DNA of 64,000 bases from a virus (taxonomy: Duplodnaviria > Caudoviricetes). The stretch spans positions 11,327 through 75,326 of the IMG/VR virus record IMGVR_UViG_3300037418_001301; one strand, written 5' to 3'. Position numbers and translations under genes: made by a program. Positions within the stretch are counted from its first letter, which is position 1; the number at the start of each line of letters is the position of its first letter. Below, one piece after another: positions 1 to 64,000 of the stretch. The notes below the pieces were generated by a model. The model saw only the letters and a program-made list of their open reading frames with translations, ran no database searches and was not told the origin of the DNA.

Positions 1-2
1 TG

Positions 3-434
3 CCTCTCGAAGTTCTTGCTGCCGCGCCGGGCGGCTACAAGCTTGAGCGCAACATTCAGGAATGCTTCGCTGATCTTTTCAGCCACAAGGAATGGTTCCA
101 TCCGGGCGAGCGGCTTTTGAAAGCCATAGCCGACTTGGCGAGCGGCGTTCCGCTGCATGAGGCTGTCAATCTCAACGAACGTCGCGGCAGGGCATCGTCT
201 CTCCCAAGAGTTTTGCCGGGGACGGAAGGTCGTCGCAGTTATGTGATGAGGATGGTCTGGGCGGAGAAGAAACTTCCCCGCAATTTCGAAGTCCCTGGTT
301 GGGCCTGGGAACCGTTGAGGAGATGGATGCGTCATGGCGCGTCACACCCGCCAACAGAGGCGCAAATCGCGCTGATAGAGAAATTTCTCTCAGACCCGCT
401 GGCACATGCCGTGGAAAGGAAGGTGGCAGCATGA
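3..434 (+). CDS. 5'-truncated T5orf172/GIY-YIG-like domain protein (partial)
   Basis: The frame of ORF 117..434 is open back to position 3 and reads ...YKLERNIQECFADLFSHKEWFHP..., resembling the LE..H..F......EWF end of T5orf172 domains. Confidence 0.5.
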   Translation, partial: PLEVLAAAPGGYKLERNIQECFADLFSHKEWFHPGERLLKAIADLASGVPLHEAVNLNERRGRASSLPRVLPGTEGRRSYVMRMVWAEKKLPRNFEVPGWAWEPLRRWMRHGASHPPTEAQIALIEKFLSDPLAHAVERKVAA

Positions 435-1372
435 GCAATTTTGCAGACGTGAAAGTTATCCAAAGTGCAGAAGGAAATGTTTCCAAATACGTGTTCAGCA
501 ATGAACGCGGGGTTGCCGAGTCCGTCCTCTATCGCTACCCAGATTACCAGACGCGGACGGTGATTTGCTGCTCGACCATGAGCGGATGTCCAGTTGGTTG
601 CCGGTTCTGCGGCGCGGGCGATTACTTCGTTCGCAACTTCTCGCCTGCCGAGATCGTGGAGCAGGTTGATCGGTGCATCGCCGATACTGGCGTAGATCCA
701 GCCACCATGAAGCGCCTGCAGATTATGTTCATGAGCATGGGCGAGCCGCTGCTGAACAAGGGCGGCATGATTTTCGCTCTCAAGACGCTGTACGAGCGCT
801 ACCCGAACGCTGCGCTGCTCATCTCCACCATCGGCCCGGATATCGATTATTCGTGGGTGCATGCGATTAGCAAGGAAATCCCGATGATCGGGCTGCAGTT
901 CAGCATCCATGAATCGACGGATGAAGAGCGGGACGAACTGATCCCGTTCAAAAAGAAGCTGTCGATCAGCGCCATCGCGAGGGTAGGCGAGTTTTGGAAC
1001 GCCGCGACGAAGCGCAAGCCGTTCTTCAATTATTGCGCAGGCGATGACAATTCTTCGGATGAAGACGCTGAACGCATCCTCATGGACTTCAACCCCGCTG
1101 TCTGGAACGCCACCGTTTCCGTCATCTGCGAGCGCAACGAAGGCATGCCAGCGCGCAACGAACATCAGGTGGAGTTGGCAGCCAACTTCGCAAGCAAGCT
1201 CGTCCAGCGCGGCTATGACGTCCGCGTGTTTGATCCTGCAGGTCAGGATGACATCGGAGGCGGCTGCGGCCAACTGTGGTTCGTCCAGAAGTGGATGCAG
1301 GATCACCCGGAACTCGCAAAGCCTAGCGTAGGTCATGGCTTGCCCTCCGTGCATACCCCGGAGGCAGCATGA
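431..1372 (+). CDS. RlmN/Cfr-like radical SAM methyltransferase lacking the N-terminal accessory domain
   Basis: ICCSTMSGCPVGCRFC (CxxxCxxC), MSMGEPLLN (cf. MGMGEP), SIHESTDEERDELIP and DIGGGCGQL (cf. DIDAACGQL); ATG at 431 overlaps the upstream stop. Confidence 0.85.
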   Translation: MSNFADVKVIQSAEGNVSKYVFSNERGVAESVLYRYPDYQTRTVICCSTMSGCPVGCRFCGAGDYFVRNFSPAEIVEQVDRCIADTGVDPATMKRLQIMFMSMGEPLLNKGGMIFALKTLYERYPNAALLISTIGPDIDYSWVHAISKEIPMIGLQFSIHESTDEERDELIPFKKKLSISAIARVGEFWNAATKRKPFFNYCAGDDNSSDEDAERILMDFNPAVWNATVSVICERNEGMPARNEHQVELAANFASKLVQRGYDVRVFDPAGQDDIGGGCGQLWFVQKWMQDHPELAKPSVGHGLPSVHTPEAA

Positions 1373-1436
1373 CCATCTCCCCCTATCCCATCTCCCGCCG
1401 TCTCCCGGCTCATATCCGCTCCAATGAGGTGACGGG

Positions 1437-1898
1437 ATGAGCACAGACAATCGGTTCGAACTCAAAGCGCAGAAGCTGCCAGAGGCGGAATATCCGAAAG
1501 AAATCTGGTTTTCTGCGCTCAATGCCTATCGTGAAATTGGGCTCAGGCAGGGCGGAACCACATCTGACCGCGTGAATGCAATTGCGGACGCCATCATAGT
1601 TGATCGCGAGCGATGCAAGACGATAGCAGACGCTGAAATCGGACACATGCTCGAAGAATACATGAAGGCACTCCAAGACGCCGACCACTGGCATGCGCAT
1701 GTCGGCACGTTGCTGGGCATCATCGAACAGACTTACGATTTGGGTGACGACATCGACGCCGAGGATCGTCCAGCCTTCGATCAGATCAACGGCGAATACG
1801 AAGCGCGTTGTCTTGAAATCAAAGATGGCGCAGCCGAGTGCCGAAAGATTCTTGAAAAGGCAAAGGCAAGAGTAGCCGCCATGCAAGGGGAGGAGTGA
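1437..1898 (+). CDS. hypothetical phage protein
   Basis: 153-aa ORF in a tightly coupled run of + strand genes. Confidence 0.65.
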   Translation: MSTDNRFELKAQKLPEAEYPKEIWFSALNAYREIGLRQGGTTSDRVNAIADAIIVDRERCKTIADAEIGHMLEEYMKALQDADHWHAHVGTLLGIIEQTYDLGDDIDAEDRPAFDQINGEYEARCLEIKDGAAECRKILEKAKARVAAMQGEE

Positions 1899-2129
1899 AT
1901 GGATACGATAAGTCAGTACCGCAAGCTCGCCCGCGAAATAGCTGAGAACAGCATTGTCACTAAGGCGCTCGCAAAAATGCTTGAGCAAGTTGTCGAAGAA
2001 GCGGTGAAAGCAGAGCGCGAACGTTGCCTGCTTGAGATTTGTTACCAGGCCGACTGGCTTTTGAAGGACGTGCAGAACCAGGCCGTGCTGCTTGACGATA
2101 TTCGCGCTCGTATTCGTGGGGAAGCATAG
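1899..2129 (+). CDS. hypothetical phage protein
   Basis: Abuts the previous stop; GGAG RBS. Confidence 0.6.
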   Translation: MDTISQYRKLAREIAENSIVTKALAKMLEQVVEEAVKAERERCLLEICYQADWLLKDVQNQAVLLDDIRARIRGEA

Positions 2130-2450
2130 ATGCCGCACGATCCAGACAGCGCATACGTCTTCTCGCTCAAGCGCCATGCTGAATGCTCCATGTGCTGGCA
2201 AAGCATTTCTGAGGATGGCGTCAAAATGCGTGACTACTTCGCGGCTCACTGCCCAGACAGTTGGCTTAAGGAGAGCATGCCAAAGACAATAGGCGCCATT
2301 CGAGACGCGATGATTGCGAGGCGCATAATCCCGGCCGATCGGCGGAACGGCGACGTGTTGCGTTCCTACGATGATGGCGACGAGGCTGCATTGAGGGTCG
2401 CCCTGCGCTGGGAATATGCCGACATGATGATGAAGGCGAGGGCTGCATAA
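2130..2450 (+). CDS. hypothetical phage protein (two Cys/His pairs)
   Basis: Abutting ORF; CSMC and HCPD motifs. Confidence 0.6.
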   Translation: MPHDPDSAYVFSLKRHAECSMCWQSISEDGVKMRDYFAAHCPDSWLKESMPKTIGAIRDAMIARRIIPADRRNGDVLRSYDDGDEAALRVALRWEYADMMMKARAA

Positions 2451-2693
2451 ATGCCCCACCACAACGAACAATACGACTGCATGGCCGAGCAGTGGCTTCC
2501 CTACGATCCAGACGCCAACTGCACAATGCCATGCGGCACAGAGCGAGACACAATCAGCAGCGACATATTCGACTGGCTGTTTGAGCGCGCTCCAAAGGCA
2601 ATATCTCGCAAGCCTGTTCAAAGGGAAACATTGATGGGATGCTCCAAGGCGAGATCTGCTCATGATCTTTCTGAGGTCGAGGGGGGATTTTAG
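2451..2693 (+). CDS. hypothetical phage protein
   Basis: Abutting ORF with RBS. Confidence 0.55.
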   Translation: MPHHNEQYDCMAEQWLPYDPDANCTMPCGTERDTISSDIFDWLFERAPKAISRKPVQRETLMGCSKARSAHDLSEVEGGF

Positions 2694-3197
2694 ATGGCTC
2701 ACACGCTCAGGCCTATACCTGCCAAGATGCTTGCAGTCCTGAAGTACGATCCCGCGTCCGGCGCAATTATTAGAATTGCCGGACCAAGGAACGCAAAATT
2801 GGGATGCCGTATGGACGCGATCGGCAGTCATGGCTACCGGAGGGTGAGAATTTGGGGATATCCTTATGCCGCTCACAGAGTTGCCTGGTTTCTGCACTTC
2901 AAAGAGCAGCCGCCATCTCTGATAGATCATATTAACGGAGATAAATCCGATAATAGAATTACCAATCTGAGGTCTGCTAACTACGCGCAAAACAAGGCAA
3001 ATTCCGGTCTGCAGAGAAATAATACTTCTGGGTTCAAGGGTGTTACTTGGAACAAGGCGAGCGAAGGGTGGCAAGCTCAATTCAAGACTAACAAAAAATG
3101 CCATTATCTTGGCATCTTCGATACTCCAGAAGAGGCCAATGCTGCATACGAAACAGCACTCAAGCATCATCTCGGAACGTTTGAGAGGGTTTTCTGA
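2694..3197 (+). CDS. HNH homing endonuclease with C-terminal AP2 DNA-binding domain
   Basis: AHRVAW...IDHINGDKSDNRITNLRSANYAQNKAN followed by NTSGFKGVTW...WQAQ...YLGIFDTPEEA. Confidence 0.9.
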   Translation: MAHTLRPIPAKMLAVLKYDPASGAIIRIAGPRNAKLGCRMDAIGSHGYRRVRIWGYPYAAHRVAWFLHFKEQPPSLIDHINGDKSDNRITNLRSANYAQNKANSGLQRNNTSGFKGVTWNKASEGWQAQFKTNKKCHYLGIFDTPEEANAAYETALKHHLGTFERVF

Positions 3198-3198
3198 C

Positions 3199-3435
3199 AT
3201 GCTGACGCTCGGCTGGATATTCATCGGCATCCTCATCTGCGGATTTGTTGCCTGCTACGGCTTTGTTGTCGGCGTGGCGATAAAGGATTTGCTGCCGCGC
3301 ATGGATTTCATTCGCCGGTTTCGGCAGCGCTTCGAACGCGCTGCGGCGATCGCTTCCACTGATGACAGCACATACGGCAGCGAGATCGATCCGACGCGCG
3401 GCCGCGGCTCCGATTTTCCATTTGCGGGGCGGTGA
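3199..3435 (+). CDS. small membrane protein
   Basis: Hydrophobic N-terminus MLTLGWIFIGILICGFVACYGFVVG. Confidence 0.55.
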   Translation: MLTLGWIFIGILICGFVACYGFVVGVAIKDLLPRMDFIRRFRQRFERAAAIASTDDSTYGSEIDPTRGRGSDFPFAGR

Positions 3436-3436
3436 G

Positions 3437-3637
3437 ATGGCGAAAATTCCAGAGCCAATGCTTCATCTGCCTTTCCGCTCCCTGTTGGAACTCGGCTTCG
3501 ACACTCAGGACATTGCGAACGCCAAGGGCATTCACGAGGCCGATGTCTACAACACGCTCGCCCGAGAGAAGGGCGTAACTTTCTACAACGGCCAGCTTGG
3601 AGCGCATTTTATTCGCGCTGCCAGCGGCATGAAATGA
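3437..3637 (+). CDS. small HTH-like protein
   Basis: GFDTQDIANAKGIHEADVYNTL resembles a helix-turn-helix. Confidence 0.5.
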   Translation: MAKIPEPMLHLPFRSLLELGFDTQDIANAKGIHEADVYNTLAREKGVTFYNGQLGAHFIRAASGMK

Positions 3638-3878
3638 AGTCGGTGCTGGCCGCTCAGTTCTTGGCGGGACTGCGGCCTTAACCGATGTGAATACCGCCGA
3701 TACGGTCCTCCCGCGGCGGGGCGCCTAGTGAGGGAGCAAGAGGCAGGGCAATACGCGCTCTTCTCCCTCACTTCGAAGCCCAGGTGGGCGAGGACCAAGT
3801 CGGCAAAGGATGGGCTTCGGCCTTTCTCGTAATGCCCGGAGTGTCTTGACGATGGTCAAGGTAACAAGGGCGCAAAAA

Positions 3879-4322
3879 ATGTGGCGGTCAAAAACCCACT
3901 TAAATTTGGTCAAAAAGAACGAGGCAACGCAGATGGTTTACGTAGACGCGATTGGCCCCGGCGGAGAAAGCAGGGCGCAGCAATACGCAAAGAAGTTGTT
4001 CCAACTCAGGAACAAAGGGTGGGGCGACGAGCCAGAGGCGCTCAAGGAAGTAGCCACGCGAAGTCGCGTTTCACCACGCAGTTTCAAGCGCATCATGAAG
4101 GGCGAGGTAGAGGCTAAGGAAAGCATCGGCGCCCGCATCAGGAATGCCTATCTCGCATATTGCGCCGAACTCGTATCGCGTCTCCAGCATGAAATTGAAG
4201 TCGAACAAAAGGTCCACGGCGATGCTGCTGATTTTCAAGATCTGGGCGAAGAGGTGGAAATTCTGGCTCGCAAAATTGAAGCGGCGCGGAAGCGCCAAGC
4301 CCCCAAAGAAGGACAGCGCTGA
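3879..4322 (+). CDS. putative phage transcriptional regulator (start 3879 or 3933)
   Basis: ALKEVATRSRVSPRSFKRIMKG HTH-like segment plus a coiled-coil C-terminus. Confidence 0.55.
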   Translation: MWRSKTHLNLVKKNEATQMVYVDAIGPGGESRAQQYAKKLFQLRNKGWGDEPEALKEVATRSRVSPRSFKRIMKGEVEAKESIGARIRNAYLAYCAELVSRLQHEIEVEQKVHGDAADFQDLGEEVEILARKIEAARKRQAPKEGQR

Positions 4323-4912
4323 TGACGTGCGCAGTTCAGGGATGTGAAAAGGCGGCCAAGGTAAAAGGATGGTGCAATCCACATTATCAGCGATGGATCA
4401 GGCATGGCGACCCTGTCGGGGGAAGAACGGCTCAAGGAGAACCGTTGAAATTCCTCCAAGATGTCGTCCTCGCCTATAAAGGCGACGATTGTTTGATCTG
4501 GCCATATGTCAAAAATCAAGACGGCTACGGACAAATGAAGGTCCGCGGCAAGATGGAGACGGTGTCGCGCATAGTTTGCGAGATCGCGCATGGAATGCCT
4601 CCGAGTCCTAATCACGAAGCCGCCCATAGTTGCGGCAATGGGGACAAGGGCTGCTGCACTCAAGAACATTTGCGATGGGCAACGACCAAGGAGAACTTCG
4701 CCGACCGTCTAAAGCATGGAACCTATACTCGTGGCGAGCGGCATCCGATGGTGAAGCTCACAGAGGCAGACGTTCATGAGATTAGGCGTCTGCGAGGTTC
4801 AGGCGTGCCGCTTTCGGATCTCGCCGACAGGTTCTCGGTGACTAATGTAACGATTAGCCAGATCGCCCGACGAAAGACATGGATATGGCTTGAAGAGGAA
4901 AGGATTATCTGA
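4322..4912 (+). CDS. HNH (His-Me finger) homing endonuclease with C-terminal HTH
   Basis: CLIWP...GYGQM...HEAAHSCGNG..GCC..EHLRWATTKEN..D; GERHPMVKLTEADVHEIR tail. Confidence 0.85.
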   Translation: MTCAVQGCEKAAKVKGWCNPHYQRWIRHGDPVGGRTAQGEPLKFLQDVVLAYKGDDCLIWPYVKNQDGYGQMKVRGKMETVSRIVCEIAHGMPPSPNHEAAHSCGNGDKGCCTQEHLRWATTKENFADRLKHGTYTRGERHPMVKLTEADVHEIRRLRGSGVPLSDLADRFSVTNVTISQIARRKTWIWLEEERII

Positions 4913-5460
4913 TGACGGAAGCCCTCCGCAACACGACGCTGAATGAGGACGAGCGCGCCGCGCTCTACGGCTATCTCTGCCGTCAGGAACGCGACCAACT
5001 GGCGGTGATTGCGGAGGCGGAAGCCAAGCGCAAGGAGAACTTCAAGAAGGCAAAAGAGTGGTCTTTCAGCAAAGAGGAGATCACCTTCCACGAAAAGGCG
5101 CGCAAGGCCGGTGAAGGCTCCTCGATCATCAAGAAGCATGCTCTTCACAAGACGATCCTGATCAAGATTGGGTTTATCTCGGATGATCGTGGCGGCGACT
5201 TGCTCTCAGATCGCGTCGACAAGCTCCAACTCCACAATCGCCGCGGATACGACGACGGACTATGCGGGGAAGGCGGTCCAGGAGCCTCAGGTTTCGCCGC
5301 CAACAGCGATGAGGACCGCGCCTATATGGACGGCTGGAAAGAAGGACAACGCGTCTACGTCGAGAATTGGCAGGCTGCAATGGAGAAGGCGATTGCCGCC
5401 AAGACGAATGAAGAGCCGCCGGCAAGCACGGACGCGGACCCCTTCGAGGACGCTGCATAA
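4912..5460 (+). CDS. hypothetical protein, GapR-like helical N-terminus and RMF-like C-terminal motif
   Basis: Helical E/K-rich N-terminal part; RGYDDGLCG...AYMDGWKEGQ. Confidence 0.55.
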   Translation: MTEALRNTTLNEDERAALYGYLCRQERDQLAVIAEAEAKRKENFKKAKEWSFSKEEITFHEKARKAGEGSSIIKKHALHKTILIKIGFISDDRGGDLLSDRVDKLQLHNRRGYDDGLCGEGGPGASGFAANSDEDRAYMDGWKEGQRVYVENWQAAMEKAIAAKTNEEPPASTDADPFEDAA

Positions 5461-5507
5461 CAAAGTGCTCGGGCTCGCTGTCCTCCCAAGTGCGAGCCTG
5501 CAAACTA

Positions 5508-5534
5508 CTCAGCCGCGAATGGCTGAGGCTTTTA
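5508..5534 (+). terminator. probable intrinsic terminator
   Basis: CTCAGCC-gcgaat-GGCTGAG stem followed by gctttta. Confidence 0.5.
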
Positions 5535-5700
5535 TTCAAAGCCGGAGTGAAGGCCGGCCAGAATGGCGGATGAAATGATCCCAGACGGGGCACGATTTCC
5601 ATCCAAAAATTCGCTCAGTTAATGCCAATTTCGCCCAGGGCGGACCTGCTGCGGCGATGCGTTTCGGATCACAGGCCAGAGCACCGAAAGGAGAATTCAC

Positions 5701-6216
5701 GTGCTTAAGAACTTGCTGTTTTACCGCCTGTTGATCGTCAACACTGGGGCCATCCTCTTGATGGCGTGGGGGTTTACCACTGGTTATATCCAAAACCTTG
5801 TCTCGGGCGAAATCAGAGGGCTACCCTACGCCATGGCCGCACTGTTTCTCGTCGGTTTTGTCTCGACCTTCATACGAGCGTCGAAGGTCAGCAGTGGGCT
5901 CAATACAGTCAAGAGCAAAGGCGTTTATGACGCGAGCAAGATAGCAATCAAGAACGCCCACATCGGCGACATCGGCAGTTGGCTTGTGACCCTTGGACTG
6001 ATTGGCAACATCGTTGGCTTTACCATGGCGGTGTCAAAAGTCGATCTCTCCGGCGGTCCTGATCAGGCGATGGCGGCAATCGGCGCGATGATGGATGGAA
6101 TGAAGTTCGCTTTCAATAACACTCTGATCGGCACGGCCCTCGGCCTTTGGACCTTGGTCAATGCCAGAATGCTTTCGACGGCAACGGCGCTCCTTGAGAA
6201 GGACGCCACGTCATGA
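5701..6216 (+). CDS. MotA/TolQ/ExbB proton-channel family membrane protein
   Basis: GTG start after AAGGAG; TM segments with LVTLGLIGNIVGF and MKFAFNNTLIG, matching the family LGLxGTxxG / AFxTTLxG motifs. Confidence 0.8.
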   Translation: MLKNLLFYRLLIVNTGAILLMAWGFTTGYIQNLVSGEIRGLPYAMAALFLVGFVSTFIRASKVSSGLNTVKSKGVYDASKIAIKNAHIGDIGSWLVTLGLIGNIVGFTMAVSKVDLSGGPDQAMAAIGAMMDGMKFAFNNTLIGTALGLWTLVNARMLSTATALLEKDATS

Positions 6217-6818
6217 AAAGCGCCGATGAAGTTAATTCCGTCGCCTATCGCGACGTGCTGATGAATACAATTCTTGGCCTTGTGATGATGATTGCCATCG
6301 TATTCCTCCTGGTGAAGGTGGAGACGTCAAGGGCTATGGCGCAGGCCGAGCCGCCTGGAAATCTCATGGTTGATATCACATGGCCGCAAGGTGACACCGA
6401 TGTTGACCTCTGGGTAACGGGACCGGGAGAGCCCGTCCCGGTCGGATATTCGAACAAGGGCGGCGTGCTCTGGAACCTGCTGCGTGACGACCTCGGCAAC
6501 TGGCCCGATGCCACACCGTTCAACTACGAGAATGCCTATACCCATGGGATTGTGCCAGGAACGTATTGGGTCAATGTCATGTGTTATTCCTGCAAGATAT
6601 TTCCTGTACCCGTTGATGTTGAAATATCGCTTAATCCTGGCAAGGGCGAGAAAGACAATAAAGCACCCACGAAAATCATCCTGATTACGAAGGTCATGCT
6701 CACCAAGCCAGGCCAAGAACGCACCGCAGTGAGTTTCAAAATGGACGCTGCTGGCAGGATTGATGATGCCTCCCTCAATTCCGTTTTCCGGCCGCTACGG
6801 TCGGCAAAGAAGGGATAA
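6213..6818 (+). CDS. ExbD/MotB-like partner: single TM with Asp plus a periplasmic YfaP/DUF2135-like domain
   Basis: YRDVLMNTILGLVMMIAIVFLL TM; DVDLWV..P...DD.G...NYEN...PGTYWVNV motif; overlaps the upstream stop. Confidence 0.6.
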   Translation: MKSADEVNSVAYRDVLMNTILGLVMMIAIVFLLVKVETSRAMAQAEPPGNLMVDITWPQGDTDVDLWVTGPGEPVPVGYSNKGGVLWNLLRDDLGNWPDATPFNYENAYTHGIVPGTYWVNVMCYSCKIFPVPVDVEISLNPGKGEKDNKAPTKIILITKVMLTKPGQERTAVSFKMDAAGRIDDASLNSVFRPLRSAKKG

Positions 6819-6822
6819 GCCA

Positions 6823-7350
6823 ATGCTCAACATAATCCCCACCGATGTCATCGCGCCGGCATCAATCCTGCTTTTCGTCTGCGGAGTAATGGCGACCGTA
6901 ACTGTCTGGTCAAGACGGGAAACCAGTTTGCGGCTCGCTTCCGTGGCTGGACTGTTTATCTCCATTCCCGTTGTCATCGCCGCACTCTCGTTCACGCTCG
7001 GCTGGCCTGTGCCTTTGATCGCTGGACTAAATGCGCCTCCTGGTGATTGGCAGGTGATTGGATCGAAGATGGTTGTCGGTGAGGGCATATATGTCCTGCT
7101 CGATACAGGCGATGTTCCGAGACATTACCGGCTGCCATGGGACAAGAAAATGTCCGACAAACTGCAAGAGCTTCTGGATGGCCAGCAGAACGGCGAGCGC
7201 GGCGATCTCAGGCTCAAAATGCCTCCCTTCGAATTCAGTTGGAGCCGCAAGAAGCCCCCGGAATTCTACGCGATGCCTCAACCGAAGGTCATCCCTGACA
7301 AACCACGTCAGACAGAACATCCGAAACGGTACAATTCGATCGGCGCATGA
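6823..7350 (+). CDS. membrane protein, third gene of the MotA-like cluster
   Basis: Two N-terminal hydrophobic helices, then a soluble domain with a Pro-rich tail. Confidence 0.65.
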   Translation: MLNIIPTDVIAPASILLFVCGVMATVTVWSRRETSLRLASVAGLFISIPVVIAALSFTLGWPVPLIAGLNAPPGDWQVIGSKMVVGEGIYVLLDTGDVPRHYRLPWDKKMSDKLQELLDGQQNGERGDLRLKMPPFEFSWSRKKPPEFYAMPQPKVIPDKPRQTEHPKRYNSIGA

Positions 7351-7365
7351 CGGAATGACTGCCGA

Positions 7366-7743
7366 GTGAAGCGGCAGGATAGTAAGGCGGATGAAATGAT
7401 AATACACCAACGACAAGCGTTCTGTTGCCCTGCCTGCGGCGGGTTCATCGGCGAAGCTGCTCCGCTCGACTTCGTTGCCAAGACCATCCCCGGTTACCAG
7501 GCGCAAGTATTGATGGTCTTACGTCGGCATATTGGCGAGCCAGTTGCCAAAGATCACCTCGCCGACATCATTTACCGCGGCGATCCGAACGGCGGGCCGC
7601 TCTATTCGAACAACACAGTTCCAGAGCATGTCAAACGGCTGCGCAAGCGCCTTGAGGTGTTTGGGTGGACCATTGCAGTGCAAGGGCGCGGGCAGGGCGT
7701 GCATGCCACCTACCGGCTTATCCCGCTGGAGGCTGGCGCATGA
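7366..7743 (+). CDS. Zn-ribbon plus OmpR-like winged-helix protein
   Basis: CPACG; KDHLADIIYRGDPNGGP...TVPEHVKRLRKRLEVFGWTI. Confidence 0.75.
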   Translation: MKRQDSKADEMIIHQRQAFCCPACGGFIGEAAPLDFVAKTIPGYQAQVLMVLRRHIGEPVAKDHLADIIYRGDPNGGPLYSNNTVPEHVKRLRKRLEVFGWTIAVQGRGQGVHATYRLIPLEAGA

Positions 7744-8369
7744 CACTGATCATTGGTTTTGACCCCTCAAAGTCCACTGGATGGAGCTTGCTTGACACGG
7801 GTAAGGATTTCTCCGCCATTGAATGCGGAGTTCTCGAAATGCCCGACAAGTCCGATCACTATTACACTGCAGACCAGATCGGTTTGAAAGTCTCGGCTCT
7901 GCTGCGCCGCTGCAAGGAACAGCGCGGCAAACTCCCCGACTTCGCTGTGCTCGAACAGCAGATAGAGGCGCAAGCGTCCATGGCTGGCCGTGGGCAGAGT
8001 TTCGCAGGCTCAATATACCCGTGGATAGCTACATCAGCGATCGTCGCCACGATCGCTAATTTCAAAATAGCGTATGGCACCCTTATGCCGTCCTCTTGGC
8101 GCAAGTCATTCTTCGGCCAAGGCTTCAAGCCGCCGCTCGACAAGAAGGGCAAGAAGGACTGGAAACAGGCAGCCATTACCGAATGTGAGCGTCTGGGGAT
8201 CAATCTGCCGAGCCGCAAGGCACTTGCTGACGATGCTGCTGAGGCTGCGGCGCTCGCGATCTGCTGGGCAAGCCGCGATATCAATCTTCACGCCGGGCGC
8301 TATCACGAGCCGTTCATGAGGCTCCTGCAGCAGCGCAATTCGAAAACTCCAGAAGGAGTCGCCGCATGA
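7740..8369 (+). CDS. RuvC-like Holliday junction resolvase
   Basis: IIGFDPSKSTGWS, AVLEQ and DDAAEAAAL acidic catalytic motifs. Confidence 0.75.
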   Translation: MTLIIGFDPSKSTGWSLLDTGKDFSAIECGVLEMPDKSDHYYTADQIGLKVSALLRRCKEQRGKLPDFAVLEQQIEAQASMAGRGQSFAGSIYPWIATSAIVATIANFKIAYGTLMPSSWRKSFFGQGFKPPLDKKGKKDWKQAAITECERLGINLPSRKALADDAAEAAALAICWASRDINLHAGRYHEPFMRLLQQRNSKTPEGVAA

Positions 8370-8542
8370 CGACCAAATCCCACCACTGTCCCAGATGCTC
8401 GAAGGCTCTCTCTATCGCTGAAATTATCACCGAGTTCTGCGAAGAATGCCTTGTTGACGTCAAGCCGACACTAAACCCGCCAGCCCACGACTGCCCCCAG
8501 GCAGACCGCGCCGCTCCCCGTGATGGCGCACCGACGGCGTAG
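8366..8542 (+). CDS. small Zn-finger protein
   Basis: Translated by hand: MTTKSHHCPRCSK...FCEEC; overlaps the upstream stop. Confidence 0.45.
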   Translation: MTTKSHHCPRCSKALSIAEIITEFCEECLVDVKPTLNPPAHDCPQADRAAPRDGAPTA

Positions 8543-8552
8543 GCGGCATAGG

Positions 8553-9125
8553 ATGACGGTCACAGCCTCGAAATACGCCCGCAACGAAAACGATCTCTAC
8601 CAGACTGAACCTTGGGTCACCGAGGCCCTGCTTCGCCATTTCCAAGTCAATGGAATGGACGTCTGGGAATGCGCCGCCGGAAATCACCTTATGGCTGACG
8701 TTCTTGGCGAGACAGCAAAGTCAGTCTTCACCTCCGACATCAAAACCTATGATCGTCAACACGATTGGGTTGCTGATTTTGTCGCCGATCCTGAAAGCCA
8801 GTTTTCGCACGATTGGCAGGCCATCATCACCAATCCACCATATGGCAAGCAGAACAGAACCGCAGTGAAGTTCATCGAACTCGCCTTGCGGCGCAGCGTC
8901 GGGATCGTTGCGATGCTGTGCACCGCCAAGTTCGACTTCGGCAATACCCGCTGTCATCTCTTCCGAGACAATCGCCGCTTCGCAGCCAAGATCGCGCTCG
9001 TGGACAGGATCTCGTGGACTCTCGACGGCGTCACCGGCACTGAAGATCACGCCTGGTACGTGTGGACGGAGGCGCCGCGCCTGCCCCGGCTGCCGGCGAT
9101 GCTCTATGCTGGGAGGACAGCATGA
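8553..9125 (+). CDS. DNA N6-adenine/N4-cytosine methyltransferase
   Basis: DLYQTEPW, WECAAGN, IITNPPY catalytic motif. Confidence 0.85.
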   Translation: MTVTASKYARNENDLYQTEPWVTEALLRHFQVNGMDVWECAAGNHLMADVLGETAKSVFTSDIKTYDRQHDWVADFVADPESQFSHDWQAIITNPPYGKQNRTAVKFIELALRRSVGIVAMLCTAKFDFGNTRCHLFRDNRRFAAKIALVDRISWTLDGVTGTEDHAWYVWTEAPRLPRLPAMLYAGRTA

Positions 9126-10648
9126 GCAAATACGAAGACCGCGCCGCTGCCATGGCAAGGACACGCGACAATCCGTTTGAGCGGCAGTTGCCGGCGAACA
9201 TCGAAGCGGAACAGGCGCTCTTGGGAAGTCTGTTGGTAAACAATGCCGCCTATCACGCCATTCTCCCAACCGGCATCGAGGCCAAGCATTTCTATGAGCC
9301 GATCCATCGGACGATATTTGAGGCAGCGAAATCCTGCATAACGTCCAACAAGATTGCAAACCCAGTTACCATTCGCTCGTTCATCGCGCCTGATATTCTC
9401 AATAAACCCATTGGCGATATGACAGTAGGAGGATACACGGCAAGGCTTTGCTCAGAAGCTACCTCGATCGTCAACGCCCCCGACTATGCCGGCGCTGTCA
9501 TCTTCTACGCCCACCGCCGCGATGTTCTTCCAGCAGCGGATATCATTGACACAGCCGCCTGCAATGCACAGGACGAACTCGCCTTTGTCGACCAGATCAG
9601 AGACGCGCGGGACCGGCTGACGAACACCATCAATGCGATCGAGGGGCAGGGGGCGCAGGACGACGACCAGATCGTTGACGCCTATCTCCAGATGATCACG
9701 GGCGAGAACGAAGCCACTGGCGCCGATGGAATTCCGCTGCCTTTCCCAGACTTCGAATATCTCATCAACGACAACATGCTTCGCCCTGGAAGGACATACG
9801 GAATTCTAGGGGCAAGCGCTGAAGGGAAAACATCTCTGACGCTACAGGTTGTCTATGCGGCGCTGATTGCTGGACATCCGGTTTGCATCTTGTCCTTTGA
9901 TCAGGATCAGATGGAAATTCTGGCGCAGATCACGGCGCAGCAGGAAGGCATACCGTTCTCATCACAAATCCAGAACTCGCGAAATCATCAGCGTCTTAGC
10001 CAGCACCAGATTGACCAGGCGTATGGCTTCATTCGAAAGCTGAAACGGAGGCCGTTCGAGATTATCCAATGCCGGACTTCTGACACGGTGCAGAAGCTTG
10101 AAACCAAAATGGACGGGTTTCTCCGGCGGCGCACCAATGGAAAGATGCCACTCTTCGTTTTCGACCATATCCGGGCGATCAAGCCCGCGGCGCAGGCAGA
10201 CGAAGGCACCAAAGCCCTGCAGATTGGACAGGATATCCACGACGCAATGAAAGCCCGCAGAAGCGCCGGTTGGGTGCTCCAGCAACGATCGACAACTGGC
10301 CTCAAGCGTGAGAACCCGCGGCCTGCCTCCGCCGACCTATTCGGAGGAGACTCGGCAAAGCAGCCGTTCGATGTAATTTTCTACGTCTTCCGGGCCAGTG
10401 AGCACCGCGACGAACAGGTGAGGACGGCGAAGGAAGAAAAAGACGTGGCTGGTATCAAAGAACGGTTCAACCGTATCTACGGTAGGGACCGCAATGACGA
10501 ATACATCCCGATCGAGAATTGTGTTGAGCTTGGGCTCATCAAGAACCGCTTCGGGCCGAAGAACCGCCGGGCTCACCTAGCCTTCGATCCAGATTACACG
10601 CGGTTTTCATCTCGACGCCAGCAGGATCAATGGGAGTTGCTGCCATGA
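9122..10648 (+). CDS. dnaB: DnaB-like replicative helicase
   Basis: LPANIEAEQALLGSLLVNN N-terminal domain; Walker A GASAEGKTS; FVFDH; KNRFGP. Confidence 0.85.
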   Translation: MSKYEDRAAAMARTRDNPFERQLPANIEAEQALLGSLLVNNAAYHAILPTGIEAKHFYEPIHRTIFEAAKSCITSNKIANPVTIRSFIAPDILNKPIGDMTVGGYTARLCSEATSIVNAPDYAGAVIFYAHRRDVLPAADIIDTAACNAQDELAFVDQIRDARDRLTNTINAIEGQGAQDDDQIVDAYLQMITGENEATGADGIPLPFPDFEYLINDNMLRPGRTYGILGASAEGKTSLTLQVVYAALIAGHPVCILSFDQDQMEILAQITAQQEGIPFSSQIQNSRNHQRLSQHQIDQAYGFIRKLKRRPFEIIQCRTSDTVQKLETKMDGFLRRRTNGKMPLFVFDHIRAIKPAAQADEGTKALQIGQDIHDAMKARRSAGWVLQQRSTTGLKRENPRPASADLFGGDSAKQPFDVIFYVFRASEHRDEQVRTAKEEKDVAGIKERFNRIYGRDRNDEYIPIENCVELGLIKNRFGPKNRRAHLAFDPDYTRFSSRRQQDQWELLP

Positions 10649-10980
10649 TCACCGCCTCAATCGCCCGCGCCATCAACACGCCGAAGGGATGGCAAGCCGA
10701 ATATCACTTGGCTGGCGAGACGGAGCCGCACAAGCTCTGTGACGCGCTCGGCCGGCCGCAGATATACCCGACAGCCCAAGACGCGCGTGTGGCCGCCCTT
10801 GAGGCTCTGGTGGCCGCCATGGAGCGCGCCGACGCCGCCTATATCGACCCGTTGCCGGATCAATTCTGGCTGGAGGTAAAGCCGAAGACATCGCTCGGGC
10901 TAATCGTGCAGGCGAAGAAGCGGTTCGCCCGGGTCGAGGCGGGCCGGGTTATTCCAGTCGAGCGGAGGGCGAGCGCGTGA
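10645..10980 (+). CDS. hypothetical phage protein
   Basis: Coupled ORF. Confidence 0.55.
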   Translation: MITASIARAINTPKGWQAEYHLAGETEPHKLCDALGRPQIYPTAQDARVAALEALVAAMERADAAYIDPLPDQFWLEVKPKTSLGLIVQAKKRFARVEAGRVIPVERRASA

Positions 10981-11852
10981 GCAACCCGTACCTTATCGAA
11001 GGCCCAGCGCTCATCTCGTTTTCTGGCGGGCGCACATCGGCCTACATGCTCTACCAAATCCTTCAGGCGCATGGCGGAAAGCTGCCTGACAACGTCGTCG
11101 TAGCCTTCGCCAACACAGGCAAGGAACGTGAGGAAACGCTTCGCTTTGTCCATGAGTGCGGCAGCCGGTGGGATGTCAAAATCCACTGGGTAGAATGGCG
11201 CCGAGGCAAGCCGGGATATGAGGAAGTCGGATTCAACAGCGCCAGCCGCGACGGAGAGCCATTTGCTGATCTCATCGCATGGAAGCAACGCTTGCCGAAC
11301 AGCTTCGAACGCTGGTGCACGGAATTTCTCAAGGTGAAACCAATGTTCGCGCTGATGCGGGAAACGATGGGCTTGTCCCCTGGCGAATTTCAAGAAACTA
11401 TTGGTCTCCGCGATGACGAAGGAGTTCGCATCTTCAAAGGTTTAGAAGCGGCCGAACGACACGGCCGCCGTGTCGTTTACCCGCTCGCCAGCGCGAAGGT
11501 GAAAAAGCCAGACATCTGGAAATTCTGGCTTGGCGAGAACCGTGATCCAAAGCATCTCACCAACCCATTGCCGCAGGGCTTTGATCTCGGTCTCTATCCG
11601 TGGGAAGGAAACTGCACGCTTTGCTTCCAGAAGGGTAAGGGCATCCGCAAGCGGTACATCCGAGAAAACCCGTCTGAGCCAGCGTGGTGGATAGCCCAAG
11701 AGGTCAGTCAAAACGGATGGTTCGATAAGCGCGATCTCGTTTCCGAACTCGTTGCCCAAGTGCGGGCAAATCCCAGCTTTTTCGATGCCGACGACGACAT
11801 GGAATACGACGTTGAATGCGGGCTTCACTGTGCATTGGAGGCAGCGGAATGA
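10977..11852 (+). CDS. PAPS reductase family (PP-loop) protein
   Basis: ISFSGGRTSAYM, FANTGKEREET, RWCTEFLKVKP, GNCTLCF, C-terminal CGLHC. Confidence 0.85.
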   Translation: MSNPYLIEGPALISFSGGRTSAYMLYQILQAHGGKLPDNVVVAFANTGKEREETLRFVHECGSRWDVKIHWVEWRRGKPGYEEVGFNSASRDGEPFADLIAWKQRLPNSFERWCTEFLKVKPMFALMRETMGLSPGEFQETIGLRDDEGVRIFKGLEAAERHGRRVVYPLASAKVKKPDIWKFWLGENRDPKHLTNPLPQGFDLGLYPWEGNCTLCFQKGKGIRKRYIRENPSEPAWWIAQEVSQNGWFDKRDLVSELVAQVRANPSFFDADDDMEYDVECGLHCALEAAE

Positions 11853-12361
11853 TCAATTTCCCCAAACTCTATCTTGATCTGGACGGCGTCATGGCTGACT
11901 TCGACGCCCATTTCCCAGCAGTATTCGGGCTGGACCACAAATCACTTGCCGATGATGAAATGTGGCTGCAGATCAACGCTCACCCCTCCTACTTCCGCGA
12001 TATGCCGCCATGCGAGGGCGCTAAGGCGTTCTTCGATGGCATCTCGTGGCTTGACCCGATCATTCTCACAGCCTGCCCACGGACGAACTATGCCAATGCA
12101 GCGCGACAGAAGTGGGCATGGGTGCGGGAGCATCTATCCACCACATGCATGATCCTCCCGGTCATGGGCGGCTACAACAAGCCGCTGTTCATGCATGCGC
12201 CGGGAGACATCCTCGTTGATGATTTCGAGCGCAATACGAAGTGCTGGGAGAAAGAGGGCGGAGTTGCGATCCTGCATCGTGACTTTGCCACGACGCGCGC
12301 GGAATTGGACCGTTGCCTCCGGCCGCAGTTCGACGCCGCAGAAGCGAGGGCCGAAGCATGA
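11849..12361 (+). CDS. HAD-family 5'(3')-deoxyribonucleotidase
   Basis: YLDLDGVMADF motif I; ILTA motif II; K...GDILVDD motifs III/IV. Confidence 0.85.
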   Translation: MINFPKLYLDLDGVMADFDAHFPAVFGLDHKSLADDEMWLQINAHPSYFRDMPPCEGAKAFFDGISWLDPIILTACPRTNYANAARQKWAWVREHLSTTCMILPVMGGYNKPLFMHAPGDILVDDFERNTKCWEKEGGVAILHRDFATTRAELDRCLRPQFDAAEARAEA

Positions 12362-12702
12362 CCATTCCGTTCGATTTGGACTACGATATCTACTCCCTGT
12401 CGCTCAATCTGAGCCATGCCAAGAAAGGCTCCCGCACGTTCGACAAGCTGATCGCCAAGGTATTCGGTCGATCGACGACCGAGCCGTGGTCAACGCGGTT
12501 TGAAAAGGCCGCTGATCTCTTCAAGGAGGAATTCGGAACCCAAGGCTGGTCGCGGGAATGCCTGTATAATTCCTGCAACGGCATCAGCTGGCACGTTCGT
12601 AATGACGAGACAGGAGAATGGTTTCCGGGCCATGGCGATACGGATGCGCTGGCATTGTGCGTGGCCATCGTCAAAGCGAAGCGTGGGGAGACGGAAGAAT
12701 GA
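12358..12702 (+). CDS. hypothetical phage protein
   Basis: Coupled ORF. Confidence 0.55.
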   Translation: MTIPFDLDYDIYSLSLNLSHAKKGSRTFDKLIAKVFGRSTTEPWSTRFEKAADLFKEEFGTQGWSRECLYNSCNGISWHVRNDETGEWFPGHGDTDALALCVAIVKAKRGETEE

Positions 12703-13511
12703 AGCCCACCAAATCCGTATTTACCAACGAAGCTGCGCTCTGCCAGCAATTCATCTCTAAACTGCCAGAGGGTTGGACTGCCTATCCTGAAACTGCAGGC
12801 TTCGATATCTTGCTTATTCGCAATGCAGATGGTGCCCAAGTCGGCATCGAGGCCAAGCTTACGCTCAATGCAAAGGTGGTGCTGCAGTCTCTTGGCTACG
12901 AAGACTATTACAGCTTTGATGGTCCAGATTTCCGGGCAACATTGGTCCCGAGCGGAACTGCTGGTGGTGAACTCAAACAGATCGCCAGAAGGCTCGGTAT
13001 CGTCACCATCGAAGTGATGAGCGATGAAGTCCACGGAGCTTCAATGACTGCGATTTATGGTGGTCGCGTCTATCTGAAATCCCAGCCTCAACCATTTTTC
13101 AGCCCCGATCTGCCCGCGATCGTTTCACCATGGGGAGATGTCTGGCTAGACCATTGCCCGCCCAGGCGCTGCAAACTGCCAGAATATGTTCCCGATGTCG
13201 GCGCCGGCCATTCCGCGCCCATCCAACTTTCCGACTGGAAAATCAGGGCCATTAAGATTTGCGTCATCCTTGAACGTCGCGGCTATGTCACCATGGAGGA
13301 TTTCAAGCATCTCCAAATCAACCGTCAGCGTTGGATTGAGATGAGGTGGCTGTCTCTCACCGAGACCAGGGGCAAGTATGTCGCCGGAGCTAGGCCAATC
13401 GATCTTAGGGCGCAACATCCCGTCAACTATGAGCAGATCGCGGCCGACTTCGACAAGTGGGCTCCAAAGGACACGCCGTTGTTCCGGGAAAAGCAGGAGG
13501 CGTTGCTATGA
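12699..13511 (+). CDS. hypothetical protein with PD-(D/E)xK-like motif
   Basis: YPETAGFDILL...QVGIEAK. Confidence 0.6.
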   Translation: MKPTKSVFTNEAALCQQFISKLPEGWTAYPETAGFDILLIRNADGAQVGIEAKLTLNAKVVLQSLGYEDYYSFDGPDFRATLVPSGTAGGELKQIARRLGIVTIEVMSDEVHGASMTAIYGGRVYLKSQPQPFFSPDLPAIVSPWGDVWLDHCPPRRCKLPEYVPDVGAGHSAPIQLSDWKIRAIKICVILERRGYVTMEDFKHLQINRQRWIEMRWLSLTETRGKYVAGARPIDLRAQHPVNYEQIAADFDKWAPKDTPLFREKQEALL

Positions 13512-14281
13512 ACACCCCCGCTTATCAAATCGGCCCCATAGAGGCCAAGGCAATCGCGGATGCCATAGCGTGCCGTAAAAGGCTTATGGCAGCCAAGCCG
13601 CCAGCGCCGCGCCTCATGCTGGTCAAGCCCGCCGAACCCGCTACAGAAGCCCCACAGCGGCTGCCAGTGGCGTTCGACCATCATGTGCTTGCCTACAGGG
13701 CTCAAACATCCGGCATCGCCTACGTGCTCTATGAATGCCGAGAGCGCGGCCTGACGCTCGATGACCTGCGCCGGTCGAACCGAAGCCACGAAATGGTGAT
13801 GTTGCGGGGAGAAATCGCCCACAACTTGTCAATCCGTTTCGGCTGGAGCTATCCGCAGATCGCACGACATCTCAATCGCGACCACTCATCAATTATCGGA
13901 TGTGAGGCGACGTACTGCTCGATCAACCATATAGCAACGCGGACAAAGCAGCCTCGCCGCGTCGTCACACCTGAGCAGATGGAAGAGATCAAGCGCCGGA
14001 TAACTGCTGGCGAAGGTCTGTCAACAGTCGCTAGGTCGTTGGGCCACTGCGTTTCCACCATCGTGCGCCGATCGATCGAGAGCGGCTGGTATGTCGTCAA
14101 TCACCGGCCCGGCAAGAAGAAGATGCCATTGCCCCTCGACAAGATCGAGCAGGATTACAACGCCGGCATGGCGTTCAGGGCTATCGCCGCCAAATACCGC
14201 GTCAGCACTCGGACGATCAGCCGGGCCGTTGCTGACCATGGGTGGGCGCGGAAGGCGGAAGCGAAGAGGGCATGGCAATGA
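13508..14281 (+). CDS. DnaA C-terminal-like HTH domain protein with additional HTHs
   Basis: GWSYPQIARHLNRDHSSII resembles DnaA domain IV; two further HTH-like segments. Confidence 0.7.
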   Translation: MNTPAYQIGPIEAKAIADAIACRKRLMAAKPPAPRLMLVKPAEPATEAPQRLPVAFDHHVLAYRAQTSGIAYVLYECRERGLTLDDLRRSNRSHEMVMLRGEIAHNLSIRFGWSYPQIARHLNRDHSSIIGCEATYCSINHIATRTKQPRRVVTPEQMEEIKRRITAGEGLSTVARSLGHCVSTIVRRSIESGWYVVNHRPGKKKMPLPLDKIEQDYNAGMAFRAIAAKYRVSTRTISRAVADHGWARKAEAKRAWQ

Positions 14282-14544
14282 CCGATCGCATCACCTGCTG
14301 CGTCCCCTTCTGCCATCATACCCGTGGTGATCGTAAAGGCGATCCGATCCTTGGAATGCGGGAATGGCTTTGCGCAGAGCATTGGCGGCTCGTCTCAGGC
14401 ACGCTGAAAGCCAGACGGGCGAAGTTCCGACGCATGTACAAGCGCACGAGCGACATCATCCGCAAGGTTCGGATATGCAAGGCAGATGAGCGCGCTTGGG
14501 AGGCTTGCAAGCGCCAGGCAATCGAAAGGGCGGCTGGGATATGA
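14278..14544 (+). CDS. hypothetical Cys-containing protein
   Basis: CCVPFC...CAEHW; coupled ORF. Confidence 0.55.
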   Translation: MTDRITCCVPFCHHTRGDRKGDPILGMREWLCAEHWRLVSGTLKARRAKFRRMYKRTSDIIRKVRICKADERAWEACKRQAIERAAGI

Positions 14545-14837
14545 CAGACATCGCCGAAATGCTCCAGAAAATCCCGCCGCACCGCATGGAGTGGCGCGCT
14601 CGGCTGATTGACTTCCTTCTGCCTCGCCTCACAGGCACGGCGCAGGAAAAGGAACTGGTGCTGGATATGGTATTCGCCTCGCTTTCCGAAGCTCATAACG
14701 AAGGCATCAAGGATTGTTCCGATTTCGCTGGTGACTTGGCGGACAAGTTCACTGGCGATCGGCAGTTTGTTCTCAGGACAATACAAAAGCGGCTGCTTCA
14801 ATTGCACGACCTGAACGCGGAAGGGCAGGGAACATGA
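14541..14837 (+). CDS. hypothetical phage protein
   Basis: Coupled ORF. Confidence 0.55.
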   Translation: MTDIAEMLQKIPPHRMEWRARLIDFLLPRLTGTAQEKELVLDMVFASLSEAHNEGIKDCSDFAGDLADKFTGDRQFVLRTIQKRLLQLHDLNAEGQGT

Positions 14838-15352
14838 CTATCGCAGACCTCATCGAAAGACTGGAGAAGGCAACCGGGCCAGATAGGGAACTGGACCGCG
14901 AGATAGGCATCGCCATCGCTGGATGGCTACCGGGTCAATCCTCCACGATGATAACTCCGAATGGCCCAGTTTCATACGCTGGACTTATCTATGTCCCAAG
15001 CGACAAAACCCACTATGCGGACCATCCTGGCTCAATGTATCCGAGTTTCACGGAGAGCGTGGACACCGCCATAGGGCTTTGTGAACGAGTCCTCCCCGGC
15101 TGGATTTGGCGCGTAGCAACATGCTCTGTCTCTGACGATGCATGGGTAATTCCCGACTTCAATTGCCCAGTTCACGGGGAGCGTTTGAAGCGCGACTTGC
15201 CGGAGGTATGGGCGCAGCGCGATCCGTTGGAATTCCTTGGGACAGATATCGATCTCAGGCCATCGGGTAGGCCAGCGATAGCGCTGTGTATCTCGGTTTT
15301 GACAGCCGTGGAGCGGATCAACAAACTGAAGGCGAAGGGGCAAGGGATATGA
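14834..15352 (+). CDS. hypothetical phage protein (LIERLEKATGPDRELD type)
   Basis: N-terminal motif recalled as recurring in alphaproteobacterial prophages. Confidence 0.65.
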   Translation: MTIADLIERLEKATGPDRELDREIGIAIAGWLPGQSSTMITPNGPVSYAGLIYVPSDKTHYADHPGSMYPSFTESVDTAIGLCERVLPGWIWRVATCSVSDDAWVIPDFNCPVHGERLKRDLPEVWAQRDPLEFLGTDIDLRPSGRPAIALCISVLTAVERINKLKAKGQGI

Positions 15353-15534
15353 CCAGCGATGACAAAATCATCCGTGCCTATCTCCAAGCGGCACACCACC
15401 GCGGCGGCACCTTCTACATGGCCATGGGTATGATGGTGGGTAGGATCATCCTGCTTGAAGACCGGCTCACAAGGGCAGGGGTTAGTTTCGAGCCAGACAT
15501 GGTGATCGCGAAGGCGGAGGTCGACGGCACATGA
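15349..15534 (+). CDS. hypothetical phage protein
   Basis: Coupled ORF. Confidence 0.45.
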   Translation: MTSDDKIIRAYLQAAHHRGGTFYMAMGMMVGRIILLEDRLTRAGVSFEPDMVIAKAEVDGT

Positions 15535-15986
15535 TCAACACTGCCGAGGCGATGGCTATCTTGAAGGAGTTCGGAGTCGAGGTGATCCCGTCGAGCGGGC
15601 ACAGTGCGCCTGGAAATACCAAAGCTCTTCGCAGCCTGCAAAGGATAGTCAATCATCGTGGCTACGATCATGCGCGGTTTCTGATCTTGACCTGGAAGGA
15701 ATCAAACATCCGGAAGACAGTGCTAGATGCCCCAACCGCGTGGGCTCTCAGTGACACAATAAAGGCCATGGAGAAGAATTTCCCCGATATCCTAACCAAC
15801 GACCCGGAACGATGGTTTCGCTTTGTTGACGGGCTGCCTATCGGATGGATGCAGGAATGGGCTAGGCCAGTCGATGACGTCAACCCTAGAAGGCATGTAA
15901 TGTTTGGCCAGATTTGGGAGCGAGCTATTCGCATCTTTGGAGCAAAGCAGGGGGATTTACTGGATGACAGGAGACTGAGCGCATGA
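15531..15986 (+). CDS. hypothetical phage protein
   Basis: Coupled ORF with RBS. Confidence 0.6.
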   Translation: MINTAEAMAILKEFGVEVIPSSGHSAPGNTKALRSLQRIVNHRGYDHARFLILTWKESNIRKTVLDAPTAWALSDTIKAMEKNFPDILTNDPERWFRFVDGLPIGWMQEWARPVDDVNPRRHVMFGQIWERAIRIFGAKQGDLLDDRRLSA

Positions 15987-16220
15987 CATCCTTCCTTCAA
16001 AAGCAAAAAGAAAAAACCGAGGCAGAGGAATGGGACTTCGGTGGTTTCCAGAGGCTAAGGCGCGGTTCGAAGGACAACGTCCTTCGGCGGGGTTTGGGGC
16101 GGCAGCCCCTCCTTAATTGAGATAGAGAAGGGAAATGCTGAAATACTGTTGGGTTCTACCACACGCGGCTATGGCATTGATGTTCTGTGTGATATCGATA
16201 ATATCTCCAGAGATAACGAG

Positions 16221-16682
16221 ATGCCGTACATGCCACGTAGACAAATTAGTCAGATCGACGCAAGGACTGGTGAAGTGTTGGATGGCGGCTTTGTCGCCTA
16301 TGTAACTCCAAAGAGGTGCAACGGATTTGGGAGAGGTTGGATGGCATTGAGTCAGGAAGCATCTAGGATGCTGTCGCAACGCCGCAAGGAAATTGGCTTT
16401 GAGGCCTTTGCAGTCATGCACTTCTTGATAAGCACGGCTGAGTTCAATGGCCAGTTCAAGACGGTTAATCAGACACAGATTGCCAAGGAACTGGACATGC
16501 AAAAGAGCAACGTCTCGCGCGCAATCAAGCGGCTCTTAAACTTTGGTGTGCTTGTAGAAGGTCCACGAGAAGGATTGAACAAGGCATACGCAATATCGCC
16601 AGAGATAGCATGGAAGGGCGAAGCCAAAGAGCACATCATCGCCCTGCATGATTATCGCCGTTCACGAGAGGTGCCAGCATGA
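16221..16682 (+). CDS. RepL/plasmid-Rep-like winged-HTH protein
   Basis: QIDARTGEV N-terminus, NQTQIAKELDMQKSNVSRAIKRL HTH, YAISPEIAWKG end. Confidence 0.7.
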   Translation: MPYMPRRQISQIDARTGEVLDGGFVAYVTPKRCNGFGRGWMALSQEASRMLSQRRKEIGFEAFAVMHFLISTAEFNGQFKTVNQTQIAKELDMQKSNVSRAIKRLLNFGVLVEGPREGLNKAYAISPEIAWKGEAKEHIIALHDYRRSREVPA

Positions 16683-17416
16683 CGTTCGAAGACATCCAAG
16701 CGCTATTCATCGCCGCCGCTGGCACGGATCGCAAACTCCCTGATACGGCGCGGCCAACACCACTAAGGGCGCAAGCATTGCCCTACTTCCACCTCGACGT
16801 GGAGAAGGCTGGCTGGATTCCCGCCGACTACATCAACGGGGAACCAATACCAGGCAAGACGATTAGGGAGCGGATCGCCATCAAGAGAGCCGTCAAGGAT
16901 CAACTGGAGATCGGAGATCGAGGGCGGCTTGACGAGGAGGCGGATCGGTTCTGGGCCGGCGGCAGAGTAGCGCCACACGATGTTACGGAGTGGGAGCGCT
17001 GCAACGAACTTATCGTTCATGTCGAGGATACCAGCGAGCGCCGCTGTCTCTGGCATTGGGCGATCGCTAAATCAGGCGGGAGGCCATTCAATCATTGGTG
17101 CTTCGAGGATGAAGATATCCACCCTGAAACAGGGCGCCGACGCAAGAATAATGCAATCCGCAGCATCGTTTTGGCACAATCCTGCGTAAAGACGGCTTTT
17201 AAGCACGAAATCGACGTATCAACTCTGTTGCATCAACCCACCGAAATCATGCATATTGAGGCTAAGATTGCACAAGGCGTCACAGCATGGATGGCCGATA
17301 ACAATCGCCCTCTCATCTGCGATTTCGACACCGGCCTGAAGAACTATCAGTGGGCCGAACGTCAGAATGAACTCCGCCGGCAACGCGAACGGAAACGCAA
17401 GCAAGAGGCGGCATAA
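16679..17416 (+). CDS. hypothetical protein, possible late-gene regulator
   Basis: Last large gene of the early block; C-terminal HTH-like region; role inferred from position only. Confidence 0.55.
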   Translation: MTFEDIQALFIAAAGTDRKLPDTARPTPLRAQALPYFHLDVEKAGWIPADYINGEPIPGKTIRERIAIKRAVKDQLEIGDRGRLDEEADRFWAGGRVAPHDVTEWERCNELIVHVEDTSERRCLWHWAIAKSGGRPFNHWCFEDEDIHPETGRRRKNNAIRSIVLAQSCVKTAFKHEIDVSTLLHQPTEIMHIEAKIAQGVTAWMADNNRPLICDFDTGLKNYQWAERQNELRRQRERKRKQEAA

Positions 17417-17422
17417 GATACA

Positions 17423-17731
17423 ATGACGTGCTGTCCGCGAAGCTCCAGCAGCCTGAGGGCCACAACGGACTTTCTTTACTGGTCCGAGCGCGACGAAATC
17501 CGCAAGGCGGTATTCGATCGCGATCCGCCGATCTGTGTTTGGTGTCATGCCCGGCTAGGCGATCACAGATCGGCGCGGTACTACCACATGGATCATATTG
17601 AGCCGCGATCCATCGGTGGCGCATATGATGAGGATAACCTCGTCATGTCCTGCAAGGACTGCAACACCGCTCGTGGGTCAATGTCTTTGCTGCAGTTCAT
17701 GGCTAGCAGGTCGGCTCAGCAGGCAGCATAA
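17423..17731 (+). CDS. small HNH endonuclease
   Basis: CVWC...MDHIEPRSIGGAYDEDNLVMSCKDCN. Confidence 0.9.
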   Translation: MTCCPRSSSSLRATTDFLYWSERDEIRKAVFDRDPPICVWCHARLGDHRSARYYHMDHIEPRSIGGAYDEDNLVMSCKDCNTARGSMSLLQFMASRSAQQAA

Positions 17732-17738
17732 TTCGCCC

Positions 17739-18002
17739 GACAGGGCAACAAGAGTGCGGTTTCGACCAGACCACTTCCGGACATGCAAAGTAGCGTCTGC
17801 AGCGCGAAATGCAGGACCAAAAAGACAAGGCGACTGCCGGGAAAGTACGGCACAGTTTCGCGGGCAGATCGCAAGATCACCGAAAGGCCGGGTGACCGGT
17901 GCCCGCAACGAGAGCGGTCTGGATAAGTAGGGCACACTGCGGTTTATCCAGCGGGAGGCATCCCGGCCCACCATGCACGATGCGGCGGGGCAATGCCCTG
18001 TC
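17739..18002 (+). ncRNA. candidate structured non-coding RNA (family not recognised)
   Basis: Closing stem gacagggca/tgccctgtc and at least 6 internal stems with UUCG, GCAA and GAAA loops; no convincing ORF. Confidence 0.5.
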
Positions 18003-18102
18003 TAGGTCACGACGCTGCAAGTTCCCTGACCTTAGCCTTAGCGGGCCGAAGTTGGAATCATAGGTACCAGCGCCGCATCACGTCTTCACATGGAGAAGAG
18101 CG

Positions 18103-18306
18103 ATGGACAACCGTCAGCAAGCCGCCTACACAAAGCAAACGTCTCCGTATCCTGGCTACATCAACGTGACCCGCGAGGGTGACAACGTCACCATCAGCCT
18201 GCGCGGCGATGCTCGTGACAATGGCGAATGCGGCCCGCTCTCCACGTTGAAGCTGACTTGGAACGAGTGGCTCATGTTCATGGACGACATTAAGTACAGG
18301 CTATGA
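18103..18306 (+). CDS. hypothetical protein
   Basis: RBS GGAG; 67 aa. Confidence 0.6.
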   Translation: MDNRQQAAYTKQTSPYPGYINVTREGDNVTISLRGDARDNGECGPLSTLKLTWNEWLMFMDDIKYRL

Positions 18307-18478
18307 CCGCCGCCGCCTTCCCCCACACCCGCCGTGCCCGGCTGATCTACTACCTGCGCAGCGGACTATCCTTCATGCTGCTGTCGTGGGCCATGTCAGT
18401 CGCCCCGGAGCGTGAGCGGTTCTCACTCGCTATGTCCGCAAGGGATCATGCCTACAGGACAATGGGGATGGATGTGAA

Positions 18479-18766
18479 ATGAAGGGCAACCCAGATAGCG
18501 GCGACGAAGAGGAGTTCAGCATTGGGCAAGCTCTCCTATGCATTCCGCTCGGCATCGCCATCGCTGGCCTATTTATCCTTTTCGCATCATTCGCTCATGC
18601 CGCGGTGCATCCCGACACGGAAATGCCATCTGTAAGGCCAGAGACGGCCAAGGACGCTCAACAGCCAAAGCCTCGATGTGTGAGGCTTCGCACTGCGATC
18701 GTCACTGTACGCCTCGCTAATGGTGCAGTGCTGATAGCCCCTATGACTATTGCGGTGCCGTGCTGA
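18479..18766 (+). CDS. small membrane/exported protein
   Basis: Hydrophobic segment ALLCIPLGIAIAGLFILFASFAHA. Confidence 0.5.
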   Translation: MKGNPDSGDEEEFSIGQALLCIPLGIAIAGLFILFASFAHAAVHPDTEMPSVRPETAKDAQQPKPRCVRLRTAIVTVRLANGAVLIAPMTIAVPC

Positions 18767-19062
18767 TGCCAAAACTCAGGGATTGGGAGAGAGATGGTAT
18801 GCTTCGCGATTATGCAAAGGGTGTCCCACTGAGCGAGATCGCCGCGCGATACGAGGTGAGCAAATCTGCCCCGATCATGCTGGCAAAGAGCTATGGTGTC
18901 ATCCGCGGCTCGTATGTTGATCCAGCGAAGATGAAGACGCCGGTCCCTGAATGTCCCGTTGCCGAAGTCCGCAGACTCGCCGCCAAGGGGCTATCCATCA
19001 CCAGGATAGGTGCCCTGCTTCGGTGCCGCTATGCCGATGTGGCGAGAGTGCTGGCGTCGTGA
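18760..19062 (+). CDS. double-HTH small protein
   Basis: GVPLSEIAARYEVS and GLSITRIGALLRC. Confidence 0.6.
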   Translation: MLMPKLRDWERDGMLRDYAKGVPLSEIAARYEVSKSAPIMLAKSYGVIRGSYVDPAKMKTPVPECPVAEVRRLAAKGLSITRIGALLRCRYADVARVLAS

Positions 19063-19328
19063 ATATGGCGGGATGGTTTGGGCCCTGGTTTTTTGGGAGG
19101 CCTAAACCAAAACCTCAAGAGACAGATTGAAAGGATATCGACATGGCCAAGAAAACCAAGCCGAAGCCGATGAAGCCGCGGCCGGGGTACTGAGATGATC
19201 GGCCGGCGCAAATTCCTCGCGACGACGGCGGTGATCGCGCCCAACTGTTCTTCTTCGCCGACCGGTACGATATCAAGGTGGCGACGGTGCATTAGGCGAA
19301 TTCAACCAATCACTTATGGGAGTGAGAA

Positions 19329-19793
19329 ATGGACGCTGATAAGCGCGCGTTTCTGAGGGGTATTATGGCGACCGCTGCGGTGGCTGCAACCACTCTTCCC
19401 GCCATTGCTGACACTGTGCCAACAATCTATGGCGACGGTCGTCGCGACGATACTGCTGGGCTGCAAGCACTACTAGATGGCAAGCCGTTTCGAATTGACG
19501 GAGAGGTTGTCACGGCCGCCGCCGATTGCATCATCTACGGTGATTTTCGCATCAGCGATACGCTGGAAATGGGCCGATCCAAAAGCAGCCTGCGTTATAA
19601 AAGCTTCGAATGGATAGGCAAGCAGACAAAGCCCAAGTCCAAGTCGGTTTACCCTCATAAATCAGTCACTGTGGGTCATTTCTACCACCCGTTGGCTGTT
19701 AAGGCCATGGCAATTACGCAATCTAATCAGCTATTTGAAGCGTTACGCGAGATGCGTTACGCGATACCTAGAGAACAAAACCCAAATCCATGA
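19329..19793 (+). CDS. hypothetical protein with Tat-like signal peptide
   Basis: KRAFLRGIMATAAVAATTLPAIA; GDGRRDDTAGLQALLDG. Confidence 0.5.
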   Translation: MDADKRAFLRGIMATAAVAATTLPAIADTVPTIYGDGRRDDTAGLQALLDGKPFRIDGEVVTAAADCIIYGDFRISDTLEMGRSKSSLRYKSFEWIGKQTKPKSKSVYPHKSVTVGHFYHPLAVKAMAITQSNQLFEALREMRYAIPREQNPNP

Positions 19794-19833
19794 AGCCGCG
19801 ACCCGGCGGCTACTGAACCAAGGAGTTCCGTCC

Positions 19834-19968
19834 ATGCCCCTCAAAAAAGGCAGTGACCAGAAAACCATTTCGTCCAATATCAAGACGGAAGTCGCGGCCG
19901 GAAAGCCGCAGAAGCAGGCGGCGGCAATAGCCTACGCCGTCGCGGGCAGAAAGGCATCTAATACATGA
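19834..19968 (+). CDS. small basic phage protein (MPLKKG...KPQKQA.AIA type)
   Basis: AAGGAG RBS; MPLKKGSDQKTISSNIKTEVAAGKPQKQAAAIAYAVAGRKASNT. Confidence 0.7.
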   Translation: MPLKKGSDQKTISSNIKTEVAAGKPQKQAAAIAYAVAGRKASNT

Positions 19969-20438
19969 CGCCGCAGTATATGGCCGGGTTCTTTGACGGC
20001 GAGGGATGTGTTGGGTTTTGCCGAGTCAGGCAGTCTATTTATCCAAGGGTTTTGGTTACCAACACGAACCTGGAGATTTTGGAAGAGTTTCGAAGCCAAT
20101 TTGGTGGCGGTGTCTGGCCTCTTTCCAAAAGAAAGGCTGGGTGGAAACAGGGATACAGCTGGCGAATATCATGGTCATCGGCGGTAAAGTTTTTGGCCGT
20201 TATTCAACCGTATGTTCACCTCAAATGTCGTCAAGTTGAGACGGTTTTTGCGTGGGACGCAATCAGGCTTGGGAGAGGAAAGCCGAGCGCTAGCCGTCGT
20301 GAAGAGTACGACGATGCTGTAAGCTTTCTGATCGAAAGGATGACTTGGCTTAATAAGCGCGGTCCCATAGAGGGAATAGATCCGGCAGAAGAAATTGCGG
20401 CCATCGCAATGTCGGAGGCTCGCAAGAGCAAGTCCTGA
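19965..20438 (+). CDS. single-motif LAGLIDADG homing endonuclease
   Basis: YMAGFFDGEGC motif; VTNTNLEIL...FGG; IQPYVHLK; AT-richer than its neighbours. Confidence 0.9.
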   Translation: MTPQYMAGFFDGEGCVGFCRVRQSIYPRVLVTNTNLEILEEFRSQFGGGVWPLSKRKAGWKQGYSWRISWSSAVKFLAVIQPYVHLKCRQVETVFAWDAIRLGRGKPSASRREEYDDAVSFLIERMTWLNKRGPIEGIDPAEEIAAIAMSEARKSKS

Positions 20439-20440
20439 TC

Positions 20441-20935
20441 ATGCCAGCCCTCAAGGACCCAAAGCACGAGGCATTCGCCCAGCAGCTTGCGAGAGGGCTG
20501 AACCAGACCGACGCCTACACTGCCGCTGGCTACAAGGCGAAACTGGCGAGCGCCAAAGTCAATGCTTCACGGCTGCTAACCAATGCTAATATTCAGGCCA
20601 GAGTGTCTGAATTACAGGCAAAAGGTGCTGAAAAAGCAATAGCTTCCGTCTCTTTCGAGGCGAAAGATATCTTCCAGCGGATGGAGGATTTGATCAAGCG
20701 GGCGGCAGAGGCTGGCGACTATAAGGCTGCGATGGACGGCATGAAGTTCGTGGCCCGCTGCTTCGGCTACGAGGACTCGCCGACGCTCACCCACGAGCAC
20801 GTCAAGGGCCAGGCAATTCAGGCTCCAGACCGCAAGCCGGATGAGAACGAAGGCGAAAAGCGTGAAGAACTCAGGGATTCCGTCGTCAAGAACTTTGCTG
20901 AGGAGCTGAAGAAGCTGAGGCGGCGGACGGGCTGA
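20441..20935 (+). CDS. terS: terminase small subunit
   Basis: KHEAFAQQLARGLNQTDAYTAAGY...NASRLLTNANIQARVSEL. Confidence 0.8.
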   Translation: MPALKDPKHEAFAQQLARGLNQTDAYTAAGYKAKLASAKVNASRLLTNANIQARVSELQAKGAEKAIASVSFEAKDIFQRMEDLIKRAAEAGDYKAAMDGMKFVARCFGYEDSPTLTHEHVKGQAIQAPDRKPDENEGEKREELRDSVVKNFAEELKKLRRRTG

Positions 20936-20938
20936 GTT

Positions 20939-21316
20939 TCAGGGCTTTGTCATTGGAGGCGGGGATGCTGTTCCTTTTTCTCGGCCTGGTGGTGGCAAAA
21001 CCCCTTTGTGATCAATCGCTTCGATCTCTCCGAAACCAAGTTCTGCGCCTACTATTTCTGCCGCAGGAAAAATTTCTTCCTTACGAATATCAAACCATTC
21101 GCCCTTGATCCGCTTTGATTTGAAATGACGGTGCAGAGCAGATTCGATTATCCACGCGCCGCCATCAACAACCACAATGTATTCAACACATTCAAGGCTG
21201 AACGGTAGAGGCTTCTCCAACTGCGATATTCTCGCAGCAATATCGTATGTCCAGCCGATTTTGATTGGCTCATCATCGCGTCCCGTGCGGGTAAGAAAAT
21301 ACACATATTCCGTCAT
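20939..21316 (-). CDS. T5orf172/GIY-YIG family protein
   Basis: YVYFL...IKIGWT...RISQL...IESALHRHFKSKRIKGEWF. Confidence 0.85.
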   Translation of the reverse strand: MTEYVYFLTRTGRDDEPIKIGWTYDIAARISQLEKPLPFSLECVEYIVVVDGGAWIIESALHRHFKSKRIKGEWFDIRKEEIFPAAEIVGAELGFGEIEAIDHKGVLPPPGREKGTASPPPMTKP

Positions 21317-21504
21317 TTGTAAGGTTCCATTCTATGGAGCAGGGCGCGGCACGCAAGGTCTGTGCGGCGATCAGTTCCGCGCTTTTTCATATCGACAATG
21401 GCATTGGCAGAGACACCGAGAAAGCGGGCGCAGTCTGCATCGGACTTGGCGAGGCCGGCGGATTTCATCTCTGCGAGCCATCGCAGGAAAGCATCAGGCG
21501 ACAT
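21313..21504 (-). CDS. small HTH regulator
   Basis: MSPDAFLRWLAEMK...SDADCARFLGVSANAIVDMK; AAGGA RBS. Confidence 0.65.
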   Translation of the reverse strand: MSPDAFLRWLAEMKSAGLAKSDADCARFLGVSANAIVDMKKRGTDRRTDLACRALLHRMEPYK

Positions 21505-21535
21505 ATCGAATCCTTGTATGGTTTTGACAAGCTGG

Positions 21536-21564
21536 AATATACAAGCTGGCTGTATTTCATACAA
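21536..21564 (-). promoter_or_regulatory. sigma70-like promoter of the HTH/T5orf172 operon, overlapped by repeated CTTGT/ACAAG boxes
   Basis: Minus strand reads TTGTAT-17 nt-TATATT; ACAAG at 21527, 21541 and 21561; CTTGTA at 21513. Confidence 0.5.
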
Positions 21565-21619
21565 GTAGAATGGATAGAAATATCAATGAGGCGAAGCCGA
21601 AAGGCAGAAAGAGGCGAAG

Positions 21620-21916
21620 ATGGCAAACTACGAACATTGGGATGGCGGAGTTGATAATTCCGTGGACAGGATGCAAAAACTGATCGAGCACAGATGTGCC
21701 GAGGTTGAGAAACGGCTCACTGATCGCGTCATTGATCTTGCCCAGCAAGCGGCAGCATCGGCGCAGGATGTCCGCATGGCGTGCATGTCGCTTGTGTGTG
21801 AAGGCGCGAACCTTTTTGCTGCTCATGCGGCTGAGGACGCAGTGACCGCCGCTGACAAACTTGCTTCCTTCGTCCTGAACGGCAAGGCGAAGCCGGAGGA
21901 GAAGTCCAATGGCTGA
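21620..21916 (+). CDS. hypothetical protein
   Basis: ORF divergent from the HTH operon. Confidence 0.55.
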   Translation: MANYEHWDGGVDNSVDRMQKLIEHRCAEVEKRLTDRVIDLAQQAAASAQDVRMACMSLVCEGANLFAAHAAEDAVTAADKLASFVLNGKAKPEEKSNG

Positions 21917-22121
21917 GGAGGTCAAAGAGAATGCAGCGATCCGCATTCTGAAACGCCGCAGGGAAGAATGCAGCCGCAGTCTCGATATGGCTGAGGCTGC
22001 GGTGCTTTCGGCCCATAGCCGGGCTGGCGAAGCCATAGAGAACGTTGCTGGATGGCGGCGCGAACTATCTGAGATCGACGCCGCGTTGGCTGCTCTTGAG
22101 GCGGGAGGCGGCGATGGCTGA
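21909..22121 (+). CDS. hypothetical coiled-coil protein
   Basis: Coupled ORF. Confidence 0.55.
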   Translation: MAEEVKENAAIRILKRRREECSRSLDMAEAAVLSAHSRAGEAIENVAGWRRELSEIDAALAALEAGGGDG

Positions 22122-22728
22122 TCAAACATCGAAGCCGCTTGAGCGCTTCACCGCCCGGCGCACGCGAAACGGCGGATGGATCATTGGCGAGGATGGCAGC
22201 GACCGCGGCATGATGTACCCGGAACATGCTTTCTCTACCGCAGCCGATATGCTGGCGGCACTGCCTGGGCTGATCGGTGCTGTTCCTGACAACGAGGCCG
22301 CAATGATCGCCAGATTGGATGCCGAGCGGCAAATACTGGGGATGGGTAGTTTGGGCGGGCCGATTTCTGGTTCCGGGACTGACCGTCTCGTTCCTCGGGG
22401 AGTGTGAGGCGATGGACGCTGAGGCCATTATCCGGCGCATGGTCGCCGAAAACTTCGACGCTGAACGGGCATACGAGCGACTGTGCCGTGATGGCCAATT
22501 CACTACCACCTCCACCATCGAAGACGGCAAAGTCAAAACCGACTTCGTTGATCTTTGGGAACTCTACGAGGTCGAGCCGAGAGAAGATGATGAGCATGGC
22601 GGCGTTCGCGTCATCTCGGAATATTTATGGCCAATGGTATTGAGTAGGCGGGCGCATCCAAGCGCCGCGACAAGTCCCATCTGTCGCCGACAAAATCTTG
22701 CATTCAATCCAACTGGAGAATTTGAGCC

Positions 22729-23073
22729 ATGGCCTTTTCAGGTGTTCATGCCATCTGCGGCTTTGTCGGCGGCGACGGCTTTTCCAAATCGCCATCTCTG
22801 TCCACTACCATGCCAGTGATCTGCAAGCCGGTGTGGTCTGAAGCCCCAAGCACAGGTGTTACCAGCACCAATGTAGCGCCAGCTGGCAGCAGCAACGGGG
22901 CGGCTTGTCGAACCGGCCAGCCGATGATGCGCTTTCGGGCGTCGGCGGATTCATGGGTATCTGTCGGCACAACGCCGGACGCTACCTCGGGAACGCGGTT
23001 CCTTGTGCCGTCTGACACCGACTACGACGTCTATGTGGAAGCCGGCGACAAATTCCAGTGGATCGCGGCATAA
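22729..23073 (+). CDS. conserved hypothetical protein upstream of TerL
   Basis: GGAG RBS; ends 3 nt before the terL start. Confidence 0.65.
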   Translation: MAFSGVHAICGFVGGDGFSKSPSLSTTMPVICKPVWSEAPSTGVTSTNVAPAGSSNGAACRTGQPMMRFRASADSWVSVGTTPDATSGTRFLVPSDTDYDVYVEAGDKFQWIAA

Positions 23074-23076
23074 TGC

Positions 23077-24786
23077 ATGCTGTCCCGTTACAAAGGAGAT
23101 CGCTACAGGGCCGCTGCAAACCCTGAACTGGTAGCATTTGTCGAATCCGACGAACTGCACTCACTCGACTACGACAGCGCCTGTGATTTCTACGCTATGG
23201 TCGCAGAGACGGCCACTGAAGCGGATCTGGCTTATCTGGGATGCGTGGATAGGTATTTCCTATTCACCGCGATCCTGGGCCGCCATGACGGGTTTCATCC
23301 GTGGCTCTATGATCGCTGCAGGGAGGTGGAGTTAGAGCCGGATGGATTCCTTGACCTATGGTCGCGTGACCACCGTAAAAGCTCGTTGATCACGTTCTCT
23401 GGCTGCATTCAGGAAATCCTTAGCGATCCTGACATAACCATTGGCATCTTCTCGCACACGCAAAAGATTGCCAAGGAGTTTGTGAAATGGATCAGGCGAG
23501 AGTTCGAGGCGAACAGCAAACTGCGGCGTCTTTACCCGGATGTGTGCTGGCTCAAGCCTGCAAGCGAAGCTCCGGTTTGGACTGAGAACGCTTTTACGGT
23601 TCGTCGCCGTGGAAATCCGAAAGAGGCAACCTTGGAAGGATGGGGACTTGTCGATGGCCAGCCCACTGGCAAGCACTTCCGCCTCATGGTCTATGACGAT
23701 GTCGTGACCAAGGACAACGTGACGAATGCGGACCAGATCAAGAAGACGACGGAGTCGTGGGAACTCTCGGATAATCTCGGCGCCGACGATGCCCGCAAGT
23801 GGCACATTGGTACAAGATATTCTTTCGCGGACTCCTACGCTGAGATCATCAATAAAGGCGTTGTGACGGTTCGGAAATACCCGGCCACGGACAACGGCAG
23901 GATTGATGGTAAGCCCGTCTTCCTTGATCCTGAGGTGTGGGAGAAGAAGAAGAAGGCCCAGACATCCACCCTCGCCGCACAGATGCTCCAGAACCCGCTA
24001 TCTGGCAAAGAGCGGACCTTCGAGCCAACATGGTTCAAGCGCTGGGAAGTCCGGCCGGCGGCGGTAAACGTCTACATTATGGCCGATCCATCGCGGGGCA
24101 GGACAGCAACATCAGACCGGACAGCAATGCCAGTCCTCGCCATCGATACCAAGGGCAAGAAATATCTGGTCGACGGCTTCTGTCACAGGATGACGCTCTC
24201 CCAGCGGTGGGATAACCTGAAGCACTTGCATAAGAAGTGGGCCGCGATGCCCGGAGTTGGCATTCTGAAAGTGGGATACGAGCGCTTCGGGCAGCAATCC
24301 GATGATGAGTACTTCACCGAGCGGATGCGCAACGACAACTATTTCTTCAACATCGAGGAACTGGCGTGGCCTCGCGAAGGCGGGGCGTCGAAAGAGCACC
24401 GCGTCGAGCGGCTGCAGCCTGACGTCCAGTTCGGAACGTTCTATTTCCCCGCATTTGTCCATGTACAGGGGCAAGGCGACTGCCAATGGTCAGTGGACGA
24501 AGATCAGCAGATCATGCGCTATGAGCCGCTACGGGGCGAAACAGCGATCGTCAGACGCATGAAGGAACGAGGGCAGGGGTATCTTGCCGCCGCTCCTATC
24601 AAACGGAAGAACGAAGCTGGCGAGATATACGATCTCACCCGTGAGCTTATCGATGAAATGATGTTCTTCCCGTTCGCGCAGCATGACGACCTAGTCGATG
24701 CCGTGAGCCGGATTTACGACATGGAGCCGATGGCGGCTGCTGTGATCGAGGTGTTGCCAGAGGAAAAGATACCTGAAGATGCGTGA
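23077..24786 (+). CDS. terL: terminase large subunit
   Basis: LWSRDHRKSSLIT Walker A-like; TGKHFRLMVYDD; IGTRY; MADPS nuclease; HDDLVDA. Confidence 0.9.
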   Translation: MLSRYKGDRYRAAANPELVAFVESDELHSLDYDSACDFYAMVAETATEADLAYLGCVDRYFLFTAILGRHDGFHPWLYDRCREVELEPDGFLDLWSRDHRKSSLITFSGCIQEILSDPDITIGIFSHTQKIAKEFVKWIRREFEANSKLRRLYPDVCWLKPASEAPVWTENAFTVRRRGNPKEATLEGWGLVDGQPTGKHFRLMVYDDVVTKDNVTNADQIKKTTESWELSDNLGADDARKWHIGTRYSFADSYAEIINKGVVTVRKYPATDNGRIDGKPVFLDPEVWEKKKKAQTSTLAAQMLQNPLSGKERTFEPTWFKRWEVRPAAVNVYIMADPSRGRTATSDRTAMPVLAIDTKGKKYLVDGFCHRMTLSQRWDNLKHLHKKWAAMPGVGILKVGYERFGQQSDDEYFTERMRNDNYFFNIEELAWPREGGASKEHRVERLQPDVQFGTFYFPAFVHVQGQGDCQWSVDEDQQIMRYEPLRGETAIVRRMKERGQGYLAAAPIKRKNEAGEIYDLTRELIDEMMFFPFAQHDDLVDAVSRIYDMEPMAAAVIEVLPEEKIPEDA

Positions 24787-24821
24787 GGCGAAAGGAAACT
24801 TGAGGTGGGGAGTGACATGCT

Positions 24822-25064
24822 ATGACTGACATCATTGACCTCCAGCATGAGCGCGCTGCACGCGATCAGCCCGACGCAGATTGCGTCCGCAAGGATGATT
24901 ACGGCCGACCGCTCTATCTATTTGCGCTCGAATACAAGATGGACGGCCACACCTGGTCAAATGATGTCTGGGCCTACTCGTGGGAAGACGCTGAGAACCG
25001 CGTTGCGGCTATGCGCAGCACCCTTGAGGTTCGCGGGCAGTTGATGGGGTTTGTGCCAGCATGA
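24822..25064 (+). CDS. hypothetical protein
   Basis: ORF with RBS. Confidence 0.55.
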   Translation: MTDIIDLQHERAARDQPDADCVRKDDYGRPLYLFALEYKMDGHTWSNDVWAYSWEDAENRVAAMRSTLEVRGQLMGFVPA

Positions 25065-25340
25065 GCAACCGCGCACGGATGCCGAACGTCATAAAGCTCC
25101 CAAGCCGTTTTCAGATTGGTCAGAACGTCCGCGTGGGGCGCCGTCGTGGATCTGCGCGCCATGGCTGACAGGATTGAGCGAGGCGAGATCGATGCGCAAT
25201 CGGCGTTGTTCATTGTTCCTCAAGACAGTGACTGGCCATGCATTTACGGATGGGGCGAGCATCTCGGTGACTACGGCAACATCGCCGTTCTCGATTTAGC
25301 GAAGACGTGGTTTATCCACAATCTGGTGGGGAAGGCTTGA
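25061..25340 (+). CDS. hypothetical protein
   Basis: ATG overlapping the previous stop. Confidence 0.5.
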
Positions 25341-25625
25341 ATGGCTAAATACAAAATTGCCATCAACGCGAAAACTGGCGAGCCATTTTATAAAGACAGA
25401 GCCCGCACAAGGCCGTTCTATGTGCGGACTGATCTGATCAAGTCCATGGAACCTATCGATTGCAGAAGCGAGGTTGGCATAACCATCGGATTGATCGACG
25501 GTATTATTTCTGCCGCCCGCATCCTCGCCCGCAGAGATTTGACCGATCCAAATATCGTTGAGGCGCTCAAAGATATTCGTGCGGATGAGGATGTTCATCG
25601 CATCGTCGGGTCCGCCAAGGAATAA
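25341..25625 (+). CDS. hypothetical protein
   Basis: Abutting ORF. Confidence 0.5.
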   Translation: MAKYKIAINAKTGEPFYKDRARTRPFYVRTDLIKSMEPIDCRSEVGITIGLIDGIISAARILARRDLTDPNIVEALKDIRADEDVHRIVGSAKE

Positions 25626-25630
25626 AGCCC

Positions 25631-25960
25631 ATGGCCCGCCTGGTCGAACGCTCCTACCTCTCTCTTCTGCTAGAGGCGGACCCGGATTATTACACGACCA
25701 GCCGCAACACCAATCTGGCTGAGTATCGCTTCTCCAATGGTCGGGAATTCCTCGGGCATAACATCTACGAGAACTACAAGCCCTTTCTATACGGCGTCGA
25801 ATATCTGGGTGTCCCCGTTTTCTACAACGGCGAGATCGTCACCTATCAGACCACCGAACTCTACGATGAGTTCTTCGACAATCCATACACGCAATGGGTC
25901 ACGGATGACGACGGCAACTATGTCGTTGATCTCTATGGCCGGTATGTGACCGGGAATTAA
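25631..25960 (+). CDS. hypothetical virion-associated protein
   Basis: Tyr-rich; ends DDDGNYVVDLYGRYV. Confidence 0.6.
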   Translation: MARLVERSYLSLLLEADPDYYTTSRNTNLAEYRFSNGREFLGHNIYENYKPFLYGVEYLGVPVFYNGEIVTYQTTELYDEFFDNPYTQWVTDDDGNYVVDLYGRYVTGN

Positions 25961-25968
25961 GGCTGACC

Positions 25969-26352
25969 ATGTTCAAACTGAACTACGAGTGCGGCGATGA
26001 TGGCGGCAACGAATACGGCCGCATGGAAGTCGAGACGGCCAAATGGGCGGGCGAGATGTTGCACCGCCATTACCCCGGCTATCCGTGGTTTGTCGAAGTC
26101 CGCGGCGACAAGTACAACGCCGTGATCCAGTTGCAGATCAGAGGCATCATGCCGCCTGACCGCTGGTATGTGGTGAAGTTCCGCGATGTCCTGACCGATC
26201 CCGGCGGCAGGAGAACCATCCTCAAAGGCGCTGGAGAGCTTCTGGAGCGCTACAACATCCCCCGCTCCGGCTTCACTACCGACCACTGGCGCGCCGCGCT
26301 GGAGCGCTTCCCCATCGGTAACGGACGAGGTCACCTTGAACCCCTCAAATAA
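25969..26352 (+). CDS. conserved hypothetical protein upstream of the portal
   Basis: LHRHYPGYPW..., GELLERYNIPR. Confidence 0.65.
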   Translation: MFKLNYECGDDGGNEYGRMEVETAKWAGEMLHRHYPGYPWFVEVRGDKYNAVIQLQIRGIMPPDRWYVVKFRDVLTDPGGRRTILKGAGELLERYNIPRSGFTTDHWRAALERFPIGNGRGHLEPLK

Positions 26353-28666
26353 CCGCGTTCCAGGCGAGGATTTCACACGCCAGAGCGACAGCACGCCCAC
26401 CGATGACAAGCAGTGGATCGACCTGTTCAAGAACGCGAAGAAGTCGGCCGAGGATCACCAGACTTCAAAACTGCAGGCGGCATGGTCGCGGAACTATCGG
26501 GCATTTGCAAACCGGCATTTCAACGGCTCGAAATATGATACCTATCGCTACCGCTCGCGCTCGAAACTGTTCAAGCCCAAGACCAGGGCAGCTGTGCGCA
26601 AGAACGATGCCACCGCAGCGGCTTCCATGTTCTCGACAGAGGATGTGGTGTCCATCACGCCAGAGCGCGCCAGCGACAAGCTGCAGATGTCCATGGCGAG
26701 GTTCCTGCACGAGGACCTGAACTATCGCCTTGACCGATCCAACAAATGGGCCGGCCCGAATTGGTTCCTCACCGCCATCGGCGCAAGGCAGGATACTCAA
26801 CTCACCGGCATATGCGTTTCAAAGCAATACTGGGAGTACGAAGAGCGCGTCGTCTCTACCTATGTCGATGTTCAGACACAGACCATGGCGCTTGACGAAA
26901 CCGGCATGCCGATCATCGACATGGCCACTGGCCAGCCGGTGATGACGACAAGTGTTGAACAGGGTATTCAGGATACGGTCGACATCGTCCGCGATCGGCC
27001 GATGATCACGCTCATTCCACCAGAACATGCTCTGATCGACAGAACAGGCGACTGGCGCGATCCGATCCAAGAGGGCGGGTTTTTTATCGCCGCCATGCCA
27101 GCGCGCATTGACGATGTTGAATACATCGTTGCGCAGCAGGCGACCCGCAACGTCATGGGTGGTGGGAAGTGGCGGGACGACATCGATCTTGCCAAGCTTC
27201 GCCAGGCCAAGGCGCAGAAGCAGGACAATGCTGCATCTGTCAGGCGTGCCCGTGGCGATGGCATCGATCCCTATGACAGCGCGTTTCAAGGTAAGGACAA
27301 CGAAACCGTCTGGCTGTATGAAGTCTTCTACCGCAAGGACGGCGAGGACTGGCATTTCTGGATGTTGGGCGACAACATCCTCTTGAGCGATCCGCGACCA
27401 ACGATCGAGAGTTATCCAGAGCAGTTCGGCGACAGGCCATATGTCCGCGGTCTCGGCGCCCTTGAGGCCCACAAGACGCACCCCATGGCGCCGGTCGAAA
27501 GCTGGCAGCCGCTGCAAATGGAGATCAACGACACCACCAATCTTGCACTTGATGCGATGAAGATGTCGATCTCGCCCATTACCAAGATCCTGAAAGGTAG
27601 GGGCGTCGATCTCAAGCAGGTCCAGAACCGCGGCCCGGATGCGGCAATCCTCGTACAGTCCATGGATGATGTCGCCTTCGACCGGGCGCCATCACCTGAT
27701 GGCAACTCGCAGATGGCCGTCAACATCATGTCAAACGACATGGACGAGCTTGCTGGCGTCTTTGCTCAAGGCTCTGTCCAATCCAATCGAATGCTCAATG
27801 AGACCGTCGGCGGGATGCAGCTGCTTTCCGCCTCTGCCGGCGCTCTGACGGAATTCGATCTCAGGGTTTGGGTTGAGACCTGGGTTGAGCCCGTGCTTTC
27901 CCAGGTCGTCAAACTCATCAAACATTACGAATCCGATGAAGTGGTGATCTCCGTTGCTGGCGACCGCGCCGGACTGATCGAAAATCTGGTAGCGGGCCAA
28001 GGCAGCAGCAAGAAGCCGCTCGACCCGCAGGGGCAGCAGCAGGACGCCGAAGAGGCGCAGAACCCGTTTGAACCGCCGATCACGATCCACGACGCCCTGA
28101 GCAATCTCGACAAGGCCCAAGTCGCGGTCAAGGTCAATGTCGGCATCGGTGCGCTCGACACTACACAGCGCATGCAGAAATTCATGGGCGGCGTCAATAT
28201 CACCAAGGACTTGGCCCCGCTGCTTCAGGAGCAGGGCATCCAGCCCAATGGCGCAGCCCTCCTGCAGGAAGCATGGGGCCTCTGCGGCTATAAGGATGGT
28301 GACAGGTTCTTTACCGTTGCACCGCCGAAGCAGGACGATGGCACGCCACCTGAAGCAGCCCAGTTGGAGATGCTCAAGCAGAAGGGCACCATGAGCAAGG
28401 CCCAGCTTGACGCCGATACGAAACTGCAGATCGAGCATATCAAGGCCGACGTCGAAGCGCAGAAGCTTTCTCTGCAAGAGCGTGAATTCGCCTATCAGCA
28501 GATGATCACGCAAATGAGCATTAACCAGCAACAGCAGACACAGAACCTGGACTACATCATGCGACTGCTGGAGAGCGTCGTGCCAGGACATCCGGCCCCT
28601 CCGCGGCAGATTGTGCAGCAGCCTTTACAGACTGCGCAGGTTACACAGTTCCCGCAGGCGCGATAG
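26336..28666 (+). CDS. portal protein
   Basis: 776 aa between TerL and scaffold; LNETVGGMQLL; Gln-rich helical C-terminus typical of podovirus portals. Confidence 0.85.
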   Translation: MNPSNNRVPGEDFTRQSDSTPTDDKQWIDLFKNAKKSAEDHQTSKLQAAWSRNYRAFANRHFNGSKYDTYRYRSRSKLFKPKTRAAVRKNDATAAASMFSTEDVVSITPERASDKLQMSMARFLHEDLNYRLDRSNKWAGPNWFLTAIGARQDTQLTGICVSKQYWEYEERVVSTYVDVQTQTMALDETGMPIIDMATGQPVMTTSVEQGIQDTVDIVRDRPMITLIPPEHALIDRTGDWRDPIQEGGFFIAAMPARIDDVEYIVAQQATRNVMGGGKWRDDIDLAKLRQAKAQKQDNAASVRRARGDGIDPYDSAFQGKDNETVWLYEVFYRKDGEDWHFWMLGDNILLSDPRPTIESYPEQFGDRPYVRGLGALEAHKTHPMAPVESWQPLQMEINDTTNLALDAMKMSISPITKILKGRGVDLKQVQNRGPDAAILVQSMDDVAFDRAPSPDGNSQMAVNIMSNDMDELAGVFAQGSVQSNRMLNETVGGMQLLSASAGALTEFDLRVWVETWVEPVLSQVVKLIKHYESDEVVISVAGDRAGLIENLVAGQGSSKKPLDPQGQQQDAEEAQNPFEPPITIHDALSNLDKAQVAVKVNVGIGALDTTQRMQKFMGGVNITKDLAPLLQEQGIQPNGAALLQEAWGLCGYKDGDRFFTVAPPKQDDGTPPEAAQLEMLKQKGTMSKAQLDADTKLQIEHIKADVEAQKLSLQEREFAYQQMITQMSINQQQQTQNLDYIMRLLESVVPGHPAPPRQIVQQPLQTAQVTQFPQAR

Positions 28667-28690
28667 CGATCCACGACAAACTGAGGCGAT

Positions 28691-29038
28691 ATGACAGACC
28701 TTGAAGAACTGATGGACGACGAGGTTGCTCGCATCCTCGCGATAGACGCCGGCTTGCAAATTCAACAGCTTCTCCAACGGGGCGCTGCGTTCGAAACCCT
28801 GCTTATCCATGCGCGGGATGAGGCGCTCGCTGCGATGGACGAGTTGATCCACAGCAAGTTCGATACCCTCGAAGACGTCGCGCAGAAACAGTGGGAGGTC
28901 ACCCGCTATCACGCGCTTGTCGGATGGATACAGGCCATCCTTGAGAACGGAGCAGCAGCCATGGATGGCGCTTCCGAAGAGGAAGGCACATGGCTGCAAT
29001 CAATGATCAGAGGCGAACCGGAAGAAAGGGATTCCTAA
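28691..29038 (+). CDS. hypothetical head-module protein
   Basis: Acidic helical protein after the portal. Confidence 0.7.
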   Translation: MTDLEELMDDEVARILAIDAGLQIQQLLQRGAAFETLLIHARDEALAAMDELIHSKFDTLEDVAQKQWEVTRYHALVGWIQAILENGAAAMDGASEEEGTWLQSMIRGEPEERDS

Positions 29039-29039
29039 C

Positions 29040-30350
29040 ATGGCCGGCGAAAATCAAAACATGGCGGCGGAAGATGATGTCCGCGATCTCATCCCGACCG
29101 CCGATAATGTCGAAGTTGTCGAAACCCGGCAACGCGAGGCTGAACCAGCCCCGACCGCAGTTCAGGAAGAACCGAAGAAGCCCCGCGAGGGCGGCAAGTA
29201 TGACGACAAGCGCGCATCGATTGTCGAAAAGCTGAAATCGCAGCGCAGTGGGCAGGATGTGCCGCTGAAGACCGTCGCTGAAGAGGCGCAGCAAAGCCGC
29301 CCCGCACCACAGCAGGCGGAAGTGCGCGAAGAGCGCACCCCGCAGCCAGTGGAACAGGCCGCTCCTGTAGTGGTCAAGACCGAAGACATTCCGGCGCCAG
29401 TGCGCCATAAGCTCAAAGTCAACGGCCGCGAGGTCGAAGTTGACGATGCACAGTTCACAGCGCTTGCCCAGAAGGCCCTTGCCTCCGAGAGCATTCTCGA
29501 AGATGCCAAGATTCTGAAGATACAGGCGCAACAGAGATTGACTGAACTTGATCGGTTAATGGCCAACCAAAGCCACAATGATCAGCCTCAGTCGAAACCA
29601 GCGAATGCCCCGGCAGAGGATACCAAACCGGCCACGGATGCAGAGTTGGACGAGATCATCGATCGTATCCAGACAGGTGATCTCAAAGAAGGCGTGGAAG
29701 CCCTCAAGAAGTTCGGAAAACAGGTTACGGACCAAGTGCTGGAAACAGTCAGGTCCAATCTCGGAGACGTCGATGCGCGTATGGCTGCTACCATACAGCA
29801 TGCGCAGGAAACCGCTCGTATCCAAGCCGAAACTCAGAAGGTGCTTGACGACTTCGTTTCCGAAAACCCTGATTTCTCTCAATCGCAGCGCCGGCTGGAA
29901 GTCTTGCTCGACTCCACCGTCGAAGTGATGCGAGACAACCTCTATGCGATCGGCGTCAGGCCGGAAGTTCTTCAGAATTTCGCGCAGACCCACGGCCTTG
30001 CCCCACAGGCGGCCATCGGTTTTGCCTATCGCAAACTGCGTACGGAAGGGCAGCCTCTGGCTGATCCATCCGCCGTCATGAAGACGGCAGTAAAGAACGT
30101 CAGGGAAGCTTTCGGAATGCCGGAACCGCAACGTGGAGAGGCAAAGCCCGATCCCGCTCCGGCTTCAGCAGACAACTCAAACTTCGTGGCCGAGCGCATC
30201 GAAAGAAAGCAGGCCATGGCTCCCCAACCCAGACGGGCTAACATCTCCCCCGGAAATGACAGCGCACAGCCCGCCAATACCGAAGACGCTACCAATCAAA
30301 AGTATCGTCAGGTGGTGGCGCAAATGCGCGCATCGAGAAAGGGCAGGTAA
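29040..30350 (+). CDS. capsid scaffolding protein
   Basis: Charged, low-complexity protein; HKLKVNGREVEV; basic C-terminus; directly upstream of the MCP. Confidence 0.75.
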   Translation: MAGENQNMAAEDDVRDLIPTADNVEVVETRQREAEPAPTAVQEEPKKPREGGKYDDKRASIVEKLKSQRSGQDVPLKTVAEEAQQSRPAPQQAEVREERTPQPVEQAAPVVVKTEDIPAPVRHKLKVNGREVEVDDAQFTALAQKALASESILEDAKILKIQAQQRLTELDRLMANQSHNDQPQSKPANAPAEDTKPATDAELDEIIDRIQTGDLKEGVEALKKFGKQVTDQVLETVRSNLGDVDARMAATIQHAQETARIQAETQKVLDDFVSENPDFSQSQRRLEVLLDSTVEVMRDNLYAIGVRPEVLQNFAQTHGLAPQAAIGFAYRKLRTEGQPLADPSAVMKTAVKNVREAFGMPEPQRGEAKPDPAPASADNSNFVAERIERKQAMAPQPRRANISPGNDSAQPANTEDATNQKYRQVVAQMRASRKGR

Positions 30351-30377
30351 CCCGTCATCCTCTGAAAGGACGATGAC

Positions 30378-32686
30378 ATGGCCGGACAACTTTGGTCAGT
30401 CAACACCCAGGGCGGTTATCTCTATTCCGATAACCTCTCTGACCACCTCCGCTTCGAACTGCAGCCGCGGACCAAGCTCCGCAATCTCGCCGACGCCTCC
30501 GACAAGGCAATCGGCCTGCACAAGGGCAACACCTTCCGCTGGGATCGGTTCTCCAAGCTCAACAAGCGCGGCGGCCCGATCGATGAGCAGCAGAGCATGC
30601 CGGAAACAAACTTCACCATCGGCCAGGCAAGCCTGACCATCGGTGAATTCGGTTATAGATTAGCCGCTTGATTTGGATTGGTAGTACCTTCGAAAGGTAA
30701 CCGCCTTCGTGCCATATGTATCTGTGGCGCGATGGCACTTTATGCAAAGCGTTCTCAGATTGCTCGGATTCATCCCCAAAGATGGCTCCGAGGAAGTTGG
30801 GAGAATATGATCAACGTGCAGAATTATGCGAGACCCACGCCCTTCGTGGTTACGGTCCCCGCATAGTTGGCAGGTGTAGTTATCGCGTTTTAGAATTTCG
30901 AGGCGCAGCTGGCGATATTCGCTGGTGTCTCGGAACCCTCTGACGCCGCCACACCAATTGCCGTGATCCTTTCCAGTCGGGAAATCCCTAGAATACTCCT
31001 TCTTGGTTTTTCCTCTATTCCAAGCTACCTGACCTTTCTTTGACCGAAGCCATTTGGTTCGAAGAACTGGGTCAGAGGCAAGCCTCTCATTGACGTGTGA
31101 CCAGTCGCAATAGGCTTCATGGCCTTTGCGAAATCCCATGCGTTCAAGCGATGGATGGTCTCCTTTCTTCATCCCTCTGTTCCAGCCCGCAACGGTTTGG
31201 GTCTTTCGGGTTTTGGGATGGTGACCAACCTTATATTCGCCAATGATCAGGCCGCCGCCTTCAGACCTTGGACGATACACTGGGAATGGATAGAACGTTT
31301 CACCGCATCCGCATTTGCAGATAACAGCGGTTCGTTCTCTTTGCGCTTTGCTTACGCCCAAGTTAGTTCCTTTCGATGAGTAAATTCCGAATCTAGAAAA
31401 CGGGGTGAATTGCTGGAAAGCCCAACCGCTGAGAGGCGAGGGTAATCAGCAGCCAAGCCGCATATGTAAGCCGAAAGGCCTAGGGATGCGGAAGGTTCAA
31501 CGACTAGGCTTTGACGAAAGAATAAGAAGCCCACGAGCGCCCTGCGCCACACCATTGGCGATGATATAGTCTGAGCTACCGCGAAATCGGTAGAAGCGAG
31601 AGTTTAAACTACACTCGCGATAACACAAACTGAATTCTGTACCGTACACCGGACTCCTCGAGAACCTCGGGGAAATCGATGTCAAGGACATCATCGACCA
31701 GACCCTCCGCGACGACGCACGTCAAACGCTGGATCGTCTCGTCGGTTACCAGATGTTCCAGACGCCGCTTCGTGTGGCGCCGACATCCGGCACATCGACA
31801 ACCGCTGTCACGTTGACCACCAACAGCGCGACCGCAACCACCAACAACGTCGAACTCGGCACTGGCCACATCAAGGCCATTTCCGATATCATGAAAGATC
31901 GTAACGTGCCCGCGTATGATGGGGACGACTACGTTGCGGTCACTCATGCCACGACGATGCGCACTTTCAAGAACAGCCTGGAGACCATTCACCAGTACAG
32001 CGAGACTGGTATCCAGCTGATCTTCAAGGGCGAAGTAGGCCGCTACGAATCGATCCGCTGGATCGAGCAGAACGAAATCCCGAAGGGTCACGCCAATGAC
32101 GCGGCGTTCAACCTGACCTCCGGTTCCGCCAACTACGTCTATGACGCCGTTGCCGACGACTGGAACAACGGGAAGTCCTCTTGGGCTCTGTTCATGGGCT
32201 CGGACACCGTTCTGGAAGCGCCGGCCATCCCTGAGGAAATCCGCGCAAAGTTGCCCGGCGACTACGGTCGCGACAAGGGCATCGCTTGGTTGAACTGAAG
32301 AGGTATAGCCAAGCCTAAACTCCGTGAACTGACTGGAAACCCCTGAGAGCACAGAACGCCACAGCGTAGCTTGGAAAGGCAAGCGCGATGGCTTGAAAAG
32401 TTCTGTGATTGGGCAATCAGCAGCCAAGCCCCGAGAACCGGGGAAGGTTCAACGACTAACATGTAGGGCCAAGCGGCCCGAAGTGCGGAGCGCCCCTTAC
32501 CCAAGGGGACGAAGATATAGTCTCGTCCCATAGGAAACTATGGGCAGCAATTGCCAGATGCGTTTGGCAAGAGCGGCACGGTTTTAGCGAAACCGTGTGA
32601 AGATTTCCGATTACCTCGGCGGTGCCGGCCTGACCCACCAGGACGCCACCAACGCGCGTGTCATTTTGTGGGACAGTGCTGCCTGA
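30378..32686 (+). CDS. N4-gp56-like major capsid protein split by two group I introns; exons 30378-30653, 31633-32290, 32610-32686 (336 aa)
   Basis: Spliced junctions read TIGEFG|NSVPYTG and GIAWY|YLGG...WDSAA*; exon lengths 276+658+77 = 1011 nt = 337 codons including the stop. Confidence 0.9.
30654..31632 (+). mobile_element. group I intron 1 (979 nt) with an HNH ORF in loop L2
   Basis: 5' exon ends in U paired with G (cggt/gccg, P1); terminal G 31632; P10 tatagatt pairs with the 3' exon; P3 cggggtg/cgccctg; core motifs gaattgctggaaag, aatcagcagcc, ttcaacgacta, gatatagtct. Confidence 0.92.
30660..31361 (-). CDS. intron-borne HNH homing endonuclease, antisense to the intron
   Basis: TTG start with AAAGGA RBS; CKCGCG Zn-ribbon; NUMOD3-like AWNRG repeats; CQLC...HVDHI...NLRTLCIKCH. 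Confidence 0.88.
   Translation of the reverse strand: MGVSKAQRERTAVICKCGCGETFYPFPVYRPRSEGGGLIIGEYKVGHHPKTRKTQTVAGWNRGMKKGDHPSLERMGFRKGHEAYCDWSHVNERLASDPVLRTKWLRSKKGQVAWNRGKTKKEYSRDFPTGKDHGNWCGGVRGFRDTSEYRQLRLEILKRDNYTCQLCGDRNHEGRGSRIILHVDHILPTSSEPSLGMNPSNLRTLCIKCHRATDTYGTKAVTFRRYYQSKSSG
32291..32609 (+). mobile_element. group I intron 2 (319 nt, no ORF)
   Basis: P1 gcttggt/gccaagc with U-G; P10 gaggta/tacctc; P3 ctccgtg/tgcggag; aatcagcagcc, ttcaacgacta, aagatatagtct; P9 cccatag-gaaa-ctatggg; terminal G. Confidence 0.93.
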
Positions 32687-32746
32687 TCCGGCGGGGCGGG
32701 TTAGCGCCCGCCCTTTCCATTTCTTCAAATCGAAAGGACATTGGAA

Positions 32747-33136
32747 ATGTCTTATTCCAATCCGAACCGCCGGACCTACAGCTTTTCGGCCATTGACTTC
32801 GGGACATCTGGCTCCCGTTTCATCATTGGCCCGAAGGGCAAGACTGGCCATCTCGTGGAAATCCACGCATCGGTTACCACGACCTTCACCGCCACGACAA
32901 CGGCAGGCCGCATCGATGTCGGCAATTCCACATCCGCAACAGCTTATCAGCAGTTGTCGATGGGAACGACAGCGGCCGGCGTGGCAATCTCGACCAACGA
33001 TGGTGTGTCCACTGTGACCACGACGCTGCTCGATATTCCGGCCGATACTCAGGTCAAGATCTCCTCGACTGCGCCCACTGGCGGCACTCCCGCTGGCGTT
33101 GCGACGTTCCAGGTGACCATCGACTGGGCCGACTAA
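32747..33136 (+). CDS. putative capsid decoration/minor head protein
   Basis: Beta-rich Thr/Gly protein immediately after the MCP. Confidence 0.65.
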   Translation: MSYSNPNRRTYSFSAIDFGTSGSRFIIGPKGKTGHLVEIHASVTTTFTATTTAGRIDVGNSTSATAYQQLSMGTTAAGVAISTNDGVSTVTTTLLDIPADTQVKISSTAPTGGTPAGVATFQVTIDWAD

Positions 33137-33186
33137 GCCCCTGCCGTTCGCTCACGGGCGGGCGGCCATCATCAAAGGAGAATGCG

Positions 33187-33411
33187 ATGTCAGAAGACAA
33201 ACGCAGATATGTCTCCCGTCATCCCCGCAACACGGAAAAGCCGATTGCGCCGACCGGCGGGAAGAATGCAGCCGCAGACGGATACACCATCCGTCATCGT
33301 GAAACCTTCGATCGTAAGTGTGACGGTGAACTCTGGAACAAGAGCACGGACGTGTCTCCGGGACTCAAGGACGACACCGACATTCTCTACGATTCTTACT
33401 TGATGGATTGA
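33187..33411 (+). CDS. hypothetical protein
   Basis: AAAGGAG RBS. Confidence 0.55.
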   Translation: MSEDKRRYVSRHPRNTEKPIAPTGGKNAAADGYTIRHRETFDRKCDGELWNKSTDVSPGLKDDTDILYDSYLMD

Positions 33412-33416
33412 ACATC

Positions 33417-33608
33417 ATGGACAACACCACTGTGAAAATGCCCGCAGCCAACGGCAAGATGATCTACAAGTCCACCGCCGTTGACACTTCCGACTACCAG
33501 GTCAAGGGCACCGACGCCGGCACGCAGCTCAAGAACCAGGGCTTCGGCGGCGGCCGTGACAACCTCAGCCATTCCATCACTTCCGGCACCGTGCCGGGCG
33601 GCAAGTGA
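33417..33608 (+). CDS. hypothetical small protein
   Basis: ORF with phage-like codon usage. Confidence 0.55.
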   Translation: MDNTTVKMPAANGKMIYKSTAVDTSDYQVKGTDAGTQLKNQGFGGGRDNLSHSITSGTVPGGK

Positions 33609-33618
33609 GGGTCTGACC

Positions 33619-33981
33619 ATGGCTGATCCGCGACTGGACATGAGCCGGCCTTACGGCACGATCTATCCGCCGCTTGAAGACGGTTCCCGTTTCGAACAGG
33701 ACGGGTGCGTATTCGGGCATGACGGCAGGTTCATCAAAGGTCCGGCGCGGGCATCAGGGGCGGCGAAATCCGCCCCCAAGCCCCCCGTCGAACAAATCGA
33801 ACCGCAACCCGACGAAGCTGTTGACCTCGTTGCCTGGGCGAAGGGCAGGAACTACCCGTTCTTCAAGGTCAAAGAGGCGATGAAGCAGGCAATGCCGAAC
33901 GCTGACGTCTCCAACGCCAAGACCATTCTTGCTGCGCTGATCGATGGCGCAATCGTCGGCGCCGATGAGGTCGGCCGCTGA
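33619..33981 (+). CDS. hypothetical protein
   Basis: MADPRLDMSRPYGTI..., RBS GAGG. Confidence 0.6.
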   Translation: MADPRLDMSRPYGTIYPPLEDGSRFEQDGCVFGHDGRFIKGPARASGAAKSAPKPPVEQIEPQPDEAVDLVAWAKGRNYPFFKVKEAMKQAMPNADVSNAKTILAALIDGAIVGADEVGR

Positions 33982-34616
33982 TGGATTACGATACGCTTGT
34001 CGGGGAAAAGACCGTCGTAGGATCCATTAAGTACCAAATAAACTACGACCGTATCGACTCCGCCGGCGTCCTGACAGAAGCGCAGGCGTGGATTTATTCC
34101 AAGCTTCGCGTCAGGCAAATGCAGACCTCGGCAAGCGTGACGATCGCGCAAGGGGCGTCAACCGCCTCTTTCCCGACAGGCTATCTCGATCCGCTCCATT
34201 TTGGCATCCCCGGCTTCATCTCAAGGATCAGGCGCAAGGATGTCGAGTGGTTCAGGACCAATCTTGGCTTCGATGAAACGGCAACTCTTCCCGAAGGGCT
34301 GCCCACCTATTGGACGGACTATAACGATCTGATCCAACTGAACACCGTGGCGGACCAAGCCTATACGGCTTCAATGGTGTTCTTCAAAACCCCAGATGCG
34401 TTGAGTTCGTCCAACCCCACCAATTGGCTAACGACCAAATACCCGACATTGGTCAGGCGCGTCTGCACCATGATCGCCGCGGAGGCACGGAAAGAGTTCG
34501 ACACCTTCGATCGTGACGAAGCCAGAGCGCTTCAGATGATCGAGGAAATCAAGATTGAATCCGACAATTCGTTGCGCGGCATCGAGTTAGACTTCGAATG
34601 GAATGAGAGCTACTGA
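33981..34616 (+). CDS. head-tail adaptor protein
   Basis: Position and size; EAQAWIYSKLRVRQM; WLTTKYPTL. Confidence 0.65.
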   Translation: MDYDTLVGEKTVVGSIKYQINYDRIDSAGVLTEAQAWIYSKLRVRQMQTSASVTIAQGASTASFPTGYLDPLHFGIPGFISRIRRKDVEWFRTNLGFDETATLPEGLPTYWTDYNDLIQLNTVADQAYTASMVFFKTPDALSSSNPTNWLTTKYPTLVRRVCTMIAAEARKEFDTFDRDEARALQMIEEIKIESDNSLRGIELDFEWNESY

Positions 34617-35155
34617 TGGGCAGTTTCACCAACGATCTCCAGCTTATCGATCTCCTGCTGGGCGAAAGCGCAGGCTCGGGCTACGCCAACTGGGGCGATG
34701 CTGCGGATGACAATTTCAGCAAGATTGAAAAAGCTCTCACCGCCACCACGGATATCACCGTCACCACAGCGAATGTGACGCTGACGGACACGGACATCAA
34801 ATGCCTAAGGTTGGCCTTTTCCGGGACCAAGACGGCCAATCGCAGCGTCATCTTCCCAACCAGGAAACGGTTCTATTTTGCCAGCAACCAGACTGGAGGT
34901 AGCTTCACTCTAACAGGAAAATGCTCCGGCCAACCCGGCATCGAGATCAGGTCTGGCGTCGACATCCTTTATTGTGATGGTACGGATATTTCGTCTTTGA
35001 TGACCGGGCCGCACAACAGGTTTCTGAACAGCATTGACATGGAGCCCCCGCCGGCCGGACGCATAACGATCTTCGCCAGGAACGATGATGGTAAGTTCGG
35101 GACGGCCGAACTCGACAAGACGACAGGCCAACTTCTCGGCTTCACTGAGCTTTGA
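34616..35155 (+). CDS. tail-associated protein
   Basis: WGDAADDNFSKIEKAL N-terminal motif of fibre-attachment type. Confidence 0.55.
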   Translation: MGSFTNDLQLIDLLLGESAGSGYANWGDAADDNFSKIEKALTATTDITVTTANVTLTDTDIKCLRLAFSGTKTANRSVIFPTRKRFYFASNQTGGSFTLTGKCSGQPGIEIRSGVDILYCDGTDISSLMTGPHNRFLNSIDMEPPPAGRITIFARNDDGKFGTAELDKTTGQLLGFTEL

Positions 35156-35161
35156 CGGCAT

Positions 35162-36955
35162 ATGCCATTCATTCCGATCACTATTCCGCCTGGCGTCGTC
35201 AAGACGAACAGCGATTTTGCCGCGACTGGCAGGTGGGTCGACATGGACAAGGTGCGGTTTACTAGCGGCTTTCCAGAGAAGATTGGCGGCATCCGCAAGT
35301 TCTTCGCCGGACAGTTCACAGGGAAGGCTCGAGGTGCCCGCGCATGGTCAGCGTCCGATGGTGTCCAGCATTTGATGTGGGGGACACAGAACGATCTCTA
35401 TGTGCTCCGCCAAGGCACGAAGACGCGGATCACGCCATATCGAAAGAATGCCACCAACATAGCCCTGACAGACCCGTTCTCGACCACCAATGGCTCACCC
35501 ATAGTGACAGTCACCGATACGCTCCATGGGATCAGCAATGTCGGCGTGACGGTCACATTCTCTGGAGCGTCAGCAGTTGGCGGGATTACGATCAATGGCG
35601 ATTATCTCGTCACCGAGATCGTTGACCCAGACAACTTCAAGATCACCCACACCTCAAACGCTACATCGACGGCAACGGGTGGCGGCTCAGTGACGGCGTC
35701 CTATGAAATCAACTTCGGCCTGGAAAGCCCTTCCTATGCCCTTGGCTGGGGCGTAGGCGGCTGGGGCGAGGGTTATTGGGGTATGGAGGCATCGATTGCC
35801 GAATCCACGCTCAGTGACATGCGCTGGTGGTCTATCGACGGCTATGGCGAAGATGTCATGGTCTGCCCGCTGATGGAGACGGTCTATCACTACGACACCA
35901 GCGCCGGTCCTGCGCGCCCCGCGAAACTCACCAATGCGCCGGCGCAGATTCGCTATGTATTCGTTACCCCGGAGCGCTACATCTTTGCGCTCGGCTGTAC
36001 AAATCTTGCCGGTGATTTTGATGCGATGACGGTGCGCTGGCCAGATGTCGATGATTTCACGGTCTGGACGCCGACAAGCACCAACACGGCTAACGAGAGA
36101 AAGCTCCAGCTCGGATCGCGGCTTATGGCCGGTGTAGGGCTAACCTCTGGCGTATCGCTGGTCTGGTCGGATTATGCAGTCTTCGCCTTCCAGTTTACCG
36201 GCTCGCGCTTCATCTATGACGATCATCCAGTCGGGACGGAATGCGGGCTGATCGGGCCTCACGCATTCTGTAAAACCGATCAGATGGCGTTCTGGATGTC
36301 GGCTTACGGCTTCCACGTCTATTCGTCCTATGTGCAGGCCATTCCGAACCAGGATGATATCCGCGACTGGGTTGCTGCGATGATCAATATCCAGCATCTC
36401 CAGAAGACATTCGCGTTCTACAACAAGAACTTCAACGAAGTGTGGTTTGTTTTCCCGACAACGACATCGGAACCAGACACCTATGTCGCGGTCAATCTCG
36501 ACGCCTATTACTGGATGAACGGAACCTACGACCGGACCTGTCACGCCAAGTACACGTCTGGCGAAATCCGCCCGATCCTGTTTGGGACAAACGGTTACAT
36601 CTATCTGCACGAGACAACCGACAATCACGATAATGACGGCGCCGCGATGCGCGCGTTTCTGGACATGGGGCTATTCGCCCTCAACGACGGCAATGACAGC
36701 GTCGATATCTTTGGCTTTGCCCCAGATACCCAACGGCAATCCGGCGATCTGCAAGTGACGATGTACGGCAAGGATTGGCCGAAAGACGAGGTCATGGACA
36801 CCGACGCCATTACCGTAGGCGAGACGGATCGGCTGGTGGATTGCCGGGTTTCCGGCCGGCACGTTGGCCTGACCATCGTATCAGACACCATTGCGGGGGA
36901 CTTCCGGCTTGGAAAGTTCGGGGTCGAAATAACCGGGGCGGGCAAGAAACGATGA
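35162..36955 (+). CDS. tail tubular/nozzle (packaged-DNA stabilisation) protein
   Basis: 597-aa beta-propeller-like composition; RWVDMDKVRF..GFPEKIGG; position. Confidence 0.75.
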   Translation: MPFIPITIPPGVVKTNSDFAATGRWVDMDKVRFTSGFPEKIGGIRKFFAGQFTGKARGARAWSASDGVQHLMWGTQNDLYVLRQGTKTRITPYRKNATNIALTDPFSTTNGSPIVTVTDTLHGISNVGVTVTFSGASAVGGITINGDYLVTEIVDPDNFKITHTSNATSTATGGGSVTASYEINFGLESPSYALGWGVGGWGEGYWGMEASIAESTLSDMRWWSIDGYGEDVMVCPLMETVYHYDTSAGPARPAKLTNAPAQIRYVFVTPERYIFALGCTNLAGDFDAMTVRWPDVDDFTVWTPTSTNTANERKLQLGSRLMAGVGLTSGVSLVWSDYAVFAFQFTGSRFIYDDHPVGTECGLIGPHAFCKTDQMAFWMSAYGFHVYSSYVQAIPNQDDIRDWVAAMINIQHLQKTFAFYNKNFNEVWFVFPTTTSEPDTYVAVNLDAYYWMNGTYDRTCHAKYTSGEIRPILFGTNGYIYLHETTDNHDNDGAAMRAFLDMGLFALNDGNDSVDIFGFAPDTQRQSGDLQVTMYGKDWPKDEVMDTDAITVGETDRLVDCRVSGRHVGLTIVSDTIAGDFRLGKFGVEITGAGKKR

Positions 36956-37215
36956 GGCGCGTTTCATTCGGCAACCCGCCAGGCAATATCCTCCAGGCAA
37001 CACCGGACATGCGATTTGTCCTGGAGGCACTTCGGGAGATCGAGAAGGCGAGCGCAGAGGCGGATGCGGGGCAAGTCGCCGACGCATTTACGCTGAGCAA
37101 TTACACGGAAACGCGAACGCTTGATGCTGGGGCCGCCACGCTTGGCGACGTTGCGAACGTCTTGGCCACCTTCATTTCCGATCTCCAAAAGCGCGGCACA
37201 AAGAGGACTGCCTGA
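36952..37215 (+). CDS. small tail protein
   Basis: LGDVANVLATFISDLQKRG. Confidence 0.6.
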   Translation: MRRVSFGNPPGNILQATPDMRFVLEALREIEKASAEADAGQVADAFTLSNYTETRTLDAGAATLGDVANVLATFISDLQKRGTKRTA

Positions 37216-38045
37216 TGTCGACAGAAACCCAAACCTCGCTACCAGACTGGTTGACGGAGCCAACCAAGGATGCCCTGTCGAAACTGCAGGGTTATCTCGG
37301 CTCCGACGACAACTATACCTATGGTATGAAGAAGGGCGAGAACCTCTTTACCGGGTTCAACCCATACCAGAACAAGGCGCTCGGAAACGTCGGCTGGCTC
37401 GCCAATCAGAACCTTGGGAAGATGTTTGGGCTGGATGCCGCAAAGAGCGGCTTCAACCGCTATATGGGGACCGGGCTTGTCAACGGGCAGGTCGGCTCCG
37501 TCAAAGACTATATGAGCCCGTATATCAAGGGCGTCCTCCATCCGCAAATCAGGGAAATCACGCAGGAAAGCCAACGGCAGGCGAATGATATCGGCAATCA
37601 AGCCGCCGCCGCAGGAGCTTTCGGAGACGCTCGCCACGGGATCGAAGAAGGCGAGAACATGGAGAAAACCAATCAGGCGATCTCCGACGCCACGGGGCAG
37701 GCCTACCAGAACGCTTTCGACCGCGGCCAAAACCAGCAGAACGTCATAGCGGAGCGGCAGGCTACAGGCGCCCAAGGGCTGATGGGCGTCGGCGATAACC
37801 TTTTCCAGAAGTTCAACGATGTCAACGACAGTCTCTATAACGCCGGCAACATCGCCTACAACATGGACGAAAAGCGCCGGCAGACCATGCAGTCTTTCCA
37901 AGAGGCGCTGAAGGACAAGAACTACAACGACGCAATCAAGCTTCTGGCGGCGCTCAATGGCTCGCCGAAAGAGTCGACCACGACCACGTCATCCAATGAT
38001 GGCCTCTTTGGCATTCTTGGTTCCGTGCTCGGCGGCCTGTTTTAA
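37215..38045 (+). CDS. putative DNA ejection (pilot) protein
   Basis: YMSPYI...AAAAGAFGDARHGI; ends TTTTSSNDGLFGILGSVLGGLF. Confidence 0.7.
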   Translation: MSTETQTSLPDWLTEPTKDALSKLQGYLGSDDNYTYGMKKGENLFTGFNPYQNKALGNVGWLANQNLGKMFGLDAAKSGFNRYMGTGLVNGQVGSVKDYMSPYIKGVLHPQIREITQESQRQANDIGNQAAAAGAFGDARHGIEEGENMEKTNQAISDATGQAYQNAFDRGQNQQNVIAERQATGAQGLMGVGDNLFQKFNDVNDSLYNAGNIAYNMDEKRRQTMQSFQEALKDKNYNDAIKLLAALNGSPKESTTTTSSNDGLFGILGSVLGGLF

Positions 38046-38056
38046 CGGAGACGCAC

Positions 38057-38863
38057 ATGACCCCCTATCAACAGCTTCTCATGCTGCTCTCCGGCTCTAC
38101 CGGCCTTTCCGGGCAGCCCAACGCGGGCGGCATGATGGCCAGTCCAATGGCCAGTCCGATGGCAGCACCGCAGGCGTCCAATCAGATGCGGCTCACGGGC
38201 GGATTGAATGCCGACCAGAAAATGGCGCCAAGTCCTCAGATGCAGAGTCAATCTGTGGTTGGCGACGATTGGGATCACGGCGGAAAACCTGGATTTTACA
38301 CCGGGGACCCTGGTGATAACGGCGATAACGGCCACAACGGCGATACTGGCGGAGATGGCCACGGCAAGGGTGACGACGTGCCGGACTTGACCGCTCTTAT
38401 GCAGCAATGGCGAAACGCCGTCGATCAGGGTCCATCTGGCTACACCAACGCGATGCGCCAGAACCTTGGCATGGGTGGTTCGCCCTATTCACTTGGCAAT
38501 CAATCCGGCATGGCATCGTTCATGGATCTGTTCATGGGCAAGAATGCCAATCGCGGCAATAACAACGGCGGTCCCGGCCGCGATATCGGTGGTCCCGGTT
38601 CGGAGGGGCCAGGATTCCGCTGGCTCGGTGACCACAACAACCGCGGCGGGCCAGGTTCAGAAGGTCCGGGATTTCGCTGGCTAGGCGGTCATAATGGCGG
38701 CAACGGTGATAACAACGGCGGCGGCATGCATCCGCTGCAACCGATCAGCCCTCTTGGCCCGAACATCGGGCGCGTTCCAACCCCTCGCGATATCGGCGGC
38801 CCAGGCTTGGAAGGCCCCGGCTTTCGCTGGCTCGGGGGTAGCAATAACGGGAGGCAAGCATGA
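38057..38863 (+). CDS. Gly/Asn-rich low-complexity internal virion protein
   Basis: Three GGPG(S/L)EGPGFRWLG repeats. Confidence 0.55.
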   Translation: MTPYQQLLMLLSGSTGLSGQPNAGGMMASPMASPMAAPQASNQMRLTGGLNADQKMAPSPQMQSQSVVGDDWDHGGKPGFYTGDPGDNGDNGHNGDTGGDGHGKGDDVPDLTALMQQWRNAVDQGPSGYTNAMRQNLGMGGSPYSLGNQSGMASFMDLFMGKNANRGNNNGGPGRDIGGPGSEGPGFRWLGDHNNRGGPGSEGPGFRWLGGHNGGNGDNNGGGMHPLQPISPLGPNIGRVPTPRDIGGPGLEGPGFRWLGGSNNGRQA

Positions 38864-39666
38864 TTGATACCAGCGCGCTTTCTGCGCTTCTCTCCGGCTA
38901 TAACAGCCAGACGCCGGCCATTGCTCCGCCCACTGTGGCGCCGACAGCGACCACAAATCCGTTTGCCAAGTTCGCAGGCTTGTTCAATGGCGATACCAAC
39001 TTGGGCGATTACGCTCAAAAGGTCGGCATGGGCCTGTCCAACATGAGCAGCACGGGTGGCGATCCATATCTTGCCTTTGCGCAAGGATTTGGCGGCACTG
39101 CGAAGTTCACCACGGCAGAACAGGCAGCTGCGGCTGCAGCAAAGCAAAAAGAGATCGACAACGCCATTGCTGCGAACAAATTGGCGATGGATCAGAACCA
39201 GTTCGACGCTCGACTAGGGCAGGATCAATCGCAGTTCAATCAGCGGATGGGGCAGGATCAGAGCCAATTCGACACTCGCCAGACACAGCAGGCATCGGAA
39301 TCGGATCGTGACTATGCCCTGAGGCAAGCCGCAGACAAGCGCCAGCAGATGCTTGCCGATCAAGAAGTCAAGAAGTCCGCAGCCGAGATCGAGCGCATGG
39401 CGCGCGGCAATGGGATCACGGTTGATCAACAGCTTCAGATCGAGCGCATCGCGCAGGCTGCGGCTGAGAACATCGTTGACCCGGAAGAGCGCAAGAAGAC
39501 CGTTGATGCAGAGCGTCAGCGCCTGACGGACCAATTCAAAACCGGCGATACCAGTCTCAGCAACGGGCCTGGTGTTTCCGCGCAGGAACAGCAGCCGATG
39601 ACAGCAACTGGCCCGAATGGCGAAAAGCTCGTTCTCAAGAACGGGCAGTGGGTACCGCTCCAATAA
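38860..39666 (+). CDS. putative ejection protein
   Basis: Helical; DQ(S/N)QF repeats; ends GPNGEKLVLKNGQWVP. Confidence 0.7.
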   Translation: MIDTSALSALLSGYNSQTPAIAPPTVAPTATTNPFAKFAGLFNGDTNLGDYAQKVGMGLSNMSSTGGDPYLAFAQGFGGTAKFTTAEQAAAAAAKQKEIDNAIAANKLAMDQNQFDARLGQDQSQFNQRMGQDQSQFDTRQTQQASESDRDYALRQAADKRQQMLADQEVKKSAAEIERMARGNGITVDQQLQIERIAQAAAENIVDPEERKKTVDAERQRLTDQFKTGDTSLSNGPGVSAQEQQPMTATGPNGEKLVLKNGQWVPLQ

Positions 39667-39667
39667 C

Positions 39668-42600
39668 ATGACAGATCAAAGCTTGAACACGGTCGGCGCT
39701 ACTCCGACCGATCTCCCGCCGTTGCCTGAAGGGTTCGCGCTCGACGTGCGCCCTGCTGCGCAGCCGGTAAAGGAGACGGTGAAGGATACGTTCAGCGTGC
39801 CGTCGCTGCCGGATGGATTCAAGCTCGACCAGCCGTCCGCTTCGCCTGTTGGTGATTTCAAGGGCGTTGTCGAGCGTGGCAACATCGACCTCACCAAGCG
39901 TCCCGTTGTAAAGAACGACGATGGTACGATCAGCACCGTCCGTTCCATGTCGTTCGAGGAAAACGGCAAGGAAATCCTCGTTCCGACCGTGAGCGATGAT
40001 GGCAAAATCCTCACCAATGATGAGGCGATCAACCAATACCACAAGACGGGCAAGCATCTTGGCGTCTTCGACAATGCAGATGATGCCACGGCCTACGCAC
40101 AGGCTCTGCATGATGCGCAGGACGCGCACTACAGTGCCGCAAATCCAAAGCCTGTGAATAACGCCCCGGTCGAACAGCAGATGGAGGACTTCGTCAAGAA
40201 GCAGCGCAAGGCTGGCACGCTTGGGACGACCGATAGCCTAGACAAGAACACCGTCAATTTCGCGAAAGGATTGGGCGAAAACATCGTCAAGCTGGAAGGC
40301 TCGGCAGTTCGCGGCATGTCGTTGTTGCCTGGAAATGACCCGGTTGATGATTTTATCTATTGGCTCACAGGCAAGGAAAAGCCTGCCAATTATCCAACGC
40401 CAGAACGGGTGAACAAAGCCACCCAAGAAGTGGCGAAGCAGATGGAGAATGTCGATTTCGGGTTTGATCCCGGCGACACATGGGAGGACGTGAAAAAGGC
40501 CCCAGCCTCAAAATTCATTCCGTGGGCACTGAAGAACGGCTTGCTATCCGCTCCTGATATGGCTGCCATGATGGTTTCATTCCCTGGTTATGCGGCGGTA
40601 AGGGCGGGATCATTGGCCCAACAGCGCGCGCAAAATGACCAGCGCGAGAATGCGACCGTTGGGGATATGCTTGTTGCCCTACCTGCATCGACAGCATCAG
40701 CTCTGCTTGATCGCATCGGTGCCAAGGGAATGTTTGGCATTGATGAAGCCGCAGTCCAAAGCATGAAGCAACTGCTGAAGGAAGGCGGAAAAGCAGCGAC
40801 GAAAGAGGGAACGACCGAAGCTGCGCAGCAAGTTATTGAAGATGTTGCCACGGACGCTGGCACAAAGAAGGGCTTTGACCCGAAACGGACGGCCGAGAAT
40901 GCCTTGGCTTCGTTCGTTGGCGGCTCGGTGTTTGGCGGTGTTACTCGTGGTGTTGAAGGCGCAACGGAACTCAACGCGCATGCCAAGACCGGCAAGGTAG
41001 GTGCCTCCGATCTACCCCCACTCCCAGAGGGCTTCACCCTCGATCCTACAATTCAGAAAACCGACCGTTTGCCTCAAGAAGGCAAGCAGGGCGAAACGGT
41101 TGAGACGTCCGTCCTCCCCGGCCAGGCTCCCGTAACGCGAGACGGCAGCGAGGAGAAGGTTTCGCCTCCCGAATCCTTGCTGCCGTCCATCTCTCCTGAG
41201 GAAAGGGCTATTCTCCGCCGCACTTCCATCCCAGACGAAGATATCGATGCGATGTCGCGGCCGGAGATTGAGCAAAAGGTTGCCGAGGCCCGCGCCGCCA
41301 ATATCAAAGTCAACCCGGCGATGATCAACAAGGCGGCTCAATACAGCCCGCCAGAAGCGGTCACGCCTGCGGACGCCGCACAGCCGCCATTGATCGCAGA
41401 AGCCACTCCTGAACGTCCTGTGGCTGAAAGCGTGCCCATCCCGGAAGCGCGGCCGGTTTTGTCTCCCGAGGATGAGGCGGCACTTCAGGATGCGACGAAA
41501 CAATCCGTGGCCGAAGACCGGCAAGCACAGATCGACCGTGCGGTAAATCCCGAAGTTCAGCAGCAACTTGCAAAAACCGTTCAAGACCAACTTGAGCAGG
41601 ATCGCAATCAGGCCGCTGATCAAGCGCTGGCTTATGCCGAGCCCGATCTTTCGAAGGCCGTCCAGCAGTCGGTTGATGAGGATTTGAAAGGCGATGGAAC
41701 ACGGCAGTCTCCTGTTGTCGTCCAGCAACCGGCCCATATCGATGTCGCTGCTCAGCAGGTCAATACCGAGCCTAGCGATGCCCAAAGAGAGGCAAACAAT
41801 TACAAGCACGGTCACATCAAGATTTCTGGGATCGACATAACGCTTGAGAACCCGAAAGGTTCTTTGCGATCTGGCGTCTCCCCGAAAGGCGAACGCTGGC
41901 AAGTCGAAATGCCAGCCCATTATGGGTATGCAAAGGGCTCTGTGGGACGAGATGGCGATCAGGTAGATACCTATATCGGCGATAACCCGCAGTCCAAGCG
42001 AGTCTATGTCATCGACCAGAAGGATTTGAACACTCGCAGGTTTGATGAGCACAAGGCGGTGCTTGGCGTCAATTCCGTCACTGAGGCGCGTGATCTCTAT
42101 GCGCGTGGCTTCTCCGATGGCATGGGTGCAGACCGCATCGGCGGCATTACCCCGATGACCATTTCCGAATTCAGGAAATGGCTGGCATCGGATGAAACCA
42201 CCAAGCCGCTCGCCATGGGCAAGCCGAAGGTCCGCACCAACGAAGAAGGCTTCCCGATCGACATCAATGGCAACGTCAAGAAGCCCGACAGCCTTATTGA
42301 ATTTCTCGCCCGCAAAGGTGGCGTCCGCGAGGATCATGGCGAACTCTCCGTTCTTGGCCTTCGTGACCGCAAGAGCGGGTTTGTCGTCGGCGCTGGACCA
42401 CTGATCCGCCGTAACGGCATGACAGTGGACAAGGCGCGTGAGGCCGCTGCCGAGGCCGGCTACCTGCCCATGGTGTCTTCACTCAAGGATTTCTACGATG
42501 CGCTGGATCAGGACGCCCGGTCAGGTCGACAGGTTTTTTCGCAGTATGACGATGACCACGCGGCTCGCTGGCGTGAAGCGCAAGGCGGAGAAGCAAGAAA

Positions 42601-45600
42601 AGCAGAAGAAGACGCCTCCCGTAGCGAAGCCTACGACCGCCTGAAAGCAGACGGTTTCCCGGTTGACGAAGGCGCGGACTACGTCGATCGTGTCGCCGCA
42701 CACATGGCCAATGGTCAAACCTACGAAGATGCGGTAGAGTTGGCATACCAGAACATCGGTGCGGAACAGCCAGAAGTCGCCGATATCCCGTTCTTCGGAG
42801 AAGACGTAAATGAAACTGTCGCCGGAACAGCACCTGTCGATCGTGCGCCAAGTCGAGCAGAAGGCGAACGCGACCAACGATCCATCGATTCAAGCTCAAT
42901 TGAAGCGGATCGCCAAACTGGGCAGGTTCGTGGCGAAGGTGGGCCGGAAGTATCGGGCAGCCGAGGCGAGCAAGACGGCGGACGCGGCGATCAGCAAGGC
43001 ACGGCTCAGCGCGAAAAGTCTCAGCCGCAAGAGCCTGTAGCCGAGCGCGGCGCTCTTCCGTCCGGATTCACGACATCGATGGGTTCGACGTATACCGTTC
43101 ATGAGGACGGCACAACTACCCGCGACAAGGCCGCTCGAAGCACTCCCGGCCATGAAGGCGACAGCGGGCTAAAGGCTCGAACCGAAAAGACCATTTACAC
43201 GGATGCGAATGCTGGCGCACTGAGCGCGGCGGGCCTGACGTTTGCCCCCGGCAGCAAGGGCGCGCGTGTAGTCATCAGGAATGGCAAGGCATCGCTCGCT
43301 ACATGGAACGTGAAGGAAAACCGTTGGGGCGTTTCCGAGGGTAGCCGTGATATCCAGTTCTTCAATGAGCCTGCGGTTGGCCGCTACCCGTTGGAACTCT
43401 GGAAGTCTGCGGATGATGTTCCCGGTTACGAAGCCTATGCGAAGATGCATGCCGGCAACAAGATCACAGAGATTTCCAGTGGCAAGGAGCCCGTAAGCGA
43501 AGCCGGAGCAGACAACAAGCAGCAACTCGTCATTCCCGGAGCAGAGCGAGCCTCTGACGCGACTATGGCTCAACGCGGGGCAGATGCCGCCCTCAAGCCA
43601 AAGGTCGCGCAGAAGGAGCCCGCTGGGCTGTTTAGCGATGAGCGGAACCAGGGCGACTTGCTGGATTTGGCGAAGAAGCCAGCTCAGCGCGAGGAAGCTA
43701 AGGTTGAGCCCGCAGAGCCGGAAGCCAAAGCCGCCACGTCGGAAGAGCCAAAGAAGCTTGTCCCGCCGTCAGTCGTCTATCACGGCACGTCAACAGGCGG
43801 ATTCGATGCCTTCGACACATACCAGGGCAAATACGGCCTATTCGGTAGCGGTGGCTATTTCACCGAAGATCCAAACATCGCGCTCGAATACACCCGCAAG
43901 GGCAGGGGCGAGAAGCCGACGGTCTATTCCGCCAAACTCAATGTCAAAAACGCGTTGGACATGGACGCCAAGGCCGATGTTGCGGCTTGGGAGAAAGCGT
44001 TCCCAGACCATTTCGACCCGGATAACCTTCCCGAGAATGCCACCAACGAGCAGGCCTATCGCGAAGTCGAAGAAATGCTCTCGCAGGATATGATCCCTGA
44101 CTACGAGGGCGCCGAGACCATGCAGGACGGCGTTCAGAGCATGGGTTATGACGCCATCACGCATATCGGTGGTGGTCGTCACAAGGCTTCCAAAGGTACG
44201 AAGCACCGTGTTTGGATCGTGTTTGATCCTGAACAGGTCACCAATTTCAAGGAAGAGGAACGGCATTATTCGGCAAATCCAGCCGGCTGGGATACCGCTG
44301 GCGAAATGGACGCCAAGCCGCTGCTCTCGAAAGCCGATCAGCGGGAACTCGTAGATATCGTCCGCACCACGGCTGGCCTCGACCCCGAATTTGTCGATAC
44401 GATCAAAATCCCCGAAGGTGGCGCAAAGGGTTGGGGCAATCTAAATTCTTCAACGGCAGCCGGCGCTTACAGCCCGATGCGCGATATCGTCACGCTTGCG
44501 CTCGACAGCGCGACCAAAAAATCCGCCCAACACGAATCCTTCCATCGCCTTCAAAACCTGTTCCTCACCGAAAAAGAGCGCAGGGTTCTGAAAGCAGAAG
44601 AGCCTCGCCTGCGGAAGATGATTGCCGACAGCACTACCTACGGGCAAGATGTTGCCGCCAAGATGAGCCGCAAGGAAGTCGAAGCGGAAGCCTACGCCAT
44701 GTGGGCAACAGCGAAGAAAAAGCAGGAATCCGCGCCGAAAATCCATATCGCGCTGCGCAAAGCGTGGAACAGCATTGCCACCATGCTTGAGCGCGTCCGC
44801 AATTACCTCAATGGGCGTGGTTTCCAGACTTTGGAGGACGTGTTTGGCAAGGCGAAAACGGGTGAGATTGCCAAGCGCCCAAAGCGCCAAAGCCAGAGCA
44901 CTGATACGCAATATGCGATCACGGACGAGCGCGGCCCTGTTGCCGAACCGGATACCGGCACCGTCACTCCAGGCGCTGCCATCGGCACCCGTATCAACGA
45001 TTATCTCAACGCCGCCAGCAAGGCGCTTGCCTCAAAGATCAAATCCAAGGGCAGCCGTTTTGATCGCTCAACAGCAGAAGACGGAGAAACCACCGCCCAG
45101 CTCGCGCACCGCAAGATCGTGGACTATCTCTCCCCGGTAAAGCAGATGCAGGAGAAGGTTGGCGGCAACCTCAATGATCTGGCAAACGCCTATCAGACGG
45201 CTCGGCTGGCGGAAGGAACGATCCGCCACGAAATCCACCAGATCGATGACAAGTACGTAACGCCTGCCGTTGATGCACTGGCAGCCGTAGGAGCATCACT
45301 GGAGGACTTGCACAAGTACATGTACGCCATGCACGTCCCGGAGCGTAACCGTGTCGTAGGGCTGCGCAATGGTGAGGAAGGCAAGCAGATCGAATTTTCG
45401 GAAGTTGATGGAACGTGGAAGATCGGTAGCGGGCCGGTAAGTGACGGGAAACGGGAGCAGTTATTCCGTGCAGCTACTGACCCAACTGTCCGCGGCGCGT
45501 CTGGTATGTCCACCAATGAGGCAAAGGACATCATCCGCGAACTCTCCCAAGATCGTGAAAAGTTCATGGGCATCCGCCGTGCGGCCTCGCATATCCGCGC

Positions 45601-47848
45601 CATGCTCGACAACTCGCTTGAGACGCAGCTCAAGAACGGCCTAATCAACAAGGAAACCTATGACCGCCTGACAAGCCAATGGCAGAACTATGTTCCGCTC
45701 CGCGCCGAAAGCGATGAGGACGGCGTAGGCGGCTCGTTCCCGTCCAAGTCTCGCGGCTTCGATGTCCGCGGCGACGAATTCAAGGGCGCAACGGGAAGAT
45801 TCACGCCGGCTGACAACGTTGTGGTCTACTCCATCAACAACGCCGAGCAGAGCGTTATTCGTGGCGAAAAGAACAAGGCTGCCACCGCAGCGCTGCGCTT
45901 CATCAACCAGTTCGATCCAAAGGGCGAAAACATCGCACAGGTCTATTGGTCAGATCAGCCGGAGCAGTTGGGCGATATCACCAAGGCCCCGGCCGTTTAT
46001 CGCCGGGTGATCGGTTCGGATGGCAAGGTTACTCAGCGCAAGGTCAATGACTTCCAGATGCGTGACGATGTCTTGGCCGCAAAGGTGGGCGGAAAGACGT
46101 ACTACATGCGCTTTGCCGACCCCAAAGTGGGCTTGGCGCTCAAGAAGATGACGTTCTCGGAATTGGGTGTTGCGCTCAAACTGGTAAAGACCGTCTCCAA
46201 CTGGCAATCGCTTATCAACACCAGGGCGAATCCGGCTTTCATCCCTCTCAACCTAATCCGCGACGTTCAGACCGGCGCTACTCTGGCCCTTTCAAAGGGC
46301 TTCAGCACGGGCGAGATAGCCAAGACCGTCGGCAATATCCCGAATGCTTGGGGCGCTCTCTGGCGTCATGCTCGTGGCAAAGAAGGCAATGGCGTCTGGG
46401 ATACCCGCTTGCAGGACTTCATGTCAGCCGGCGGCAAGATTTCCTTTGATCAATACAATTCGATCGAAGACACCCTCAAGAAATTGCAAAAGGACGTGGC
46501 ACGGCGCACGGGCGGCAGCAAGCCGAAAGAGGCATGGAATGCCGTCGTCAAGCTGGTTACGGATCTGAACGACACGATCGAGAACGGCATGCGCCTGGCC
46601 GTCTTCAGTGCCAGCCGAGCACGGGGAGATACGTCTAAACAGGCAGCATTCCTCGCTCGTGACCTCACCGTCGATTTCCAGAAGAAGGGCGAAATCGCGC
46701 CGAGCATGAATGCGCTCTACACCTTCTTCAATGCATCGGTGCAGGGCAATTATAACTTCGCCAAAGGCTTGGTCCGGTCACGCAAGGTCCGCGCCGCGAT
46801 GATGGGCCTGATCGTTGCCGGCTATGCGCAGCATCTCTGGAACCTCGCCATGGCCGGCGATGACGACGATGGCGAGAATGCCTACAAGAAAATGCTCCGC
46901 AATGAGCCGTGGAAGTTCGAACGGCAGATGGTGTTCTTCCTGCCTGGTCGAAAGGATTACATCACGATCCCACTCGGTTTCGGGCTCAACGCCTTCTGGC
47001 ATCTCGGGGTAGAGGGCGGCGCGGTGACTTCTGGAGTAAAGGGTTTCCTGCCTGCTGCGCTCGATAGTACCCGCGTTGCCTTCGATGCATTCAATCCGCT
47101 CGGCTCTGGTGGATGGGTTGGCATGGTGCTGCCATCGATCATCGACCCGATCTGGGAACTTGGCACCAACCAGGATTTCACGGGGCGACCGATCTATCCG
47201 AGCGAAAACCAGTTCGACCCGGCACCGCCCCCGAAAAGCGAGCAGGCGTTCAAATCTACCGCCCCAGCCTTCAAGGTTGCAGCGAAAACGCTCAACAGCC
47301 TTACGGGCGGCAACGACAAGGAACCAGGCGCGGTCGATGTCTACCCGGACTCGCTCGAATATCTCTGGGGCTGGTTTTCTGGCGGCTTGGGCCGGTTTGT
47401 CTCTCAGTCCGGAGAAACCGCGCAACGCGCTGTCAATCTGGAGTTCGAGCCCAAAAAGACGCCATTCATCCGCTCTTTCTATGGCGAGACGGACGACCAG
47501 ACCCATCGCGCCGAATACTACAACGAGCGCGAACGGGTCCAATACGCCGCTGGCAAGATGAAAGAATATGAGGATGCCGGGAACAAGGAAGACACGGCTA
47601 ATTTCTTGGCAAGCCACAAGCAGGACCTTGATTCCGCCTATGCATTCGAACAGGCCGAAAAGCAGCGCAAAAAGATCAACAAAGAGCGCCGCCAGCTCGA
47701 AAAGTCGAAAATGCCGCAGGATAAGATCGACAACGAGTTAGATCGCCTGAACGATCTTGAACTTGAAATCATGGACGACGCCCGCAAGGAGTATTTCAAG
47801 GCTCAGCAGAAAGCCGCAGCGAAGGATCAATTGCAACAAGCGCAGTGA
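39668..47848 (+). CDS. giant polyvalent internal virion protein (PPase-like, ART-like, zincin-like and LPD38-like domains)
   Basis: 2726 aa from ATG 39668; ANNYKHGH...YGYAKGSVGRDGDQVDTYIG; YHGTS...GGYFTED; HESFH; DLTVDFQKKG...ALYTFFNASVQG. Confidence 0.85.
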   Translation: MTDQSLNTVGATPTDLPPLPEGFALDVRPAAQPVKETVKDTFSVPSLPDGFKLDQPSASPVGDFKGVVERGNIDLTKRPVVKNDDGTISTVRSMSFEENGKEILVPTVSDDGKILTNDEAINQYHKTGKHLGVFDNADDATAYAQALHDAQDAHYSAANPKPVNNAPVEQQMEDFVKKQRKAGTLGTTDSLDKNTVNFAKGLGENIVKLEGSAVRGMSLLPGNDPVDDFIYWLTGKEKPANYPTPERVNKATQEVAKQMENVDFGFDPGDTWEDVKKAPASKFIPWALKNGLLSAPDMAAMMVSFPGYAAVRAGSLAQQRAQNDQRENATVGDMLVALPASTASALLDRIGAKGMFGIDEAAVQSMKQLLKEGGKAATKEGTTEAAQQVIEDVATDAGTKKGFDPKRTAENALASFVGGSVFGGVTRGVEGATELNAHAKTGKVGASDLPPLPEGFTLDPTIQKTDRLPQEGKQGETVETSVLPGQAPVTRDGSEEKVSPPESLLPSISPEERAILRRTSIPDEDIDAMSRPEIEQKVAEARAANIKVNPAMINKAAQYSPPEAVTPADAAQPPLIAEATPERPVAESVPIPEARPVLSPEDEAALQDATKQSVAEDRQAQIDRAVNPEVQQQLAKTVQDQLEQDRNQAADQALAYAEPDLSKAVQQSVDEDLKGDGTRQSPVVVQQPAHIDVAAQQVNTEPSDAQREANNYKHGHIKISGIDITLENPKGSLRSGVSPKGERWQVEMPAHYGYAKGSVGRDGDQVDTYIGDNPQSKRVYVIDQKDLNTRRFDEHKAVLGVNSVTEARDLYARGFSDGMGADRIGGITPMTISEFRKWLASDETTKPLAMGKPKVRTNEEGFPIDINGNVKKPDSLIEFLARKGGVREDHGELSVLGLRDRKSGFVVGAGPLIRRNGMTVDKAREAAAEAGYLPMVSSLKDFYDALDQDARSGRQVFSQYDDDHAARWREAQGGEARKAEEDASRSEAYDRLKADGFPVDEGADYVDRVAAHMANGQTYEDAVELAYQNIGAEQPEVADIPFFGEDVNETVAGTAPVDRAPSRAEGERDQRSIDSSSIEADRQTGQVRGEGGPEVSGSRGEQDGGRGDQQGTAQREKSQPQEPVAERGALPSGFTTSMGSTYTVHEDGTTTRDKAARSTPGHEGDSGLKARTEKTIYTDANAGALSAAGLTFAPGSKGARVVIRNGKASLATWNVKENRWGVSEGSRDIQFFNEPAVGRYPLELWKSADDVPGYEAYAKMHAGNKITEISSGKEPVSEAGADNKQQLVIPGAERASDATMAQRGADAALKPKVAQKEPAGLFSDERNQGDLLDLAKKPAQREEAKVEPAEPEAKAATSEEPKKLVPPSVVYHGTSTGGFDAFDTYQGKYGLFGSGGYFTEDPNIALEYTRKGRGEKPTVYSAKLNVKNALDMDAKADVAAWEKAFPDHFDPDNLPENATNEQAYREVEEMLSQDMIPDYEGAETMQDGVQSMGYDAITHIGGGRHKASKGTKHRVWIVFDPEQVTNFKEEERHYSANPAGWDTAGEMDAKPLLSKADQRELVDIVRTTAGLDPEFVDTIKIPEGGAKGWGNLNSSTAAGAYSPMRDIVTLALDSATKKSAQHESFHRLQNLFLTEKERRVLKAEEPRLRKMIADSTTYGQDVAAKMSRKEVEAEAYAMWATAKKKQESAPKIHIALRKAWNSIATMLERVRNYLNGRGFQTLEDVFGKAKTGEIAKRPKRQSQSTDTQYAITDERGPVAEPDTGTVTPGAAIGTRINDYLNAASKALASKIKSKGSRFDRSTAEDGETTAQLAHRKIVDYLSPVKQMQEKVGGNLNDLANAYQTARLAEGTIRHEIHQIDDKYVTPAVDALAAVGASLEDLHKYMYAMHVPERNRVVGLRNGEEGKQIEFSEVDGTWKIGSGPVSDGKREQLFRAATDPTVRGASGMSTNEAKDIIRELSQDREKFMGIRRAASHIRAMLDNSLETQLKNGLINKETYDRLTSQWQNYVPLRAESDEDGVGGSFPSKSRGFDVRGDEFKGATGRFTPADNVVVYSINNAEQSVIRGEKNKAATAALRFINQFDPKGENIAQVYWSDQPEQLGDITKAPAVYRRVIGSDGKVTQRKVNDFQMRDDVLAAKVGGKTYYMRFADPKVGLALKKMTFSELGVALKLVKTVSNWQSLINTRANPAFIPLNLIRDVQTGATLALSKGFSTGEIAKTVGNIPNAWGALWRHARGKEGNGVWDTRLQDFMSAGGKISFDQYNSIEDTLKKLQKDVARRTGGSKPKEAWNAVVKLVTDLNDTIENGMRLAVFSASRARGDTSKQAAFLARDLTVDFQKKGEIAPSMNALYTFFNASVQGNYNFAKGLVRSRKVRAAMMGLIVAGYAQHLWNLAMAGDDDDGENAYKKMLRNEPWKFERQMVFFLPGRKDYITIPLGFGLNAFWHLGVEGGAVTSGVKGFLPAALDSTRVAFDAFNPLGSGGWVGMVLPSIIDPIWELGTNQDFTGRPIYPSENQFDPAPPPKSEQAFKSTAPAFKVAAKTLNSLTGGNDKEPGAVDVYPDSLEYLWGWFSGGLGRFVSQSGETAQRAVNLEFEPKKTPFIRSFYGETDDQTHRAEYYNERERVQYAAGKMKEYEDAGNKEDTANFLASHKQDLDSAYAFEQAEKQRKKINKERRQLEKSKMPQDKIDNELDRLNDLELEIMDDARKEYFKAQQKAAAKDQLQQAQ

Positions 47849-48699
47849 CGATCTATGTTAGTTGCATGCGCTTGTTGAACATTTTCCTCGGTATTGCCCT
47901 CCTGTCCGCCTCTTCGTCGGCGGAAGCGGCTTCTTTCAGCCATTCGTATGACAAAACTGGGAACCCAGTTGTCAATCTGAGTGGCGAGATACTGCCCGGC
48001 GACGATCTGAAGTTTGCCTCCGCCATCGGTGGGGATGATCACCTCACAATATCGCTGAACAGTTTTGGCGGCGACACCCTGGCGGCTCTGGCGATTGGAC
48101 GGCAGATCAGGAGCAAAAAATACTCCACAGTGGTTCCTTCTGGGGCCATCTGTGGATCGGCATGCGCCCTGATCTGGCTTGCTGGCGAGAGAAGGATACT
48201 CTCTGGCACTGCAAGAGTAGGCTTCCATGGGGCATTCAGGAAGCAGGGCAGCGCGTATGTCGTCAGCCCAGAAGGGGATGCCCTGATTGGCGCGTATCTC
48301 AATTGGTTGGGATATGGGGTTGCCGCCATCGTGTATTTTACGGAATCGCCGCAGGACAAGGCGCACTGGTTAAGTCCTGACGCCGCAAAGCGGATCGGTT
48401 TTGTCTATGAGCAAGAACCGCAGGCCGAAAACACTTCGACCTTGAACATCATGGTCAAGCCTGAAAGACGTCCGCGGTTGATGACTGACTGGATGCCGCC
48501 TGGCAAGGGGGTTGAAATCCCCTATGAGGCGTACATCACCTACAGCAACCGCACCTTTTTCGCCTGCCAGTCGAGTTGCCAGAACGACCCGATGTGCAAG
48601 GCGATAAACTACGGCAAAGACGGATCGTGCAGCCTTCTCGATGGCAGTTCGTTCGGCCATCCGAACGAATACATGACTTCTTGGGAGCGGAAGAACTAA
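47845..48699 (+). CDS. exported protein, ClpP/crotonase-like domain plus PAN/apple domain (moron)
   Basis: Signal peptide; LNSFGG...CGSACALIWLAG.RR...VGFH; C-terminal CQSSCQNDPMCKAINY..GSC. Confidence 0.75.
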   Translation: MTIYVSCMRLLNIFLGIALLSASSSAEAASFSHSYDKTGNPVVNLSGEILPGDDLKFASAIGGDDHLTISLNSFGGDTLAALAIGRQIRSKKYSTVVPSGAICGSACALIWLAGERRILSGTARVGFHGAFRKQGSAYVVSPEGDALIGAYLNWLGYGVAAIVYFTESPQDKAHWLSPDAAKRIGFVYEQEPQAENTSTLNIMVKPERRPRLMTDWMPPGKGVEIPYEAYITYSNRTFFACQSSCQNDPMCKAINYGKDGSCSLLDGSSFGHPNEYMTSWERKN

Positions 48700-48726
48700 A
48701 ACCGCTCACGTCTAAAAGACAGCAAC

Positions 48727-48749
48727 AGGCTCCTTCGGGAGCCTTTTTT
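48727..48749 (+). terminator. intrinsic terminator
   Basis: AGGCTCC-TTCG-GGAGCCT followed by a T run. Confidence 0.85.
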
Positions 48750-48764
48750 GTTTGGGAAAATTGA

Positions 48765-51287
48765 ATGGCAATGCTCGCGAGGACAGATCCCCAAGTCATC
48801 GCGGGCGAAGCTGTGCGCGGCTCCCTGCAAGAACGCTTCCAAGACATGCTGAACATTGCCAGCGTGGCTTACAATCGCGCCAAGATGACTGACACGACGA
48901 TGAGCGATCAGTTCTCCGCCCCCGGCCAGTTCAACGCCTATGGCCAAAAGATGCCGCCCGGCACGCGCTCGCTTGTCGGACTGGCTCAAGCGGCGATTGA
49001 TCAGGTCAACAAATACGGCCCTGTCAACAACGCAACTTACTACGCAACGCCGGCTGCGGTTGGCAATCTGCCCAGCAATCTTTCGCTGGAAACGGCAACC
49101 GTTGGCCATCAATACTTTTCGGACCCACTGAACCGCGGCATTATTACCGCCCAAGGCACTCTCGTTCCAGACCCTTCAAAGCTTGGGTTGGAAGCTAAGA
49201 TGGTGACAACGACGCCAGACGTCGTGACTGCCCCGGTTGATCCTGCATTCGCTGCCTCTGGCTTGCTGGCCGGGTCGCCACTCGCCACGCTTGGCGCTCC
49301 CGTCGCCACGCCGACTGCCGAGAATTACGCCGGGACGGGCCTTGAAGGCTACGCAGCGGTTCCGAGCACACTTGGCAATGTGCCGGCGGAAGCGGATGCA
49401 GGTGCATCTCTTGGGCTTGATGCAAACGCCAGGATAAGCTCGCTCATAGACAACGCTTCGCCATTTGAGCGCATGGGCGTGCCTGTTTCATCGTTCCCGT
49501 CCCTGGCGGGAACAGGGCCATTCAGCGCGTCGATGGATGTAAATGCCTCGCTCGGTGGAATGAAACAGCCGAACCTTGCCGCATCTGCCAGTGTGCCGAT
49601 GTCGGCCGCACTGTTTTCGCCGACGATGTCCACGCCAACTCTGAACAGTTTTGCCGAAATGGCGGCGGCTAAGCCGATGGCTACGCCCATAGACGCTTCT
49701 GTCTCTGCGCAGCTTGGCCTTCCTTCGCCTATGGAGGCCTCTGCAGTCGCGCAGCCGAACCAGAGCATGCCAACGGTCAACTCTTGGTCAGATGTCGCTG
49801 CAGCAAGCCCTATTCAGGCACCAGAGGCAAGCGGTATCAATTCGCCAGAAATGCAGGCGATGCGGGAAAGCGTTGCCGAGCATCTCGCCAATATGAAATC
49901 GATCACGGCCAGCCCCACGAAGAACGGCTATGTGGATATGGCAAATGCCGGGCCTATGGCAATCGGCGTCCCGGCCGATCCGAATGCGTCATTGGGCGTT
50001 GGTGCAGAGTTGGCAGCCACAGGCGCGGCAACGCCGGTCAACAACGAGACACCATCGCAGCGCATGGATATCGGCCCGGCTGGCTTCGACCCGAGCCGCT
50101 TTGGCGACGTGACAGCGAAGAATTTTGACCCAGCGCGCTATGGGACGCCATCCGCTTTAGATCAGGTAATGTCGACGCCAACCAGTTATCTCGACGCGCC
50201 GGCAATAGCCTCCACTACACCAACACCTACGACAACCACTGCAACGCCAAGCCTCAATTCGCTCGTCGGCCCTGCCGCGGACGAAGCCTATGCCAATGCT
50301 CAACTGGCAAGTTACAACACGCCTTCAGTCCCCGCGATGGCGTCAGACGGTTTGCTTGGAGCGCCAGCCTCAATCCAGTCCGTCGTAAACCCAACAACGG
50401 TCCCAGGCGCAAGCATTCCGTCCGTCAACGCACCAAGTCTGCCATCATCGACCTTAGACACGCCAAGCATCGCGGCCGATCCCAATGTCTCGTTGACAAG
50501 TCCATCGTTGATCAGCTCCACGCCTATTTCGAACGTGACCGCGCCACAGGTCGTAGACTCAACGCCAGCAGTAACCAGCCAAGTTACCGCACCATCGTTG
50601 ACATCCTCGCTCAAGGCCCCGAACAACTCGATCTCCAGCACAACATCTGCATCGCCGATGCATACTGCGATGGATGTCTGGGGCGGATTGGCGACAACGG
50701 GTATCGCAACGGATGGCTCGACCGTGTCGCGCCTGGATGACGGAACGATCGGCCGATACAATCCGGCATTTGACCACACCGAATTTACCAACCCAGACGG
50801 CTCTTATGGCGGCATGAAGAAGGGCAATGTGCTTGGGCAAACGGACCCAAATGCCTCACTGTCTTCGCCGTCGATTTCGAGCACGTCAAGCACCGCACCG
50901 GGGTCTTCGCTTAATGGCGGGCTTTCGCGGCTTTCAAACTCGATCTTCAGCGGCGGCACTCTTGGTGCGCTAGCCGGGGGCCTTCTCGGTACTGCACTTG
51001 CAGGCCCAATCGGCGGAATTGCGCTCGGCATGGTCGGACAGAAGTTGGGCGGCAATTATCTCGGCGATCAAGTCCCGGATGAAAGCCCGATGCACTCGCT
51101 CTTCGGTCTGCTGACCGGCAGCCCAGCGCCGGGTGCCACAACGACATCCTCGTCAGCACTTGGCGGCGGTGGCGGAACTTATGGATCTCCTAGCCACGGT
51201 TCTACCAGCCCCGGCGGCGGTGGCGGCGTCAACGGGACATCGACTGGCCCCGGCGGCGGTGGCGGCTTCAGCCCCGGACTCTTCTAA
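48765..51287 (+). CDS. virion protein with N-terminal SleB/Hydrolase_2-like cell-wall hydrolase domain and a long S/T/P/A-rich region
   Basis: IAGEA...IASVAYNRA...APGQFNAY...ATYY...VGHQYF. Confidence 0.7.
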   Translation: MAMLARTDPQVIAGEAVRGSLQERFQDMLNIASVAYNRAKMTDTTMSDQFSAPGQFNAYGQKMPPGTRSLVGLAQAAIDQVNKYGPVNNATYYATPAAVGNLPSNLSLETATVGHQYFSDPLNRGIITAQGTLVPDPSKLGLEAKMVTTTPDVVTAPVDPAFAASGLLAGSPLATLGAPVATPTAENYAGTGLEGYAAVPSTLGNVPAEADAGASLGLDANARISSLIDNASPFERMGVPVSSFPSLAGTGPFSASMDVNASLGGMKQPNLAASASVPMSAALFSPTMSTPTLNSFAEMAAAKPMATPIDASVSAQLGLPSPMEASAVAQPNQSMPTVNSWSDVAAASPIQAPEASGINSPEMQAMRESVAEHLANMKSITASPTKNGYVDMANAGPMAIGVPADPNASLGVGAELAATGAATPVNNETPSQRMDIGPAGFDPSRFGDVTAKNFDPARYGTPSALDQVMSTPTSYLDAPAIASTTPTPTTTTATPSLNSLVGPAADEAYANAQLASYNTPSVPAMASDGLLGAPASIQSVVNPTTVPGASIPSVNAPSLPSSTLDTPSIAADPNVSLTSPSLISSTPISNVTAPQVVDSTPAVTSQVTAPSLTSSLKAPNNSISSTTSASPMHTAMDVWGGLATTGIATDGSTVSRLDDGTIGRYNPAFDHTEFTNPDGSYGGMKKGNVLGQTDPNASLSSPSISSTSSTAPGSSLNGGLSRLSNSIFSGGTLGALAGGLLGTALAGPIGGIALGMVGQKLGGNYLGDQVPDESPMHSLFGLLTGSPAPGATTTSSSALGGGGGTYGSPSHGSTSPGGGGGVNGTSTGPGGGGGFSPGLF

Positions 51288-51304
51288 CAAAAAGAGAAAA
51301 TCAG

Positions 51305-52999
51305 ATGCCAAGCAATTATCCTTTCCTGGTGGCCCTGAACGGGACACTAACGGAAGCGGCTGCGCTCGCAGGCGAGTTGCCAGAAAACCTGCGGGATGCT
51401 GCGGATGTCTATTCCAAGGAGGAGATAACCGGGGCATCTCTCGCCACCTCCGGCGTCTCTACGCTTGTGGGGGTGGATGGGAGTGGGGGGATTGTTCGCA
51501 TGGCACCGGGATACGTCACTCCCGAAATGCACAATGCGAAAGGTGACGGCGCAGCAAACGACACAGCAGCGCTGACGGCGGCGCTTGCTGTCGGTCTTCC
51601 TCTCCGTCTTACAAAAGGTAAAAATTACAAGGTCACAAACCTTATTCTATCTTCAGGCACCATTCTTGATCTCAATGGCGCGACGATCACGGCATATGCG
51701 GGCGCGACCAATATCCTGGAATTTGCAGACGACGCCACCGACGTCGCGGTCAGTGGGCCAGGGTATATCAACTGCAACTCCATCGCAGCTTATGGCATTT
51801 TCGCAGAAGGCACGGCTGCGAAAAGGATTGACATCAACAACCTGCACATCAATGCGCCAACCTCGGATGGCATTCGCATCCGGCAGGCATCCGATATCAG
51901 CATTTCCGATAATACGGTTGACAGTCCTGGCCAACATGGCATTTGCCTCACGACAACCGCGCTCGATTTCTCAATCGACAACAACAAGATTTATAATCCG
52001 GCCGGCGCTGGCATTATCTTTTCCGTTGGCGTGAAAGGCTCGATCAAAGGCAACGTGATCCACCAGCCTGGCCCTAGTGGTGACGGCATCACCGGCTATT
52101 CCGTGGACAATGCTGATGTCGAGATTTCCGGCAACACGATTGTGGATTCGGAAAATCACGGCATCCATGTCGGCGGTCAGCGCATCAGGATCATTGGCAA
52201 TCTGGTAAACGGCGCGAGCGCAAACGATGGCATACTCATCGGCGCGACAACGACCGGAAGCTCTACCGATCCTCATGCCGACAGCAATCATTGCGTCATG
52301 TCGGGAAATGTTGTGACTGGCGCACTTCAAAACGCGCTGTATTTCCGCGACGTCTATTACAGTTCCATGACTGCGAACGTGGCGACGGGCACAACAACTG
52401 GCGTTCAGGTCAATATCGAAACATCGTCCTTTAACACCATCACTGGGAACGTTGCTCAAGGCGGCGCAAGTCATGGCTTCTACCTGCATGGCGGAACGTA
52501 CAACACGCTTACCGGCAATATGTCGAAGGCCAATCTCGGCAACGCGTATAGGCTTGAGGACAATTCCGGCACAGGATCGACGCACAACGTCCTGACAGCC
52601 AACATGTCCAAGGATGACAATCGCGGCTTTATCGAATCAACGAATTCTGACTACAACTACTTCGTTGACAACGTTGTCGAAAATCCGACTGTAGATAGCT
52701 ATGTTGTTACCGGGGCTAACACGGTCCTCAATAACAAGCCGCTCTTTGCTTCGGCGGTCTATGACCCTGCATCGCTCGCTGATGGCGCTGGGGTCACGAC
52801 CACTGTCACGGTAACTGGTGCAAAGGTAGGTGATTTTGTGGACGCCACCTTCAGCGTTGCCCTATCAGATGTGCTCATGACCGCATGGGTGTCCGCCAAT
52901 GACACCGTATCTGTCCGGTTCCAGAACGAGAGCGGCGGCACGCGCGATCTGTCAGCCGGGACGATCAGGGTTCGCGTCGTTCGCATTTCTTCCGGTTGA
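51305..52999 (+). CDS. tailspike / right-handed beta-helix depolymerase
   Basis: AKGDGAANDTAAL start; repeated ISxN.I...GI beta-helix rungs; C-terminal YDPASLADGAG...TVTGAKVGD domain. Confidence 0.85.
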   Translation: MPSNYPFLVALNGTLTEAAALAGELPENLRDAADVYSKEEITGASLATSGVSTLVGVDGSGGIVRMAPGYVTPEMHNAKGDGAANDTAALTAALAVGLPLRLTKGKNYKVTNLILSSGTILDLNGATITAYAGATNILEFADDATDVAVSGPGYINCNSIAAYGIFAEGTAAKRIDINNLHINAPTSDGIRIRQASDISISDNTVDSPGQHGICLTTTALDFSIDNNKIYNPAGAGIIFSVGVKGSIKGNVIHQPGPSGDGITGYSVDNADVEISGNTIVDSENHGIHVGGQRIRIIGNLVNGASANDGILIGATTTGSSTDPHADSNHCVMSGNVVTGALQNALYFRDVYYSSMTANVATGTTTGVQVNIETSSFNTITGNVAQGGASHGFYLHGGTYNTLTGNMSKANLGNAYRLEDNSGTGSTHNVLTANMSKDDNRGFIESTNSDYNYFVDNVVENPTVDSYVVTGANTVLNNKPLFASAVYDPASLADGAGVTTTVTVTGAKVGDFVDATFSVALSDVLMTAWVSANDTVSVRFQNESGGTRDLSAGTIRVRVVRISSG

Positions 53000-53000
53000 T

Positions 53001-54086
53001 CTATTTTGCTGCGGCTAGAAGTTCCTCATCACAAATCGTCTTTACAATTTGCGATGTCTCCTGTTCGAATTCTGCGGCGCGCTGGCTGACCAGATCGGCA
53101 GACGCGGAAATCAGTTCGATATCATCATCAACTGCGTGTTTGAAAAACAGCCGCATAACGTGGCTTACGCCAGCCTCTTCGACCTCGCGCAGGTCAGGAC
53201 CGTAATAGGCGCCGCGGTTATAGTTTCCGGTTATCACCTCGTATGAGGGGAAATAGTGAGCGTTCTCGTATTGCCGCACGAGTTCCTCTGCCGCGACACG
53301 CAAGACCGATTTAGAGTAAGTGGTTGCGGCGAGAACGTGATTGTCAGTCGCGGTCGCGATCAGTGGCACGGGCGAGACGGTGAGAATAAACGAGCATCTC
53401 GGATTAATGACCTTCATTCTGTCAAAAAACTCGACCATGTCAGCGACAACATCGCTGACCGTCAGGTTTAAGAATAGGTGTCTCTCATCATCGAAAACTC
53501 CCCCTTTGACGCCAGGGCAAACAGGGAACGCGGCGCCATCCTCTGCAGAGATCCACACTTCGGTCAGGCCTAGCGTGAAAACAAATACGTCACATTCTTC
53601 AAAGCAGCGCCTGACTGCTGCAAAATGCGCCTTTCTGTCCCGCGCCAGTTCAAGGCGGCTCCGGAACCCGGTGGGCTGAATATTTGGGCGGAATGGATCG
53701 ACCCATGCTCCATCTTCAAGCTGCCAAGCAGTTTCTTCTGGCGAGAAATCGCCGTAGACACGCTGTATCAACTGCAGCAACTGCCGAGACGTATAGATGT
53801 TGCCGTAGCGGGCTGAAAATGTGCCATAGTTATGCTTCTTCTTGATCTCTGGAAGGATGATTGGATGGCCAGGCTCTGTCACGAAATAGTTGAAACCGGA
53901 GTTTGCTAAGTGGCGCGCGATGTGCTGGGCAAAGCAACTCCCTGCTGTCGCGATCTTCATCTTCCTATCGATCTTCAAGTCAAACTTGACGGCAGGATCA
54001 ACATCGTCAGGCGACAAATTGGATATTGAGTTGCGCCAAAACGCCGTCTTAGGCTGGCTGCGATACGGAACTTGCTTCGGTGCCAT
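53001..54086 (-). CDS. GSCFA family protein
   Basis: IATAGSCFAQHI; VFTLGLTEVW; LTVSPVPL; YSKSVLR; YFPSYE. Confidence 0.92.
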   Translation of the reverse strand: MAPKQVPYRSQPKTAFWRNSISNLSPDDVDPAVKFDLKIDRKMKIATAGSCFAQHIARHLANSGFNYFVTEPGHPIILPEIKKKHNYGTFSARYGNIYTSRQLLQLIQRVYGDFSPEETAWQLEDGAWVDPFRPNIQPTGFRSRLELARDRKAHFAAVRRCFEECDVFVFTLGLTEVWISAEDGAAFPVCPGVKGGVFDDERHLFLNLTVSDVVADMVEFFDRMKVINPRCSFILTVSPVPLIATATDNHVLAATTYSKSVLRVAAEELVRQYENAHYFPSYEVITGNYNRGAYYGPDLREVEEAGVSHVMRLFFKHAVDDDIELISASADLVSQRAAEFEQETSQIVKTICDEELLAAAK

Positions 54087-54834
54087 TTACATTCGCCCTT
54101 TCGAAATATCTCATCGCCGCCGAGACGAGTTCGCGGCCATATAGTGCGTTTGCGTGCGTAGCGTTCGTAGAGTAATATTTTTGCGGCAAAAACATGCCAT
54201 GGTCGAGATCAACGGGAGTGTAGATATAAGGTATGCCCGCTGCTCGACAGTGCCGTGCATAAAGCTCGCACGATACTCGCCAAAGCTTATATCTTAGCGC
54301 TGGCGGCGCGATTTTAGGGCGCAGCCCTTCGTCGGACGTCTTAAAATACCAGTCAAGATTTCTGGCTATGAAATCATCGTCTCCGATCGGAGGCGGGGAC
54401 TCCACATGGACAGTCTCACTGCCGAGCAAAGGCAGAGTGTAATTAATAGTCAAAAAGCTATCTCTAAGCCGATGGTACATCGAGTCCCTGATAACGTCGT
54501 ACGGGATCACTTCTGCATTTGCGGAGAGCGGAAGATCCTCTGATCCTGGCAACGCAAAATCAAACGGCCGCGTGTGTTCAAGAAGCCCAAGAACGTTGTG
54601 ATAATTCCCTCCGACTATAAGGATCGACTTTACGTCATGCGCTTTCGCGAACGCGCCGATGTCGCCTGATAGGTTCTGTTCCGTCAAATTCTCGAGTGAT
54701 GCGGTCAAGCGCTGCCTGAGGTCTGCTGTTCCTTCGACGCCAACTAGGCTGGTTGATGCGAATTTCAGGCCCAATTGTTGCGCGGCTTGGGATAGCGCTA
54801 CGATGTGGCTATGACCGACAATCAGAAACTTCAT
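54049..54834 (-). CDS. SGNH-like hydrolase
   Basis: IVGHSH N-terminal motif; NATHANALYG C-terminal His motif; overlaps the GSCFA gene start. Confidence 0.6.
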   Translation of the reverse strand: MKFLIVGHSHIVALSQAAQQLGLKFASTSLVGVEGTADLRQRLTASLENLTEQNLSGDIGAFAKAHDVKSILIVGGNYHNVLGLLEHTRPFDFALPGSEDLPLSANAEVIPYDVIRDSMYHRLRDSFLTINYTLPLLGSETVHVESPPPIGDDDFIARNLDWYFKTSDEGLRPKIAPPALRYKLWRVSCELYARHCRAAGIPYIYTPVDLDHGMFLPQKYYSTNATHANALYGRELVSAAMRYFERANVNGTEASSVSQPA

Positions 54835-54900
54835 CGTCTCAACCTCCTCAGAAGTGGTTGTAATACGTTCAATCAACGCGACTGGCAATAACGAGTTTCA

Positions 54901-54928
54901 AGGCTCCCATTCGGGGGCCTTTTCTTTT
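54901..54928 (+). terminator. intrinsic terminator
   Basis: AGGCTCCC-attc-GGGGGCCT followed by T-rich tail. Confidence 0.7.
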
Positions 54929-54952
54929 CCACTTACAACTGAGGAAACAACC

Positions 54953-55009
54953 ATGAACCGTGCTGCGTTCTTCGCCGCCGTGCGAGCCTCGATGTTTGGC
55001 GGGCACCTA
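54953..55009 (+). pseudogene. N-terminal remnant of a probable GH19-type endolysin
   Basis: RBS GAGG, then MNRAAFFAAVRASMFGGHL, which I recall as the N-terminus of rhizobial prophage GH19 lysins; this stretch ends exactly at the stop of the opposite-strand HNH gene. Confidence 0.5.
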
Positions 55010-55747
55010 GTCCTTGTTCCGATCTGGATGGCCGTGAGACAGGTAGCTCTCTCGGGTGCGGCGCGGCTTTTGGCTCCAGGCTTGCGAAGACACTGCTTCT
55101 TCAAGCGAGATCCCATTCTGCACCCGGTATAGCGCAGCGGACCTTTTGACCCCGTAGAAACGGCATGCGGCGGCCATGGTGGGGAACTCCAGACCGCCGA
55201 TAGCAACAGGGATGGCCCCGCGCCGCTTGCCAGTCGCTACATCGTGTGCAGTCGACCACTCGCAGTTCGCGGGCGTGTAATCTGCCTTGGTGTCCCTGCG
55301 GCGTAATACTGAGGTATCGATGGGTTTCGGCCCCATGTCGGCCAAGAAGGCCTCAAACGAATTGGCCCACTCCGGGCAGACCTTGATGCCACGGCCACCG
55401 TAATTGCGGAAGTCGGCGCTGGTTTGGTCTGAGCACCGCCGCTTGATCTGCAGCCATATCTTATACTCCGGGCTGATTGTGCTCTTTCGTTTGTGCCCGT
55501 GCTTCGTCATGGCGCGGGAGACCTGTTCTCTGAACTCGTCGCTTCGACAATGGGCGCTCGCAACTTCCCTTTGCAGGCAGCCACACGATTTTGTCCAGCC
55601 GCGCCGAAGGCTTCGTCCGATGGCGATCCTTTCGCGGCCGCACTCGCATACGCAAATCCAGGTTGCTCTGGTACCAGAAGAGCTTGCTCGGCCCGTTACC
55701 GTCAGCCTGCCGAACTTCATCCCAGTCAATTCGGTGGTCTCAGCCAC
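55007..55747 (-). CDS. HNH-type homing endonuclease, apparently degenerate
   Basis: FGRLTV...WICVCECG...TKSCGC...YGGRGIKVCPEW...FLADMG; the usual LDRIDN/N.RW/NNRR residues read LRRRDT/NCEW/TGKRR. Confidence 0.8.
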   Translation of the reverse strand: MAETTELTGMKFGRLTVTGRASSSGTRATWICVCECGRERIAIGRSLRRGWTKSCGCLQREVASAHCRSDEFREQVSRAMTKHGHKRKSTISPEYKIWLQIKRRCSDQTSADFRNYGGRGIKVCPEWANSFEAFLADMGPKPIDTSVLRRRDTKADYTPANCEWSTAHDVATGKRRGAIPVAIGGLEFPTMAAACRFYGVKRSAALYRVQNGISLEEAVSSQAWSQKPRRTRESYLSHGHPDRNKD

Positions 55748-55812
55748 GATCCGCCTCCGTGTTTTGACACTTTATACCACAACACTATCAACCATCCAAC
55801 AAGGAGCCTGAA

Positions 55813-56340
55813 ATGAACTCCAACTTTCAGGAATCGCTCACCCGCGTCCTCAAATCCGAAGGCGGCTTCGTCAACAATCCGAAGGACCCTGGCGGCGCGA
55901 CCAATCTCGGGATCACCATCGGTACGGCCAAACGGTATGGCATCGACATGGATGGCGACCACGACACCGATATTGTGGACATCAAGAACCTGACCGTCAC
56001 TGCGGCGGCCAAGATTTACCGGGGCGAATATTGGGACAAGATTGCTGGCGATCTCCTCCCGTCTGGCCTCGACTATGCCGCCTTCGACTTTGCGGTAAAC
56101 AGCGGCGTTGATCGGGCGGCGAAATACCTGCAGTCGCTCGTCGGCGTCACTCAGGATGGCAAGATCGGGCCGAAGACGCTCACCGCGATCGAGAGCGAAG
56201 ATGACGGACGTTTGATCGACGCCCTCTGCGACAAGCGGCTTGCCTTCCTTCGTTCCCTCTCGACCTGGCCGACATTTGGCAAGGGCTGGGGCTCCCGCGT
56301 CAGTGCTGTTCGCGCTGCCGCACACGGCATGGCGGCCTGA
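55813..56340 (+). CDS. GH108 endolysin with peptidoglycan-binding domain
   Basis: EGGFVNNPKDPGGATNLGIT; FDFAVNSG; DGKIGPKTL; FGKGWGSRV. Confidence 0.93.
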   Translation: MNSNFQESLTRVLKSEGGFVNNPKDPGGATNLGITIGTAKRYGIDMDGDHDTDIVDIKNLTVTAAAKIYRGEYWDKIAGDLLPSGLDYAAFDFAVNSGVDRAAKYLQSLVGVTQDGKIGPKTLTAIESEDDGRLIDALCDKRLAFLRSLSTWPTFGKGWGSRVSAVRAAAHGMAA

Positions 56341-56342
56341 TC

Positions 56343-56672
56343 ATGGGCAGCCTCGTCGGCTACATCACAAACAGCACGCTAAAGCGCGAGTTTGCTGTAG
56401 TCCTGACTGTCTGGTGGGCCGGTATTGGAACATGGCTGCTGATCCGCTCGCCAATCACGGCGGTCGTTCCTGACGCGGCGCTAGCTACTTGGGCAGGAAT
56501 GCTGATCCCCGTCTTGGGATTTGATGCTGCGGCCTTTGGAGCTGACTGGATCAGCAAGCAAACCAACATCGCCGGCCCGCCGATCAACACCGAAACCACC
56601 GTCAAAACAGAAGTCACTGATACGGCGGCTGTGGTGACAACGACATCTGAACCCACGGACCCGAAGCCATGA
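56343..56672 (+). CDS. putative holin
   Basis: Two hydrophobic segments; directly after the endolysin. Confidence 0.55.
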   Translation: MGSLVGYITNSTLKREFAVVLTVWWAGIGTWLLIRSPITAVVPDAALATWAGMLIPVLGFDAAAFGADWISKQTNIAGPPINTETTVKTEVTDTAAVVTTTSEPTDPKP

Positions 56673-57133
56673 TCACAAGCCTTCTGCGCTCGATCGCCGC
56701 GGTGCTTATTGCGGTGGCGCTGGTCGTCATTTTCTACGAGGGCATCCCGTTCGCCCGCGACATCCCGTTCATCGGCCATATCCCTGTCGTTGGGTGGGTA
56801 ATCCAGGGAGAAGTTGGCCGGCGCAAGGAAACCGCGCTCGAAGGCTTCGTGAAGCTTTCCGAAAAGCAAACTGCAGAAGCCAAGGCCGCCGAAGCCAAGC
56901 GTCAGGCGGACATCAACGCTCAAAGCGCTGAGGAATACCGCAAGAAACTCGCCATCGTCCAAGAGGAGTCCGCTCGGAATGATGCGGCCCAAGACAAGGA
57001 GATTGCCGACTATGAAAAACAGTTGGCTGACACCAAGCGCACTTGTGCTCTCAACGACGATGATCTTCGCGTCATCATGCACAACGGAACGGGCAAGGCT
57101 GCTCCAGTCGTCAAGCGAAAGGGGCCGCATTGA
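56669..57133 (+). CDS. inner-membrane spanin (Rz-like)
   Basis: N-terminal TM, coiled coil, C-terminal CALNDDD. Confidence 0.7.
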   Translation: MITSLLRSIAAVLIAVALVVIFYEGIPFARDIPFIGHIPVVGWVIQGEVGRRKETALEGFVKLSEKQTAEAKAAEAKRQADINAQSAEEYRKKLAIVQEESARNDAAQDKEIADYEKQLADTKRTCALNDDDLRVIMHNGTGKAAPVVKRKGPH

Positions 57134-57323
57134 GGCTGGCGTCCTCCTGCCCGATCTGCCCGGTGATTGTCGTTTTCAGGAGCCTCATGCTGCCATCACA
57201 GAAGGCGCTGAGGCGCGTTCCGTCCTGATCCGAGAGCGTGGGCAACTCGACAAAGCAAACGCGCGTGTGGGGCGCTGCGCTGCCTTCCACGACAGCCTCA
57301 AAATCAAGATGGAGAAGCGCTGA
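57012..57323 (+). CDS. outer-membrane spanin (Rz1-like lipoprotein)
   Basis: Overlaps Rz in another frame; MKNSWLTPSALVLSTTMIFASSC lipobox-like; LPDLPGDC. Confidence 0.65.
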   Translation: MKNSWLTPSALVLSTTMIFASSCTTERARLLQSSSERGRIEAGVLLPDLPGDCRFQEPHAAITEGAEARSVLIRERGQLDKANARVGRCAAFHDSLKIKMEKR

Positions 57324-57475
57324 TGCTGCGACTGTTATTGGGGTTGCGACGAGGGCTTACGGATAGCAGTAGCAGCCGCCCTCCTTTATCCGCCGGCTTT
57401 GCCTATTCAATCATGCCTGACGGCTCCTACGAGGTTTGGCCGGACGGTTCCTATGTCGTGGAGAATGTCGCATGA
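57323..57475 (+). CDS. small protein with PDGSY repeats
   Basis: Translated by hand: MLRLLLGLRRG...PDGSYEVWPDGSYVVENVA; coupled on both sides. Confidence 0.5.
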   Translation: MLRLLLGLRRGLTDSSSSRPPLSAGFAYSIMPDGSYEVWPDGSYVVENVA

Positions 57476-58638
57476 CAATCACTGAAACTACAAGAAAGCA
57501 TCTGCGCCGCACCAAGATTGCGTTGGCTGTCTTGGGGCAATCCAATGAACGCGGACAGGTATCCAAGACAGAAACGATCAGCAGTGTGGCGTCTATCACG
57601 GCATATCCGCAGGCATACGCTTCGCTGAGAAGGCCAGAAATCAAAACGCCGCTTGGGCCGTCCGTAACCAACCAGGGCGGCCCACTCTTCAAGCTCTATG
57701 ACGACCTATACGATTGGGGCTATGACGCTCAGATCATCAACGCGTCGAAGGGCTCGATGAGCATGCCGAAAGACGCCTGCGGCGAACTGGTGGCGCGCGC
57801 CAATACGTTTGCCTATCGGGCAAAGCGGGCAATCGAAGGTCCTGGTGATCGAGGCTGCTATGGCGATATGATCGTCGTCAGCAACCGGCTTTTCCAGTGC
57901 ACCACCGGCCGCGCATCCTACGTGATGTACAATGGCATGACGATTGCCAACGAAACGACCAATGTCTTCGAGCTGGATTATCGCTGGGATATCGGCTCTC
58001 AAGCGTCCGCCGGGTCAGCGCCGACTTTTTCTGCGGCAAATGTCGGCGATACCGTCACGGATGGAACGTGCGTTTGGACGTGCTTGGCGACGAGCGGCGG
58101 CAATCCAAGCTATCTTGGCCAGACATACTTTGCCGATCTTCGCCTCAATTCGGTGCGATCCGGTTTCGATCCATATGGCATCTTGCATCAGACGCTCGAA
58201 GAATTGCAGCGCGTTCGTGACGCCGAGTTTAAAGCCGTTTATCTCGGCAACGCGCAAGCCGATATTGCGCGATCATCCGCAGATTACAGTTCAGCGCTCA
58301 ACAACGTCGCCGATTTCTTCCTGTCTCGCGGCATCCATGTGTTTCTTGGTTTGTCGATGTTCTGGCCAGGCGGCGCAACGACAACACAATACGATACGTT
58401 AACAACTGGGATTGCCTCCACGAAGGCGTTTCATATCGGCACGTATCCTACGCTGATCCATGACGGCGCAAACCTCTATACACTGATGGGTTCGACAGGA
58501 GCGATGGCTTCTGGCGGCGCATATTTCGCCAAGGACAGCGGGCAAGATAATCTACACGTCAATGCGGCCGGAGCGATTGTTGCTGGTGGCCACATGGCCA
58601 ATGCCATCAAGGCGCAATTGCTGCGGCTGCTGAACTGA
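57472..58638 (+). CDS. SGNH/SASA-type carbohydrate esterase
   Basis: LGQSNERG nucleophile motif; QDNLHVNAAG Asp-x-x-His. Confidence 0.75.
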   Translation: MTITETTRKHLRRTKIALAVLGQSNERGQVSKTETISSVASITAYPQAYASLRRPEIKTPLGPSVTNQGGPLFKLYDDLYDWGYDAQIINASKGSMSMPKDACGELVARANTFAYRAKRAIEGPGDRGCYGDMIVVSNRLFQCTTGRASYVMYNGMTIANETTNVFELDYRWDIGSQASAGSAPTFSAANVGDTVTDGTCVWTCLATSGGNPSYLGQTYFADLRLNSVRSGFDPYGILHQTLEELQRVRDAEFKAVYLGNAQADIARSSADYSSALNNVADFFLSRGIHVFLGLSMFWPGGATTTQYDTLTTGIASTKAFHIGTYPTLIHDGANLYTLMGSTGAMASGGAYFAKDSGQDNLHVNAAGAIVAGGHMANAIKAQLLRLLN

Positions 58639-58718
58639 TCGGCGCCAAAAAGCCACGGGGCTCTATGTCGTCTCGCTCATAAGCAACTAGCAGAAATCAA
58701 CCATCCATCATCTCTCCA

Positions 58719-58747
58719 AGGCTCCCTTTCGGGGGCCTTTTTTATTG
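58719..58747 (+). terminator. intrinsic terminator
   Basis: AGGCTCCC-tttc-GGGGGCCT followed by a T run. Confidence 0.8.
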
Positions 58748-58760
58748 AAAGGTAGCCCAA

Positions 58761-60533
58761 ATGGCCGACGTAAAACAGCCCACCAATGTAGGGCCGTTCA
58801 AGCTTCTGAAAGATCAGGGCGACGGCACCCATGCCGAGGTTGTCGCCATTGGCGGCTCTGTCACCTCAACTGGTGGCACCGTTACGCAGGGCTCCACGAC
58901 GTCGGGGCAATCCGGCGTCCTGACGCAAGGAGCGGTCACTACATCCGCGCCGACATATACGACGGGGCAGACTGATCCACTGAGCCTGACGACATTCGGC
59001 GGCCTTCGCTCCTATCTGCTGTCCAGCACTGGCGCTGGGGCATTAAGCGCTTCTCTGCCTACGGAAACGACGGAAGCTCTTCCAGTTCAGCCGGTCCCGC
59101 AGAAAACCACCCGTATCGACTTCGACAAGGTGGTTGCCGCCAACGGTGTCGACACGGCGCAAATGACCTTGCTGCAGACTGGCTCTGGCATGGCCGTTAG
59201 CCAGGCAAGCGGCAACTTGGTAATCACCTCTGGCACGACGACGTATTCTGAAACAATCATCCGCTCTGTGCTGTCGTGGAAAGACACCTTCAAGCTTCGG
59301 TATTTCCTGACGCTCTCTCAGCGCATTGCGAACAATGACACGTATATCGAACTGGTTGACGTGATCGGCGACGGCCTTGCATTCACAGTCACGAACGCCA
59401 CCACGATTGTTGTCACTGTCCCAAACACCACGTTCACTTCTGCAAACGTCGGGCAGTCGATCTATGTTGGTGCTCTGTCACTCGCGTCTTGCCTTTCACA
59501 GAAGGCGACGATTGCCAGTGTCGCGGGCAATGCCGTTACACTGACCGTTTCCGGCTTCCCCGGTTCCGGCTCTGGCACGTGTTCGCTGTTCGGCTGGAAC
59601 TACCATCACGCCTACTATACCTCTACGTCTGCCGTGGCGACCAACTGGGGCGTTCAGCGCAACGGGTGGGGCGTCGGTGATCAGGCATCAGTTATCAACA
59701 CCACGGCTTCTGGCCATCTTGCTATTATGACGAATGATGGCGCGAAGGCGGCATATTTCGATCAAGTTGGTACATCAAGCACTGGTGCAGACAATACCCA
59801 GCGCGCTCAGCTCATTCGAGGCGTTCCTGATACCGAAGTTGCCCTTTACCTGCAAATCCGCGTCGTCAACGGCTCCTCGGCTCCCGTCTCAACGACAACG
59901 ACAACGATTGATTTTGTTGAGATCGACAATTTCATTTTGCAGCAAGTCTCGCTCAATGCTTCGGAGCCCATGACGAAGAGCGCTGGTCTGCCAACGGAAA
60001 TTGTTTCTACTGGTGGCATTACCTTCACATCCGGCGGCACTCAGCCGCATTCCGGCGCATCGTCTGGCAATCCGGTTCGCGTTGGTGGTCGCGTCAATAC
60101 TGCAGCAGACACAACGCTTATTGCCGGCGATGCTTGCGACCTGTTCATGACCCCAGCCGGTCAGGCTGTCGTCAAAGACTTCGCTACTGCTGACCTTGAC
60201 TGGCAATATGCTGCGGCATCTGGGGGCATTTCCAACACCACGACTGCGGTAACAATCAAGGCCGCGGCCGGCGCCGGCATTCGAAACTACATCACCAGCA
60301 TTTCTATCGCCACAGATGCCCTTACCAACGCGTCCGAGTTCGTCATTCGCGATGGAGCATCCGGCACTGTCATCTGGCGTACGAAGTTGGGAACCGGGGC
60401 GGAGAACACTTTCAACGTCGTCTTTCCAACGCCACTGAGAGGCACGGCTGCCACGCTTATGGAAGTAGCAACCCTCACCGCATCTGGTACTGGCGCCGTC
60501 TTCTTCAACGCCCAAGGCTATTCGGCCGCCTAA
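58761..60533 (+). CDS. putative tail fibre/structural protein
   Basis: Thr/Ser/Gly-rich beta protein, 590 aa. Confidence 0.6.
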   Translation: MADVKQPTNVGPFKLLKDQGDGTHAEVVAIGGSVTSTGGTVTQGSTTSGQSGVLTQGAVTTSAPTYTTGQTDPLSLTTFGGLRSYLLSSTGAGALSASLPTETTEALPVQPVPQKTTRIDFDKVVAANGVDTAQMTLLQTGSGMAVSQASGNLVITSGTTTYSETIIRSVLSWKDTFKLRYFLTLSQRIANNDTYIELVDVIGDGLAFTVTNATTIVVTVPNTTFTSANVGQSIYVGALSLASCLSQKATIASVAGNAVTLTVSGFPGSGSGTCSLFGWNYHHAYYTSTSAVATNWGVQRNGWGVGDQASVINTTASGHLAIMTNDGAKAAYFDQVGTSSTGADNTQRAQLIRGVPDTEVALYLQIRVVNGSSAPVSTTTTTIDFVEIDNFILQQVSLNASEPMTKSAGLPTEIVSTGGITFTSGGTQPHSGASSGNPVRVGGRVNTAADTTLIAGDACDLFMTPAGQAVVKDFATADLDWQYAAASGGISNTTTAVTIKAAAGAGIRNYITSISIATDALTNASEFVIRDGASGTVIWRTKLGTGAENTFNVVFPTPLRGTAATLMEVATLTASGTGAVFFNAQGYSAA

Positions 60534-60578
60534 GCCCGCAACAGTTCCTTCCCAAAATCCCGCAGTTTCACATGGAGC

Positions 60579-61529
60579 ATGCGATACATGGTTAGCACCG
60601 TGTCGATCAACGACGCCCTTGTCACGCCCACGAGCGGCATCAGACGAGACCTCAGTGATTTGCTTGCTGCGGCAACTCCGCTTGCTGACGACGATGGCAT
60701 TCATTTCTCGTTCTCAAACGCGCTAAACGCGGTCAATCATTTCCATGTTCAAGGCGCGCCGAATGGCGGCGGCCCGGTTCTGGCTGTTGTCAGCGAGGAC
60801 GGGGAAGCCAATGTCGATGCGAATTACGCAACTCTCGGTACGGGCGGCTTTCATTTCGGCAATGGTTCCGGGGAACTGTTTGCGATTACAGACTATGCCG
60901 GCGCGTTACATCCGACCACGAAGTTTTCGGTTCGGCCAGGGGATGCTTCTGCCAGTTACCCGCGCCTCACGTCTGATGATCAGGCGGAATTTGCAGTTCC
61001 GCTTGCCAAGACACTGCGCTTTCTGACCGGCGCGGCACCGAGCCTTGTTGTTGACCAGGTTGGCGTTTCCGATCCTGTAAACTACCTGAGGGTCAGCGGT
61101 GGGATCGCGACGGACTTTGTCCGTATCACTGCGACTGGCTCCGACACCAATGTTAGCAAGTATGAGACCAACAAGGGCAGTGGTAGTCATTTTTTCGCGA
61201 ACGGCAGCGGCAACATTGCTGTCTTCGATAGCGGCGGATCATCGTCTGCGCGGACCAACTATTTTGTATTTCGAAACGCAGCTGCCGGCAATGCTGTGCA
61301 AATCCTCGCGTCTGTCAGTGGCGGCGGAAATGCTGATATTCAGATTACCCCTTCGGGCACTGGCAGAGTGTATGCGGCATCACCCCTTATGTTCAAGCCG
61401 GGCTCATCTGTGGCACCGACTAATAACGGCGATGTGATCTTTGAACTCACGTCGAATACCAGTTTCACCATCAAAGCAAAGGGCAGCGACGGCACGGTTC
61501 GCTCATCGGCCGCTATCACGCTCTCATAA
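60579..61529 (+). CDS. putative tail fibre protein
   Basis: Repeated N.F..(R).AA.G segments; PTNNGDVIFELTSNT..KAKGSDGTVRS C-terminal motif. Confidence 0.65.
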   Translation: MRYMVSTVSINDALVTPTSGIRRDLSDLLAAATPLADDDGIHFSFSNALNAVNHFHVQGAPNGGGPVLAVVSEDGEANVDANYATLGTGGFHFGNGSGELFAITDYAGALHPTTKFSVRPGDASASYPRLTSDDQAEFAVPLAKTLRFLTGAAPSLVVDQVGVSDPVNYLRVSGGIATDFVRITATGSDTNVSKYETNKGSGSHFFANGSGNIAVFDSGGSSSARTNYFVFRNAAAGNAVQILASVSGGGNADIQITPSGTGRVYAASPLMFKPGSSVAPTNNGDVIFELTSNTSFTIKAKGSDGTVRSSAAITLS

Positions 61530-61539
61530 GGAGACACTC

Positions 61540-61713
61540 ATGGTTCTGGATAGCGAAATCCACCGCACGGCCCTGCTTAGCCTGATCGATAGTTCGACAT
61601 TCCGCGGTGCCGACCTCAAGGCGGTCGTGCAGCTTCGCGAGGCAATCGAAAGGGCAGCCGTCGCGCCTCCAAACGTCGGCAATGAACAAAAAGACGATTT
61701 CGATGGCAATTAA
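61540..61713 (+). CDS. small protein, possible fibre chaperone
   Basis: AAGGAG RBS; follows the fibre gene. Confidence 0.5.
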   Translation: MVLDSEIHRTALLSLIDSSTFRGADLKAVVQLREAIERAAVAPPNVGNEQKDDFDGN

Positions 61714-62719
61714 ACTCGGCGCAATCCGTTGGGATGCTTGGTATGCCGATACTGGCCCGGCAACATCTACGAAATCAGCCTTGAGCAATCCCCTCTACCA
61801 GGATCGCGCGCCGTTCTTTGCCGAGCGCACTGGCCCAAAGAGCATCCGATTCAATTCAACTCCGGCAACGATGAGTCGGGAGATCGCCTTCGCGGCGTCT
61901 GCCAATCTCTATTGGGCCTTCCTGCGCAACGATCCCAACGGCGCGCTGGCAGAGATGGAATATGGCTGGAACCTCTTCCAGGCAAGCCCCGACAAGAATA
62001 GCATCAAATGGTGCGACTTGCGCCCCACCGCGCTGTTCGGATCAACAGGCAACTACGCTTCCAGAGTTGCCGAAATTCTGTCCCTTATGCAACAGCCCAA
62101 TTACCTCACTGTTCTCACCAACCGACCGGTCATCTACATCTATTGGGACAGCTCAGCGATGTCGACGTTCGGCGGCAGCACCGTGAACTTCAAGGCAGCG
62201 CTCGACGCGCTCCGCACCGCCTGCACTGGCGCCGGACTCGGAACGCCTTACATCGTCGTGGTGAAAGACAGCGGCGAAGCACAACGCTCGGCGCTCGGCG
62301 CTGACGCGGTATCGTCTTACATCGGGCGCGTCCCTGACGGCCTCGACAAAACCTACGCTGCACTGGATACCTCAGTGCAGGGCTACTGGGCAGAGCAACT
62401 CGCGCTGGCGGCAAACTATGTGCCGATCGGCATGTGCGGCTGGAATAGAAGGCCCCGCATCGAGCGGCCGACAACGTGGGAAGCGACGACGCAGCGTCCC
62501 TATTTCGGCAACCGCTACAATCACGCCAATCCGACGAACGCCGAACTGGCCGCCCATATTGCTGCAGAGAAGGCCTATATCGCGGCGAACCCTGCGAAAT
62601 GTCCCGCCGAGCTCGGACTGATCTATGCTTGGAACGAACACGATGAAGGCGGCTGGCTATGTCCTACAATCGATGATCAGGCAGGTACACGGCTGGCAGC
62701 AGTAGCGGCAGTCACGTAA
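61703..62719 (+). CDS. glycoside hydrolase, GH99/GH71-like TIM barrel
   Basis: IRWDAWY; GWNRRPR; IYAWNEHDEGGWLCP. Confidence 0.7.
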   Translation: MAIKLGAIRWDAWYADTGPATSTKSALSNPLYQDRAPFFAERTGPKSIRFNSTPATMSREIAFAASANLYWAFLRNDPNGALAEMEYGWNLFQASPDKNSIKWCDLRPTALFGSTGNYASRVAEILSLMQQPNYLTVLTNRPVIYIYWDSSAMSTFGGSTVNFKAALDALRTACTGAGLGTPYIVVVKDSGEAQRSALGADAVSSYIGRVPDGLDKTYAALDTSVQGYWAEQLALAANYVPIGMCGWNRRPRIERPTTWEATTQRPYFGNRYNHANPTNAELAAHIAAEKAYIAANPAKCPAELGLIYAWNEHDEGGWLCPTIDDQAGTRLAAVAAVT

Positions 62720-62777
62720 GGCTTCGATCACATGCCTGCGCTACCGATGCCAACCGCGTAGAATAAAGGAAAGCACC

Positions 62778-63119
62778 ATGCCCACAATGACCACTATGGA
62801 AGACGTAGCCGCAAAAGGCGTTCTCGCCCAAGGTGGCATTGATCGCCATCTCACCGCAGCCCTGAAATCCGCAAAACTCAACATCGATGTGACGGCCAAG
62901 GGCGTTGAACTCGGCATGGTCCGCGCGCTGCAAGGCAAGAAAATGCTGGCCCGCGCAAGGCGGATTTACGGCGCGATTGCCGAGGCTGCGGAATTGGCTG
63001 CGGAACTGCATATCGAGCAGCAGCAGGCCTGCGCCGCAAATGGCGTCGATACCGGCGATCTGACGAGTGTCGGCGGCGTTGCCCTTGGCGGAGTTCACAC
63101 AGACGGCGGCGGGAGATAG
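62778..63119 (+). CDS. hypothetical protein
   Basis: AAAGGA RBS. Confidence 0.65.
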   Translation: MPTMTTMEDVAAKGVLAQGGIDRHLTAALKSAKLNIDVTAKGVELGMVRALQGKKMLARARRIYGAIAEAAELAAELHIEQQQACAANGVDTGDLTSVGGVALGGVHTDGGGR

Positions 63120-63124
63120 CCTAC

Positions 63125-63586
63125 ATGGAGAGCCCGTACACGTGGACGTTAATCACCCTCGCACTCGTTGCCATGGCGCTGTCATGGAACGTTCCGCGCG
63201 CGTGGTGGTGGATTGGTGCGGGCGGGGCATCGTTCTTCGTCTCAACGCTTTATTACGACTACGGTGGCAACCATCACCTGCACCCCATCCTGACGCTGAG
63301 TTGCGATAGCCTGGTCTGCATCGCGCTCTTTTTTGGTGCGAAAGAGAAATGGGAACTGCTTGTGTTCGGCTCTTTCTGGCTTTCCGTTCTTTCCAGCCTC
63401 CTCATGATCGGCGGGTTTATCGCCAGCCAGATTATGTACGCGAGCCTGTTGGAAGTGTTCAACCTTTGCGCTATTCTCGCAATCTCAGGAACGGGCATCG
63501 TCCAGATGATTGGCGAGCATGGACACAGTAATTTATTTCATAATTTCAATAGGTATCTTCATAGCGCTCGGAATTCTATTCGATGA
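63125..63586 (+). CDS. multi-pass membrane protein
   Basis: About 4-5 hydrophobic segments. Confidence 0.7.
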   Translation: MESPYTWTLITLALVAMALSWNVPRAWWWIGAGGASFFVSTLYYDYGGNHHLHPILTLSCDSLVCIALFFGAKEKWELLVFGSFWLSVLSSLLMIGGFIASQIMYASLLEVFNLCAILAISGTGIVQMIGEHGHSNLFHNFNRYLHSARNSIR

Positions 63587-63634
63587 TCTTGTGCTCCGTG
63601 TCCTGAAGAAAAAGCGCAGCAAGAGATAGCAGCC

Positions 63635-63913
63635 ATGCCCGATGAGGTGATCACCGAGGCGGCTAGGACACTCAACTCCTCGGTTCTCGGCGCATGCCTC
63701 GTCCTAACGCTGGTAGTGACGTTCTTCGTCGTCCGCGCGCTCCGGCAGGACATCAAGGATTTGCAGGCCAGGCTGGACGCAGAGAAACTCGCTCACGACA
63801 GAACTCGCGAAATGCACCTAGACGACATCAGGAAAACGCATAATCTCGCTATTGCAATCGATGATATGCGCAGCTCCTTGGTAGAGCGCGCCGTAGGCCG
63901 GGACAGGGTATAA
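63635..63913 (+). CDS. single-TM coiled-coil protein (holin-like)
   Basis: SVLGACLVLTLVVTFFVV TM followed by coiled coil. Confidence 0.6.
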   Translation: MPDEVITEAARTLNSSVLGACLVLTLVVTFFVVRALRQDIKDLQARLDAEKLAHDRTREMHLDDIRKTHNLAIAIDDMRSSLVERAVGRDRV

Positions 63914-64000
63914 TGAAAATGCTCCACAGGCTTCTAGGCATTTCGCATATCGGCCCATCAGAAGAGGAGATGCGCGCCGCGGACAATGCCGAGATTGAAC

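Follow-up and report, generated by a model that had tools for sequence, protein, structure and literature searches.

Two predicted group I introns, one with an antisense HNH endonuclease gene, interrupt the sole major capsid gene of an uncultured soil or rhizosphere podophage

How does a phage make its major capsid protein when the only gene for it is broken up? The window analysed here, a stretch of 64,000 nucleotides (positions 11,327 to 75,326 of IMG/VR record IMGVR_UViG_3300037418_001301), raises this question. The genome of 75,326 bp (CheckV completeness 100%) is that of an uncultured podophage of soil or rhizosphere with an SU10-type portal and an N4-gp56-like capsid, and its host is probably an alphaproteobacterium. 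Its sole major capsid gene appears as open reading frame (ORF) fragments at 30378-30671 (97 aa) and 31753-32298 (181 aa), the same pieces that an earlier note on this DNA had listed. Gene callers return products of 97, 235, 214 and 242 aa, and automated annotation thus misses the arrangement, as that note had foreseen. We consider it very likely that two mobile group I introns, apparently of IA type, split this gene, that its pre-mRNA self-splices twice and that the introns were spread by homing.

Joining 30378-30653, 31633-32290 and 32610-32686, which means excising 30654-31632 and 32291-32609 as proposed earlier, yields 1011 nt that encode 336 aa plus a stop codon. The product aligns without gaps at both junctions to 15 uninterrupted homologues (330-337 aa, mostly 336), with 60-88% identity over exon 2. 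All three exons lie on the plus strand. Exon 1 (30378-30653, 92 codons) ends in GAA TTC GGT, with junction 1 between the codons for Gly92 and Asn93; exon 2 (31633-32290, 658 nt) ends in GCT TGG T, with junction 2 after base 1 of the Tyr312 codon; and exon 3 (32610-32686, 77 nt including the stop codon) provides 25 residues. The predicted ligated junctions, ...GAATTCGGT|AATTCTGTA and ...GCTTGGT|ATTACCTC, agree with those given before. Left unspliced, the exon 1 frame runs into intron 1 and stops at 30669-30671, five codons past the 5' splice site, and the in-frame stop of intron 2 (32296-32298) lies two codons beyond its 5' splice site. Directly 3' of the gene, a consensus scan, the only basis for this feature, marked a terminator-like hairpin on the plus strand (32693-32714).

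The assignment to the N4-gp56-like capsids, which had been read from the sequence before, holds in part. Relatives are labelled 'N4-gp56 family major capsid protein' by JGI and UniRef, and a search with exon 2 gave phrog_1357 'major head protein' (E 2.4e-10). Against the NCBIfam equivalog TIGR04387, however, an uninterrupted homologue that is 88% identical over exon 2 (P0003) scores 53.9 bits (E 1.6e-14), below the cut-off of 60, and exon 2 alone scores 31.2 bits. Because the score lies under the curated cut-off, yet relatives carry the name and phrog_1357 is matched, we regard the protein, on sequence grounds, as a divergent N4-gp56 relative and not as a certified TIGR04387 member. A Pfam search with each single exon gave no match, P0003 had no sequence match in the PDB at E <= 0.1, and blastn of the phage collection found no related capsid gene and only the conserved core of intron 2, in unrelated phages. 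That the source is a true N4-like phage was rejected: the product of its 2743-aa ORF is no virion RNA polymerase but a polyvalent protein (InPase, LPD38).

The interruptions carry the hallmarks of ribozymes. The whole 75,326-bp genome contains two matches to the Rfam group I intron model RF00028 (gathering score 50 bits), and these are the two capsid introns, at 31354-31593 (65.8 bits, E 1.8e-14) and 32262-32544 (76.2 bits, E 1.4e-17), as the claim of two group I introns had it. Intron 1 occupies 30654-31632 (plus strand, 979 nt) and intron 2 32291-32609 (plus strand, 319 nt), limits that follow from the colinearity of the protein and from DNA with the empty site. The U-G pair at the 5' splice site and the terminal G that had been noticed are in place in both. 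Intron 1 has a P1 of 6 bp (30650-30655 with 30661-30666) in which U30653 pairs with G30663, and it ends in G31632; in intron 2 the P1 of 7 bp (32284-32290 with 32308-32314) pairs U32290 with G32308, and G32609 is the last base. A P10 had been described for both introns, but only that of intron 2 is clear (6 bp, 32612-32617 with 32300-32305), while that of intron 1 is weak, with 4 bp including one G-U and an offset of one base. An intein, a translational bypass and a frameshift were rejected as explanations, since both gaps have the exact boundaries of group I introns and contain full ribozyme cores as well as stop codons in frame with the capsid.

The core of intron 1 (31394-31632, plus strand) comprises P3, P4-P6, P7, a P7.1-type hairpin, P8, P9 and P9.1. 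A group I core test recovered P3, P4, P5, P6, P7, P8 and P9, with P3 formed by 31401-31407 and 31538-31544 and P7 by 31500-31506 and 31567-31572 with a single bulged base. In an alignment of seven intron 1 cores (A4; 99% of cells paired), 19 base pairs show compensatory changes on both sides, compared with 11.2 +/- 1.8 in shuffles, none of which reached 19 in 500, and with 2-5 in slid controls. The covarying helices are P3, P6, P7, P7.1, P8, P9 and P9.1, and the P3/P7 core claimed for this intron is therewith recovered with covariation. Upstream of the core, P2 (30670-30677 with 31386-31393) closes a loop L2 of 708 nt, so that stem and loop span 30670-31393 on the plus strand. The stem covaries around the ORF that the loop encloses, as GATCGGG/CCCGATC in L001 and ATCAGTT/AACTGAT in L002.

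In intron 2 we located P7 (32452-32458 with 32518-32523), and P8 and P9 covary between the window and L008, which has the same capsid. L008 contains an HNH_3 ORF in the P9.1 loop, and 32565-32600 of the window corresponds to its final 36 nt. From this comparison of sequences, intron 2 appears to be an ORF-less derivative of a form with a sense-strand HNH_3 endonuclease in the P9.1 loop. Subgroup IA, as Michel and Westhof are said to have defined it, has additional helices, P7.1 and P7.2, on the stretch from P7 to the 3' strand of P3. At this position intron 1 has one covarying hairpin (A4 columns 120-144) and intron 2 a GGGCC/GGCCC hairpin. Introns 1 and 2 may be related IA-type group I introns, possibly IA2-like.

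In the presumed reaction, guanosine would attack where U and G pair in P1, ligation of the exons would follow after the terminal G, and two rounds of such self-splicing in the late pre-mRNA would lead to the capsid protein of 336 aa. One could instead suppose that the introns are splicing-dead, with the capsid assembled from separately translated pieces, or that the genome is a dead variant. A split and unspliced gene has a reported precedent in NrdA of phage Aeh1, and no RNA run with the sequence of the locus is listed among public runs. However, no start codon opens exon 2, and exon 3 is long enough for just 25 residues. Both cores are intact and above gathering, their pairing is kept by compensatory changes across lineages, and many independent contigs show the gene interrupted in the same way, with the present genome rated as complete by CheckV. 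We therefore hold a splicing-dead locus to be extremely improbable.

What the earlier structural reading had right were the two introns and their boundaries; what it missed is an antisense gene that fills most of intron 1. A predicted HNH endonuclease of 233 aa is encoded on the minus strand at 30660-31361, within the P2 loop, with a TTG start preceded by AAGGA and a stop codon that falls in the region of the P1 loop and the guide sequence. It matches PF01844 (E 2.7e-7, above the cut-off) and, best among the PHROG HNH families, phrog_5956 (E 1.7e-16); the L002 copy also has a weak NUMOD3 match. Intron 1 would then be a composite of a ribozyme and an HNH gene lying antisense in the P2 loop. About 90 relatives with at least 42% identity were found, and all of those examined in context occupy this site, in antisense orientation behind capsid exon 1, also in phages with capsids only 46-52% identical. 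A dN/dS of about 0.12 (0.11-0.13; three lineages, dS near-saturated) indicates strong purifying selection on the gene. The copy in the window may be weakly expressed, since it starts with TTG where relatives have ATG and the gene caller retained just 170 aa. Being antisense to the capsid gene, the HNH gene needs its own promoter on the opposite strand, from which the endonuclease would be transcribed. A crude scan of the minus strand for a sigma-70-like promoter found none for this gene (the host is probably an alphaproteobacterium), and the total count of the scan was no higher than in shuffles.

Could such a gene serve something other than, or in addition to, homing, such as cutting competing phages, or could its antisense transcript modulate the capsid pre-mRNA? 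The purifying selection would fit, as would the orientation and position kept across capsids 46-100% identical, and an antisense RNA could pair with about 700 nt of the pre-mRNA, P1 and the guide sequence among them. The ORF is dispensable, however: in L001, L006, L007 and L008 the same capsid goes with an intron 1 that lacks it, and in L001, L006 and L008 a hairpin of about 30 nt takes its place. Moreover, placement in a peripheral loop and the pattern of presence and absence are those of classical intron homing endonuclease genes, and antisense examples of these are already known from LittleE and from I-DirII of Didymium. Another role for the HNH gene therefore seems unlikely to us. Also rather unlikely is a further reading in which intron 1 and the antisense HNH gene form an old co-adapted unit for the capsid motif G|NSVPYTG and the opposite-strand orientation is functional. 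This could work in two ways. Firstly, the orientation may uncouple HNH expression from late capsid transcription and allow early cutting of incoming intron-less genomes. Secondly, an antisense transcript complementary to P1 and the guide could damp splicing or translation of the capsid pre-mRNA. If true, this capsid family, with introns at at least six sites, would offer a natural setting in which to follow the complete homing cycle in soil.

As for homing itself, the distribution of the introns among related phages is informative; the metagenome contigs used here are DNA and show alleles only. In two phages whose capsid protein is identical to that of the window, L006 and L007, the DNA shows precisely the empty site of intron 2. 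DNA contigs from soil or rhizosphere also contain this exact empty site, and one joins 32290 to 32612. Among capsids 99-100% identical, and within the same samples, each intron is present both with and without an ORF, with contigs of the ORF-less intron 1 in runs X1 and X4. Capsids of at most 73% identity in the IMG/VR set are mostly without both introns, and related capsid genes have introns at at least four further positions. Because presence and ORF content vary in this manner among near-identical capsids and within samples, both introns are, as judged from these alleles, best read as selfish mobile homing elements. The endonucleases would cut or nick intron-less capsid alleles during co-infection, and repair would copy the intron and some flanking exon into the recipient. 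Exon differences cluster near junction 2 in intron-less alleles only.

The same variation bears on the proposal of a regulatory checkpoint, in which the introns are retained for two splicing steps, dependent on GTP and Mg, that would control when or how much capsid is made. In its favour, no late protein is more abundant than the capsid, whose synthesis requires the removal of both introns, and for T4 introns a dependence of splicing on translation and growth state is reported in a reference title cited in PMC8541194. Yet phages with 99-100% identical capsids lack intron 2 or vary in intron ORFs, even within one sample, and the more distant capsids mostly do without either intron. Since a needed regulator would be fixed and these introns are polymorphic, we find no support for the checkpoint and regard it as very unlikely. 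The homing elements described above remain our preferred explanation.

Related arrangements exist elsewhere. Landthaler and Shub are said to have found, in 1999, three group I introns in one gene, orf142 of Staphylococcus phage Twort. Like the introns described here, those of Twort orf142, of T4 td/nrdB/nrdD and of the SPO1 DNA polymerase gene are IA-type group I introns, several of which can occur in one phage gene; they contain HNH or other homing endonuclease genes in peripheral loops, and ORF-bearing and ORF-less forms coexist. Their endonuclease ORFs lie on the sense strand, unlike that of intron 1, and their host genes function mostly in nucleotide metabolism or replication and do not encode capsids.

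For capsid genes, the novelty implied in the earlier note was overstated. The major capsid gene of the temperate mycobacteriophage LittleE contains a self-splicing, probable group I intron, whose splicing was demonstrated on RNA by RT-PCR and on the protein by N-terminal sequencing (Pope et al., 2013, PLoS One 8:e69273; PMC3706429). As in the present gene, the exon ends in U, the intron ends in G and the endonuclease ORF lies on the bottom strand, against the capsid gene (PMC3706429). LittleE differs in having one intron where there are two here, and in being a siphovirus of a high-GC Gram-positive host; its endonuclease is called LAGLIDADG-like in the text and HNH in a figure legend (PMC3706429). 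In our case the intron type was assigned by Rfam and covariation and the ORF was placed in L2, with splicing deduced from sequence. The major head protein gene of the lactococcal phage Tuc2009 also has a group I intron (Tourasse and Kolsto, 2008, PMC2504315; cited in PMC3706429), in a capsid family and a host that are unrelated to ours. An antisense group I intron endonuclease gene with its own promoter is I-DirII of Didymium iridis rDNA (Edgell et al., 2011, PMC3073962). This is not a phage element: it resides in eukaryotic nuclear rDNA, interrupts no protein-coding gene, uses a Pol II promoter and has an ORF that is itself split by a spliceosomal intron (PMC3073962). The text of a 2025 paper on a group I intron database mentions neither phage nor capsid.

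Introns in phage capsid genes are therefore already known, and our findings leave the general picture of group I introns as it was. What they do affect is the reading of such genomes: for this phage and its relatives, automated annotation breaks the capsid up into pieces of 97, 181-235 and 242 aa that are reported as unrelated, and work on capsid-based classification, host range or proteomes in this group of soil phages will therefore err unless the introns are modelled. In addition, the locus offers a natural series within one habitat, from the empty site through the ORF-less intron to the intron with its endonuclease, which makes it convenient for studying the homing cycle and the expression of an antisense intron gene in bacteria.

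The ORF list shows the capsid gene (30378-32686) only as fragments of 97 aa (30378-30671) and 181 aa (31753-32298); the minus strand has an ORF of 233 aa at 30660-31361. Joining 30378-30653, 31633-32290 and 32610-32686 gives 1011 nt, which is 336 codons plus a stop. A sequence search with exon 2 returned >1000 relatives, the closest of which are mostly exactly 336 aa long, and several carry the JGI and UniRef name 'N4-gp56 family major capsid protein'. Fifteen uninterrupted homologues, 330-337 aa long and 60-88% identical over exon 2, align with the spliced product without a gap at either junction. The motif ...GEFG|NSVPYTG... contains junction 1 and ...GIAW(Y)YLGG... contains junction 2, and both rank among the most conserved motifs of the protein. 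Shifting either boundary by one base produces residues absent from every homologue, and the intron boundaries are therefore unique. Against TIGR04387 an uninterrupted homologue of the capsid protein (P0003, 88% identical over exon 2) scores 53.9 bits, under the cut-off of 60, so 'N4-gp56-like' is a fair description that stops short of strict family membership.

The virus record (75,326 bp, rated 100% complete by CheckV; the window spans its bases 11327-75326) places the gene in a structural module, where an SU10-type portal (PF23899, 26336-28666) and a 436-aa scaffold-like protein precede it and small head and adaptor genes follow, before a 2743-aa ORF (39617-47848). This ORF, with InPase (PF18823) and LPD38 (PF18857) domains, encodes a polyvalent protein and not an N4-type virion RNA polymerase. 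The phage is therefore not N4-like in the strict sense, despite the name of the capsid family.

The Rfam group I intron model (RF00028) matches 31354-31593 with 65.8 bits and 32262-32544 with 76.2 bits. Both matches span the full model and exceed its gathering score of 50 bits, and no other group I model match was found in Rfam scans of the whole genome. Intron 1 (30654-31632) has a P1 of 6 bp, formed by 30650-30655 and 30661-30666 and including the pair U30653-G30663, a P10 of just 4 bp including one G-U, and the terminal G at 31632. Intron 2 (32291-32609) has a P1 of 7 bp, formed by 32284-32290 and 32308-32314 and including the pair U32290-G32308, a P10 of 6 bp (32612-32617 with 32300-32305) and the terminal G at 32609. 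The core architecture is common to both; in intron 2, P2 is missing and P5 is extended by a long segment. The intron 1 core was aligned and folded for seven sequences (the window and the related loci L001, L002, L006, L008, L036 and L037), with the P7 pseudoknot entered by hand before pairs were counted. Across 59 pairs, 99% of cells were paired and 19 pairs changed on both sides, compared to 11.2 ± 1.8 in shuffles (0 of 500 reached 19) and 2-5 in slid controls. Covarying helices include P3, P6, P7, P8, P9, P9.1 and a P7.1-type hairpin placed between P7 and the 3' strand of P3; the P7 pair beyond the bulge alternates between A-U and G-C. In intron 2, P8 covaries between the window and L008 (CCCCUU/AAGGGG against CCCGC/GCGGG), as does P9 (an A-U pair becomes G-C). 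Each intron is an intact group I ribozyme that shows covariation and has an exact position, and removal of the two restores the reading frame. A capsid gene split by two group I introns, as an earlier note claimed, is confirmed by the RF00028 matches, the restored 336-aa frame and the gap-free alignment, and the structural interpretation holds as far as sequence reaches.

Intron 1 of the window harbours an additional gene. In L001, ~21 nt stand in place of 30683-31386, which puts the ORF cassette in the loop of P2 (L2). P2 covaries around the ORF: the window pairs GATTTGGA with TCCGAATC, L001 pairs GATCGGG with CCCGATC, and L002 pairs ATCAGTT with AACTGAT. The antisense 233-aa protein contains an HNH motif (PF01844, E 2.7e-7; PHROG HNH families down to 1.7e-16). 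The start of the gene is separated by 25 nt from the 3' P2 strand, and the stop codon (30660-30662) falls within the P1 loop and guide region. L002 and L036 have intact copies with 71-75% protein identity, and the pairwise dN/dS of 0.11-0.13 (dS 1.5-2.0) identifies a selected gene and not a chance ORF. The family counts about 90 members at ≥42% identity. In all three distant members whose context was read (HNH 53-56% and capsid 46-52% identical), the HNH gene is antisense directly after a ~97-aa exon-1 ORF, the site G|N(S/K)(V/C)PYTG is shared and an RF00028 core of 63-82 bits adjoins it. The window gene starts with TTG (31359-31361, minus strand) preceded by AAGGA, where L002 and L036 have ATG, and the public gene call (P0123) covers only 170 aa, beginning at a Met within the ORF. 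The window copy may be starting to decay. A promoter scan of the minus strand found no sigma-70-like promoter for the gene.

To survey alleles, the spliced protein was compared by tblastn with 30 related capsid loci from IMG/VR, together with loci from an exact protein look-up. The window combines an intron 1 of 979 nt bearing the antisense HNH gene with an ORF-less intron 2 of 319 nt. L006 and L007 (100% capsid identity) have an ORF-less intron 1 of 292 nt and no intron 2, L001 (the same as L009; 99%) has both introns without ORFs, and L008 (99-100%) has an ORF-less intron 1 and an intron 2 of ~800 nt with a sense-strand 184-aa HNH_3 ORF (L008:3892-4446; PF13392, E 2e-11). L002 and L003 (71-77%) have intron 1 with the antisense HNH gene and lack intron 2, and both introns are absent from L010 (73%) and 25 more distant loci (47-54%). 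The empty intron 2 site of L006, ...GCC TGG TAC TAC CTT..., equals the predicted ligation product, synonymous changes aside. Contigs from four DNA runs of soil or rhizosphere were also compared with the window. One run yields both an intron-bearing contig and a contig joining 32290 to 32612 with 'AC' between, the exact empty site of intron 2; in two runs a 32-33-nt hairpin replaces 30673-31390 of intron 1, and loose contig ends, at 32559 and at 32565, correspond to the ORF of the L008 type. Taken together, three states of intron 2 and two of intron 1 coexist in one habitat. Intron presence and ORF content are polymorphic, and the antisense endonuclease gene of intron 1 is under selection. The L008 HNH_3 ORF has its ATG within the 5' strand of P9, overlaps P9.1 and P9.2 and ends 9 nt short of the 3' splice site; in the window, ATA replaces this ATG, and the final 36 nt of the ORF are retained at 32565-32600.

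Compared with the window, alleles without intron 2 have differences at CDS positions 918, 930, 936, 942, 948 and 963, which surround junction 2 (position 934), and the intron-2-bearing L001 and L008 match the window exactly over CDS 910-965. The change at 930, the -5 base, would in addition disrupt one pair of P1. These exon differences point to homing, as co-conversion would leave such a pattern. From what is established for group I introns, the late transcript would self-splice in two guanosine-initiated steps, and the early in-frame stops (5 codons past the 5' splice site in intron 1, 2 codons in intron 2) would hold ribosomes outside the ribozyme cores. The endonucleases would cleave intron-less alleles during mixed infections, and the resulting homing would co-convert flanking exon sequence. 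The idea of the earlier note that splicing may serve as a regulatory checkpoint found no support.

Introns in phage capsid genes have been described before. Using RT-PCR and N-terminal sequencing, Pope et al. (2013; PMC3706429) demonstrated a spliced, probable group I intron in the major capsid gene of mycobacteriophage LittleE; the endonuclease ORF of that intron lies on the bottom strand. A capsid-gene intron of lactococcal phage Tuc2009 is cited by Pope et al. (2013) and appears under 'major head protein' in Tourasse and Kolsto (2008; PMC2504315). Didymium I-DirII is encoded antisense in an intron and has a promoter of its own (PMC3073962), and Twort orf142 is an example of several introns within one phage gene. 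Jug jumbo phages are reported to have dense intron loads with metatranscriptome support, and the genes named there are terL, nrdD and those for DNA polymerase (PMC12880540). The capsid introns of the window are a new and well-documented addition to an already known kind. The conserved antisense HNH gene in L2 is the most distinctive feature of the locus, with its published precedent in LittleE. Cores resembling that of intron 2 also occur in N4-like Pseudomonas phages and several jumbo or other phages (70-79% identity in PAP02, LP14, YH6, VL1 and others); these regions are mostly annotated 'none', and only Pa_WF01 has the label Intron_gpI.

Related capsid genes contain further insertions. L038, with a capsid 47-62% identical to that of the window, has a related group I intron (L038:2090-3085; RF00028, 54.1 bits) whose 5' splice site, AAT TCG AT|T CCC, is 8 nt downstream of the intron 1 insertion point; a U precedes the splice site and the intron ends in G. 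Such neighbouring but distinct sites suggest retargeting inside one conserved motif. L039 and L040 share an ORF-less intron of ~235 nt (L039:2735-2967) after Asp42 (GAG GAT|GGC ACG), similar to intron 1 in P7, P7.1 and the P3 region. Its core scores 28.3 bits with RF00028 (E 2.7e-5), under gathering, and an intron of this type would escape scans run at that threshold. Lastly, L042 and L043 have the site-1 intron with antisense HNH plus further interruptions: in L042 a second intron near residue 212 (L042:1587-1878; RF00028, 57.6 bits) that adjoins a sense-strand HNH_3 ORF, and in L043 an interruption near residues 183-187 (L043:1254-1965, minus strand), which has no Rfam match at gathering. 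With these additional insertion sites, the capsid gene of this phage group is an intron hot spot.

Follow-up and report, generated by a model that had tools for sequence, protein, structure and literature searches.

The window, the 64,000-nt stretch of DNA analysed here, raises the question of what an endonuclease gene does backwards inside an intron of a phage major capsid gene, and of how it could be expressed there. The capsid gene consists of three exons parted by two group I introns, both of which lie in the window and score in Rfam, and an HNH homing-endonuclease gene occupies the opposite strand of the first intron:

30378–30653, plus strand: capsid exon 1, 92 codons, ending ...GEFG; placed by its contiguity with exon 2 in intron-less alleles
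30654–31632, plus strand: group I intron 1 (RF00028), 979 nt; the 5′ splice site follows U30653, and the intron ends with G31632
30660–31361, minus strand: HNH homing-endonuclease gene, 233 aa, TTG start, TAA stop at 30660–30662
31368–31373, minus strand: Shine-Dalgarno-like AAAGGA, 6 nt upstream of the TTG (tccttt on the plus strand), read from the sequence
31633–32290, plus strand: capsid exon 2, matching phrog_1357, major head protein
32291–32609, plus strand: group I intron 2, 319 nt, no ORF; RF00028 at 76.2 bits; P1 pairs gcttggt with gccaagc
32610–32686, plus strand: capsid exon 3, completing ...AW-Y-YLGGAGL...SAA, then a stop codon

The first exon junction is fixed because more distant relatives lack the intron. 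Exons 1 and 2 are contiguous at exactly the predicted junction in 26 intron-less capsid alleles (L135–L160), so removal of intron 1 restores the host reading frame exactly and the junction is proven. Intron 1 scored 65.8 bits against RF00028 (E = 1.8e-14, core at 31354–31593; Rfam covariance model, gathering score 50) and has two group I hallmarks, a U30653·G30663 wobble at the 5′ splice site and the terminal G31632. The 3′ end of intron 2 was set by two intron-less alleles (L131 and L132) and one X3 contig, in which 2 letters separate 32290 from 32612. A candidate 3′ splice site for this intron at 32597 was ruled out; the intron-less alleles read W-Y-YLGG, which places the site at 32609. In the sister phage L133, intron 2 carries a sense-strand HNH gene of another family, so this one family of capsid genes has intron HNH genes in both orientations.

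Within intron 1, the loop that holds the HNH gene is closed by P2, which lies directly next to P1:

30650–30666, plus strand: P1 hairpin, 6 bp, with the splice-site wobble and the guide sequence at 30661–30666; taken directly from the letters
30667–30677, plus strand: P2 5′ strand; the minus strand of the same bases is HNH codons 229–232
30690–30701, plus strand: possible inner extension of P2, tcgaaagg (30690–30697) with cctttcga (31369–31376) and taac with gtta (31362–31365)
31386–31396, plus strand: P2 3′ strand; in relatives the equivalent bases form, on the other strand, the predicted −35 region of the HNH promoter
31397–31632, plus strand: J2/3 and the ribozyme core (P3 to P9) to the terminal G, from the Rfam alignment

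P1 opens with c30650–g30666 and continues through two g-c pairs, the wobble, u-a and a-u; covarying versions occur in relatives (CGGU/GCCG, GGGU/GCCC and CCGU/GCGG). In P2, c30667 pairs with g31396 and u30668 with a31395, a u×u mismatch follows, and pairing resumes from g30670–c31393 through a30677–u31386. A sequence-only reading of this DNA had bracketed the HNH gene with P2, and the helix, at 30667–30677 with 31386–31396, is now backed by compensating changes in the HNH-less intron of a sister phage (gatcggg/cccgatc) and by 12 relatives whose P2 sequences differ and still pair. The whole P2 stack came to −25.4 kcal/mol (RNAduplex); its inner extension is tentative, being an 8-bp match between two ~40-nt windows that could be chance. 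The HNH stop codon spans the P1 loop and 3′ strand, and codons 229–233 overlie the guide sequence and the P2 5′ strand. These overlaps support the conclusion that a single set of bases encodes HNH residues when read from the minus strand and forms P1 and P2 in the plus-strand RNA. Such dual use had been claimed before, and the stop codon and last five codons confirm it; the claim was right about the P2 5′ strand, whereas the part of P1 involved is its 3′ strand (the guide sequence) and not its 5′ strand.

The encoded protein matched Pfam PF01844 over residues 164–212 (31 bits, E = 2.7e-7; curated cut-off, 21.4 bits) and 22 PHROG families, 19 of which are named HNH endonuclease. The ORF first read at 31361 to 30660 on the minus strand, with its TTG and AAAGGA, stands, and the Rfam score of intron 1 upholds its antisense placement in L2. 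The protein has 403 homologs, mostly of ~230 aa. In an alignment of 26 sequences, the window's included, 38 columns are invariant, among them both CxxC pairs and the three catalytic positions (C164, C167, H185, N201, C206, C209 and H210, in 26/26). The catalytic His, Asn and His and the two Cys pairs of a beta-beta-alpha metal finger are present, and the protein is predicted to be a nuclease. The N-terminus MGxSKAQ is kept in most of the aligned sequences; because this N-terminus and the HNH residues are conserved in the family, we favor the long 233-aa ORF, beginning at the TTG, over the 170-aa product recorded for this contig. The two nearest homologs (P0001 and P0002) are 74–75% identical. 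Searches of isolated phage genomes (tblastn and blastn) returned only distant HNH domains (<60% identity, ≤64% coverage), and hence no cultured close relative, as well as short matches to the intron-2 core. A metagenome scan added just two further family members, L161 and L162. Another member, L051, is found in Aromatoleum anaerobium LuFRes1 (NZ_WTVG02000039.1:320359–327036), a candidate culturable carrier.

The closest PDB match, by sequence and by fold, was the HNH endonuclease of phage GVE2 (5h0m; profile E = 1.5e-9; top Foldseek match), and one PHROG match is annotated as terminase small subunit. Both would fit a nuclease with a housekeeping role in the phage, such as a nicking HNH associated with terminase, as in GVE2, that sits in the intron by chance. 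The distribution of the gene makes this highly improbable, since it is wholly absent from phages whose capsid exons are 97–99% identical and, in every relative inspected, lies in the same intron loop and never beside terminase genes. Distant HNH relatives (30–40% identity) have no adjacent group I core, which indicates that the intron link is specific to this HNH family.

All 13 distinct relatives inspected carry the HNH gene backwards in the same loop, with the intron in the same capsid motif. In 15 of the 16 fetched loci and in L161 (13 distinct places), the strand opposite the HNH gene has a group I core directly upstream of the HNH start; locus L008 gave no Rfam match even at E ≤ 1. When 16 loci were compared with the capsid exons, the gene fell between exon 1 and exon 2 in every one. 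The near-identical sister phages, L131 among them, have, at the same site, a 292-nt HNH-less intron with its compensating P2, and despite the similarity of their exons the intron core is just 79–80% identical (31383–31632 aligned, including the P2 3′ strand). At this capsid site, alleles with both intron and HNH, with the intron alone and with neither were all found, and the first two forms also turn up together in other metagenome assemblies from soil and rhizosphere. These alignments show presence/absence polymorphism among near-identical phages, in which the intron has been laterally replaced. The gene thus shows the residence expected of an intron-encoded homing endonuclease: it lies inside the intron and is sporadic at one site among close relatives. 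It is dispensable, because the closest relatives have lost it, and may be decaying in the window.

We conclude that intron 1 is probably a composite mobile element, a self-splicing group I ribozyme with an HNH gene backwards in L2. Its anatomy, its intact and conserved HNH gene and the same layout in all relatives inspected are observations; splicing, minus-strand transcription, cleavage and homing are what we infer.

That the HNH gene needs an antisense transcript of its own, as had been proposed, follows from its orientation, and relatives carry a TATAAT-type sequence on the appropriate strand. All 11 distinct relatives checked have such a box in L2 on the HNH strand, exact in seven and matching at 5/6 positions in the other four, and in 2000 shuffles exact matches averaged 0.54 and never exceeded 3, versus the 7 observed. 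One relative locus, L014, reads TTGACT-17-TATAAT (11/12), and the box is absent from HNH-less L2 loops. An extended −10 element (TGnTATAAT) was considered for the box and dropped, as in most loci the TG abuts the box, and only L052 has it at the correct spacing. The relatives' promoter is a prediction from consensus matches only. The HNH message appears to be leaderless in four of the 11.

For the window copy, the earlier remark that no clear promoter is visible proved accurate: the minus strand from 30300 to 32700 has no promoter-like site of at least 9/12, and its best candidate reaches 8/12 (TTTCCA-18-TAGATT). The L2 stretch from P2 to the start codon, at 24 nt, is shorter than in all relatives checked, and the start is TTG versus ATG or GTG in those relatives. 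Since this copy has no family promoter box and begins with TTG, it is doubtful whether it is expressed. It might even be silent and awaiting loss late in a homing cycle, with its ORF open, its own promoter deleted, no protein made and the intron persisting only by splicing. We consider this possible, if unlikely. The lost box, the short L2 upstream of the start, the TTG and the lack of any promoter-like match on the minus strand all agree with it, as do the sisters already without HNH, an HNH-less clade that nests inside the HNH-bearing introns in the core tree, and the minority status of the HNH-plus form in other samples (depth 3–5 versus 22–50, these contig depths being rough). However, the ORF is full length and retains every invariant family residue, its Shine-Dalgarno sequence is good and correctly spaced, an independent sample (X2) yielded an identical HNH contig, and a consensus scan would miss weak or non-consensus promoters.

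Under the reading that we prefer, a mobile ribozyme with its HNH gene, the ~700-nt HNH stretch would be a mere loop closed by P2 on the capsid pre-mRNA, and the ribozyme would fold despite this loop and rejoin ...GEFG to NSVPYTG.... Ribosomes on unspliced RNA would read five intron codons and then terminate at the TGA of 30669–30671. HNH protein would come only from a separate minus-strand transcript, which in relatives would arise from a built-in sigma-70-type promoter, its −10 box in L2 and its −35 region on the P2 3′ strand, and would be leaderless or have a ~30-nt leader. With a promoter of its own, the element would make endonuclease independently of late capsid transcription. In co-infecting or superinfecting relatives, the HNH protein would nick or cut capsid alleles that lack the intron, close to the conserved G|NSVPY motif, and repair off the intron-bearing copy would spread intron and HNH gene together. 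The window copy may be weakly expressed or heading for loss, as has already happened in the sisters.

The minus strand past the HNH stop has no terminator-like site, so a minus-strand transcript would probably run into antisense exon 1. Repression of capsid splicing by the antisense RNA had been suggested in the sequence-only reading, and such a transcript might double as an antisense regulator that pairs with the capsid pre-mRNA (L2, P2, P1 and exon 1) and holds back its splicing or translation until overwhelmed by late transcription. The probable extension into exon 1 and the position of the relatives' promoter inside P2/L2 would suit this role, and there is said to be a precedent in psbA of cyanophage S-PM2, where Millard reportedly tied an antisense RNA to the intron and endonuclease region in 2010. 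We nonetheless regard regulation of this kind as quite improbable, because the sister phages manage without HNH and its strand-specific elements, which would make any regulation dispensable, and because effects of convergent transcription are expected with or without selection.

Only tentatively do we propose that the backwards orientation is itself an adaptation. A host-type promoter in L2/P2 might allow HNH to be made early, or from a prophage, while the late capsid gene is silent, such that a resident phage could cut the capsid gene of incoming relatives that lack the intron, which would amount to both homing and exclusion; once the late capsid gene is strongly transcribed, collision or RNA pairing might shut HNH off. 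If this were true, both strands would be in use, the P2 3′ strand doubling as the −35 region and the P2 5′ strand and guide sequence as C-terminal codons.

The sequence-only reading held that antisense intron endonucleases come mainly from eukaryotic rDNA. This is incomplete, as there is a phage precedent in the capsid gene of mycobacteriophage LittleE (Cluster J), which has a probable group I intron with endonuclease gene 14 on the bottom strand (Pope et al. 2013, PMC3706429). Splicing of that capsid gene was shown by RT-PCR and N-terminal protein sequencing, and gp14 is a LAGLIDADG/I-CreI-like protein of 177 aa with an HNH-like C-terminus and no close mycobacteriophage relatives (PMC3706429). 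The two loci share a split major capsid gene, an opposite-strand endonuclease in the intron and a junction defined by intron-less relatives, but the window enzyme is a 233-aa zinc-binding HNH protein from a family of ~400 that matches HNH models only and is not LAGLIDADG-like, and host phylum and capsid insertion site differ. The loop, the P1/P2 overlap and the promoter were analysed only here. The layout itself is not new, and beyond LittleE our literature search gave no direct report of a bacterial or phage group I intron with its endonuclease gene on the opposite strand. Reviews of bacterial group I introns do not take up such genes; in Hausner 2014, neither "antisense" nor "opposite" nor "orientation" appears.

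Passages of PMC3073962 that draw on Johansen et al. 2006 describe group I introns of nuclear rDNA in which antisense genes with their own promoter encode I-DirII and other His-Cys box endonucleases. As described there, the gene is antisense to both ribozyme and host gene, as in the window, and I-DirII expression is independent of host-gene transcription; the gene there has a Pol II promoter and a spliceosomal intron, its message has a poly(A) tail, the host gene encodes rRNA and the enzyme is of the His-Cys box type. Unlike I-DirII, the window has an HNH gene in a bacterial setting and a protein-coding late gene, with a sigma-70-type promoter predicted in relatives. HNH genes on the sense strand of phage introns include I-HmuI, I-PfoP3I (PMC3428280) and PhiPA3 gp210 (PMC11620839). 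Like the window's, these reside in phage group I introns, and their products nick the intron-less allele and drive homing or co-infection competition; they lie on the intron's own strand, whereas the window's gene lies on the opposite one and its HNH domain is C-terminal. A different separation of enzyme and intron was reportedly described by Zeng, Bonocora and Shub in 2009 as collaborative homing, in which a free-standing F-CphI gene serves the ORF-less psbA intron of cyanophage S-PM2. There too the endonuclease transcription unit is apart from the intron RNA and yet the intron insertion site is targeted, as we propose for the window, but the F-CphI gene lies outside the intron, whereas the window's HNH gene lies within L2 and travels as a unit with the ribozyme.

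LittleE, the only phage case in the literature, was mentioned in passing, and the locus described here shows that the layout is no one-off. A lone reverse-strand HNH gene within a split capsid gene can serve in annotation as a marker of an intron. In this uncultured soil phage and its kin, an HNH family of ~400 members appears to live backwards in one conserved capsid motif, in phages whose contigs are assigned to several bacterial phyla, and its elements combine a promoter that is predicted to be built in (in relatives) with bases that serve both RNA and protein. They form a natural series at one site, from intron-less through intron only to intron with HNH, which is suited to asking how endonuclease expression avoids disturbing a very highly expressed late gene.

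Rfam searches across the 64 kb revealed only two group I introns (gathering score, 50), both on the plus strand and both hosted by the major capsid gene (phrog_1357 major head protein), which lies downstream of an SU10-type portal gene. The virus record that contains this DNA is 75 kb, and contigs of the phage recur in rhizosphere and soil metagenomes. Intron 1 carries a predicted HNH homing-endonuclease gene on the opposite strand, the sole long minus-strand ORF within an otherwise all-plus structural module. The features are:

30650-30666, plus strand: P1, the splice-site hairpin, 6 bp with a U30653.G30663 wobble
30670-77 with 31386-93, plus strand: P2, the helix closing loop L2, gatttgga with tccgaatc plus two outer pairs (from the sister alignment)
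31361..30660, minus strand: HNH ORF, 233 aa, TTG start, AAAGGA 6 nt upstream
31354-31593, plus strand: group I core 1, Rfam 65.8 bits
32262-32544, plus strand: group I core 2, Rfam 76.2 bits
32610-32686, plus strand: capsid exon 3, placed by intron-less alleles

Because the exons of 26 related capsid genes without an intron (L135-L160) are contiguous exactly at the predicted junction, between ...GEFG and NSVPYTG..., intron 1 spans 30654-31632 (979 nt). Intron-less alleles for intron 2 (loci L131 and L132, and metagenome contig X3, where 32290 is joined to 32612 with two letters between) read W-Y-YLGG; intron 2 is therefore 32291-32609, and these alleles rule out a 3' end at 32597.

The HNH protein passes the Pfam HNH model, and 19 of the 22 PHROG families it matched are named HNH endonuclease. 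The HNH endonuclease of phage GVE2 (5h0m) was both its best solved relative by profile and the top Foldseek match to an AlphaFold model (mean pLDDT 76). Confidence was about 90 in the HNH domain and lower in the N-terminal 140 residues, which we infer to be the DNA-recognition part. Among 403 homologs (E<=1e-3), those above 45% identity are mostly about 230 aa. An alignment of 26 sequences revealed a conserved N-terminus, a CxCGC motif, and invariant C164, C167, H185, N201, C206, C209 and H210. For this contig the database lists a product (P0003) of only 170 aa; comparison with the homologs favours the longer ORF and its TTG start. The HNH gene is genuine and its ORF intact, confirming the sequence-only reading of a minus-strand HNH ORF inside intron 1. 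The gene call of P0001, a homolog, is extended at the N-terminus by 60 residues (...LVVEPSA...GLAADYPR...). These are the conserved ribozyme core translated in antisense, and the window contains the same spurious ORF at 31352-31555 (minus strand). Automatic annotation misreads both ends of backwards HNH genes, over-extending P0001 and truncating P0003.

We fetched 16 relative loci, representing 12 distinct places, whose HNH proteins share 48-59% identity with the query. All 16 have the HNH gene between homologs of capsid exons 1 and 2, with capsid exons only 32-63% identical to the window's, and in 15 of them a group I core that reaches the gathering score lies directly upstream of the HNH start on the opposite strand. 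A metagenome scan added one further locus with an opposite-strand core (L161). Titled carriers were Aromatoleum anaerobium and contigs binned as Thermodesulfobacteriota, Deltaproteobacteria and Thermotogae. Judged by these comparisons, a backwards HNH gene in a capsid intron is a family trait; HNH relatives at 30-40% identity had no adjoining introns. At L008:2400-3800, an insert of some 960 nt separating the capsid exons carries the backwards HNH gene and gives no Rfam group I match even at E<=1; its core shares only about 50% identity with that of the window, and the ribozyme is either a diverged subtype or degenerate. In four loci (L003, L008, L011, L052), the HNH-bearing intron is inserted 8 nt downstream relative to the window, after ..TC(G/C)GU in the NSV codons, and the guide sequence matches the shifted site (GCCG or GCGG), suggesting that the element has shifted between two similar, closely spaced sites. 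L009 has a second group I intron in capsid exon 2 near residue 205 (reverse complement, about 4605-4921), at a site different from that of the window's intron 2. L157 has a group I core scoring 89.7 bits (L157:1928-2186) immediately before a capsid gene that otherwise has no introns; the core presumably belongs to the gene upstream.

Four sister loci (L131-L134), whose capsid exons are 97-99% DNA-identical to the window's, have intron 1 at the same site, as a form of only 292 nt without HNH. In the alignment, the window has one ~690-nt block in place of a short ~25-nt loop. The loop-closing helix is gatcggg/cccgatc in the sisters and gatttgga/tccgaatc in the window, so that by sequence P2 is a compensated helix, bearing out its earlier proposal. 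The equivalent helix differs in sequence at 12 further loci, pairs in every case, and ends usually 6 nt, occasionally 8-10 nt, before GUGAAYUGC of J2/3-P3. P1 likewise covaries in relatives (CGGU/GCCG, GGGU/GCCC, CCGU/GCGG). The HNH stop codon (30660-62) spans the P1 loop and P1 3' strand, and codons 229-233 overlie the guide sequence and P2 5' strand, supporting the earlier structural reading. A stop codon lies no more than 4-9 nt from the splice site at six other distinct loci, and the C-terminal tail varies in length and sequence across the family, as expected if the RNA dictates the tail. P1 and the T-rich P2 5' strand (30650-30676, plus) were flagged as terminator-like on the capsid-sense strand, as in three relatives (L014, L009, L052), at counts not above shuffles; this probably reflects just P1/P2, and its location within a late gene deserves to be kept in mind.

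From the P2 3' strand to the 3' splice site, the window and sister introns differ by 20%, compared with 1-3% in the exons and 3-6% in the upstream 1.5 kb. Two distinct intron lineages thus occupy a single site in almost identical phages, implying lateral replacement. In a short, unrooted core tree, the HNH-less introns form a clade that falls among the HNH-bearing ones, adjoining the window's (support 0.79; 1.0 one node out), so loss of HNH in the sister lineage is the likely direction of change. Contigs from four other samples contain the HNH-plus form (X2 identical over 702 nt), HNH-less joints (30672 to 31391 or 31403), and intron 2 both present and absent. Among near-identical phages, intron 2 is absent (L131, L132), 307 nt (L134), 319 nt (window) or 785 nt (L133). 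In the L133 form (L133:3158-3942), an HNH-like ORF of 184 aa from a different family lies on the sense strand near P9 (L133:3392-3946), and thus both gene orientations occur within one capsid gene family. An additional 489 letters are present in contig X5 at 32559/32565 and probably represent the L133 insert.

A TATAAT-like hexamer occurs in L2 on the HNH strand of all 11 distinct relatives examined, roughly 16-18 nt beyond the P2 3' strand complement: exact TATAAT in seven (2000 shuffles: mean 0.54, max 3), TATAGT in three and TATCAT in one. The -35 position coincides with the P2 3' strand. At one locus the sequence is TTGACT-17-TATAAT (promoter scanner 11/12), and two others fall below the scanner threshold solely through a weak -35. 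At four loci an ATG follows the -10 box by 5-7 nt, predicting leaderless messages; at the remaining loci the leader is about 30 nt long and contains GGAGG or a comparable Shine-Dalgarno. HNH-less L2 loops do not have the box, so it is part of the HNH gene rather than of the ribozyme. As consensus matches, these sites amount to a predicted built-in promoter. In the window copy, which differs from relatives in its TTG start, the gap between the start codon and the P2 3' strand is only 24 nt, and L2 has no TATAAT-like box. The scanner found no match on the minus strand of 30300-32700 (best candidate, 8/12), so the earlier failure to find a clear promoter holds for this copy.

Opposite-strand genes go unmentioned in a 2014 review of group I introns in bacteria, and the 2011 Edgell review (PMC3073962) cites only I-DirII in Didymium rDNA. 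This kind of element is already in print, without structural analysis, from mycobacteriophage LittleE (Pope et al. 2013, PMC3706429), although the LittleE enzyme is from another family. What is new here is the family-wide picture of backwards-HNH capsid introns, the exact loop that houses HNH, the bases that serve both RNA and protein, a predicted built-in promoter, and a natural allele series at one capsid site.
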